A stretch of 64,000 bases of DNA from Octopus vulgaris (taxonomy: Eukaryota). Of this stretch, positions 1 to 64,000 are shown one piece after another. The notes under the pieces were generated by a model. It did not search any database and was not told the origin of the DNA. It was given only the letters and a program-made list of their open reading frames with translations. The stretch is from assembly GCA_951406725.2 (NCBI GenBank), contig OX597819.1:93868001-93932000 (forward strand), written 5' to 3'. The position numbers and the translations under genes were made by a program. Every line of letters starts with the position of its first letter. Positions within the stretch are counted from its first letter, which is position 1.

Positions 1-103
1 ACACAGATACGATTGTAATGTATTACTCTGTGCATTTTTTTTTTCTTTATTCTTTTAGTTACATTAGGCATTGGACTGCAGTCATGCTGAGTCACTGCTT
101 TAA

Positions 104-313
104 CCCTTTTGTAACCATATTTGTTTTGAAATGCTCCGTGTTTCCCTCAATTGATTTTCAATATAACAAAGAATTTAGTAAAATAACTTAGTTATCATAA
201 AGCTGGTATTAAGAATATAAATTTGGTGGAAGATTTTAATTCAAAACTTATGAAAACAAGACATTTGTACTACAGAGCCAGAGGCAATTTCAGCCGGATT
301 GGTATCGAAATAG
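104..313. mobile_element. piggyBac-like MITE (TTAA-flanked, short degenerate TIRs) inserted in a SINE remnant
   Basis: TTAA|CCCTTTTGTAACCA at 100-117 and TGGTATCGAAATAG|TTAA at 300-317; no ORF. Confidence 0.55.
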
Positions 314-1267
314 TTAAAGGATTTAGTCAAATAATTATCTCCACTACTAATTCTGTGTCTGATAAATTATTCTAACGATTTCCTTTTGCCAGAGATGACT
401 TGGAAGTTGTTGCTCTTTGATTACTACTGCAAACAGCAGTAGGTTTCTTCAGTTGAATACACGTCGTTGATTGGTTAAAATTACCCAAATACGACAACTT
501 TAACACGAAATAACTTCTAAAGTACGAAATTTTGTCCAAAATGTTGAAAATAAACCATGATCAGCATGAGAAATAACACCAGTATACGAAGTTTTAAACT
601 GTTTAGTTAAAAAAATATAATTAAAATCTATGTGAGCCAAACTGAAGAGATCCAAAGGATTTAAGCAAGCCAACATTGATTGTTAAGTGAGGGTAGAGGG
701 AGAAACACAAAGACACACCGATACAAATATTTATGTATGCGATGAGTTTTCACACAGTTTCTGTCTACCACATTCATCTATAAAGCATTGGTCATCCAGT
801 TATAGTAGAAAGCATTGTCCAAGCTGTTGCTGTGCAGTAGGAATGAAGAGGCCAAAACCACATGATTGTGAAATAATCTTCACGACCACAGAGCCATATG
901 CCTGTCTGTGCCTCTACCCTGCCTAGGAAATCAATGTTCGTTCAGAAGAAGGACATGAAATCGGCAACTACTGTGAATTACTTGAACGTGACTAATCAAC
1001 ATGCACATACTTAGCCTTGCCTGTATCCATTCTGCCTTCCATCCAGCTAATCCAGTGAAGTTTACTTCAGTGAAAGATTGTGTCAAGTGTTAATTTTTGT
1101 TCATAAAAGTGAAACCTCTTAAAAGAACTTGAAACACTAATAATTTTTGAATTTCTCATGTCTAAGATGTATCAATTCAATTTCAAGTGACTTGATGCTT
1201 TTGTATTTCTGTTTTGATTTGGGTTCTTTTTTTTTTTGCATTATTTTTGTAGTGGGGTTAGGAATTG

Positions 1268-1335
1268 ATTTTATATTGAATTGATTTAGTCCCGATAAAG
1301 AATTTTATATTAAATTGATTTAGTCCCGATAAAGA
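1268..1335. repeat. 34-bp direct tandem duplication (x2)
   Basis: attttatattgaattgatttagtcccgataaaga followed by attttatattaaattgatttagtcccgataaaga (1 mismatch). Confidence 0.9.
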
Positions 1336-2078
1336 ATCTCCTTCAGTCATACATTCAAATGTAGCTTAGTAGTCTCTGCAAATTAGAATATTTGCATGAA
1401 CTGTAACATCGGATTTTCACTCCTGAATATAAGAGCAATAGGTCGTCATGTGGTTATTTTGCATGCTAGAAAAAGTATTCAAATGCTAAATGTATCCTTA
1501 CTGTCATAAGATGAGTCCTATATGCATTATGCCTTGAACAAAAATGGTATGAATATGCTTTTAATTTCTTTGATGATAGCTCGGCTTAATAAGGGCTGAT
1601 GTTGAGCTTGTAGTGAGAACCCAGCTGAGATTTGAACCATCGCTCTCATATTTTCCCAGTCTAAGACCACAAATTGATATATTTACATTAAAGGAAAAGT
1701 GTTGCAATAAAAGGCATTAATGCCTATGCAAATATGACTTAACCAATCAACATTGGCCGATATATTATAGCTGGAAAAGCAATCTTCAAAGGAAGCATGT
1801 TAGTTTTCCCACCAATCAATCTGGCAAAAGATTTTAGAATGTTTGAAGCTGATAGTAACTAATAGGTGAACGAATTCAACTTTAGCCAGATCTATCCCAG
1901 ATTTACACAAGTCATATTGCTTTTACCCATTATGATAGTCTCTCATCTTTCTCACCTTGCTTAATTTAATGGAATAGAGAGCCACCAAGCCATCTTTGGG
2001 ACTCTATATCACTTGTCTCAATAAGCTGTTCTCTTTCTCCTCACTTCCACTTGTGAGTAACATGTTTATGTTTTAATC

Positions 2079-2350
2079 CAGTGCTTCTCAAACTATCTGA
2101 TGTGGTGTACTGGCAGTTTTTTTCCCCCCAATGTGCCAGGAACCGGTAATATTTCGTAGTAATATTAATTTATATCAGAAACAATATATATAATAAAAGT
2201 TGACAATTTTTTTTATCTTATATTTATTTTGTAAACAAATAATACAATATTACATAAGCATTTTATAATGTTGCTTTCTTTTCTAGAAACTTGCAGCTGA
2301 TGGCTTGTGGACCGGCACCGGTTCACAGACCACCACTTTGAGTAGCACTG
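2079..2350. mobile_element. hAT (Charlie-like) MITE
   Basis: TIRs CAGTGCTTCTCAAA ... TTTGAGTAGCACTG; degenerate 8-bp flanks (ttttaatc / ttctatta). Confidence 0.65.
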
Positions 2351-3052
2351 TTCTATTACAGTATCCAGCATGTTGTATAGTGAAAATTCCTAACTTCTAG
2401 ATTCATTGAACACTGATCCATTAACTTATAGAATGTAGATTTGTACATATTACAATGCAGGTTTATAAAATGCTAGTGGGACCCATGAATATTTCACAGA
2501 ATTAATGGTAAACCTATTGGGTTATTTCTGCAAACTTTATCCAAAAAACCTGAAAGCGTGGCTTGTATTGTGCCTTTATGGAAACATAGTCATGCATCTG
2601 CTAATCATTGAAAAGTGAAAGAAATTGGAATACAATGATTACTTAATGCACTTTATATATACACTTTATATACTTTATGCCCAATCTCATAACATAAATA
2701 TTCACTCTTATTTTTCCATTTTTCTCATAAAAAAAAAAATCCCATGCATATACAACCTTTACTTAAATTACATATATCTGCCATGTAAATAAACGTGAAT
2801 ATTTCACGGAATTGCACTTATGCACATGCGTTAAGTGATAGGTGATATAAAAAACTTAGTTCAATATTTTTTAAAATACACTTTTCGCTCTCCAATCACT
2901 GCCACCACCAGCATCATTATCATCTCTCTGCCTCTCTCTTACCCTCTCTCTCCCCTCTTTCTCTCCCTCCTATCTCTTTCTCTTTCCCTCACTATCAGAA
3001 CATCAAGCCACTGCTAAAATTATTACATTCCCCCTACCTCACATCATGGACG

Positions 3053-3054
<2 letters not shown>

Positions 3055-3096
<42 letters not shown>
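3055..3096. repeat. (TC)n microsatellite in a pyrimidine-rich tract
   Basis: direct reading. Confidence 0.95.
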
Positions 3097-3100
<4 letters not shown>

Positions 3101-3331
3101 TTTTTTCTCTCTCTCTCTTTCTCCTTCTTTCTGTCTCACTCTTCACCTTATCCTTTTTTTCTCTCTCCTTTTCCTCCTCCCTCTTTCCCTTCAACTAATC
3201 ACATGAAAGCATTACAATTACATTTCCTCTACTCCATGTCATGGGCACTTTTCTCTCCCTCTTTTAGCAGCTCAGCTAATAAGACTGATAGAATAAGTCC
3301 AAAATTCAAAAAGAAAAAGATAAATACCACT

Positions 3332-3732
3332 AGGTGCAGATGTGGCTGTGTGGTAAGAAGCTTGCTTCCCAATCATATGGTTCAGGGTTCAGTCCCACTA
3401 TGTGGTACTTCGGGCAAGTGTCTTCTACTATAGCCCTGGGTCGACCAAAGCCTTGTGAGTGGATTTGGTAGATGGAAACTGAAAGAAGCCCTTCGTATAT
3501 ATGTATATGTGTTTATGTGTGCGTGTCTTTGTGTCTGTTTGTCCCCCACCATCGCTTGACAACCGATGTTGGTATGTTCATGTCCCCGTCACTTAGTGGT
3601 TTGGCAAAAGCGATCGATAGAACAAGTACTAGGCTTACAAAGAATAAGTCCTGGTGTCGATTTCTTTGCCTAAAACCCTTTAAGGTGATGCTCCAACATG
3701 GCCACAGTCAAATGACTGAAACAAATAAAAGA
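3332..3732 (+). mobile_element. tRNA-derived SINE, family A (head GTGGCTGTGTGGTAAG...GGTTCAGTCCCA, internal TA/TG microsatellite, tail ...CATGGCCACAGTCAAATGACTGAAACAA)
   Basis: Pol III A/B-box-like head; many homologous copies in the window (about 7110-7520, 23585-24240, 29050-29325, 31620-32085, 32690-33080, 35500-36240, 40715-41170, 48350-48725). Confidence 0.85.
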
Positions 3733-4545
3733 ACTACTGGGATTTATTTGTTCAGTATAAACCCTTCAAGGTGGTGCTCCAGTATGGCTGCAGTGTAATA
3801 ATTCAAACAAGTAAAACCAAAAGATACAAGATGAGTCTTCTATACCTTTTATGTAACCTTATTAACTCCCATTTTTACAAGCCAAAACGTCCAAAATATA
3901 ATTACTGTCTTATTCAAAGAAAATTATTTACTGCTAAATCTTTTGAGCTCTCTTGCCAATACTATTGTATACTCTATCTCAGTTACAATTATATTCAATA
4001 CATATACACATGTTTTAAACAGATATCTTTAATTAGTAGTCTTGTTTATTAAAGCCACAGGAATTCATTAGCAATAATAAAAAATTCCCAAATTATAGCT
4101 TTAAGATTCTTTTATTTTCATATCTTTTGAGAGTTAATGAAGAATGTTAGAAATAATACCATAGGGGGTAGTCTATGTCTCAAGGTGTGTGTGATAGATA
4201 GTGATTTCTGGAAAAGTTTCAGACTAGAGACTATGAATAATTTTCCCAAATTATTGGTCTAGCTGGCTATGCTAAGCACACACAGAAACAAAAACAAAAC
4301 TAAACTATTGATTTGATATCGGGTCAATAGAGGAGTGTATATGTGATCATTTCACCTTCAAGGAAAAGTAACCAAATTTTCAAATTTACCTCAAATGACA
4401 CATAAACATCTTCAAAACAAACATTTTTGCCAGCTGAGTGGACTGGAGCAACATGAAATTAAGTGTTTTGCTCAAGAACACAATGCGTCAAAACCACAAT
4501 TTTATTATCATGATGCTGACACCATAACTACTAAGCCACGTGCCT

Positions 4546-4596
<51 letters not shown>

Positions 4597-4599
<3 letters not shown>

Positions 4600-4890
4600 G
4601 TGATCACGTGACTGACCAGACCATCAGATGTTATTACACATCGCTGGTCACAATGCGTTCGCATTGTTTTAGCCTTCAAATGACGCCACCCCGCTGGCTA
4701 AGCGAGCAGGCCAACAGAAGAAAGAGTGGGAGAAAGTGTGGTGAAAGAGTACAGCAGGGATCACCACCCCCTGCCAGAGCGTCATTGTGTTTTCGCTCAA
4801 TAAACACTCACAACTCCCGGTCTGGGATTCGAAACCGCGATCCTACGACCGCGAGTCCGCTGCCCTAACCACTGGGCCATTGCGCCTCCA
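4597..4890 (-). mobile_element. tRNA-derived SINE, family D (head GGAGGCGCAATGGCCCAGTGGTTAGGGCAGCGGACTCGCGG)
   Basis: tRNA-like head on minus strand; related copies at about 12317-12608(-), 44315-44500(+), 45920-46172(+), 51160-51435(-). Confidence 0.8.
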
Positions 4891-5746
4891 CATATATATA
4901 TATATATATGTGCGTTTGTATATATATATATAGAACTAATGTGCCAGCAGTATTTATTTTTCATGCTAAAATTTATTAAGGAGTATACCCCAAGATTTTA
5001 ACTGAAGCTACATTTGTAAATTAACTATTTTACTAGATACAAAGGCATACATGAATGCTATCATATTTATACTATCTCTCTGAGAACAGTGAAAGATGGA
5101 CTAACTGGACAATGCTACTTCAAGTATTCACCGCCTATCAGTTGCCATATATTTTACTGCCACTGGAAAATTATATTTACAGTCACTATTGCCATAAATG
5201 AAACAATGATGTACCAGCTATGTTTAAAATTTACTGTTGGTATACCACAAAATGTTTGCTATCGCTGCATTGGTACCATATCTTCAGTATACAAGTCAAT
5301 GTAGTATATAATGTAAGCATGTAATGTAAATATTCATATATCATCGTTATCTTACTAAATCCTTCTGGATTTCGCATGGAATCTTTAGCTCTCCAAAGTC
5401 ATCTTGGTGTATAAGTCAGTCTTCCTTTTTTTTTTCTTGGATGTAAATTTTGGTTTGGATAATTCAATTTGTATGCTGAGAAATATGGTAAATTCAATAA
5501 AGGCAAGCATAAACAAGTATTATTACAATATAAATAGTGTTGTTTGTTTTCAAATCCTGCATGGAAACATATTGAGCTTTGAGGAAATATTAACATACTT
5601 GGCAAAAGAAGAAGTTTGCTATCAGGAAGGGTACCCAGGCTTAGAAAGTCTACTTCAACAAATTCTATCCACCCTATGCAACCATGGAAAACTGGATGTT
5701 AAAACAATGTCTCTTTCTCTTTCTCTCTCATATATATATACATATA

Positions 5747-5855
<109 letters not shown>

Positions 5856-6597
5856 AACTTACTTGGAAAAGGATGCGTGGCATTCAATCATATAATAATA
5901 TAAATAATATATAAATATATGCATATATACATACATATATGTACATACCTACAACATGTATATATACATGCATATATGGGTATAGGATATCAAAAAAACG
6001 TTGAATACAATGAGAAACGAAAGTATAGAAACTAAAATATAGAAATGAACTTTCTGTTGAACAATAAAAAAATCAGAGAAACGAGACACACAACATAAAG
6101 AATATTCCCATTCATCAGTTGTCCCTGTTTCATCTACTCTGCATTCCAAAGGCAAGGACAAGATGTGACTTCGTTGAAACAGTCCTTCCTGCAAAGCAAA
6201 AATTAAATAAAATTTGGGATTTTTTGTGGAGGGTGAAAGTGGTAACAAGAACAGGACAGTGAGAACAAAACAGTAACAACAAATGGTGAGGGCTGTTAAG
6301 CCAAGACGATAGAAAAGTTAATATGAATGCTAGGAAGTTGAGCTTATGAAGGAGATAGTATAAGCACGTTTTTTCTTTACGAAGGTAGTGGGCAGAAGAT
6401 AGATTCTCTTTTGTCATGTGCCAGTGGCGAGAGAGTCGAGGAGGAGGAGTGAGAGAGAGGAAATGGGGAAGAGGAGAGGAGATGAATAGGGAAGGGTTGG
6501 AAAGAAACTTTGGTATTGTGAGACTAATAACCTGGTACAGAACTCAATATACATATATTTCAGAATAAAATGTTAGCTGAGTATAGAGTGGTAATAA

Positions 6598-6932
6598 GGA
6601 AAAGAGATGACAAAGGAATAAATCATTATCTTATGAACTTCATTAGTTCACAACTGTTTCTGCAACAAGATGCAGTGAACTTATAGTTGAGTGCCTGAAT
6701 GACACCTTATAGCTTCATCAGAGCCTCGAATGTGAAGTGCAATCCATTTGGGGAAGAATTACAAACGTAATGCTTTCCCAAATAAATTGCACTTCAAATC
6801 TGAGGTTCTGATGAAGTTATATGGTGTTATTCAGACACCCAACTATGAATACATTACAACTTATAGCAGAAACAGCTGTAAGGTAATGAAGTTCATAATA
6901 TAATCATTTATTTCTTTGTCATCTCTCTTTCT
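6598..6932. mobile_element. ~335-bp fold-back (palindromic) element made of two inverted hammerhead-motif units; probably PLE pseudo-LTR derived
   Basis: 6598-6756 is the imperfect reverse complement of 6773-6932; each arm carries CTGATGA...GAAACAG(C/T)TGT. Confidence 0.75.
6802..6886 (+). ncRNA. type I hammerhead ribozyme-like motif (long stem II, palindromic stem III)
   Basis: CTGATGA at 6808-6814; stem II AGTTATA.../...CTTATAGC; GAAA 6869-6872; CAGCTG; cleavage triplet GTA at 6878-6880; stem I degenerate in this copy. Confidence 0.55.
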
Positions 6933-9282
6933 TTTATATATATAAATTTTTGTCTTTATGCTAAGTTATCCATAAATACAATGTAGCATTAAACTAAAGT
7001 ATTACTCAATACTTTTCTGTTGAGTGCATATTCATTAAATTTTTTTGTAAGACGTGAGGTCAGTTTGAGCAAACAAGCTGAAACTGTGAAGTCATTGTCA
7101 CTTCGCTTAAACGTGGTTGTGTGGTAAGTAGTTTGCTTTCTAACCACATGATTCTGGGTTCAATCTCACTGTATATATATATAAACCTTTGGCAAGTGTT
7201 TTCTACTATAACCCCAGGCCAGCCAAAGCCATGTCAGTGAAGTTGGTAGGCAGGAACTGAATGAAGGGCATTCTATTAGTCTCTTTTGCTGAACTACTAA
7301 GTTACCGGAGACATAAACACGCCAGCATCTGTTGCCAAGCAATGGTGGGAGACAAACACAGACACAAAGACACACACACATACTATATACATATATGATG
7401 GGCTTCTTTCAGTTTCCATCAACCAAATCCACTCACAAGACACTTACCCGAGGTGCCACACAATGGGACTGAACCCAGGGCCATGTGACTGGCAAGTAAG
7501 CTTCTTAACACATGGCCACACCTATGTACGTGTCTGTGTGTGCATATATCATACTAAACACTAATCGCTTGATGAAAATTAAAATCAATATAATCACCCC
7601 TCAAGTAAAGCTACTTGTGTGATATTGCACTGACACCATGATATGAAATACAGTTCACCCCTTTTACAGAATATATTTACAACACATTAATAATTCAGAA
7701 TGAAATAATACTTAAGGTCCCTAAAAGAAACCATTTCACTTCTGGACTGACACAGTCTTTTTGATGTTGAATGGTTTCAAAGAAATGAATTTTAAATTAT
7801 TAATTAGATGGATTATATACAACTCAAATCACAGATATTTCTTCTTTATGATTCATAGAAATAACAATGATTGTAATAATGTAAAGCTGAAGAATATCAT
7901 AAGACTTTTTCAGAAAAATAATTACTCATGTGTTAATAATCATTTGTTTCAATGTTATTATTGTACCACAAGATAACAGTCTAAAGATATCTTCTGTAAT
8001 ACTGTACAGTGTTGGAAACAAAACATTGATAATACCACAGTAATTTATTAATTGAACTTGCTGCTAAGAACGCATTATGGATGTTACTCAGTCTATTTTA
8101 CTTTAGCCCTTCTTAATAGCTGGCTTTTATGTAGAATCTCTGTGATGGTGTATAGACAGAATCATTAAAGTGTTAAAAAAAATGCCTTTCAGTCTTCCTT
8201 CTGGCTCATTAGCTTCTGAGTTCAAATTCTATCAAAACCAGCTTAGCTTTACATCCCTCAGACATTGACAAAATAAAAGCGCAAATGTGGGTGTATGCTT
8301 AAGAAGCTTGCTTCACAACCACATGGCTTTCAGTTCAGTCCTAGTGTGTGGTACCTTGAGTGTGTCAAGAAGACCCATATGCCACAGCAGATTTCTTACT
8401 GGTGCTGATACCACAAAAAAAAAAGCACTGGTGCTGGTTTCACAAAAAAAGTACCCAGTACATTCTGTGGAGTGGTTGATGCTAGGAAGGGCATCCTGCC
8501 ATGAAAAGCATGCCAGAGCAGATAATGGAGCCTGGTGCAGCCCCTGGCTTTACAAGCTCAGGTCAAGCCATTCAACCCATGCTAGTATAGAAACAGATAT
8601 TCTTCAGCCAACTAGCATAGCTAGAATGTGTGCCATTTAGGGCAGCCCTTCTGTCTGTCACGCCCAGACCCCACAAAAAACACATATCGCCTACAGCAGA
8701 CCCAAAAGTGGTGCCACTTTAAAAGTGCTTCCTGGGGCAGACCGCTCTACCCCCCCCCCCAGTAATATTAGTGCTTCAGCCACATGGCTGAAATGAAGAA
8801 AAGAATAAAAGAATATGTGTGTGTGTATGTGTGTTAATTGACATATGCAGTATTAAATTGATCTATATCTACTCTATTGACAAATATGGCAAGAGAGTGT
8901 ATTTTTCTGAATTATGGATACTAAGGCAAGTATATATTTTTGTGTACGTATACGTGTACATGTGAAGGTGAGTGTGTTATCTTCTTGTTTGGACATGACA
9001 TGGTAGATGTAAACAAGTGTCACCATCATATAAGCAATCTACCATGGAAACATTTCTGGCCATGGGGAAATATCACCTTACTTAGAAATGAGTAGAAGTT
9101 GGTGACAGGAAGAGCATCCCAGCTGTAGAAAATTTGCCTCAATGAACTCCATCCACCTATGTGAGCATGGTAAAATGAATATTAAAATGATAATAGTACA
9201 GTTTACTGCATCTGTGTATATATTTCTCTAGTTACATTTTCAATTTGATTAATGTGGCTCATTGGGATTTTAACTTAATTTG

Positions 9283-9736
9283 TTTCTTATTTCTTTACTG
9301 CCCACAAGGGGCTACACACAGAGGGAACAAGCAAGGACAGACAAATGGATTAAGTTGATTATATCGCCTCCAGTGCATAACTGGTACTTGTTTAATTGAC
9401 CCCGATAGGATGAAAGGCAAAGTCGACCTCGGCAGAATTTGAACTCAGAACGTAGCAGCAGATGAAATACCACTAAGCATTTTGCCCAGCACGCTAACGT
9501 TTCTTATTTCTTTATTGCCCACAAGGGGCTAAACATAGAGGGGACAAACAAGGACAGACAAATGGAATAAGTCGATTATATCAACCCCAGTGCATAACTG
9601 GTACTTGTTTAATCAACCCCGAAAGGATAAAAGGCAAAGTCGACCTCGACAGAATTTGAACTCAGAATGTAGTGGCAGACGAAATACCGCTAAGCATTTC
9701 GCCCAGCGTGCTAACGATTCTACCAGCTAACCGCCT
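9283..9736 (-). mobile_element. SINE family B (core GCCTTTCATCCTTTCGGGGTCGAT..AAGTACCAG), partial tandem dimer
   Basis: two head-to-tail units; other copies at about 10340-10555, 19955-20090, 23745-23980, 26262-26493, 35720-35950, 43057-43250, 45595-45805, 48888-49260, 52070-52260, 60478-60680. Confidence 0.85.
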
Positions 9737-11344
9737 TAACTTCATTTGTTTCACCACCTAACGAATCGATCACAATTGACACAACAAATATCATAACTAA
9801 TTATACACCGATTTTCAACCACTATTTCATGGCACACTTGTGTGCCTAATATTATCCGCAATTGTGGCACAATTTCTGGGGCAATTTAATAGTGCCAGGA
9901 TACACTTTAGCATGTCTTTTTTTTTTTTTTGCCACAAAATACGACATGCAACCATCTCTATTTTGAAACATTTCCAACTTGTTTTTATTTGCTAAAATTC
10001 TTGTATTGTACCTGGGAAGGGTCATTATATAAATGATAAACACACATCTGGTTTTATTTCAGTTTTTTATTATTATTATTATTACTAGTCATTTAGTAGT
10101 TAATCAATTCTTATTATTATTAGTCATTTAGCCATTTGACTAATCGATTTTTTGATTAGTCATTTGGGCACTTAATTAATCAATAAGGTTTATCAGAGTC
10201 CTTTCATTGCTATTCACAACCTCATCAATGATATATCCTACCTACTTCAGACCTGGATTGATTGACAGTGATTAACCAAACTATTAATCAATCATTTGAT
10301 TAGTTAATTCGTTAAATTGTAAACTAATTGACAAACAGTGCTTTCAAATTTTGGCACAAGGCCAGCAGTTTTTGAGGTGGGGAGGAAGGCATTTACATCG
10401 ACTCCATTACTTGACTGGCACTTATTTTATCAACCTTGAAAGGATGAGAGACAAAGTTCCCTTTGGTGGAATTTCAACTCAGAACATAAAATCTGATGAA
10501 ATGCCACTAAGCATTTGTCCGGCATGCTAATTGATTTGTCAGCTTGTCAACCTAAACTAACTGACTAATAATGATATAAAAAGAAGTAAAATAGAATCAA
10601 TGAATGTGTTCATTATTGGCATAATGACCCTCTCAAATTACAACAAAATCTGTTTCAACAAATGAGTTCACATTAAAGAATCTTGCAAACTCAACAGAAA
10701 ATCTTTTATTGTAATAACACCCTTAGCACCGTATTCAGTATGCCATAGACTGAAAAGGCTGAAAATCACTGCACCAAATTATTATGGAGCCTCTATACAG
10801 GATTGGTAAAAGGTTTGCTCAGTTAGATATGATCTAGGACTAAATAGAAACATTCCAACGTGTGCAATCTTCAAATTTTACTTTTTTTTTTATCAGTGAT
10901 TTTCAATTTTGGTGCTTTTACTTTTTCCAGTTTCATTTATTGTATGGCGTATGAATTAAGTGATTTTCCTCTCTGCGATAAGCTAAATCAATCATCCATA
11001 CCATATAGGTAGCCTTCTGGCTAGATATAAACACACTCACACACACACACACACATATATATATATAAAAGTATGTATGTATATGTATGTGTGTGTATGT
11101 AAGTGTATATATATGTGTGGGTGTGTGTATAAACATATGTGTATATTTATATACATATATATATTTATATATATATATATATATGTATATATATGTATAT
11201 ATATACACACACAGACATATAGAAAATATATTTTCTTGCCAGTTATATGTTCTCCCTCCCTCTCTTGTACACTCTTCCCCTTTATGTACACACACATATT
11301 TATATTTATATATATATATATATGTGCATATATATGTATGTATG

Positions 11345-11383
<39 letters not shown>

Positions 11384-14013
11384 GTATTCCTTCCTAGCAC
11401 TTGCATTTATATTAATCACAGTTCAACAGTTATTATATAGTATCTGTTTTCATTTGCCCCCTTCTGGAAACGTATATTTAGATTCTGATTCAGATAAATA
11501 TCTAAAAGTTCTTTTTGCGAGACGTATTTTGATATTAAAATTTATATCAGAAATCATTTTTGTTTGATTGCCATTGTGTATGGTACTTAGCTAAGTTTTT
11601 CTTCTTTTTTTTTTTACCCCCCCACTAGACAGTGTCAAGAGATCGGTCCCAAAGTACATTTGCCTTGTTGTTTTCATAGACCTTTTTAATTTTATGTGAT
11701 ACACAAAAGGTTTGTTCTTGCAAAGAAAATTCTACAGTATGACTAACATGTCAATGTAGAAAGCACCCAACTACTGGTTGGAATATAAACATTTTATCAC
11801 CTGTGGTAACAAAAGCATAGGATGTTATACATGCACATTCATGTGCGCATCTACATACACATACACGCCCACTCATTCATACACATGCACACACTCATTC
11901 ATGCACGCACATATATATATATTTATGTATGTATGTGTGAAAAGTAAGTGAATTGGGATGAATAATCTTAGCATTTACTTCGTGAAGTACTTGCACAGAT
12001 GGTGGTTATCTGAAAATTGATAGGTGGGGACTCCCTAGGAAGCTCTTGCACCAGTAATCTGAAAATCCAAAAAAACATCCACAGAAGATATATATAATAA
12101 AAGAACATCAAAGAATGGACACAAAGTCATACACATACACATCATCCTCATCATCGTTTAATGTCTGCTTTCCATGCTGGCATGGATTGGAAAGTTTGAC
12201 TGAGGACTGGCAAGCCAGGAGGCCACACTAGGCTCCAATTTGATCTGGCAAAGTTTCTACAGCTGGATTCCCTTCCTAACGTTCACCACTCCAAGAGTGT
12301 GTGTATATATATATCGTTTGTTCCTTCTCGAGCCATGCCTAGCTCATAAGGGATAGTTTCTTTGGCATATAGGTTCCCCACCTGGATGGGACACCAGTCC
12401 GTCGCAGATGAGCTGCAAGATGCAGGAGGAAAGAGTGAGAGAAAGTTGTGGTAAAAGAGTCAGCAGAAGTTCGCCATTACCTTCTGCATGAGCCGTGTGG
12501 AGCTTAGGTGTTTCGCTCATAAACACACACATTGTCTGGTCTGAGATTTGAATATGCAATCCATCGACCATGAGTCTGCTGCTCTAACCAGTAGGCCATG
12601 TGCCTCCATATATATATATATATATATACACACACATACACACACATACATACGTGTATGTGTGTGTGTATGATTGGTTTCCATCTACCAAATTTACTCA
12701 TTGGTCGACCCAGGCCACACAATAGGACTGGACTCAAAACGATGTTGTTGCAAAGAAAGTTTCTTAACCACCCTGCCATACCAGCACCTATAATTATTCA
12801 TTTTTATTCTGTCTAGACTTGGACTGAATTGGTAGAAAATACCACTCAAATGAATACATGTCTCAAACATAAGAATTCTACAATTACTCTTGGTAGTTTC
12901 TGATGAGAGGATATTTTTTCACCCTGTATTGTGTCATTTCTTAATCTAATTTTACTCTGCTCAGCTGCAATGAATAATAAACCATTCTTTACAAAAATTT
13001 TCCAGTTCTCTCTTTATCATGGAATATTGCCCTTTGCTTGCTAGTTTTGTTCATATTTTTCGTTCACAATTCAGTTTTTCACTATATTTCATGACTGTCT
13101 TCTGCTTCAGTGTTTGTGTGTTTACACCTGATGTCTTCTCTGAAAATTGAAAGCTTTATTTTGCTTTTTTGGTGTTTAATACTTTTCTTTGTTAATTCTC
13201 CAATATTTTCTATTAGATACTTTGTAATTTTTACTGTAGTTATTTGATGACAATATTCTAATTACAGAAATCCTTTACTTGCTTGTGATTATGGTGAATG
13301 TAATATCTGAATGCTAGTGTTGGGTTGGCACTAAATTTTCTTGTTATTTTCTTACATACTCTCACTCATTTAACATTTCTTTTTACTTAATAAGTAGATT
13401 ATTACTGTAATTCATTATTGAAAACTCTACACCTGTGTTTCGAAATTTCTCTTTTCAATTTTTGGTGCACTAAAATCAATTAAGATATTGCTGGTTGCAC
13501 TTTATGAGGGAAATTAAAGATTACTGGTGCACTTCACATGGAAAGTAAAAAAAATTCTGGTGCACTGCTCATCTAATATTTTTACAAAAAAGCCTGCTTA
13601 ATGTTAAAAATTGAAAAAATATTTTTTAAAGAATTGCTGCTTGTCCTGTTTTATTGATCATCATCATTCTTGTTGTCAATATAACATTCAATTTTTCTAT
13701 GCTTGCATGGGTCAGACTGAACTCATTGAGGTAGATTTTCTATAATTGGGTGTACTTCCTGTCACTAAACATCACTTGTTTCCAAGCAGGCTACTATTTC
13801 CATCTGGCTGATCATATTTTCATGGAAGATTGGAAACAAAAGACATTGTTTGTATGGTAGTGACATTCATTTATAACTCTCAAGTGATGTCAAAACAAGG
13901 AAACAGAAAGATACACACATATATATACATAGAAATACTTATTCATATCTATACATGTGTGTGTGTGTGTGTGTGAGTGTGCATGAATGCATGTATGTGC
14001 ACACACACACACC

Positions 14014-14054
<41 letters not shown>

Positions 14055-14211
14055 TGTTTGCTTTTATGTTCAGTTATAGCCATAATAAAAACAATTTTAC
14101 ATTTATCTGCTGAGTTACTCTATACTTTTGTCGAGTACAAATTTGTTATTACGGAGATGTACTCACATAGCAAGTAATTTGATCTGAGATCGTATGCTGA
14201 AACGAAATTTG

Positions 14212-14438
14212 TTATTCTTAAACAAGAATAATGTTGACAGTGACTTCGAAGTTTATGCATAATAACCAGGCATAAAAACCTAATTACTATCCCACTCAAA
14301 CTCACACACCCAAAGAAGATTTTAATACAGCAGAAACTATACAAAGTCAGGACTAACTATAATGCATCACAATCTAATGATGGCTTAGCTGGACAAAACT
14401 TCAACATCACTGTCAACAATATTCTTGTTTAAGAATAA
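14212..14438. repeat. inverted repeat, ~45-bp arms with ~140-bp spacer
   Basis: ttattcttaaacaagaataatgttgacagtgacttcgaagttt (14212-) versus aaacttcaacatcactgtcaacaatattcttgtttaagaataa (-14438). Confidence 0.85.
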
Positions 14439-14446
14439 GATATATA

Positions 14447-14740
14447 TCATCATCATTTAGCGTCCGCTTTCCATGCTAGCATGGGTTGGACGGTTCAACT
14501 GGGGTCTGTGAAGCCAGAAGGCTGCATCAGGCCCAGTCTGATCTGGTAGTGTTTCTATGGCTGGATGCCCTTCCTAACGCCAACCACTCCATGAGTGTAG
14601 TGGGTGCTTTTTACGTACCACCCACACAGGTGCCAGACGGAGCTGGCAAATGGCCACGGACGGATAGTACTTTTTACATGCCACCGGCACGGGGGCCAGG
14701 CGAGGCTGGCAACGACCACGATCAGATGGTGCTTTTTACA
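14447..14740 (-). mobile_element. SINE family C (tail ...CATGGAAAGCGGACGCTAAATGATGATGA, internal ~60-bp tandem subrepeats)
   Basis: homologous copies at about 8278-8600(+), 12140-12300, 18297-18670, 20357-20852, 55290-55565, 56459-56700, 61805-61970(+); (GAT)n tails resemble RTE-partnered SINEs. Confidence 0.75.
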
Positions 14741-15747
14741 TATATGATGATTGCTTCATCTTGACACATGATAGCTGTCCCATTAACATACATAGCACAA
14801 TCCCTCCATTGATGAGCCCTCAGATGACTTTTAAGACCAGATGCTGACTGACAGGGTTTAAAACACAAGTGACTGATATTATTCAAGTTTCTTCTACATC
14901 TTTGCCCTTTGAAATTTGATTCTGAAGAAATGGTTTTGTAACTAGCATATATCTTTTAAATCAAGATAATGTTTTACAAGTTTTGTATGTGTGTGTGTCT
15001 GTGTCTGTATGTGTATAGAGTGAATTTCATTCAGTTTCTGTCTACCAAATCCACAAGCAAGACTTTGGTCAGCTCAGAGCTCTTACAAAAGACATTTGGT
15101 CAAGGTGCCATGCAGTGTAACTGAACTTAAAACCATGTGGTTGAAAAGCAAACTTCCTAAACATATAGTCTTGTTATCTAATGAAATTATGAATAACACC
15201 TTGTTCAAGATAGTCAAGAATCCATATGGATTTTCTAAAACCTTAAATTCATCATCATCATTACCATCATTTATTGTCCATCTTCCATTCTAGCATGAGC
15301 TGGACAGTCTGACAGAAGCTGGCTAAGCAGAAGACTACATCAGGTTTCACTCTCTGTATTGGTAGGGTTTTTACAGCTGGATGTCCTTGCCAACACCAAA
15401 TTACATTTATAAAAATCTGTTACACAGAGATATAATATGCACTGCCCCAGTTTACCATTTGATCATTATTATTTAGATTATAGAGATGTATTGTGAACCT
15501 TTGAAAGAATAATTAGTCCTTATGTCACAATGTTTAATGCTGTAATTTTTGTTTGGGCCTCCTATTATACAGAGGCAGCAAATTGGTAAAATCATTTGGG
15601 TGTTGGTTAGAATGGCTTGCAATTTTTATTCCAATTCTCTTCTCATTGGGTTCAAGTCCTGCCAAAATTAACTTCATTTTCCAACCTTCTGGAGACAATC
15701 AATAAAGTTCTTGTCAGGTATATGAATAGATTCTTTTCTCTCTCTTT

Positions 15748-15811
<64 letters not shown>

Positions 15812-16020
15812 GAATCATCTATGTTATGCTTTGAGTAGAATCTTGGGGCAGGGTCCATTCACAACATTCTTTATACCAGAAGTGAAGATGGGTAGAGTGA
15901 GGTGCCAGGAATGTCTTCTAGAAAGCAGATCTTATCCTGAAACTGTCGAAAGACATGCTGATGTATTACATAAAGTATAAAACAAAGAAAATTTTTAAAA
16001 GGACTCTTATACATCCATTT

Positions 16021-16985
16021 CTTTAATGTCATCATGATCATCACAATAATAACCACCATCATTATCATTTTATCCTTAATATCTTCATTGACTGATGCAT
16101 TATTATCATCATTGTCATCATAATAATCATTATCATATCACTGTCACTGATTACCATCCTCATTACTATCACTAATATCATCATCATAATCATCACTATC
16201 ATCGTCATCATAGCCATCATCATTATCATTATCATTGTCCTAATGACCCTTACCATCATCATCACAATGATTGCTGTCATCGTTATTGTCACCATCATTA
16301 TCATCACAATTATCACTATCGTCATCATCATCCTCATTGCCAGCATCATCATCATCATTCTCATCATCTTCATTACAATGATTGCTGTCATCGTTATCAT
16401 CACCATCATTATCATTATCATCATCACAATTGTCACTATCATCATCATCACCCTCATCACCAACATCATCATCATCATTCTCATCATCGTCGCCATCATC
16501 ATCATCATCATTATCATCATCATCGCCATCATCGTCATCACAACCATCATCATTATCATTATCATTGTCTCAATGATCTTTATCATCATCATCATCATCA
16601 TCGTCATCATCACAATGATTGCTGTCATCGTTATCATCAACATCATTATCATTATCATCATTACAATTATCACTATCATCATCATCATCACCCTCATCAC
16701 CAACATCATCATCATCATTCTCCCCATCGTCGTCATCGTCATCATCATCATCACCATCATCATCATCACAACCATCATCATTATAATTATCATTGTCTCA
16801 ATGATCCTTATCATCATCATCATCGTCATCATCACAATGATTGCTGTCATCGTTATCATCAACATCATTATCATTAGCATCGTCACAATTATCACCATCA
16901 TCATCATCACTCTCATCACCGACATTATCATCATCACTCTCATCATCATCATCATTACAATGATTGTCGTCATTATTATTCATCT
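16021..16985. repeat. degenerate (ATC)n array with higher-order periodicity
   Basis: recurrent CACAATGATTGCTGTCATCGTTAT (about 16264, 16375, 16612, 16834) and ATTGTCTCAATGATC (about 16564, 16792). Confidence 0.9.
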
Positions 16986-17628
16986 TCAATTCGAAAGACA
17001 AAGATGTAATGAAAGTTATCATAAGAAAGAAAAAAAACAATTGACGAAAAATTAATAAATAGTAAATAGCAGCGTTGGATGTAGTGGTGGAGATGGTGGT
17101 GGGCAAGAAAGTGGTAAATAAAATAGTCTGTGAATGGTTCTTCTTTTAATACAAACGTTCAAAGAATCTCTTATGTACTTAGTTCTGCTACAATGAACAT
17201 CTGACTGATAATAATAATAATTTTTTTTTTGTCACTGACACTCTTCATCAGTGATACAATAATACTATTAATAACATTAATAATATTGCTACTACCACTA
17301 CTGCTACCGATACTACTAATATTACTTCAAGCATAAACACCACCACCAGTACTACTACTACTACTAGTACTACTTCTACAACCAGCACAATTAATAATAA
17401 TATCAATATATCATAATTTATATATCATATATTTTTGTATAAGACATTCCTAAAAACTGTTACTAAAGACAAGATAACAGGCTGCAAGATTCACACACAT
17501 ACACACAAGCACACAGAAATATACACAGACATACACAGACACACACACACACACACACACATACACACACACACACATATAAACATACTTACACACACAC
17601 ATGCACATAATGCACATGCACACAGACA

Positions 17629-17672
<44 letters not shown>

Positions 17673-17849
17673 TATATGTATATATATATATGTATATACA
17701 TATATATGTGTGTGTGTGTGTGTGCACGAGCAAAACTCCCCTCCGTCCAATGGACGGTGCTGAGTTGTCAAACATGTAAGCCAAATTTTCTCAAAACAAC
17801 TTGTCCAAACGTCCCATAGGCCTCCCCTTTGAGAAACACTGATTTAACC

Positions 17850-18280
17850 TAAATTTGAGACACCAGCAAAAGAAGACATAAAGATGACTTTTTTTCTATT
17901 CCAAAGAAAAACGATTTTATTCACACAAATATGCAACCGAAGAGTTTAAAGTACCAGTAATGATAAGGCTGTTGACTGGGAGAACACAAACATCGTTTAA
18001 ACAGTAAGCTTGGCAGGAAAGAAACATGCCTTTAAGCTGTACAAAAGCAAAAAAAAATCGAAGGTGCATTTATGTACAGGTTGAGGGAAGAAAAGCAGGA
18101 CAAAAACGGCTTTATCGATCACATTCTCACCTGGAATCGATTTTTGTAATTTTTTCAAGACTTATACACACCCTGATTTCATAGGTGTCTACATATCAAA
18201 TTTGAGCGCTATCGGATGGAGGATGCCCAAGATCATAGAAAAACACAGACAGACAGGCAGAACGGATTTTATATAGGCTA
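17850..18280 (-). mobile_element. Helitron/Helentron-like non-autonomous fragment
   Basis: terminal motif catatcaaatttgagcgctatcggatg...cagacagacaggcagaacggattttatatag resembles DINE-1/HINE-like ends. Confidence 0.45.
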
Positions 18281-18668
18281 TATATATATATATATATCAT
18301 CATTATCATTATCATCATCATCGTTTAGCGTCCACTTTCCATGCTGGCATGGGTTGGACAGTGCAACTGGTGTCTGGGAAGCCAGAAGGCTGCACCAGGC
18401 CCAGTCTGATCTGGCAATGTTTCTACGGCTGGATGCCCTTCCTAACGCCAACCACTGCATGAGTGTAGTGGGTACTTTTTACATGCCACCGGCACAGGTG
18501 CCAGTCGAGGCTGGCAAACGGCCACGATCGGATGGTGCTTTTTACGTGCCACCGGCACGGAGGCCAGGCGGAGCTGGCAACGGCCACGATCGGATGGTGC
18601 TTTTTACGTGCCACCAGCACGGAAGCCAGTCAGGGCAGCACTGGCAATGGCCACGTTCGGATGGTTCT

Positions 18669-19324
<656 letters not shown>

Positions 19325-19411
19325 AACGCACATATACTTATGCGCTCACACACGCACATCCAAGTATATGGGCATATACGTATACTTATACATACATACA
19401 TACACACACAC

Positions 19412-19458
<47 letters not shown>

Positions 19459-21455
19459 CACATACTAATTTGTCAATGATTGGATTATATGATGGTTATT
19501 GTATCTACGCTTAATCTGAAAAAACTATTTCTTAACTTTCTCATTATTATTATTGTTGTTGTTGTTGTTACTTTTATTATCATCAACATTATCATTATCA
19601 TACTTTTTTTTTTCACTTCTCTTAATTCTTTATTTTCTTATGTTTTGTTTTGTTTTGGAGTTCAATCAAGTTTTTCTTTTCTATTGTTCTTTTTCTTTTT
19701 AATCTTTACAATTATCACTATCTTAGTTATCATTATTATTATCAAACAAAATGCCTTATGATATTTGCCTTAAAGAAGTGAAATGATAGAAGCATTCAAG
19801 CCTCGGAAAAACTGCTTTGTGGTATTTGTTCTGGCTCTTTACATTCTGAGCTCAAATCCATTGAAGCTGACTTTGCCTGCCATCCTTTCCAGGATTGAAA
19901 AAATAAGTTTGGAAAAAATAAGCTTGCTATCTCCCGTTAAAAATTGTTAACCTTAAGCTGGTGAGCTGGCAGAATCGTTAGCACATTGGGAGAAATGCTT
20001 AGCAACATTTCACCTGTCATTAACATTCTGGATTCAAATTCTGCTAAGGTCAACTTTGCATTTCATCCTTTCAGATTCGATGAAATAAGTTCTCATTATT
20101 CAAGAAAACTTGGAATTTTTTTACCTTTTATTTTTATAGAGGGGGCAAAAGAAGTGTAAGAACATGTCAGATAATCAAGGACCCCAAAATCAATGAACTG
20201 GCTTGACCCCTTTCTCACAAGTCTTGTATACCATAGCCATTTTCTCAGATTGTTTTTTTTTTTATTTCTCAATATCCAGATCTGAACTATTACCAAGTGT
20301 GCAACAGGAAACTCTTAGTTTGAAAAAAAAATCAAAGCTGATTAGGTTATCAAAGTTCATCATCATCATCATTTAACATCTGCTTTCCATGCTAGCATGG
20401 GTCGGACGATTTAACTGAGGACTTGCGAACCAGATGGCTGCACCAGGCTCCAATCTGATCTGGCAGAGTTTCTACAGCTGGATGCCCTTCCAAACAGCAA
20501 CCACTCTGAGAGTGTAGTAGGTGCTTTTATGTGCCACTGGCACAAGGCCCAGTCAGGTGGTACTGGTAATGGCCACACTCAAGTGGTGTTTTTTACGTGC
20601 TACATGCACAGGAGCCAGTCTAGTGGCCTTGCTACCTTTACATGCTACCTGTACAGGAGTCACTCCAGTCAGCCTTGCTCGAATGTTTTTAACATGCCAC
20701 TGGCATAAGTGCCAGTTAGGCGATGCTGGTAACAATCATGTTTGAATGGTGCTTTTTATGTGCCACCGGCACGGAAGCCAGTCAGCTGCTCTAGCAGTGA
20801 TCACGCTTGGATGGTGCTCTTAGCGCTCCACTGACACGGGTGCCAGTCATCATTTGTGGATAGACAGCAATAACATCATTGACAAAATTTGGAACCAGTA
20901 AAACATGATCTCAAGTTTGGTGTTTCAGCAGTCGAACAATAAGGATATCTATCCTGCAGGGGATTTATGATTTCTATTCATTTCTAAACATTTAACAGAC
21001 ATTAAATGACGATGGCTTCTGTAATCCTAACCCACTTACATTTTGCTCAATACCAGTACAGTTCCATATTCTGGATAATTATTGGAATTATCGGAACAAT
21101 GCTGGACATATTTTCTGAAAACCATTTGCCATTCTTATGTAAAAACCCTATAGGCATTTCCTCGTTTTTCCTTGTTAGTTGCCAGTTGAGAATCCTCTTG
21201 TGAAAAATAGACAGTTGGCGTGTTTTTCTTCAATACAAATATTCATTAATTATTAATATATTGTTCTTAAAGTGTATCTTGCTTTAAATATTTTAATATT
21301 GATTCAGAATTTCAAAATTTCCAATTAAATTCACATGTTCCAAGATAATTCTATGAAAAATGAATGTCTTTCTGCTTGCATTCGTTTATTCATTTATTTA
21401 TTATTTTCTTTTCTCATTTTTCTCATTTTTGCCTTTTTTTTTCTCTCATTTGCAG

Positions 21456-21738
21456 AAAAATGAATGTGAGCCCATATTACAAACCTCGGTTTGGAGACTA
21501 CATTTGCAGTAAACCTGGTGAATCAGGAATGCGAAAATGTTCGAATTTACCCTTATTTTCTTATGAAGGTATAAAGTGCAATGCAAGTGCCAAGGCCAAC
21601 AATAACAATAATCCTGCAAATGATTCTTGTGTCAACTGGAATCAGTATTACACAAGCTGTGAAACGGGGGACAAAAATCCATTTAGGGGGGCAATATCTT
21701 TTGATAACATAGGTTTAGCATGGGTTGCCATCTTTCAG
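21456..21738 (+). CDS. Cav3: T-type Ca2+ channel alpha-1 subunit, exon encoding the domain I S5-P extracellular turret and pore helix
   Basis: KMNVSPYYKPRFGDYICSKPGESGMRKCSNLP...CVNWNQYYTSCETGDKNPFRGAISFDNIGLAWVAIFQ matches the Cav3 signature CVNWNQYY..C..G..NPF.GAI.FDNIG.AW.AIFQ; polypyrimidine+TGCAG acceptor (phase 2), CAG|GTAAGT donor (phase 0). Confidence 0.96.
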
Positions 21739-24700
21739 GTAAGTTATTTTCCTACATTAATTTCAAAGTTTTACTTTTATTCTTTTCTGATTGTTTTGCT
21801 AACTCTGATATTTCTTAGGAATTGTTGGGATAATTTTTTATTCCTGGGTACTTATTTCACTCTAATTACTTTGCCATGAAATGAAAAAGTTACCCAGTTT
21901 TCAACTAGGTTAGCCAGAATCATCTTAGACTGAATGTTTTTTGCTTTCATTTTGTATGTATTAATCATTTATCTTTATTTGGCTTCAGTTGTTTTAATCT
22001 TCAGTAAACGTTAAAGTGTCTGCAAAATAATTCTGGCACAAATTAGGCTTGGCATATATTCTATGAACAAACAATACTACTAGGTAAAATTTTTTTATCC
22101 ATTATGTCTTATTTATTTATTTATTACTTTTTTTTAACGAAAAAAGCCAATTCAGACAAGTATTAGATTCCATTATCCATTGAGACCAAAGAACTACAGT
22201 CTGTCCCATATATAATTAAATCTGATATTTAAGATGATTTGATGGCTTAACTGAAGAGTGTTGTAACCTGGCTAACTGGCAATTTTGGCAGTGGCTTAAA
22301 TTTATAGTTCGAATCATGCTCAGGTTGACATAGAAACTTACGCCTTCAGGATTGGGTAATATGAGTCCCAGTAATCCCATTATAGCATTTGTTCAAAAAT
22401 TATCTTTGGCTAGAAGGCAAAATTTGTGGATCGCAACCAGGTTTTTATAGCTTCTTTGGATTGCTTTTGGTTTACAGTCAGGACTAAACAGAGCAATATT
22501 AACAACTACAACTAAACAAGTGTTAAAAAGTTAGTCTCAAAATTATCCCTTTTGTTGCAACTGGCCTTCATATTGCAAAACATCTTTTGTGTCTATATTA
22601 TTCTTTGATGCACCTAGACACACCATTACATGGTTATATATGACTTTATATTAAACTATTGAATACAATATTAATTCAACACATGAATTCTTGTCTGCAT
22701 AGTAAAACAGAGCATAACAAAAATGAAAGTAATTTCAGAATAGCTTCTGAGAGATACTTGGTAACATGGAACATGATTGCTTTGTGGCCTAGGGAAGGAT
22801 GTATAATCTCAGAATTCAAGCAATTGTGAGACTTTTAGGCTTTTAGGCTTTGGGCATGGGTATTATCTTAGAAGGCAAGGGATTCTGGGAATTTCTTTTT
22901 AGAGGTTGACCCAAAGGATGGTCACAGGCCTTGAACTTCAGTAATGACTTAACATCAGCTAGCAACTTCAGTAAAATATGAACTATTAATGAATAACAAT
23001 GTACACACTAACACAGGCATTTCCAACCACTGTACTGTTATGCATGCAAGTACTTTGAGTTGTCAGTGAATTCAGAAAATACCAAGACATGTCATTAATG
23101 CATCACAGCAGTACATGCGTTGTATCCCTTTGCAGAAAAGTGTGACATGTGCACCTATTTCTGTTTTAAAATAACGTTAACATTTGCTTATTATATAATA
23201 ACATTTTAAAAAAGATGTTGGTGTGCTGTAACACCATTTGGTCTTATTCGTTGCCTCTTCATTAAAAAAAAAAGGGTAAAAATCATTGCACTGGCAGTTA
23301 ACAGCTTATGGTGAAGCCTCTATGTGGTTATTTGAATAGGAAGAAATAGCAGCCAGATTCTCTTAAATTACACCCTTAGGATCTGATCTGTCTTGAGCCC
23401 CATGACACATGGGGCCAAATTTAAAGCATTTTAAAAATTTTATTGCAGCATGTAGCAGTAGTTAGCCACAATGTGTAGATATAGTAACAAAATTGATATA
23501 TTTCAGCAACATATGCATAAAGCAATAATTTTCAATGTTGTGAAGACAGTGTAGAAATATGTGAAGGCAAAGTATAGAAATATATGCAATGACTATGTGG
23601 TAAGAAGTTTGCTTCCCACTCACATGGTTCTAGGTTCAGTCCCACTGTTTGGCGCCTTAGGCAAGTGTCTGTCACTATAGCCCTGGGCCAACCAAAGCCC
23701 TGTGGCTGGATTTGGTAGACAGAAACCGAAAGAAACTGAAAGAAAGACAGCAAGATGGCAGAAACATTAGCACGGCCAGCGAAATGCTTAGCTGTATTTC
23801 GTCTGCCGTTACGTTCTGAGTTCAAATTCCGCCGAGGTCGTCTTTGCCCTTCATCCTTTCAGGGTCGATAAATTAAGTACCAGTAACGCACTGGGGTCAA
23901 TGCAATCGACTTAATTCCTTTGTCTGTCCTTGTTTGTCCCCTCTATGTTTAGCCCATTGTGGACAATAAAGAAATAAGAAACTGAAAAAAACCTGTCATA
24001 TATGTGTGTGTGTGTGTGTGTGTGTTTCTTTTTGTCTGTGCTTGCAACCCAACACCGTTTGACAACCAGTGTTGGTGCGTTTATGTCTAAGTAACATAGC
24101 AGTTTGGCAAAAGAGATCAATAAAAACAAGTACCGAGCTTAAAAATAAAGGTACTGGGGTCAATTCATTTGACCAAAATTCTTCAGAGTGGTGCTCTAGC
24201 ATGGCCGCAGTCTAATCATTGAAACAAGTCAAAGAATAACATAGCAGCTAGCAACACTGTGCTGAAATAGTAGCAAAATTATAGACCATAGCACATGTAG
24301 CAATAATTAAGCAATGCTGTGAAGCAGTTACAGTAGCAAACTATAGAAATTATTGTTTAATCCATGTGGGACCAGTTGTTAGCATAGATTTTATTTTTCT
24401 ATGACATGCAAAAATATGTCTTTTCATTAGCATCAAATTAAAAAGCTATTCCATAAAACAAATTTCACCCATTGTATTAGCTCTTATTGGATATGACTGA
24501 CCCTTAAATGCTGAAATGAAATCATTTTTATTGTTTATTTAGCAAAGTGTTGTTAGTTCTTGGAACTTAACAGCAGGTTATTTCCCCCACCAGCACCCCT
24601 TTAAATTTTTTCTTAATTCTTTTCATATAGTTTTTCATAATTTTTATTATATTTATTTCCCTTTTTTTTTTTAATCAACTCATACCAACTTGAGGTGACA

Positions 24701-25216
24701 ATTTTCAATTAAACTCCAAAATCAATATTTCTATCAGGGACATAGCTTGGGGATAGTGATTTTGTTTTGCATTTTTGTTTTCATCTTTTTTGTGGTGGTG
24801 GGGAAGTACATAATTTTTTGTTTTGTTTTTTGTACTTTTAGCTTTTTTAAAATATTGTTTTAAGCTTGATGAGTAAAAAAGCAAAAAATAAATGCAAAAT
24901 GTTCACTAGAGTACTAGCAAAGAATATAAATATTTACCTTATTCTGGCAGTTATTTAAAGAAACCATCAGCAATCAATTAAATAATGTTAACTAGTCCTG
25001 TAGTATCTTCCATATGAAATAAGTTTTTTTAATTTATTCTCTAATATAAAAAAAAATTGAATGAATAATTCCAAGCCACTTTTTAAAAATCTTTCACTTT
25101 TATTTTTTATCTGGACAAGAGAAGATTAGTTATTAACAAGGAGTTGTAATTTTCTTTAGAAAAATCACAAAATTTTTCAAGAATGATATTTTTCTCATCG
25201 CTGAAGAATATTCATA

Positions 25217-26139
25217 TTGGGTAATCCCATAAATAATGCTGTTTTATCAATTACATGAACTAAAAGTTGGAGGGAACGGAATAAACTATCTGCATCAACT
25301 TGCTATAAAAGCAGGTAGTAATTTTACCTTGTACTTATTCTTAGTGCAAGTTTTGAAGATTGCAGTTCGATTTTAACAGTTATTTTTTCAAAGTTATAAT
25401 GAAAGTGATAAAGGAGCATATTCGGTATATTTTATTTTATAAAGTTCAATAAAGACAACAGTACAACAGAAAATGTGAGGAATATAAATATGGGGATTGG
25501 ACAATAAGCATAAGCCAGTGTCAATGGTGATTCCAGAAATTCTGAGCCAAAAATTACAGCCTTGAAGATGAGCCTCATCCTGGAAGATTTGTAGAGCTCA
25601 ACGAGGATGCCCTGCAAACCCTGGTGGAGCAAAATTCCATCATAACTGTTTAGAAACTAGCAAAGAAGCTTGGATTTGGCCATTCAACCATTCATTGACA
25701 TCTGTGCTAGAAGAAAAACAACCATCTTTGGTTTCAAAACAAAAGGTGCTCTTCCATCAGGATAATGCTCAGCCATATACAATGAGGATGACATTCCAAA
25801 GGCTGGAGCAGTTTGAATGGGAAACGATGCTCTTCCCACTATATTCAACAGACATTGGTCCATGTGATTATCATTTATTCAGCAGTCTTCAAAATCATTT
25901 GGACGGAAAATATATGAATTCTGTAGATATGGTCAGAACAGTAATGGAGGAGTGTTTTTCATCACAGACAAGTGAGTTTTGGAAGTGAGGGGGTGGGGCT
26001 TGCAAGTCTACCAGGTAGATGGAAGAACATTGTAGAAAATGAAGGACGGTATATTTTAGATTAAAAAAGAACTTTGTTTATATTAATTTTGAAAAATAAC
26101 AGAAGTATTAAAAAATGCATTATTTATGGGATGACCCAA
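25217..26139 (+). mobile_element. mariner (DD34D-type) transposon relic, internally deleted, with TIRs and TA TSD
   Basis: TA|TTGGGTAATCCCATAAATAATGC ... GCATTATTTATGGGATGACCCAA|TA; transposase remnants FHQDNAQP and YSTDIGPCDYHLF. Confidence 0.9.
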
Positions 26140-26578
26140 TAAAAGCCTACAACCTCTTTATAATTTAGTTTTTAAATGTCTATGGTTGTGTAGATGTAAA
26201 AATTCAGACTTTTAATATCTGAATTTTAACAATGTAATTTGCTGACTTGTATCTATCTATATTCCTATTTCTTTACTACCCACAAGGGGCTAAACATAGA
26301 GGGGACAAACAAGGACAGACATACGAATTAAGTCGATTACATCGACCCCAGTGCGTAACTGGTACTTATTTAATCGACCCTGAAAGGATGAAAGGCAAAG
26401 TCGACCTCGACAGAATTTGAACGCAAAACATAGTGGCAGACAAAATACTAAGCATTTCACCTGATGTGCTAATGATTCTGCCAGCTCGCCGCCTTGTATC
26501 TATCTATATACGTCCTGTATCATATATGATAGGATGATTTTCTATTTTCCCAACAAACAGCAAAGAAGGCAGATAAAC

Positions 26579-26798
26579 CCCTTTAGCATTTAAACCAGCC
26601 ATAACCAGCCAAAATATTCTACCTGTTTTATGTTCAAAACTGGCCAGATCTCACCTCTCATGCCAAACCTACAATATCAATCTAAGAATTAACAGTTACT
26701 TCATCAAAATCTCAAACCTACAAGATAACGCATGATTAATTTAAAACAATGGTAATAAATAAGCATTGTTTTTGACAAATAATCTGAATGTTAAAGGG
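26579..26798. mobile_element. piggyBac-like MITE
   Basis: TIRs CCCTTTAGCATT / AATGTTAAAGGG|TTAA; related inverted copy at about 54207-54605. Confidence 0.6.
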
Positions 26799-27949
26799 TT
26801 AAGATTCATTGTTCTCAGTCATAGACAAATGTTTATATTAACTTATAAAGGTTTTTTTTGTTCTCAGAATCATCCAGTTTTTTGATCTCCTTAACATTAT
26901 TAAATTTGAAATATTTCCAGAATTACCTTCACAAAGACAATAGTTTGTGTCTGATGTTAATCTAATTTGTAATTCTTCTCTGATCACTCTTTATATATGA
27001 CAGTAAACAATATGATTTACTGCATTTTTCACCAATCATAGATTCTGTATGGTAGTGTTTGTCAAAAGAAGCAGGCATGACTTCCTAGAGGAGCAAATAT
27101 TTTGTTAGTATTCTGGATGGGGGTCTGGTATTTGTCAGTTTGAGAATCAATGCTCACTAGAATAAATCCATTTTAAACAGCAGACTAGATAATATCCTAA
27201 ACACTGAACTTTATTCCAGAATAAACAATACAGCCATAGGCTTTTGTTGTTTAGCCTCGGGTCAGCTTTGATTAAGTAAACATGATCAAGGATATTTTAG
27301 CCATAACCATAACCATATCTGTCTGTTCAAGGATATCTCAAACTATATTGTCTCTAGGATTACTTGTATCTAGGACTACATGTGTCTTTCTTTTTCAAGA
27401 TATTAGGTGTGTGTGTGTGAATGTGTGATTTTGAGGAAGATTAAGCCACTATTTATATCAAGTAGAACTACTACATAGATGATCCTTTTTTGGCTAGCTA
27501 TAATTATAGGCTATAAGCCAAGTTGTATGCATAGTTAACCTACAAAGGTGATATTTTCCAAATTGCTGTCTTTAAACTGTTCTAAAAGAAGGGAGATACT
27601 TTGTTCTTAGAATTTTCCTTCACATGAATCTCCTTTTATGATATACTAAAGCATATATTATTTGGATTCTTTGTTTGAAAATTTTTTGGAGTCTAAAAGT
27701 CTAAAATCTTATGCCTTTCTTTTCTCTTCTTTGTAAGTGTGTGTGTGGCTTGCGTATGCAAATTAATAAATCTTGTCAAAAATAAAAATTTTCAATAGCT
27801 ACTAAAGCAGTTCTAGCTGTTCAGTTAACCAGTTATCTGTATCGAATTTCATGATGAAATGAAATTTTATTGTTTAACTAGAATTGCCTGAGCAGACATT
27901 TTGCAATGTTCCATATTATGTGTGTGAACTCATCTTTATATTAGACTAT

Positions 27950-27999
<50 letters not shown>

Positions 28000-28193
28000 C
28001 ATGTGTATTCATTTGATTGTGTGTGTGTATGTGTATGTTAATGTGTCTATGAGTATACATATGTATGTATATGATGAATGCATGTGCCCTATAAATATTC
28101 AGAAGTTTAGCACATAAATATTCATCCATCAGCTTCTTATAAATATTCATTGCAGGTCCTTATGTCTCTCATTCTCTCTTTCTTCTGTTGCAG

Positions 28194-28286
28194 GTTATAA
28201 GTCTAGAGAGCTGGGTAAACATTATGTACTATGTACAGGATGCACACTCATTTTGGGACTGGGTCTATTTTGTAGCACTAATAGTG
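28194..28286 (+). CDS. Cav3: T-type Ca2+ channel exon: domain I selectivity filter and IS6 (93 nt)
   Basis: VISLESWVNIMYYVQDAHSFWDWVYFVALIV; TTGCAG| acceptor and GTG|GTAAGT donor, phase 0-0, in frame with both neighbouring exons. Confidence 0.97.
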
Positions 28287-29336
28287 GTAAGTATCAAATT
28301 ACAATCAATAGTCCATCCTATATCATTTTCATGTCAAACACACAAAAAAAAAATGCAAATTTGTGTCCATTAATATAAGAATATTCTTTGAAAACAATGC
28401 CTTCACATATGTCTGATGCAGAAAATACACATCACTGGGGCATCAATTTAATAAATAAATATTGTTGTGTATATTGATATAAGAGTAAGGTAATTGATAT
28501 AGTGTTTACATTTACCACTTTAAAGAAACAGTAAACTAGGCTCAACAGGGCTGTGTGGTTAACAAGTTCATTTTGCTTCTACTTGGTTCTGAGTTCAAGC
28601 TCATTGTATGTCACCATGGGCAATTCCCTTCAGTCATAATCTTGGAATTTGCTTGATGAAAACTTACAGATGCAAATCATATACATGTGTGTGTGTATGA
28701 AAAAGAGTAAAGATACCCTTCAATCATGAATGCTCCTAGAAAGTTTCCCTCTGAGCCACAAGTCTGGGCAAGGTTGTTTATGGAAGACAAGCAGTTACCC
28801 ATGCATACAGCCTCCCTTCTCCATGCCACCCATGTTATCCAAGGGAACGGCAAAGGCCAATACAGCTTGGTACCAGTGATATTGCAGCTCATTTCAACAG
28901 ATGAGTGAACTGGAGCAATGTGGAATAAAATGTCTAGCTCAAGAAAACAACACACAGCCTGGTACATGAATCAAACTCACTACCTCATGATTGCGAGCAT
29001 GCAATTCTAACCACTGAGCCATGCGTCTTCACATGTATATATATATTCATTTACTTGTTTCATCATTTGACTGCGGCCATGCTGGAGTATCGCCTTTAGA
29101 CAAACAAATCAGGTGATGGTGGGGAGACAAGCACAGACATACACACAAATATATACATATATATACAACAGGCTTCTTTCAGTTTCTGTCTACCAAATCC
29201 ACTCACAAAGATTTGGTCGGCCCGAGGCTATAGTAGAAGACAATTGCCCAAGGTGCCACACAGTGGGACTGAACCCTGAACCATGTGGTTGGGAAGCAAG
29301 CTTGTTACCACACAGCCATGCTGCACCAATTATATA

Positions 29337-29399
<63 letters not shown>

Positions 29400-29454
29400 T
29401 ATTTTAATATACATATATGTGTGTGTGTGTGTGTATATATTATAGATATTTATG

Positions 29455-29775
29455 TGAAGGTGCATGACTTAGTGGTTAGGGCATTTGACTCATGATTGTA
29501 AGGTCGTGAGTTCAATTCCTGGCAACACATTGTGTCCGTGAGCAAGTCACTTTATTTCATGTTGCTCCAGACCACTCAGCTTGCAAAAATGAGTAGTACC
29601 TGTATTTCAAAGGGTCAGCCTTGTCACACTCTGTCACGTGGAATCTCCCTGAGAACTATGTTAAGGGTACACGTGTCTGTGGAGAGTTCAGCCACTTGCA
29701 CGTTAATTTCACAAGCAAGCTGTTCTGTTGATCGTATCAGCTAGGAACCCTCGTCATCGTAATCAATAGTGTGTT
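29455..29775 (+). mobile_element. tRNA-derived SINE, family E (head GAAGGTGCATGACTTAGTGGTTAGG...GAGTTCAATTCC)
   Basis: A/B-box head; related heads at about 28700-29030(-), 46435-46680(+), 62030-62325(-), 4425-4547(-). Confidence 0.7.
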
Positions 29776-30961
29776 CCTTATATATATATTTTTATGTGTG
29801 TGTATATATATAAATATACACACACATATAAAAGATGCATGGTCAGGACTAAAGCAGTACCTCCAGTAGCACATGTCCTCAGAAAGCCTAGAGATTGGTG
29901 TCTGGCATACTGAAAGATCACTAGAAGTGAGAATGTCTCTAGGGGAAGGTCACCCTGATATAAAAACAAATATACAGGAAAAGACATTGAATACTTTGGA
30001 GATCTTTCACCTGGACTTGAGATCATGATGTTCCCACATTTCTATGCCTAAAATTCATATTTCTTAAAAATCTGTGTAAATTTCCCATTTAAAAATGCAA
30101 TTTACTTTAGCATTATGGATTTAATATAAACGATTTCAACTGCTGAAGGATTTCCAAACATTTGATTTCTTTCTTAATGCTTTGTCAGATCCAAACGAAA
30201 TGGATAGAAAACATATATATAACTTTGCATTGCAGGGATTCAAGAAGAGTAAATCCTGTTTGAAAATGCCTTTCAGTTTATATAATTTCAATATACATAT
30301 TGGTCCCATTTTAAAATAAAATTTTCCAGCAGATTCTGGTTCATATTCACTCTCATACAGAAATGAGCAAGTATGTTAGTGCAGCATCAACTGAATAGGC
30401 ATATGGCCATCAGTGTAACATAATAGATCGTTTTAATAAAACATTTGGGATGTAGCAATTAATGGTATGTTAAAGAGTGGGGAGAACATAGAGATTTTAT
30501 ACCTTGGTCAAAAGACTATAAATTTTTATAGATTTCATTATATTATTGTATTCTGTATTTTATTGGGATATACATTTAAGACTCAGGTCTATTAAATTAT
30601 GTAAAGAGAAGACACAAAACACACCGTTTCTTTGTAGTTTGCTTAGTACAGAATATAGCTAATTTTGAATACGTCTTCATTCTTCATTACAATCATATTC
30701 TATTCTTGTACTGGCATCTTACCCGGAATGATAAAAGGAACATCATTAACCTTCATTAATTTTCAGTGTATGCAGCTGAGCAGGTGGGAGTTTATATAGG
30801 AATAAACAAACATGCAATTGTTTAGAGTATGGATGGTTATCAGTAATATTTCAAAGGAAGAAAGGAAGAGAAAGGGAGGATAATGCATGTATAATTGATC
30901 ATTTATGGATTTAGGGAAAATGATCAGTATTGATGTGTATATATAACTGAAATATACATAT

Positions 30962-31007
<46 letters not shown>

Positions 31008-32893
31008 TATATATATATATATATACTATATATATTGACTGTAAATCAAACTCTAGCAATAAGCATTGGCAGAATGACTACCAGCAGCCTCGTGACTATG
31101 GTTACCACAAGTAGGCTGCAGTATTATTTCCCAGCTTCCTAGATATATGGATTCACTATGCACAGATAAGTAGAAAACTCACTAAGAAAATATGGGCGAT
31201 AATTATCTAATTCTATTATTTCTTTCGAATACTAACCTAAAAGGTAGTTTTTTTAACCAATTGGAAAGCATCATTTTGGAAAGAATTTAAGAAACAATAT
31301 TGTTAGGATTCAATACCAGTCAGTAAAAGTTTGAGGGGAAAAATACCCAACTCCTGTTGTAGTCAAACTTGGTAAAGAGGAAGGATACTAACATACTTGA
31401 TGCAGTAAATCAAGTAATGTTAATTAAGAATAATAGTTTTCTAAACAATGAAAAGTATATAAGACTTTTGTGAATGAACAGAGAGTGGTGTTCATAAAGA
31501 GTGACTAGGAAGGGATATTGATAATAAAGTGAATGCTAGCATACTTGATGTCACAAGCCAAAACTTGGAATAATGATTACACACTTAGTAACAAGAATAG
31601 CCGTTGTTTAAGTAAAGAAACTCACTTTGCAACCCTGCAGTTTAAGGGACAGTTCCACTGTGCAACATCTTGGGAAAAAAGTGTCTTTTATTAAAGCCCT
31701 CTGCTGACCAATGCCTTGTCAGTGAATTTGGTAGCCACACACACGCACACACACAAACACATACATACATATTATATATACACATACACACATGTATATG
31801 TTGTATCTGTGAGTATGTGTATATATATATAAATATATACATACATATATATTCACACATACATACGTGTGTGTTTGTCTTTCTGTTAGTTCTATTATAG
31901 CATTTGACAATTGATGTTAGTTTCTTTACATCCATCATAACTTAGTGGTTCAGCAAAAGTGACTGATAGAGTAAATACCAGACTAGAGAAGAAAATAATT
32001 TATGAGGTTGATTTGTTCAGTGAGGTTGATTTCTTCAAGGTGGTGCCCCAGCATGGCCGCAGTCCAATGACTGAAACAAGTACAAAAGAAAGAGGTAAAA
32101 GAGAGATATTTATTTTTTAAAAATTGAAAATTTAGTGTGTTTCCTAAAGGATGAAGATCACATTCCTCATAAACCAATTTTAGTTCACAGGAAGTTTTTC
32201 CATACCAAACTTACAGATTTTATGCTGGAAAACGAAAATAAAATAGACTATAACTAGATCTATATGTTGTTGTGCCACAAGCAAAACATTTTGGTAAAAT
32301 ATGTAAAAATGCTAAGACTCTGTTTTTTTTTATTTATTATTTTCTTCACAAATTTTCATATCAAAATCAGGGTATGTTCTCAAGGTGGGATTATATTAAG
32401 TGCTGGGAAATATGGTAAATATAGAATAGCAGTACAGTAACAACTCTTGACAAGTTTTGGTCATATTGGACCACATTAGCAAAGCATTGTCTGACTGTTT
32501 CTGTGAATCTTAAAATGACTGACAAAATAAATAGAATTTTGAAAAATGAATACAAAATGTTGTTTATAAATTAAAGATTGTAATTTCAAATATTTAGAAT
32601 TCCTTCACTGATATGTTTATGCTAGTGCCTACTTCACTATTATGTTGTCATGCAAAAGACATCCCCACCTATTTTAAGTCATTGTTTATACTCTTTTACT
32701 TGTTTCAGTCATTTGACTGTGGCCATGCTGGAGCACCGCCTTCAGTCAAGCAAATAGAGCCCAGGACTTATTCTTTGTAAGCCTAGTACTTATTCTATCG
32801 GTCTCTTTTGCCAAACTGCTAAGTTATGGGGACGTAAACCCACCAGCATCGGTTGTCAAGTGGTATTAAGGCAACAAACACAGATACACAGAC

Positions 32894-32928
<35 letters not shown>

Positions 32929-34089
32929 CATACATATATATGATGGGCTTCTTTCAGTTTCTGTCTACCAAATCCACTCACAAGGCTTTGGTCGGCCCGA
33001 GGCTATAGTAGAAGTCACTTGCCCAAGGTGCCATGTGGTTCGTAAGCAAGATACTTACCACACAGTCACTCCTACGCCTATATATAACCATTGTTTATGA
33101 TTATATATATTGTGATTATATACTTTTCCAGTCATTCAAAGATCTATTGTAATGGTTCAGCTATGCTTGCTGAGGAGGTGTAGTGAAACTGAAAGATATT
33201 TGAGGTTTTCTTATACTGTTATTTAAAGATCAAGCTCACTCAGCACTCCATTTCCTTACTTAATTAATTTTAATAAAAATTTCATTTTAGTTTCTTGTGC
33301 CATTTTTTACCAGAATTAGTAATTTAGAAAATGATTATTTTCAACAGTAACATTGTAACTTGAATTATTTCTTGGTTTATTACATCAACAATGCTAAGAC
33401 TACTTCACTATTAATAAAGGTTTTGATTTAGAACAAAATATCTTTGTCGCTAATATAATGACTTCCAAATAAATTGCTTTGTAGCACAATATTTTTTATG
33501 GCATCAAATAGTAGATTAAGTGTTGAGTACATACAATAATAGAATTTTACCAAGTATTTCTTTAGTTTTGACATCAGCCTGAATTGTTGCTTTTCTATTT
33601 TATAACTTGTATATCTTATCATAGATGGTTAAAAGTTATAGAAAAGAAAGACTGGGTTAATTGAAATCATGAATGAATTCATTTGAAGATGCAGATTTAC
33701 ATTCATACGCTATTTTACAAGAAAGAAGAAAAATACTGGATGCAGAATAGGGACCATTTGCTGCTTAAAAGAAAAGAATTTCAGTTATTAGGGAGCTTCC
33801 TGTCATGGCTAAATTTTCAGTGTCCCAGTTTTATTGTATCATACCTCTTCATCATTTCTGCAAATCTTAAACAGAACAACTGAGACAATAATATGCATCA
33901 TAGGTGATGAGCAGAGGGTCATTCTTCAATACATAGATCAACTCAATAATATAAAACATGTAGACCTACTGTGATTGGTCACCCATTATTATAATTTTAT
34001 TATCTAAAGGCAGCATTCTTCTCCTCAGCTATAAAGTAAAAGTTTACATATAGATTGGTTGATATATATATATAGATAGATAGACATAC

Positions 34090-34156
<67 letters not shown>

Positions 34157-35192
34157 TACATACTTATATATATCAATTTAAGTGACATCTTGGAAGACAT
34201 TTTCAATGACAACATAATGAACCTAACCCTTTTCCCAAATTGCCTCTTTTTTTCTGTTTTCGGAAATAAAATCTCTATTTCTCACCCTTCCTCCCTCTCC
34301 CTCTCTCTCTCTTTCTCACTCCCTTTCTCTCTACATATCGTTGAGATATAATTGAGCTGTGAGATCTATTTCTTTTTTTATACTGCAATTTTATTCTTGT
34401 TATTTTTTTTTTTAATTTGTAAAGGACAAAAAAAAAACAAGTAGTCAATGCAAAAGAATAGTTAAAGTACTGCATTACTGCAACAAAGGTTATGCGATTT
34501 TATCTTGACACTAGCATCGCATTGTGCCTTTATTCAAATTGTATCAAATCTTCTTGCATTGTGTTTGAATAGTTAACATTATGATGTGGATCCAATTATG
34601 GAACACTTACTTCATACCATTGACAAAAAAAATTTCAAATTTATAGTATTCTCCATCCCAAGCTTGTGTAGAAAGAATATAGAATGTATAAAGTTGAGAA
34701 AAAACAAAATCTAATAAATTATCCCAAAAATATGAACCAAAGGGAATAATAAAAAAAACATGATCAAGAAATAATAAAAAAAAATATGATCAAGTTTTCA
34801 AAAAGAAACTGCAAAATATTAAGAATATATACGTTTAGAAAGGAAATGGGTTTTATAGGAAAGAAGGTATGTATTTCAAAAAAGATACTCATTAGAGATA
34901 TGTTTCAAAGACTTCTTTAAACACTATACTAATTTCAGGTAGATTTTTTTACTAAAAGCAAAGAAATCAAATTCTAGATGATCTTTCTTACCTTCTATCT
35001 CTCATCCTTTTTTCTTTACTTCTTTCTTCTTTTTTTTTTTACATTAATTCCTCTATTTTCTTTCTTTATTACTATCTTTCTGCTCTCTTTATTTATAACC
35101 CTCTTTCTTAGTAACCATGGTATGTTCCTAAGGACAAACGGATGAGGATTTTTTCTCCAAATTTCTTGTGTGTACATACATACATACATACA

Positions 35193-35239
<47 letters not shown>

Positions 35240-35358
35240 GTATACGGCCATATCACGTTGAAAACACCAGTTCTCGTCCAATCACCGAAGTTAAGCAACA
35301 TCAAGCCTAGTTAGTACTTAGATGGGTGGCCGCTTGGGAAACCTAGGTGCTGTAAGCA
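35240..35358 (+). pseudogene. 5S rRNA: 5S rRNA copy (dispersed; pseudogene or SINE3 head)
   Basis: TACGGCCATATCACGTTGAAAACACCAGTTCTCGTCCAATCACCGAAGTTAAGCAAC...TTAGTACTTAGATGGGTGGCCGCTTGGGAAACCTAGGTGCTGTAAGC; followed by an A-rich tract rather than an oligo-T terminator. Confidence 0.9.
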
Positions 35359-35415
35359 AAAAGAGAAAAACGGCGGTGCATTAGCATGGCTGCAGCTCTG
35401 AGCTGAAACTAGAGA

Positions 35416-35446
<31 letters not shown>

Positions 35447-36009
35447 TATGATATATATGTATGTATGTATATATGTATGTATATATAGATATTCTTTAAT
35501 TCTTTTCCTTGTTTCAGTCATTTGACTGTGGCCTTGCTGGATCACTGCCTTTAGTTGAACAAATCAATCCCCAGGATTGTAAGCCTAGTACTTATTCTAT
35601 CAGTCTCTTTTGCTGAACTGCTAAGTTATGGGGATGTAAACACACCAGCACCAGTTGTCAAACGATGGTGTGGGGGACAAACACAAACACAAATATATAC
35701 AAATGTATATATATATATTTATTTCTTTACTACCCACAAGGGGCTAAACACAGAGGGGACAAACAAGAACAGACAAAGGGATTAAGTCGATTACATTGAC
35801 CCCAGTGCGTAACTGGTACTTAATTTATCGACCCCGAAAGGATGAAAGGCAAAGTCGACCTGGGCAGAATTTGAACTCGGAACATAACGACAGACGAAAT
35901 ACGGCTACGCATTTTGCCCGGCATGCTAACGTTTCTGCCAGCTCACTGCCTTTATATATATATACATATACATATATATACATATACATATGTATATACA
36001 TATATATAC

Positions 36010-36047
<38 letters not shown>

Positions 36048-36315
36048 CAGACTTCTTTCAGTTTCCATCTACCAAATCTACTTACAAGGCTTTGGTCAGC
36101 CCAAGGCTATAGTAGAAGACACTTGCCCAAGGTGCCACGCTCAAGATGCCACGCCCAAGGTGCCACGTCCAGGGTGTCACACAGTGGTGCTGAACCTGGA
36201 ACCATGTGGTTGGGAAGCAAACTTCTTACCACACAGCCACAGCTTCATACAACTAGCTTCATACAACACAACCACACCTATGTCTAGCTTCTTACCATAC
36301 ACCCATGCCTGCCCC

Positions 36316-36371
<56 letters not shown>

Positions 36372-36372
<1 letters not shown>

Positions 36373-37250
36373 AGGGTGCAGTGAAAAAACTGTCATCTAA
36401 ATTATGCAAAAATGAAAATGACACTGACATCTCATTTAAACAGATATATTTACTAAAATTACATAAAAATATCTTGAAATGAGTAAATTTATTCAATAAA
36501 ATCACCATTGACTTCAACCATGGCTTCCAGACGACTTTGGAATCTCCTGCAACTCTTCTGGATATTCTCCTTGTTTAAGTTGGTGAATGCTACCATAATC
36601 CTTGCCTTCAGTTCATCTTTGGTGTTACAAGGAGTTTTGTTGGTTTCTCACTCAACTGTTCCCCACACATAATAATCAAGTGAGTTGCAGTCTGAGGAGC
36701 TAGGTGGCCATATGTTAGGGGTGATGTAGTCACAGAAATTGTCTGACAGCTATCACTGAGTTCTCCTGAATGTGAGGCATGGTGCAGAGTCCTGTTGCCA
36801 GACATAGGGTCTTCCAGCAGCCACCCTCTTGACCCAGGGCAGCACTACCTACTCCAGGCACTTGGTGTAGACCTCTCTGTTGAGTCTGAGGCTTTGTGAA
36901 AAGATGAATGGAGGCATAATGTCAACATCACTAGTGATCACTCCAAATACTATGATGTTGACTGGATGTTTGATTTTTATAACCCTTGGTACATGTCCTC
37001 AGATTGCATTTCCTCAGATTGACTCCCAAATACTCTGAAATATTTGTATTGGAGCTTCTAGCATGAACGCCAAGCAGTACAGCAAGTTGTTTCCAAATTT
37101 CTAGCAAAGTGAATTGTGTCATGGTGCTTTTTTCTCGCAGAGAGTGCCCAAATGACCCTACCATACTGTGTAGTCAAGAAAATCAAAAGCAAACACTGCA
37201 CATGTGCAAAATTAAAAATATAAAATGGTGACAATTTACCCATCGTACCC

Positions 37251-37252
<2 letters not shown>
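36372..37252 (-). mobile_element. Tc1/mariner superfamily relic (maT/DD37D-like)
   Basis: TA|CAGGGTGCAGTG ... CATCGTACCCTG|TA; minus-strand remnants QQDSAP and WPPSSSDCNSLDYYVWGTVE. Confidence 0.8.
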
Positions 37253-37286
<34 letters not shown>

Positions 37287-37288
<2 letters not shown>

Positions 37289-37715
37289 TATTAATATATC
37301 TCTTATTATAAAAGGCAGATTTTATCTGCCTCCCTTTGGGAGTTATACAAATCTACAATATAGGATTTCTTCAATTACAATTTACCTAGCAGTTTTAAGA
37401 GTACAATGCATCGCGTCATGCCAGGTCCAGTTTTTAAAATTTAAACTCCAATTAAGCAAAATTTACAGAAAACTCACATTCTAGTGTGTGTGTCAAATGC
37501 TTTTCTTAGTCTGGTTTACACCACACGCAAACGCACACACACAGTGGGCAACGAATAAAATGAAAGTAAATAGCGACATAGTGATTTGAGGAAGACTAAA
37601 GTGAAAGTATTCTGTCTATGACGCTGATAGATACATGAGTAAAATGTATGGGAAGCTAAGAGCTAAGAGTGAGTGAAAATGTTCTTGGAAGAGAGTAATT
37701 AGTAATAAAGTAAAC
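37287..37715 (+). mobile_element. probable Helitron-like 5' fragment
   Basis: starts TC(T)..ATTATAAAAGGCAG within a microsatellite; no 3' CTRR or hairpin seen. Confidence 0.35.
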
Positions 37716-37749
37716 ATACACTCATACATACATACATACATACATACAT

Positions 37750-37782
<33 letters not shown>

Positions 37783-38099
37783 TACACACACACATACATA
37801 CACACACACATACATACATACACACATACATACATACATACATATACATACATACATACATATACATACATACATACATACACACACACACATACACACA
37901 CACACAGTATTGAAGCTTGAGAACAATCAGATACATTTGCAACACATCTGTTGAAAATATTATTGTTCACACACATACATATACATATATACATACAGAC
38001 AGACAGACAGATAGACACACACACACACACACACATGATCCAGCATGGCCACAACCTCAAGGCTGAAACATATAAAAGAATAACAGAATATAAATGTAT

Positions 38100-38452
38100 G
38101 CAAAGTACAAGAAATATTAATGCAGTATATGGGGATTGGACAATAAGCGTAAGGCAGTGTCAATGGTGGTTCCAGAAATCCCGAGCCATAAACTACAGCC
38201 TAGAAGACGAGCCTCATCCTGAAAGATCTGTAGAACTCGACAAGGACATCCTGAAAACCCTGGTGGAACAAAATATCATCGTAACTGTTGAGGAACTAGC
38301 AGAGAAGCTTGGATTTGGTCATTCAACCATTCATTGACACCTGTGTGCTATCGGAAAAGTCAGCAAATTGGGTCAATGGGTTCCTCACGAACTTTCCGAG
38401 TCTAATTGCATGCAGAGAGTGAATGTATGCTTTTCTTTGCTGTCATATCTCA
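38100..38452 (+). mobile_element. mariner fragment (N-terminal HTH region), same family as 25217-26139
   Basis: NINAVYGDWTISVRQCQWWFQKSR...LEDEPHPERSVELDKDILKTLVEQN...VEELAEKLGFGHSTIH. Confidence 0.85.
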
Positions 38453-38472
38453 CCACTACTGCGCTATGTATA

Positions 38473-39108
38473 TCTATATATATAGAACTGTAGTTGTGTG
38501 AGTGTCTGTCCCCTTCGATTTAGATTCCTAACTACTCCCACATTTTGCGGTACAGTTTAACCAAATTCGGGTAGCTTATAGTCGTGATTCATATCGAGCC
38601 CGTCTGAATATTAGCGCGCGTCTACGATGAGTCTACGATTTTAAAAATAATTTAACATCATTTTTTATTCCATTTTAATGCATAATTTTTCGTGTGTCGA
38701 TGGCGGCGGAGTTGGCGTCCACGCTCACACCTGCACCTGTGGGGAAGGGAGTGTAAGGAAATCAACGTCGTAATGCGTTGTCAAGGAGACCAGTGTTCTT
38801 TTAGAACAACGACTTCATGGCTTGAAGACACCAAAACAGAAATGGCTAAGAAAGCGTCTACATGAGTCTACGATTGAAAAAAAAATTTACCATCGTTTTT
38901 TTTCCATTTTAATGCATTTTTTCGCTATTATATAAGGGAAGTAACTCTCTAAAAATGTCTACGATGAGTCAACGATTTTTAAAAAAATTTACCATCATAT
39001 TTCTTCCATTTTTAATGCATTTTTTGCTATTTTTTGGCTATAACTCTCTAAAAATGCTTATATAGTTATTTCCCTTACAAACCCGAGCAACGCCGGGCGA
39101 TACTGCTA

Positions 39109-39109
<1 letters not shown>
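38473..39109 (+). mobile_element. non-autonomous Helitron
   Basis: A|TC 5' end, subterminal hairpin CCCGAGCAACGCCGGG, CTAG|T 3' end, no TSD; internal GTCTACGATGAGTCTACGATT subrepeats x3; CpG-rich relative to its surroundings. Confidence 0.85.
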
Positions 39110-39168
<59 letters not shown>

Positions 39169-39619
39169 TACCTTTCCCCTCTAACCCTTCTCATCATCAT
39201 ATCTTTTCATCTTGTGGAATGATTCTGTTCAGCCAAGGAAAACCAGCATCCAGAAGAGATGTGATACCAATGAACCAAATATTCTAAGAGCAAATGAAGA
39301 ACACAAAATATCGGTTGTCCTGCGAAGAACAAGATATCAATTACAATGTAGCATTATCACGTTGGTTTGGTTTGAGAATATTGCTTTGAACAAGCTGGGA
39401 AAGATATTTTTGTAAAGGAAGAATCTATTAAAACAAAATATAGGAAAGGAAAAAGAAAAAGGCAAGGTAGAAAAAAAAAGACGAGGAATAGAAATTTAAA
39501 CCATAGAAAAAGTAATGCTGGAAGAAAAAAATTGGTAAGATAGGAAAGTGGGAGGGGGAGGAGGGGAATGAGGAGGAGATAAAAGAGAAAGAGCAAAAGG
39601 AGGAGTAGGAGGAGGAAAA

Positions 39620-39960
39620 CAAGAAGGAGAAGAAAGAGAAGAAGAAGGAGGAGGAGGAGGAGAAGAAGAAGAAGAAGAAGAAGAAGAAGAAGAAGAAGAA
39701 GAAGAAGAAGAAGAAGAAGAGGAAGAAAATGATGGAAAAGAAGAAGAAGAAGCAGAAGAAGAAGTAAATGAGGGAAAAGAAGAAGAAGAAGAAGAAGAAG
39801 TAAATGAGGGAAAAGAAGAAGAAGAAGAAGAAGAAGAAGTAAATGAGGGAAAAGAAGAAGAAGAAGAAGAAGAAGAAGAAGAAGAAGAAGAAGAAGAAGA
39901 AGAAGAAGAAAATGATGGAAAAGAAGATGGAAAAAAAGAGAAGAAGAAGAAGAAGAAAAG
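39620..39960. repeat. (GAA)n polypurine array with recurring GTAAATGAGGGAAAA interruptions
   Basis: direct reading. Confidence 0.95.
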
Positions 39961-40568
39961 GAGACAGAGGCAGAGAGGAGTGAGGAGGGGAGGGCAGGAG
40001 GAGGAGGAGGGGAGAAGAAGAAAAATTAGATGTTGATAATGATAATTAAGATGAGGATGAAATTGTGGGAAGATGTTTTAACTTGATGTTTGGCTGTGGT
40101 TTCAAAGTTTAGCTGAGAAATCATCAGTTAACATGCATACTTAGTTACATAATTCAACTGATAGAGTGCCAACGTTTGTCCTGACCTCACTCTGTAACAT
40201 GGTGCCCTGAGAGTTGTATATGCTCTTGTGTGGCAGGTGGAACTTTGGGAATGGTATCTGGCGAGAAAATACTGCACTGAATACGTTCTGTTATTTTTTT
40301 TTTATCTTATTTTATTTTATCTTATCTTATGACTTTATCCGATTTCTCTACTGCTATACAAGATAAGATGAAGGCTGGGATAGAGAAACGATGGGCTGAT
40401 TGACAGTGCCTTGACACAGCCTGCTACACTTTCTATGTATTGCTGTGCAGGAATAAATATATTTCTATTTTTATGTGTATGTGTGTATGTGTCTGTGTGG
40501 AGATATGTATGTATCTCTCTTTCTCTCCCTCTCTCTCTCCCCCTCACTCTGTCTTTCTTTCTCTCTCT

Positions 40569-40604
<36 letters not shown>

Positions 40605-40880
40605 ATGTGTTGTGTGTAAGTGTGTGTGAGTGTGAAAGTTTACAATTTGAGCAAAAGTTGGTAGGTAGATTGATGGGTAGATGGATAAAGGGGTAGATAG
40701 ACTGATAGGTAGACAGGTGCAGAAGTGGCTGCATGGTAAGTAACTTGCTTACCAACCACATGGTTCTAGGTTCAGTCCCACTGTGTGACACCTTGGGCAA
40801 GTGTCTTCTACTATAGCCTCGGGCTGACCAAAGCCTTGTGAGTGGATTTAGTGGACGGAAACTGAAAGAAGCTCGTCATA

Positions 40881-40944
<64 letters not shown>

Positions 40945-41801
40945 TGGATGTATGTATGTGTGTGAATATGTTTGTGTGTCTGTGTTTGTTCCCCCAGCAT
41001 TGTTTGACAACTGATGCTGGGGGAACAAATTTAGCGGTTCGGCAAAAGAGACCGATAGAATAAGTACTAGGCTGACAGAGATTAAGTCCTGAGATCAATT
41101 TGCTCGACTAAAGGCGGTGCTCCTGCATGGCCGCAGTCAAATGACTGAAACAAATAAAAGAGTAAAAGAGTAGTTTGGTAAGTAGCTAGGTAGATTCATG
41201 GGTAAATTGAAAGATAGTTTCATAGTTAGGCAAGTAAACAGACAGACAGGCAGACAGACTGACAGACAGGCAGACAGAGAGATAGATAGATAGAGATGAC
41301 AGACAGATATGATAGCCGGACAGACATACGCACCAATAAGTAGACATATAGTAGATGAAACATGAAAACAAACAAAGCAATTGATAAAGTGCTTCAGAAA
41401 CAGAGAGAGACAGACAATGACTTAATGATCAGCTACATTAGTAGGAAATGCTTTTGTAGTTTTAGCTTTCTATAAGAATCAAAAGTAAATTCTACTGCAA
41501 GATTTCACTCCTTCAATTAATGCATCCTTCTGAGAGAGAGGGAGAGAAATGATTATGATGATGGTGGTGATGGTGATGATACTGTGAAGGATGTGGAAGA
41601 AAGTCAGCTATTTACTTCCCTCTGTGGGTGGCTTACAAACATTTCTTATTGAATTGAAAACAAAACATACATATGTGTGTGCATGTGTGTATTTGCGTGG
41701 GTTTGCATGTGAGTGTGTCTGTGTGTGTGCACATGCTTGTGTGTGTGGATATTTATATATATATATATATATCATCACCAGATGGATGCTAAATGATGAT
41801 A

Positions 41802-42040
<239 letters not shown>

Positions 42041-42707
42041 AATATGTGCATACATATCTGCATATATATGTGTCTTAGTGTATGTGTGTGTGTATGTGAG
42101 TGTGTATGTATATAATGTGCACACATATATATATATATATATATAAATATATGGTGTAGGTGGTGGTGATGGTGTACACAGCGGTGAGGGTCAGCATTGT
42201 GATGGAAAGCACGCAGATCCTGATGATAATAGAACAATAATGATATCCTAATAATAGTGGTGATAAAAACAATAGCACATCAATTAGATGATATCTCATA
42301 TATCTCTCACAATGTCAAAAATAATCACTTGCGATATGGATAAAGAGAAGGAATGAGAATAAAGATCTGATTGATGATACCATCACTCCGGATGTCAGCA
42401 ATAATAATTATAACAGCGAGGAAGAGGACGATTACAGTAGCATTTCATTATGACTAGTTTTTTTTTTTTTTTTTGTTTTTTCGTTATTCCACAATGCCTC
42501 TAAAGTAGAGATGTTAACTAGATGGAAGAAAATATGGATGGGGGTGGTGTGAGAGAAAATGAAAAGAAAGCAAATCAAATGTGTTTAGTCTTTATATAGA
42601 ATAAAATTTTTTATTTCTCTTGTATGTCTGATGTTTGTCTCTTAGTGAGTAAAACACTAATTATTATTTACTTATCACTATTATTATCATTATAATCCTT
42701 ATTATTA

Positions 42708-42765
<58 letters not shown>

Positions 42766-42992
42766 CATTATGATTATTATTATCCTCATCATGATCGTTA
42801 TCATCATTACCATTGTTATTGTTGTTGCTTTTATTATTATTGTTCTTGTTGCTAGTATTGTTACCATTACCAAACTTTTAAAATGTTCATTGAATAACGT
42901 CCTTATACCTCCCCCCATTTATACATAACTTTGTTTTGTCAGTCTCTATACATTTGTAACCACTATGTCTGTATTTTACCTATTGAAATTAC

Positions 42993-43043
<51 letters not shown>

Positions 43044-43253
43044 CATTATTATTATTAAGGCAATGAGATGGCAGAATTGTTAACACACCGGGCAAAGTTC
43101 TTAGTGCCATTCTGAGTTCAAATTCTACCAGGGTTCACTTTACCTTTCATCCTTTCAGGGTCAATAAAATAAGTACCAGTTGAACACTGAGGTCGATGTA
43201 ATCGATTTCACCCCTTCCCTGAAATTTCAGACTTTATGTCTATAGTAGAAAGA

Positions 43254-43291
<38 letters not shown>

Positions 43292-43302
43292 CATCATCAT
43301 CA

Positions 43303-43774
43303 TTGAGTAAGAGAGGAGTGCATGCCATCAATGTGACACTGGGGTAAAATATATGAAGCCCAGTATACCCATCATGACTACCCGTCTGATAAGGGTACAC
43401 TGGGCACATTCATCACAACCATATGAGCACGACATGGTGATCTCATATCAAGATAAACAGCACATGACCTTGCACATGACCCAGTTAGAATTTTCTTCTG
43501 GTCGAGTAACCCATCCTGCTCAAAAGGTCCCTGAATAAGGGTTGTTTAAGGATGTTGAATGAAACACCCATGTTTCCAGAGGTGAATTATTCAAACCCCA
43601 AAGAATCTCTCTCAACACATGGTTATGATGCTTCCCCACTACTTCTGCTCATGATCAGAGATGCACATATCGTCAGCCACTAAGGGACATGCTCAACTGG
43701 TTATGGTCAAACAACTGACAAGCAAATCTGTGGTATTGAGCAGAATATTTGCTGTAGCCCATCTTATATACCAA

Positions 43775-43775
<1 letters not shown>
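43303..43775 (-). mobile_element. ~470-bp non-coding element inserted in a (TAA)n tract
   Basis: higher-GC block bounded on both sides by (TTA)n; no convincing ORF. Confidence 0.5.
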
Positions 43776-43833
<58 letters not shown>

Positions 43834-44505
43834 GGTGGTGAGTTGGCAAAATCATTAGCATGCCAAGCAAAATGCTTAGCAGCATTTCATCTCTCTATGT
43901 TCTGAGTTAAAATTCTGCTGAGGGTGATAAAATGAGTACTAGTTGAACACTGGGCTTGAAGTAATTGACTTACACCCTCCACAATATTGCTGGACTTGTA
44001 CCAAATTTTGATGCCAATATTTGGCAAACTTAGGCTATGAATTAGCAGAATTATTACCGCATCAGAAAAATGGTAAGCAACATTCTCCTGGCTCTTTACT
44101 TTCTAAACTCAAATTCTTAGAGTGAATTAGTCATCCTTCAAGAATCAGTAAAATAAAGAATCTGTCTTGTACAGGAGGCAGTGATATTGACTAACTCCCC
44201 ACTTAGGATGGTGGAACTGCAGCACTAAGCAGGAAATACAAACAATGGTCACAACCACATGCATGTCCCAAGATTTCAATACAACCATACTGTATGTGAT
44301 ATGTTGGGGGAATGTGGAGGCGCAATGGCCCAGTGATTAAGGCAGTGGACTCGCAGTCGTAAGAACGTGGCTTTGATTCCCAGACTAGGTATTGTGAGTG
44401 TTTATTGAGCAAAAGCACCTAAGCTCCATGAGGCTCTGGTGGGGGTGGATGAACCCCGCTGTACTCTTTCAACACAACTTTCTCTCACTCTTTCTTCCTA
44501 CTTTA

Positions 44506-44624
44506 ATTTACGGCCATATCACTTTGAAAACACCAGTTCTCGTCCAATCACTAGAATTAAGCAAAGTCGAGCCTAGTTAGTACTTAGATGGGTGACCGCT
44601 TGGGAAACCTAGGTGCTGTAAACA
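44506..44624 (+). pseudogene. 5S rRNA: 5S rRNA copy (dispersed pseudogene) between two SINE pieces
   Basis: TTTACGGCCATATCACTTTGAAAACACCAGTTCTCGTCCAATCACTAGAATTAAGCAAAGTCGAGCCTAGTTAGTACTTAGATGGGTGACCGCTTGGGAAACCTAGGTGCTGTAAAC. Confidence 0.9.
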
Positions 44625-46689
44625 TCTTTCTGTGAAGGTGCATGGCTCAGTGGTTAGAGAAATGAATTGCGATGTCACAGGTGCCAAGCTGTATCGGCCG
44701 TTACCTTTCCCTTGGATAACACTATCGGCATGGAGAAGGGAAGCTGGTATGCATGGGCAACTGCTGGTCTTCCATAAACAACCTTGCCCGGACTTGTGCC
44801 TGGGAGGGTAACTTTCTAGGTGCAATCCCATGGTCTTTGTTGCGACTGAAGGGGGTCTCAATGTTGGGTGAATGAAGTCAATTTCCCCAATTTGCTGCCT
44901 CACAGGACCTGGTTAGTGTGATGGAAATAGTGGAAGCATCAGTCAAATAATAGGACTCCAGTTTACCTCAGCAGAGCTTAAGTGATATGTTTGTGTTAAA
45001 ACAGACCACCTCAATATGTGGAGAAGACAAGGCAGAGTGCCACCTCTTCTCTGCTGCTACAAACATCCTGATTGCAGTCTCAGCAGCGACTCCAATAACA
45101 ACACAATAACTTCTGCTGTAATTATAAAGACAGACAGAATGGACTAAACAGAATATAATGAAATACATCATGAATAATTCTTGCTGAGACCAAAAATAAG
45201 AAGAAACACCTAAATCTACAGGCATAGCAACCCTTTCCCCAATCCCTCAAATAAGGAAGATACCAAGGATGACCAGAAAGTGTTCAAAATAGCCTAACGG
45301 TGCAAGCAACAAAGATGAGTAGATCAGAGTAAATGATTTAACCCACCACTACCAAAAAAATGTGCATAGGTTTGGCAGCATCAAAACAAACAAAAACCGA
45401 AATAACAAAATACACAAGTCAACCAATTGGTCAAAAAAAAAAAAATGCCTACTAAAGCAATAATGAACCAAACAAGAAGCAAATTACTATGACTGTGGTC
45501 TTCTCTAGACATGTTTGTTATGGATGTAACAACTGTCTACTACAACTGGTAGCAGACTTGAGTTATTTCCATTCAGTGAGCCAGGGAGTAATAATGATTT
45601 CAAATTTTGGCACAAGGCCAGCAATTTTGGAAGAGGAGATAAGTTGATATCATTGACCCCAGCATTCAACTGGGTACTTATTTCATCAACCACAAAAGGA
45701 TGAAAGGCAAAATCGACCTCAGTGGAATTTGAACTCATGGATGAATATAAATGCTGCTAAACATTTTGTCCAGTGTGGTAACGATTCTGCCAGTTCACCA
45801 CCTTAAGCCAGAGAGTATTATTGCCAATGTAAAAAGGTCCAAACATTGCCACTTTTTGGGTGGGTATGCAGATCTGCATTATGGAGTGTCTTATTTCTAG
45901 TGTTTTTACTTTATTGAATATCGCAGTTTCGATTCCCAGACCGGGCATTGTAAGTGTATATTGAGTGAAAACACCTAAAGCTCCACGAGGCTCCAGCAGG
46001 GGGTGGTGGCGATCCCTGCTGTACTCTTTCGCTGCAACTTTCTCTCACTCTTTCATTTGTTAGCCTGCTCACTTAGCCAGCAGGGTGGTGCCATTTGAAA
46101 GCTAAAACTATGTGAAGTGCATTGTGACCAGCGATGTGTAGCAACATCTGATAGCCTGGTCAGTCACGGTGACAGTGACTTTATTGAATATATACAATGT
46201 GAGTTGTGTTTTGATGGCTGTGAATTGTTGTTTTATATGTTCTGTGTGACAGGTGTTATGTGTTTCACTGTTGGATTTGTATGAATTATTTACATTGTAT
46301 TTTGGGTGTGGTTATGTTGGTGTTTGTATTGTGTATTGATGAGAAAAAGTATGTACAGATTTTGTTTCATTGAGGGGCTATTGCACTATCCGAGTTGTAC
46401 ACTTGAATTTAAAGTACCTTATATAAAACGTAGGTAGAGGCACATGGCTTAGTGGTTAGGGTGTCAGCATCATGATTATAAGATTGTGGTTTCGATTCCT
46501 GGACCAGGTGACGTGTTGTGTTCTTGAGCAAAACACTTCATATCACATTGCTCCAGTCCACTCAGCTGGCAAAACTCAGTAACGCTGTGAAGGACTGATG
46601 TCCCGTCCAACTGGGGAACACATACACCATTGAAACCAAGAAACCATGCCTATGAGCCTGGCTAGACTTTAAAAGGGCGCATTTATTTA

Positions 46690-49600
46690 TATATAAAATG
46701 TGGCCCACACTTAGTAAGGTTATCTTTTTGACTGCGTGTAATGAAATGAACCCTGGTATAGTCTGAAATTTTTTATACAATTCATTTATTTTTATCTCCT
46801 CAAGTGTTTCAGTTATTGGTAATGATTTTAATTCCATGCCCCCGACATTCTACTTATTTCAAGATCTTTGTATTTTGACAGTTTCTCCACCTCTTTTTAG
46901 GCAATGCTTTTGTCAGAAAAGTTCAAGGTGTCTATCTGAACACAGACATTTTTGCTCCAGTTTATAACTCCCTGAATAGTTTGCTATGATCTATAAGGCA
47001 GTAATGAAATGCATGTTGCAGATGATAACAGCCATGTTGTTGTCATGTATTGTTTTTGCTTCATATTTGCATGTGAAATATTGGCATATTGCCCAGCTGC
47101 CAGTTCAATCTTGTCTATGAATATATTTGGACTTGGCAAGGACTGGGTAGCTGGAAATGATGGGGTCAATTGTCTCATTGTATTGGTTGCATAACCTGCA
47201 TTTGATTTTAGCATTTTTTTCATTATTTTATTTTTGTAGTATAGTTGTTTGTTGTTAGGCACTGCTCTTCTACAACTAAGATCAGACCTTCTGTTTCTCT
47301 TTTTAGCTTACTTGGTTTATTTCTCTTACCAGTTTTGATGGGTATTGCCCATGGAGTGGTTTTTCTCACCAATTATTCTTCAGTATATTTTCAAATACCA
47401 TTTTGATTTTGCCCTCTGTTTACTTATTTTTTGTTGTTTTTTTTTATAATTTGTTTTCTTTCTACTTATCTAAAGCTTGTCTTTAGTGTAGTTAGTTTTC
47501 AGTTTGTACTCTGTTTCCTTATATAGATAGAAATATTTTTATTCATGTTTCCCTATTAAGCTATTCGTTTTCCCATTGTTTACTACAAAATTTTTCTTCT
47601 CCATTCACTGTTGTTATTTTGTCATAGTTTTCTATTCAAATAATATCCCACTCTCTTTGTGTGCAGGCAGGTATAGTCAATCTGTATCAGAATGCTATTG
47701 ATAGTTTACTGATTTTTCTGTTTAAGCTATTCAGTCAATTTAACTTCTGGTTTACATTATTTAAGTAATAATTTATAACTGACATGGTTACCATTGAGTT
47801 CAATTTTCTATACAAGTTTGACTCTTCAACAATATTCTATTCTAATTTTTCTCCTTCATTTTTGTGTTATTTATTTTATGTTTCATCTATTCCCAAATAC
47901 TTTTATATATAATTCTAGTTTAATTCTTTGATTTTGGTATCTATATTTAACTTAATGTTCTCACTTTCAGTTAATTTGCTTCTTATTGTAGCTTTGACAC
48001 ATTTGTATAATCTCTTACTTTTATGTCTTCACTGAATTTATGAACAATTTTTACTGGATTCCCAACTGGATATCATTTCTTGTAAATATTTTGAAGTCAT
48101 CCATATAGAAGGGATATGTTTATAGTTCGCTCATAGTGTCTATAGCCAGAGAAGGTTTCATTCAACAGATTTGTTAATGGAGCCAGAGCTTTGAAAAAGA
48201 CTAGAAGGAAGAACGAGTCTCTTTGGAATATTTCTCTTCTTATAGATACAGGACTGATTTTAATTACCTTCTTTCTGCCTTGTAGTTATATAGTTTTCCA
48301 TTTTGACATATAAGGAATACTGTCGCTTGGGTGTGCTTTATTTCTTGGCATAGGTGCAAGCATGAAGAAGCTTGTCATGTAGTTAAGTTTCAGTATCAGT
48401 GTGTAACACTTTGGGCATGTGTCTTCTGTTATAGTCCTGGGTCAACCAATACCTTGTGAGTGAATTTGATCGATGGAAACTGTCTGGAATCCCTTTGTAT
48501 ATATACGTGTGTGTTTTTGTGCTTGTGTTTGTTTCCCACACTGCTTGACAACTGGTGCTGATCAGTTCATATCCCCATAACTTAGTAGCTTAGCAAAAGA
48601 GACCAATAGAAAAAGTACCAGACTTTTAAAAAAATATAAGTACTGGGGTTGATCTACTTGATTAAAATGCTTCAAGGCAGTGCTCCAGTATGTCCACAGC
48701 CCAATGAATGACACATGTAAAAGATAAATTATATTCAAGAAAGTGATTCAGGCAATGCTAAGGTTTGTTTCCCTATTTTTGCAGTGTTCTGTAGTAGCTT
48801 AGTTCCCCAGCATGTATGTCTGCTCTTTGCAGACATACATATCTTTCCAGCATCCTGTCTGCCTCACTTGTAATATGTCACTGCTTTAAGGTGGCAAGCT
48901 AGCAGAAATGTTAGCATGTCAGGTGGAATGCTTAATAGTATTTCGTCTGCCGCTACGTTCTGAGTTCTAATTCCACCGAGGTCGACTTTGCCTTTCATCC
49001 TTTCGGGGTCGATCAAATAAGTACCAGTTACGCACTGGGGTTGATATAATCGACTTAACGTTTGTCTGTCCTTGTTTCTCCTCTCTGTGTTTAGCTCCTT
49101 GTGGGTAGTAAAGAAATAGGTATTTCGTCTGTCTTTAAGTTCTGAGTTCAAATTCTGTCAAGGTCGACTTTGCCTTCCATCCTTTCAAGGTTGATAAATT
49201 AAGTACCAGTTGTGTGCTGGAATCGATCTAATTTTGGGCCTTGTGCCTAGAGTAGAGAAGAACATGTCACTGCTTTTCAAGTCTTGAGTGTCTCTAGTAT
49301 TTTGTTTTGAAGAATTAACATTTTAATTTTTAGTAGCTATTTAGATGTAACATACTTTCAGTCTGCTTACCAGTTTATTGAACACTGTCTCTATAAAGCT
49401 ATGAGTACTTATCAGGTGCCTCAGCCAGAAAGGGGTGGAGGCTTGTCTATCTTAGAGGTTTTCACTTGTTGGTAGTTCTTAATGTGTTGGTGAATTACTT
49501 ACTGGTAATAGTAGGACATACTTGCAATATTATTATATACCAATATATTTTTCTCTTCAATTCTAATACATCATGCTTTTTTCATGCTGAGTGTTTTTGT

Positions 49601-50750
49601 TCCATATTCCTTCCCAGTATTTTCATTTTGAAAATGTTCTTGTGAGATCTTTTTGTTTTTGATTCAAATACATTTGCAGCACGGAAGGCGTTTATAAGCC
49701 ATTTAAGAAACACACAGAAACCGTTAGATTCACTTCAACATTTAAATTTAATTTGCCAAAATATTTTCATTGCTTTGAAACCGCGACCTGTTCACTGAGA
49801 AATACATTGTTCTCCTAGAAGTGTTCATGTTTCTTAAGACATCTAATTCTTCATGTTTGAGCTGATAAGATTTATTTATGTGTTGCTAATACCCTTTTTG
49901 TTATTTTAGGTTGTTTTTATCTTTTTCATATCAGATCCCTTGCTTTCCAATTCGCTAAAGCAGGCCCTTTCTTCCATTCTTTTCTTTTACTTAATGCTAC
50001 ATAGCATATTTTCTTACTATTTTTAAGGAAGCGGGCTTGATTGAGGATCTCACTCTATTCAGAACAAGTCCAATTTCCCCTCAATGTTATCACTACTACT
50101 GGACAGAACTGCTCATTCAGTCTGTTAGTATCTGTGTAGTTTGTTTCCATCAGCAGAATTTCTTGAAGTGCAATGTTACATTTATTAATTCTTTCATAAA
50201 GCTACTTAATATGTATAGTTTGGGCAGGTGTTTACATTGATACCTGTTAATCAATTTAATTACATTCTCTTCTATCTTCTATATTGTTCCTGTTAGGTCC
50301 TCCTCTATGTTAACTTCGTTTATTTTATTGTTATGTATTATGTGTTGAATAAGTAGTATACTTTTCTTGTAGCCATGTATTTAACTGAACACTTGCATAG
50401 GAAATATCTATGGTCACCATCATCATTTCGGATTTTAGCTTTTTTTATGTCTGTTTTGGTTTACTACATTACATTGTTTATTTTTTGCATGATAGGTATT
50501 TTCACTATTTTGGGGTCTCATATATTGTATGAGTGAAAGTTTGTAAAAAAACTGGTTCTGTTGTGATGCTTTCATTGGTTTGTGGTAAATCATGTGTAAT
50601 CAATTTCATTTGTTTTCTCATTGTGTATTCATGTATCATGTCTACAAGTTTTTTTCTATTCCAATTTTTGATATTTTGATATTCTTTATTGCAAGTTTCC
50701 ATACACTTGTGTGTTTGCATTTATATCTTTCTCCACTTCATCCCCTCCCC
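46690..50750 (-). mobile_element. decayed R4/Dong-like non-LTR retrotransposon (RT, zinc knuckle, restriction-like endonuclease), interrupted by SINEs; 5' limit uncertain
   Basis: minus-strand remnants RREIFQRDSF (about 48230), FYMDDFKIF (about 48100), KRETEGLIL..EEQCL (about 47290), KCRLCNQYNETID..IS..PVLAKSKYIHR (about 47170), EKLSKYKDLEI (about 46870), IPG...KKITLLSVGHIL (about 46720). Confidence 0.8.
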
Positions 50751-51741
50751 TCAGTCCATGTATCATATTTATAGTGCTTGGATAAATATAGTATTATTTG
50801 GTCTAATTTTCTCTTTTAAATTTGTATTTATTTTGGATGCTAGCAGAATGTGATGGTCCTTCTTTCTGTTCTGAGCTAACCTTTTGAGAAGATACTATTG
50901 CTAAAAACCAGTGTCACTTAACTTTCATACCAAGCTTATACTATGAAATTAATCAGTAGTGTTTTGTTACGGACTAATTTATCCAAGGACATTGTTTGCT
51001 TTTAAATAGCATAGGTTTTGTTTTAAGCTTGTTTCATTTCTTTTCATCTGCATTCGAAAATTATTTTTATTTTGGTTCATTTGTTCCTTATTTTCACACA
51101 TGTATTTTGTTCAAAGAAAAGTATAAATTGTACATAATAATCACAGGTAACATATATATATCACATGATCATGTGACTGACCAGGCTATCCGATGTTGTT
51201 ACACATCGCTGGCCACAAAACACTTTGTTTTAACTTTTGACCACCCCCATTGGCTAGGTGATCAAGCTAACATTCCCCACTGATCAAAAGTGGGAGTGGA
51301 GCAACGTGAAATGAACTGTTTTGCTTTAAGAACACAACACACCACCCAGTCTGAGAATTGAACCTATGATCTAGCAATCATGGCCAAGTGATTAGTCTGT
51401 GCAACAGCCTAATCACTAGGCCACGTGCCTTCACATGTAACAGATGTAATAAATAACTGATGGTAATCTTGATGAAGCCATATGTTTTCAAAACATCTAT
51501 GGCTTCAAGTACAAAACAAAAGTAATGTAACATATGAAACAAAATTGAGTTGAGAGGAATACACAAATAACAAATTACTTTCCGAAACAAGGAATTAGAG
51601 TTTTATGGTACTATTTTCATAGATCTTGATGTTGCCACCACTTTTTTTTTATATTTCATTCTATGTAATTAATATCATCATATGAAAGAAAATTTTGGTG
51701 CATTTTCAACTATATCTCAGTATTTTTCCCATATATGTGTG

Positions 51742-51811
<70 letters not shown>

Positions 51812-52926
51812 ATCTGACCCCACCACTGTCTGACAACTTGTGTTGGTTTGTTTATGTTCCTGTAGCTCAGTGGTTTGGCAAAACAGATTGATAGTACAAG
51901 TACCAGACTTTTAAAAGAATAAGTATTATTGGGGGTCAATTTATTCAACTAAAACTCCTCAAGGCAGTGCCCCAGCATGGCCACAGTCGAATGACTTACA
52001 CAAATAAGAGATCTAATTCTAATGATATGCTCATTAGTATAGGAAATTAAAACTGATTACAGATAATCCTTTCTAACTTTGTTACTAGGACTGCAATTTT
52101 GAGAGGAGGGGCAAGTCGATCACATTGACCCCAATATTTGACTGGTATTTATTTTATCGACCCCAAACAGATGAAAGTCAAAGTTCTCGACAGCATTTGA
52201 AATGAGAATGTGAAGAGCCAGAAAAATGCCACTAAACAGTGACAATTCTGCCAGCTCAAGGCTTTAAACTAATTACAGATATTAAGGATTAACATAGAAG
52301 CTTGAGACATGATAAACAATGCGGAAAAGAAAACTGTGACATGTCATAACGAGAACCTTATGTCATAACATTCTTTTGTTGTTGATTTCTTGAGGAAAAT
52401 TTGGGACTCTTTAAATTGTGTTGTATCATTATAGATGTAAATTTAACATTGCATGGGGTTACACAATGTTCTAGGAAATAATGTCTGACTAATCACAGTC
52501 TCATTGGATAGTATTAGTTTAAACTGTGTGAAAAACTTTGGCATTATGCCTAAAGGCAAAAATAAATGTAATAGTTTTACTTCATGGTCAAATGACTGGC
52601 ATCAGCACAGAAGATGATGATAAAACAGACAAAAATTATGCTAAACTCTGGTTGCATATATAGTTCTTGTAGTTCAAAAATAACATTAGCTATATTAATC
52701 CTACTTAAACCTCTTCATCCAGGAATTTAAGTGTAACTAACCCTTCTTCAATGAAAAATAAAGAATATAAAAAAAACTCCAAAAATTGTGTTCTAAAAAT
52801 AAACTATAAAAGGAAAGGTTTTTAGTAGAAATTATTTTAAGTAAAACAAATCTAACAAACGTTAATTTTTGATTGAAATTTAAAAATTTTTTAGATTTTA
52901 ATTATTTACATTTTTTTTTCTTTCAG

Positions 52927-53785
52927 ATTGGTTCTTTTTTTATGATAAATTTATGCTTAGTTGTCATAGCAACACAATTTTCTGAAACAAAAAAGCGTGA
53001 AACTGAGAGAATGTTGCAAGAGAGAAAACGTTTCCAATCATCAAGTACATTAGCGAGTAATTCCGAACCTGGAAGTTGTTATGCCGAAATTCTTAAATAC
53101 ATTGCACACTTATGGAGACGAACGAAACGGAAGATTATGAAACGATATTTTGATTCTCGGGGTAAACGTCAGAGGAAGATTAACCCCGAAAAAGCAATAT
53201 CTTTGCAACGAAAAAAAATGAAAAAGAAAGGGATGCAACCAACTATGTACCTCCATCGCCCTCACTATCGCCATCACATTCACTCTTGCCTTATTGCTAA
53301 TCTGGACAACCAGCAGTTACACACAGACAACAGTGCTCAGGCACCCAGAGCAAGCCCAGAAGTATCTGATGTAGACCCTGTCTCATCGCCACGTAGGCCC
53401 AATTTTTTGACATTACCAAGTAGCAACAACAGCAGTTTGAACCCTTCATCTGAGTCTTTAGTGCCAAACCCATCTGGAATTATCTGTAGTGGTTGCCAGT
53501 CTGCAGCAGGGTCCAGTCTTGGTCAACCAAGTGATCTGACCTCAGGCCAACCTTACAAACCTGCATCCTCATCAAATTATTTACACATGATTTCATCTGC
53601 AGGTCCGTGTGTAACGGTTAGCCGAGCAGCTTCATTCAACAGTGGAATGACTCAAAGAAGTAGCCGAAATGTACCTTGGTTACCTGAAGTTTTGACAGTA
53701 CCTGGCAGTAAACATACTGTCTTAGCACCTCCTAATGCACTAACATCAGATCTCGATGTGAAATCCCAATCTGTAAGCGAACAAG
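52927..53785 (+). CDS. Cav3: T-type Ca2+ channel exon: end of IS6, gating brake and I-II linker
   Basis: IGSFFMINLCLVVIATQFSETKKRETERM...SSSTLASNSEPGSCYAEILKYIAHLWRR...APRASPE; T-tract+TTTCAG acceptor (phase 0), AAG|GTAAGT donor (phase 1). Confidence 0.96.
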
Positions 53786-55770
53786 GTAAGTGTTTTTCAT
53801 TATACTAAAATTCTAATATAAAAATTTATTTCACTTATCACCATTAATTTGTTTTACTTATTCTGTAAACAGTTAAATCTTGAAGGTATCTGGAAAAGGT
53901 AACTAACTGCCTGGTTTAAATTTTGCCCAACTAATCTTGCAATATATATAACCTTACACTTTGCATTCAGCTGTTTATATAAATATTCATAAGTGTGGAT
54001 AGATTTGATGTTCATAAGTGTGGATAAATTTGTTTGCTATGAGAATAACAGAGACTTGATACTTCCTGAGAAAATCTTTATCTGGAAATGAAAAAAATCT
54101 CTTTTTTTTTCAAGTAAAAATTCTTCTTTCTATTAGATGAATAGCCAATCCTGAAAAGACAAATCTTTCTTCTCTTTATGACATATAACTTATCAAAACA
54201 AACTCATTAATACTTTAACATTTAGATTTCCTTGTCAAATATATTGCTTATTTATTCACATTGTTTCTGTTGAGGAAGGATTCCAACCACCCACCAAGTG
54301 ACTAAAAGGTGGACTGACTCATTGTTATAAAATAAAGAACTGTGAGTGACTGACAGTTCAGGTTGGTAAGCAGTTCACTGTGAGCCATGAATGAGAGAGT
54401 TGAATCTGTGTGTTATAGTAATAGTAGTACATGATGTAAATGCTTTCTTTCCCCTTGCTTTGTTAAATTATATATCCGACATACAAGGATTAAAAAGTTT
54501 TGAATTAATCATGCATTATCTTGTGAAGTTGAATCAGGTCAGTTTCAACATAAAACAGGTAGACTATTACAGCCAGACATGGCTGGATTAAACACTAAAG
54601 GCTTAACTTCATTCACTGAGTAATTATTGTCAATACAGGTCACACAAGGTTTTCTCAGATTCTGCTCTGTAATTTTTTATTAGTCTATAACTCTACCTCT
54701 AAAGATTTTTAGAAATTGTGAATTATTTCACCAACCCATCTTTTTCTTGATTTTTTAAGTGTTGCAATTATCTTGTTTTTAGTTCATCTAAGAAGAAATA
54801 TCATCCTGTCATCTCTAAAGCACCTTAATATTCTTTTACTCTTTGTTCTTTAACTTGATTCAATCATTGAACCATAGCCATGCTGGTTCATGCAGTACCT
54901 TGAATGGCTAGGGTCAATCAAATCGACCCTAGTACTTATTTTAAGTTTGGTAGTTATCCATTTTAAACACTACCTGCTGAAAGCATGGGATTCCCTGTTA
55001 ATTAGACTCCAAAAGATCCTACAAACTAAAAGCAACTCAAGGTCAAAATTCCTTGTTTCCCTTCTTTTGGCCCATATCAACCGGTCTAAGGGAGATAACC
55101 CATCTTTGCCAACCCAGAGTGTTTATGCTTTGGTGACTTACTAACCAACTGACCATAATGGATTCCAGCCTCCCAGGGATGAAGAGTTACATTTGTCTTT
55201 GGCTTTAGAGTCTGACAAGCCACCCATGGGGCTAAGCCCTTTGTGGATGCAAAACCATTGGCCACCCTATGACCGGACATAGGCTTAATTACATCATCAT
55301 CATCATCGTTTAATGTCCGTTTTCCATGCTAGCATGAGTCGGGCGATTTAACTGAGGACTGGCGAACCAGATGGCTGCACCAGACTCCAATCTTGATTTG
55401 GCAGAGTTTCTACAGCTGGATGCCCTTCCTAACACCAACCACTCTGAGAGTGTAGTGGGTGCATCTTACGTGCCACCGGTACAAGGGCCAGTCAGGTGGT
55501 ACTGGCAATGACCTCGCTCGAATCCTTTTGCACATGCCACCAGTACAGGTGCCAGTAAGGCGACGTTATAAAATAAATGTGTGTGTGGGTCTATTTTTAT
55601 ATATACAACAGGCTCCTTCACTTTCTGTCTAACTTCACTCACAGTTTAGTGGATGAGCTACTACAAAAGAATGTTAGCTGATGACATTCCTGCAATGGGA
55701 ACTAAACCCCTAACCTCAAAGTTCTTAAGCAAACTTCTCAACCACACATCCATGCCAGTGCACATATATA

Positions 55771-55815
<45 letters not shown>

Positions 55816-57654
55816 ACATATGCATTCTGACATTTTCTAACCTTTGGTTGTTATTATCATCATGAGTAAACTTCTTATCTTATCATCTTGATTCTTCTTT
55901 TTTATACAACTTTTCTATTGATCGATACCTTATCACCAAATATACCAAACAGTGATCAAAGAATTATAATAATATTTAATGGCTTCCCTGAGTCCATTGA
56001 GCTAATCGTTTTCTGGATTTGTTGCGAAGCAGCTTTTAAAGATAGCTATCACACCATACAGTTTAAATTTCCAGGTCTTTCCGACATTTATTCAAAAATA
56101 TTCTAGTTATCAAAAATACTTTCTGATTCAGACTTCCAGATAACATATGATATTAATCTGCGACAGATAATGAATTATACTGTTTGGTAGAAGCTTGTAG
56201 TTTGGCAGTATTCTTAAGAGAGAAGAGATTTAGGCTAATGCTATATCTGTGTTAGAAAAAGGATTTAGTATGGCTAAATATAGATGATGGCATGGAATGA
56301 TCTCAAGCTGATCTCAGGACCTTGAACTTCACAAAGGAGATGACAAGGGGTTAGGATGACTGCTGATATGAAATTCTTGAGAAAACTGCCAATCTGAGAT
56401 CTTGGAAGCACAGTGTTGTATTTATATTCACTTGCATATCCATATATATATATATATAATCATTGTTTAATGTCTGCTTTCCATGGTAGTATGGGTTAGA
56501 TGGTTTTATTGAAGACTGACAAGCCAGAAGGCTGTACCAGACTCCAATCTGATCTGGGAAGGTTTCTACAGCTGGATGTAGAACACCAACCTTCCTAACA
56601 CCAGCCCCTCTGAGAGTGTAGTGGGTGCTTTTTACATGCCACCAGCACTGGCAATGACCATGCTCGAATGGTGCTTTTTACATGCTACTGGCAATGGAGC
56701 GGAAATCTGCACTGGCATCTCTTCAGTTATTGAGGCAATTAAAATATGCTATAAAAATGATTACTAAACAAAGGAAAATTACTATGTAAAGGACCATTAT
56801 TAAGACAAAACTGCTATTAGAATGATCGTTAAATAAGGCAAAAAACCGAAGGGGAGGAAGTAAAAAGTAAAAGAGTAAGAAAGCTCATAGCAATCATGTG
56901 TGCATGCATGTACATACATACACATGCTCAAACGCACACCCATGTACATGTGCCTATATGCATATGTTCACTCAGAATCGCATGAAACACACACATGTGC
57001 ATCCACACATATGTCAAATAGATGCACATATATATGCAACCATGCATGTACATGTATACAAATTCATATACACACACATACAGGCACATACCCATATGTG
57101 CATAGTTATATTCAAACATATATGTGCACACACATACACACACACAAATGTACATGTACATAACCATATCTGCACAGTTATATTCAAATACACATCTAAA
57201 AAACATACATGCTATATATGCATATGCTCACTTACATTCGTGTAGACTCCCACATACATATGCAACCATACACATGTGCATATACATGTACATATATACA
57301 TACCTGCACTTATGCACTCACACACATACAAAAATTTCATATACATGACTATATACACACATACACAAGAAAAATGCAGGGTGGAAGATAAAATACAGCG
57401 AAAAAGTGTAAAAATATATAAAGTAATAAAAATATACAAATGTATATATCTCTATAAGTATGTAAAAAAATATGTAAAAATATGTAAGAAATATATATAA
57501 AAAGCTTAGAGAGATAAAAATCTTGTATGTGGACACAATATAAAAAGCAAGTGCTATCTGTGATCTTGGGGGGATCAAAAACGTAACAAATATTTAGTCA
57601 CATATGGACATGATCAAAAAAGTTCAGTTCTTGAATTTAGACATGTAGCAGAGT

Positions 57655-58535
57655 CTAAGCTGCCTTTCCATATGAGCCATCTTTCCATATCACAAAGACC
57701 ACACTTGCTATTACCGTTGATGTAAGGTTAAACTTGGCTAAGATCTTCCAATGGATGTTGTAACTGATACCTTTATCTTTTAAGGACCATATGTTACTGG
57801 ATAATTTGGTTGTTTTCCTTTTATCCCAGTGCCTGAATCTCAAGGTGTGATTATTGAACCTGGCCTTAAAATTCCCCTCTGTAAGGCCCACATATTTCTT
57901 TGTCAAAACTGTGCCCTTAGTGGTTGTAGAGTCTACGATGGCTTCATAAATGATTGTCTCAGAAATGCAAGCTCCATTTAGCGGGCACAAATTTTTATCC
58001 CTGCATGAACAGCTGGTTTCATTTTATGGTTTTTGTGTTTTGTGTGTGATAATATTTTTAAATTAGTACTTGAGCTGAAACTGATTTTTAAGCTATGTCT
58101 ATTGAAGAAATTTCTGTAACTATGGTTGACTGGAAAATGTCTATCTATCAGTGCTAAGAAATACTTACCTATATTAAAGGTTACTTCGGGAGAGTAGGGT
58201 GTGTGAACCAGACAGTTTTCCTATTCCTATGTTTCCTTTTCTTTATTATTGGACTGGTGGCAGGTGTATAGCTTATTTCCTCACTAAAACCATTATCTTT
58301 TAGAGCATTAATATATACTGGGGCAGCACTATTAAAAATGTCCCTATCAGAGGAGAGGCTAGGAATTCTTCAGCTAATGTTTTTAACTCAATTTTTAAAC
58401 ACTATGGTGGGATGGCAGGAACCCACATTAATATAACTAAGTCTATCGTGGGGCTTACTATAAGACTTATAAATATTCTTATTTAGATCTAAGGATACAT
58501 GTAAGAAATTGACAACCGTCAGGTTGGTATCTAAG
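57655..58535 (-). pseudogene. PLE RT C-terminus plus GIY-YIG endonuclease remnant (stops and frameshifts)
   Basis: VVNFLHVSLDLNKNIYKSYSKPHDRLSYINVGSCHP...IFNSAAPVYINALKDNGF; NIGKYFLALIDRHFP; CPLNGACISETIIYEAIV...KKYVGLTEGNFKARFNNH...TKLSSNIWSLKDKG. Confidence 0.9.
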
Positions 58536-59331
58536 ACCAAAAATTTTCATCATTTGTCAATTTCCTTTTAATATATATATACTTTTATGTATATATTTTA
58601 TATATATATACTTTTTATATATATTTCTTATATGTTTTTTGCATATTTTTTACATACTTATATATTTTCATAATTTCAGTGCTTTATATATTTTTACACT
58701 TTTTTCCTGTATTTTACCTTCTACACTTCTTTTTTCTTGTGCATGTGCATATATAGACATGCATATGAAATTTTTGTATGTGTGTGTGTGTGCAGGTATG
58801 TATATATGTACATGTATATGCACATGTGTATGGTTGCATATTTACGTGGGAGTCCATGTGAGTGTAAGTGAGCATATGCATATATAGCATGTATGTTTTT
58901 TAGATGTACCTTTGAATATAACTGTGTGCATATGGTTACATGCACATGTGTGTGTTCGCATGTGTGTATTTGAATATAACTGTGCATGTATGGATATGTG
59001 TATGTGTGTGTGTGGATTTGTATAAGTGTACATGCATGGTTGCATATATATGCACATCTATTTGACAAATGTGTGGGTGCACATGTGTGTGTTTCATGCG
59101 AGTCTCAGTGAACATATGCATATAGGCACATGTACGTGGGTGTGCATACACAAATGTGTATGTATGTACATGCATGGACACATGATTGCTATGAGCTTTC
59201 TTACTCTTTTACTTTTTACTTCCTCCCCTTCAGTTTTTTGCCTTATTTAATGATCATTCTTTTGTCTTAATAACGGTCATTTACATAGTAATTTTCCTTT
59301 GTTTAATGGTCATTTTCATAGCATATTTTAA

Positions 59332-59406
59332 TTGCCTCAATAACTGAAGAGATGTCGGTGCAGGTTTCTGCCCTGACATCCAAAACTCAGAGTTTTATTA
59401 TGGCAA
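59332..59406 (+). ncRNA. type I hammerhead ribozyme-like motif at the end of the PLE pseudo-LTR (core mutated)
   Basis: stem I TTGCCTCAATAA/TTATTATGGCAA; CTGAAGA; 13-bp stem II GATGTCGGTGCAG/CTGCCCTGACATC; CAAAA in place of CGAAA; stem III CTC-A-GAG; TT. Confidence 0.7.
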
Positions 59407-59541
59407 CCGAATAATTGTCACATATTATATTACAAATAAATTCCTCTATTTACATAATATCGAGATCTCTTTCATTCTTTTGCTGTCTCATCATTACTAT
59501 TAATATATTTTTTATTTTCTCTCCCTGTTTCTTTCTGTGTT

Positions 59542-59580
59542 CCTTTCTGTGGAAGAGCGTAGGCTCGAAATGTTAAAGAC
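59542..59580 (+). ncRNA. degenerate minimal hammerhead-like motif in a short repeat element (about 59430-59670)
   Basis: CTTT CTGTGGA A GAGC GTAG GCTC GAAA TG TT AAAG. Confidence 0.4.
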
Positions 59581-59678
59581 TTCTTTATTTCCTGAGTGCT
59601 AAACTAATACATCTGTTGTTGTCTACACCACCTGTCTTCGTCTTTTGTTTTTTTTTGTGAATTCTCCCCCTATATATA

Positions 59679-59737
<59 letters not shown>

Positions 59738-59760
59738 ATATATATATATGTATATATATG

Positions 59761-59811
<51 letters not shown>

Positions 59812-59819
59812 ACATATAT

Positions 59820-59874
<55 letters not shown>

Positions 59875-60190
59875 CAAAGAGAGAGAGAAAGGGAGATAGA
59901 CAGACAAATAGATAGATACACTTATATACATAAATTACTCAGCTTCTACCAATATTTTAAATCATAAAATGACCTCTAAGGATGACAATATTAATGACAA
60001 GAAAATTGGAAGGTTAAATATGACTTCATTTATAATAGAAATTGGGAAATTCCATATGACAGAAAAGTTTGCAATATAATTAAAGCATTTCTATGTTATC
60101 CTTTGGAGAGGAGTCTCCTTTAGCTTTGTAATTTGAACTTTGGTATCTGAAATATGGCCATCTGTGCCTACATAATTCATACATTTATAC

Positions 60191-60222
<32 letters not shown>

Positions 60223-60239
60223 TTTATTATTTTTTTATA

Positions 60240-60920
60240 AAGCAGAAACACTGCAAATTATAAAAAAATGATACAGGCTGATGTTGGTACTTATGTCTTG
60301 TATATCAATATTTTGGTGACAGAACCTCTTCTTCAGGAAATCTTCAGAGAAATGGTGATGTGAGTTGACTTCTCTATCCTGTTGTGTGTGAGAGGAGGGA
60401 AGGGGGAAGGGTTGTTATATATTGCTATAGCAGCCAATCAGCTGCATGCAGTTTGGTTCTATTATTAATATGTGGGTTAAGGTAGCAAGGTGTCAGAAAC
60501 ACCAGGCAGAATGCTTTGCAGCATTTCATCCATTTTTAAGTTCTGAGTTCAAAAGCCGCTGGGGTCAACTTTGTCTTCATCTTTTCAGGTTTAATAAAAT
60601 AATTACCAGTTGAGCACTAGGGTTGATGTAACTGATTTACCCTCTCCCCTTTTGGCCTTGTGCCAAAATTTGAAACCACTATTAATATATGGGCTGTACT
60701 TGTTAATCAAGTTAGCTTTTATGCTAATGCTTCTTCTGTCACAAAACACCTACAGAAATCCCACACCCAAGACATCCAAGTTTCCCTCGAAGCAACGGAA
60801 AGGGACATTGGAAACTCATGAACAAAAGAAGCTATTTTAATTAACAACCCACATATTAATAACAGAACTGGACTACTGCAGCTGATTGGTTACTATAGGA
60901 ACACAAAACAATCCCTTGTA
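60240..60920 (+). mobile_element. short PLE relic: GIY-YIG C-terminus with an inverted pseudo-LTR, SINE B inserted
   Basis: arms 60407-60478 and 60846-60917 are reverse complements; 60720-60845 reads SSVTKHLQKSHTQDIQVSLEATERDIGNS*TKEAILIN. Confidence 0.6.
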
Positions 60921-61962
60921 TATACACACAAGAGAGAGTGAGAGAGAGAGAGAGAAAGAGAGTGAGAGAGAAAATAACCTATTCATGTACTTGACTGGAA
61001 CTTTATTAAGTGTTAAGTTAGTTAAGTTAAATTTTGGGCTCAAAAAGCAAAAGGCAAGGCCATGTAGGGGGACATGGAGTTATGTACAGGGTGGTGTACA
61101 TGCAAAGAGTTCAGGCCATTTGTGGTCAAGAGAGGCTTTGAACTGAGTGGTCGTCAGCATCCACCAATAGTTTGAAAAAAAAGAAGTTAATTTTAGCAGG
61201 ACTTGGACTCAAAGAGAAGAGAATTGGAATAAATATTGCAAGGCATTCTAACCAACATCCAAATGATTTTACCAATTTGCTGCCTCTGTATAATAGTAGG
61301 CCAAAACAAAAATTACAGAATTAAACATTATGACATAAGAACTAATTATTCTTTCAAAGGTTCACAACACATATCTATACTCTAAATAATAATGATCAAA
61401 TGGTAAACTGGTGTAGCACAAGGTATATCTCTGTGTAACAGATATTTATAAAACCTATTATATGTATTATGTCCTGTGTGTATACATAAATACATACGTA
61501 TGTATACACACACACACACATGCATGCACACACACATATATATACATACATATACATACATATATATATAGATAGATAGATGCACACACACACATACACA
61601 CACACACATACACACACACACATACACACACACACATATATACATATATATATCATCATCATCATCATCATCATTTAGCGTCCGTTTTCCATGCTCAACA
61701 GGATCAAATATATCTTTTAGGCAATGCTCCAACATAGTTATTGTGCAATGTAAAGACCAGTAAATGAAAAAGTGACTATATATATATATATATATGTATA
61801 TGTAAAAGTACCCACTACACTCTCAGAGTGGTTGGCATTAGGAAGGGCATCCAGCTGTAGAAACTCTGCCAGATCAGATTGGAGTCTGGTGCAGCCATCT
61901 GGTTCACCAGACCTCAGTCAAATCGTCCAACCCATGCTAGTATGGAAAGTGGATGTTAAACA

Positions 61963-61974
61963 ATGATGATGATA

Positions 61975-62023
<49 letters not shown>

Positions 62024-62030
62024 CGATGAT
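61963..62030. repeat. (GAT)n SINE tail microsatellite
   Basis: direct reading. Confidence 0.9.
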
Positions 62031-62649
62031 GGACTCTCCCATTGAAGAGGACAAATGAGTGTTCAGCTTTTGCCAAACGACCTACGAAAATGATTTGTTT
62101 ATAGTGATCAAATGTTCATGCTTCATATTAGTTCCCTCTCTCCATCAAATCAACATTGTCTGAATAGGTGCACTGTGTGTCACACATCAGATGTCGAAGT
62201 GATCGCCGAGCAATGTTAGACGAAGTGTTTCAGTCAAGAACACAATGCACCACCTGGCCTAGGAATTGAAATCACAATCACTCAATCATGATTCCAATAC
62301 CCTAACTACAAGGCCATGCACCCTCACATATGTATACATGTGTGTATGTGTGTATATATATATATATCCTTCTCCCTCTTCTCTTTCTGTATGCTACCTT
62401 TGACATTATATCTACTAAAAGTTTTTTTAAAAACAAATTAATAGCGTTTCCTTCATCAATATACACAGTCATCACATCCTGTTAAAATGTCTTATTGATG
62501 TGTTTGGTTTCTTTATTTCCCTGATGAGAAGATTGCATTGTTTTACACCATTTTATTCCTTCTGGAATAATACCAATGTTGTCTTCGAAAAAATACGTCG
62601 GAAGTAAAAGAATTTGAATAACACCTGCGTTTAACTCCATTTATTTATT

Positions 62650-62722
<73 letters not shown>

Positions 62723-62725
<3 letters not shown>

Positions 62726-63871
62726 GGTCATCCTATAAATAATGCAGTTTTTTTATACTTCTTTTATTTTTCAAAATTAAGATAAACAAAGTTATTTATT
62801 AATCTAAAATATACTCTCCTTCATTTTCTACATCTATCTGGTAGACTTCCAAAATTCACTTGTCCATGATGAAAAATATTCCTACAGTACTGTTCTGAGC
62901 TCATCTACAGAATTCATATTTTTTCATCCAAATGATTTTGAAGACTGTGGAATAAATGATAATCAGAAGGGGCAATATCCATCAAATTGGATGGATGGGG
63001 TATCATTTCCCATTCAAACTGCTCCAGCCTTTGGAATGTCATTTTCGCTGTATGTTGCCGAGCATTATCCTGATGGAAGAACACCTTTCGTCTTGAAACC
63101 AAAGAGGGTCCTTTTTCTTCTAGTGCTGGCTTAAACAGCTCAGGTTGCTCATGGTAGATCTCCTTAGCTATCACTAGGTTTGAGTTTAAAAGTTCAAATT
63201 GAACTAAACCTTTTCATATCCCACCAAACAAATAACACCTTACATGGCGGAAGACCTTCTTTAGCCTGGGTTGCCAGTGTTTCTCCTTTCCCAACCCACT
63301 GTCCTCAGCACCTGACATTTTTATACAGAACCCATTTCTTGTCACCAGTTACAATTCAGTCCAAAAAAGGCTCATTCATGAGACATGACAGCAAAAACAA
63401 GCAAACATGCACTTTCTACATGTGATTAAACTCAGAAGATTTGTGAGGAACCCACTGACCCAATTTGCTGTCTTTTCCAATGGCACATAGGTGCCAATGG
63501 ATGGTTGAATGACCAAATCCAACTGTAGTTTCCAGCTCAGAATTTCTGGAACCAACGTTGATACTGGCTTATGCTTATTATCTGATCCCCATATATTGCA
63601 TTTATATTATTCACACTTTTTGTTGTATTATTGCCTTTATTGAACTCATAAAGCAAAACAGTTTGAATATGCTCCTTCATCACTTCCATTATAGCTTTGA
63701 AAAATAACTGATAAAATCGAACTGCACTCTTTAAAAGTTGCACTTAGAATAAGGACAAGGTAAAATTAATAGCTGCTTTTGTAGCAAGTTGATGCAGGTA
63801 GTTTATCCCATCCCCCTCCAACTTTTAGTTCATGCAATTGAAATAAATGCATTATTTATGGGATGACCCAA
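62723..63871 (-). mobile_element. mariner (DD34D-type) relic, near full length, same family as 25217-26139
   Basis: TIRs GTTGGTCATCCTATAAATAATGC / GCATTATTTATGGGATGACCCAA with TA flanks; FHQDNARQHTA...HPSNLMDIAPSDYHLFHSLQNHL; MEVMKEHIQTVLLYEFNKG. Confidence 0.92.
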
Positions 63872-64000
63872 TATATATATATGGTGCCCCAGCATGGCCA
63901 CAGCTCGTGAGCTGAAACTAGATAAAGTGATAAAATGTAAAATGGAAATGATATATATATATGTATATATCATGCCAGCATGGAAAGCGGACGCTAAACG

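What the first reader, a model, noticed from the sequence alone, without database searches (positions are those of the whole stretch)
6598..6932. Non-coding 335-bp palindrome built from two inverted hammerhead-ribozyme units
Seen: two ~160-bp arms are imperfect reverse complements around a ~16-nt centre. Each arm, read outward from the centre, has GAGG(C/T)T-CTGATGA-AG(C/T)TATA...CTT(A/G)T(A/T)GC-A-GAAAC-AG(C/T)T-GT. This gives a hammerhead core with a long stem II and a palindromic stem III (ACAGCTGT). Established: Penelope-like elements carry minimal type I hammerheads with palindromic helix III in their pseudo-LTRs and often form inverted structures. Inference: this is either an extremely truncated PLE insertion or a separate non-autonomous fold-back ribozyme element, which would give a hammerhead whichever strand is transcribed. 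The + copy has an intact core and a GUA site and is sense to the Cav3 pre-mRNA.
Basis: partly seen in the sequence, partly recalled or inferred. Interest (0 to 1): 0.72.

Follow-up and report, generated by a model that had tools for sequence, protein, structure and literature searches.

The report
Inverted Penelope retrotransposon stubs, hammerhead
The mirror-image sequence is two shortened copies of one abundant old repeat joined head to head in an intron of a calcium-channel gene; the repeat is likely the end of a Penelope-type jumping gene, and both of its hammerhead self-cutting RNA motifs are mutated and predicted to be inactive, so this is likely an ordinary insertion scar.

Summary
The palindrome is real (arms 6596-6762 and 6767-6933, 82% complementary, 4-nt centre), but the insert is larger and lopsided: 6507-6933. 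Both arms are 5'-shortened copies of a repeat with over 1,000 candidate places in this genome. The family has two fixed 3' ends about 95 nt apart; here the left arm has the long end (tail), the right arm the short one. Of 30 copies taken in genome order, 19 are solo and 11 have an inverted partner, at varying junctions, so there is no fixed fold-back family. Rare longer copies run on into a reading frame homologous to the N-terminus of Hydra-clade Penelope-like elements (PLEs). The family's own RT and endonuclease were not found. The majority sequence has a Hydra-type type I hammerhead layout with an unusually long helix II. At this locus the + copy keeps its core but has a broken helix I, the - copy has GUG at the cut site, and the antisense arm is predicted to sequester either. 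This inverted-plus-tail layout is published, and this scan noted it before on other DNA. Verdict: new member of a known kind, low interest.

The parts
6507..6763 (-). Left arm: 5'-truncated copy of the repeat, family positions 230-486, with the tail; 90% identical to the family majority sequence
6507..6595 (-). Tail (optional 3' extension of about 95 nt, a few bases short here); holds the position of the likely ORF start codon at 6516-6514, mutated in this copy
6645..6725 (-). Hammerhead motif of the left arm; core CTGATGA 6721-6715, GAAA 6660-6657; G at position 17 (6649) and a C/A mismatch in helix I, predicted inactive
6763..6766 (.). Head-to-head junction, 4-nt loop, no foreign spacer (family positions 230 and 225 meet with a 3-nt overlap)
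6761..6933 (+). Right arm: 5'-truncated copy, family positions 225-397, ending at the short 3' end and followed by a TA run; 90% identical to the majority sequence
6804..6884 (+). Hammerhead motif of the right arm: helix I 6804-6807/6881-6884 (broken by G/G), core 6808-6814, extra A 6815, helix II 6816-6823/6860-6867 (7 of 8 pairs), extra A 6868, GAAA 6869-6872, palindromic helix III 6872-6879, would-be cut after 6880

Best explanation
The insert at 6507-6933 is two 5'-shortened copies of one abundant old repeat joined head to head, one with and one without the family's optional tail, and it is likely a single insertion made by a Hydra-clade Penelope-like retrotransposon. Shown: family membership, the two 3' ends, variable junctions, solo majority, continuation of long copies into a Hydra-type N-terminal reading frame, hammerhead layout in the majority sequence. 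Inferred mechanism: the element's RT/GIY-YIG protein nicked TA-rich DNA and began reverse transcription inside the RNA at one of two sites past the hammerhead (short end, long end), as shown in vitro for a lizard PLE (PMC11167929); both cDNAs stopped about 45 nt 5' of the core and were joined head to head. The hammerhead is a passenger of the pseudo-LTR. The copies then decayed (10% each from the majority sequence, 18% from each other). At this locus neither ribozyme is predicted to cut; the likely RNA product in the Cav3 pre-mRNA is a long hairpin deep in an intron.
For: Arm: 1231 first-look candidates, 40 scored at 82-88%; 194 exact matches of a 23-mer, 0 for the reversed control. 5' gradient: the 232 nt upstream of the arm have only 48 candidates. 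Two 3' ends: 60 short, 62 long, 25 other of 147 copies. 26 of 85 loci hold head-to-head pairs; by eye 18 of the 26 pair a tailed with a short end, and one has two tails (14 of the 26 were fetched by the tail). Genome-order sample: 11 of 30 paired, 19 solo, junctions spread over family positions 227-456 and 227-320. 119 of 147 ends are followed by alternating purine-pyrimidine runs against 42% of random places. Copies L086, L091, L095-L100 and L107 run past the tail into a reading frame; the L136 piece matches the N-terminus of an intact 718-aa PLE protein of this genome at 15 of 29 identical, pairwise E 9e-9. That protein shows DKT, CxCX5C and RW(R) motifs, listed as Hydra traits in PMC8557442 section 11, and published Hydra proteins begin with the same kind of stretch. 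That intact family also has its hammerhead just upstream of the ORF and inverted partners. Published Hydra hammerheads have an extra base on both sides of helix II and a palindromic helix III, and Penelope-13_HM has an inverted 5'-truncated copy with a hammerhead on each strand.
Against: No RT or endonuclease sequence of this family was found. The one promising link (L144) failed: none of the other 29 loci of that RT family, nor 18 of them extended, carried this repeat, and they end in a different hammerhead. None of the 30 genome-order loci had a PLE ORF within 1.5 kb. The ORF link rests on about 50 codons in roughly a dozen decayed copies; a protein-database search with that 45-aa piece found nothing, and Pfam gave no significant hit for the 718-aa protein (look-alikes and homologues carry HTH_animal and GIY-YIG). 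No target-site duplication is visible; the left end abuts another repeat. No compensatory changes in helices I-III among copies, and helix II (88%) is no better kept than loop II (87%).
Confidence: 0.8

Rival explanations
1. The source was a short non-autonomous PLE derivative (pseudo-LTR plus ORF start only), moved in trans by a Hydra-clade protein. Same insertion chemistry and same verdict for this locus, different source element.
For: No RT/EN of the family found; shared sequence fades into TG/TA-rich DNA about 300 nt upstream of the arm in all long copies seen; L097 holds ORF start followed directly by another pseudo-LTR copy; animal retrozymes are proposed to derive from PLE pseudo-LTRs (bioRxiv 10.64898/2026.07.22.740005, abstract and parts 1-2 of 5 read).
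Against: No tandem arrays of the unit among the loci seen; the intact Hydra family also has a long low-complexity 3' region where copies could be cut short; 5' ends are graded, with no single unit length.
Confidence: 0.13
2. A separate fold-back element that moves as a fixed 335-bp palindrome with a hammerhead on each strand.
For: A centre-spanning query found 8 other loci with nearly symmetric palindromes among 40 scored.
Against: The 5 of those 8 examined have different junction positions and sequences; 19 of 30 genome-order copies are solo; the insert is asymmetric; no shared ends or target-site duplication.
Confidence: 0.03
3. The insertion has been taken over by the host: the + hammerhead cuts the Cav3 pre-mRNA, or the hairpin acts on splicing or RNA editing.
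For: The + core, GUA and palindromic helix III are intact and sense to the gene; the hairpin is very stable.
Against: Helix I is broken; hammerhead pairs have probability 0.0 in every context folded; an inverted pair gives one ribozyme per strand, so no cis dimer; the element lies about 20 kb and 14.5 kb from the nearest recognised exons; its divergence (10%) is at the family median of 10.8%; an intact core is common, 28 of 87 copies.
Confidence: 0.04

Closest known systems
Insertion units of endonuclease-positive Penelope-like elements: inverted 5'-truncated pseudo-LTR with a tail on one side (PMC3846280, passages read; PMC8557442, passages)
   Same: Head-to-head arms, tail at one end only, tail reaching into the first codons of the ORF, strong 5' truncation, microsatellite targets.
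   Different: No ORF between the arms; tail about 95 nt against the published 30-40 bp; no target-site duplication seen.
Hydra clade of PLEs (PMC8557442 section 11 and supplementary files S1, S2 and protein sequences)
   Same: N-terminal reading frame of the same type, TA-rich targets, type I hammerhead with an extra base on both sides of helix II and a palindromic helix III.
   Different: Loop II is 36 nt and folds as an extension of helix II, against 3-10 nt in the listed Hydra hammerheads; the flanking extra bases are A and A; the motif differs from that of Hydra-1_Obim; RT and endonuclease of this family not recovered.
Minimal PLE hammerheads (PMC4209133, parts 1-2 of 4 read)
   Same: 7-8 bp helix II, 4-5 bp helix I, extra base between 9 and 10.1, G10.1-C11.1, palindromic helix III; the paper reports pairs 100-700 bp apart on opposite strands and low in vitro activity needing dimers.
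   Different: Extra base also between 11.1 and G12; long loop II; C at position 4 in 30 of 98 copies.
Animal non-LTR retrozymes (bioRxiv 10.64898/2026.07.22.740005)
   Same: Non-coding, type I hammerhead, related to PLE pseudo-LTRs.
   Different: Retrozymes are direct tandem repeats; here copies are solo or inverted and of variable length.

Membership tests
EN+ PLE insertion unit | 5'-truncated copies with fixed 3' ends | tested here: met
EN+ PLE insertion unit | Inverted 5'-truncated partner, head to head, variable junction | tested here: met
   26 of 85 loci; 11 of 30
EN+ PLE insertion unit | Optional tail on one end, reaching into the ORF start | tested here: met
   tail longer than published
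EN+ PLE insertion unit | RT and GIY-YIG ORF in the source element | tested here: inconclusive
   only the N-terminal ~50 codons found; no RT/EN link
EN+ PLE insertion unit | Target-site duplication (optional in published cases) | tested here: inconclusive
   none visible; left end abuts another repeat
Hydra clade | N-terminal region leading to the RWK motif | tested here: met
   homology up to, but not including, a clean RWK
Hydra clade | DKT motif, CxCX5C linker, endonuclease without CCHH | not testable with these tools
   these parts of this family were not recovered; DKT and CxCX5C seen only in the homologous intact family
Hydra clade | Insertion into (TA)n | tested here: met
   119 of 147 ends followed by alternating purine-pyrimidine runs, background 42%; TA, CA and TG runs were pooled
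Type I hammerhead (family majority sequence) | CUGANGA, GAAA, NUH and three helices | tested here: met
   the constrained fold is 3.5 kcal/mol above the minimum (-22.6 against -26.1)
Type I hammerhead (family) | Covariation in helices | tested here: not met
   no compensatory double changes among copies; little power in an old decayed family; two other PLE families of this genome keep the layout with different helices (by eye)
Type I hammerhead (this locus) | Intact helix I and cleavable triplet | tested here: not met
   + copy G/G in helix I; - copy G17
Type I hammerhead | Self-cleavage | not testable with these tools
   needs an in vitro assay
Fixed fold-back (MITE-like) element | Shared centre and both ends across copies | tested here: not met
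Non-LTR retrozyme | Direct tandem repeats of a hammerhead unit | tested here: not met
   no arrays among the loci mapped; loci were about 3 kb and not a full census

The most novel reading that the evidence does not exclude
The family is a non-autonomous, pseudo-LTR-only offshoot of Hydra PLEs whose source copies carried a working long-arm hammerhead variant (52-nt helix II arm, A/A at its base, C4 in one lineage) kept under selection across several source lineages. The nine non-CpG core positions change half as often as the rest (48 of 924 against 1658 of 14855; trinucleotide-matched p 0.002), which would make this family a test case for what hammerheads do in PLE movement.
Probability: 0.12. 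Interest if true: 0.4.

Novelty: new member of a known kind. Interest (0 to 1): 0.14.

Why it matters
As most likely read, it matters little: one more inverted PLE stub, of a family not found by motif search in the supplement of PMC8557442 (long sequence runs there were cut). Its use is as material: hundreds of copies with two 3' ends and variable junctions can test how PLEs make head-to-head insertions, and the excess conservation of the core bears on the open question of what PLE hammerheads are for.

Tried and rejected
Rfam scan: no hammerhead family matched. ORF listing near the element gave nothing relevant. A family search for PF26215 was not possible, the family is not in that library. 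Protein-database search with the 45-aa ORF start: no hit. Pfam on the intact PLE protein: nothing significant. L144 seemed to link the repeat to an RT; rejected after searches showed that RT belongs to a sister family with another hammerhead. RT or endonuclease fragments near L011, L028 and L030 were taken as chance neighbours; only L030 was extended and it gave no further link. The idea that extra bases on both sides of helix II are new was rejected: published Hydra hammerheads have them. A split of copies by U4/C4 found no linked diagnostic position. A hoped-for C-G/G-C swap in loop II was not supported. Sequencing runs: no RNA holder listed; only contigs were laid, which cannot show ends or editing. 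No covariance model was built. Paper searches found no paper on this family; supplements of the bioRxiv preprint and of PMC4209133 were not seen and could list it. Three duplicate loci plus two more were dropped before the count (85 of 90); copies were de-duplicated by a shared 40-mer.

Full report
Observation. The inverted repeat is real: arms 6596-6762 and 6767-6933, 167 nt, 82% complementary, 4 nt apart, folding at -186.3 kcal/mol with z -24.95. Rfam reported no hammerhead among 33 matches. The gene context holds: an exon about 20 kb upstream matches T-type calcium channels best and further channel exons lie on + from about 21.4 kb. Contigs of two public runs bridge the centre.

The arms belong to an abundant repeat. 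One arm has 1231 first-look candidates, the 40 scored at 82-88% identity apart from itself; a 23-mer has 194 exact matches and its reversed control none. A majority sequence of about 500 nt was built from 32 copies. Copies differ from it by 11.6% on average (104 copies). The 232 nt upstream of the arm have only 48 candidates, and 5' ends are spread along the family. 3' ends fall at two places: 60 short, 62 long and 25 elsewhere of 147 copies. 119 of 147 such ends are followed by alternating purine-pyrimidine runs, against 42% of random places in the same loci.

The true insert is 6507-6933. The left arm, on -, covers family positions 230-486 and carries the tail; the right arm, on +, covers 225-397 and does not. 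26 of 85 loci show such head-to-head pairs, with junctions from position 25 to 461; by eye 18 of the 26 pair a tailed with a short end (14 of the 26 were fetched by the tail). In the first 30 exact matches in genome order, 11 are paired and 19 solo. A query across the centre found 8 other nearly symmetric palindromes among 40 scored loci; the 5 examined have other junctions. A fixed fold-back element is therefore not supported. The layout is the published one for PLE insertions: an inverted 5'-truncated copy and a tail on one side (PMC8557442 passages; PMC3846280 passages), and opposite-strand hammerhead pairs 100-700 bp apart are reported in PMC4209133.

Link to a PLE. A few copies run past the tail into a reading frame that starts inside the tail. 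A protein search of the genome with 45 of these residues pulled out, at weak E-values, a young family with long ORFs; one intact 718-aa ORF (L137) has RT-like and GIY-YIG-like motifs, DKT and CxCX5C, its look-alikes and homologues carry HTH_animal and GIY-YIG, though Pfam here gave nothing significant. The ORF start of our family matches it at 15 of 29 residues, pairwise E 9e-9. DKT, CxCX5C, RWK and (TA)n targets define the Hydra clade (PMC8557442 section 11), and published Hydra proteins start with the same kind of stretch. Against: I found no RT or endonuclease of this family. The apparent link in L144 failed on testing, and the 30 genome-order loci had no PLE ORF within 1.5 kb. Whether the source was autonomous is open.

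The hammerhead. The majority sequence has a 4-bp helix I, CUGAUGA, an extra A, an 8-bp helix II extended by a 36-nt folded loop, an extra A, GAAA, a palindromic helix III and GUA. Extra bases on both sides of helix II and a palindromic helix III are listed for Hydra hammerheads (PMC8557442 file S2); their loops II are 3-10 nt, so the long arm is the distinctive part, and a sister family here has one too. Of 87 copies spanning the motif, 28 keep the core and 9 keep core and helices. The nine non-CpG core positions change less than the rest (48 of 924 against 1658 of 14855; 30 of 511 against 1085 of 8593 in copies not fetched by the arm; trinucleotide-matched p 0.002). That hints at selection in the source elements, but it rests on nine positions in related copies, helix II is not better kept than loop II, and there are no compensatory changes. 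Position 4 is C in 30 of 98 copies, with TG 58, CG 18, CA 10 at positions 4-5, which suggests that some source elements had C4; U4C lowers activity in vitro yet is tolerated in a viroid (PMC3088659, passages).

This locus. The + copy has an intact core but a G/G mismatch at the third pair of helix I; the - copy has G at position 17. All hammerhead pairs of the + copy had probability 0.0 in the arm alone, in the whole insert and in three transcription prefixes; such folding ignores tertiary contacts, dimers and proteins, and even the majority sequence does not fold as a hammerhead at its minimum. In a head-to-head pair the antisense arm is made first on either strand, and only one ribozyme lies on each strand, so the dimer that PLE hammerheads are thought to need (PMC4209133) cannot form in cis. 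The lizard PLE hammerhead cut only with protein present and was not needed for insertion in vitro (PMC11167929, parts 1-2 of 4 read).

Mechanism and verdict. Shown: family, ends, junctions, ORF start, motif damage. Inferred: nicking of TA-rich DNA, reverse transcription from two internal sites, early stop, head-to-head joining, decay. Confidence 0.8 for truncated ends of a Hydra-clade PLE, 0.13 for a non-autonomous derivative moved the same way, 0.03 for a fixed fold-back element, 0.04 for a host role. Earlier notes of this scan reached the same reading for other palindromes in this and other genomes; they are unchecked and were used only as a lead to the Hydra clade, which I then tested. New member of a known kind; interest 0.14.

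Noticed in passing
window 5890-6507 (-): A second, more abundant repeat (4788 first-look candidates, 86-90% identity) begins exactly where the tail ends; it is 5'-shortened here, looks tandem in some loci, and has a GAAAC shortly before a CUGA(A/U)GA half core with no GAAA after it. No PLE ORF within 1.5 kb in 14 loci.
   Followed up: partly
L137:2010-4163 (-), G000:C18: Intact 718-aa Hydra-type PLE ORF of a young family with many near-identical copies, most frameshifted at one place near residue 500; its short hammerhead has U/U at the base of helix II and an inverted partner.
   Followed up: partly
L187, L190, L193 (downstream of the ORF end): An old sister PLE family whose ORF is linked to a hammerhead with a long helix II arm, a 3-bp helix I and a palindromic helix III.
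   Followed up: partly
L144:6240-6304 (-): This family's tail is fused directly to the zinc-linker region of the sister PLE, possibly a template switch between families.
   Followed up: partly
family positions 342-416; window 6878-6883: The cleavage triplet overlaps a GUAAG donor-like word, followed by a pyrimidine run and CAG about 75 nt on, before the ORF start: possibly a short intron. Seen by eye only; not shared by the two other families.
   Followed up: no
L230, L231, L233, L239, L243, L245: A subfamily with a different loop II that closes a longer perfect inner hairpin; contigs laid show a strong depth peak at 6860-6896 with loose ends of this type.
   Followed up: partly
window 25572-25985 (+): An open frame that reads like a mariner-type transposase fragment (recalled resemblance; no Pfam hit).
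   Followed up: no
L095:2050-2190; L102: Copies of the family lie beside exons of other genes (a small-GTPase-like exon in L095).
   Followed up: no
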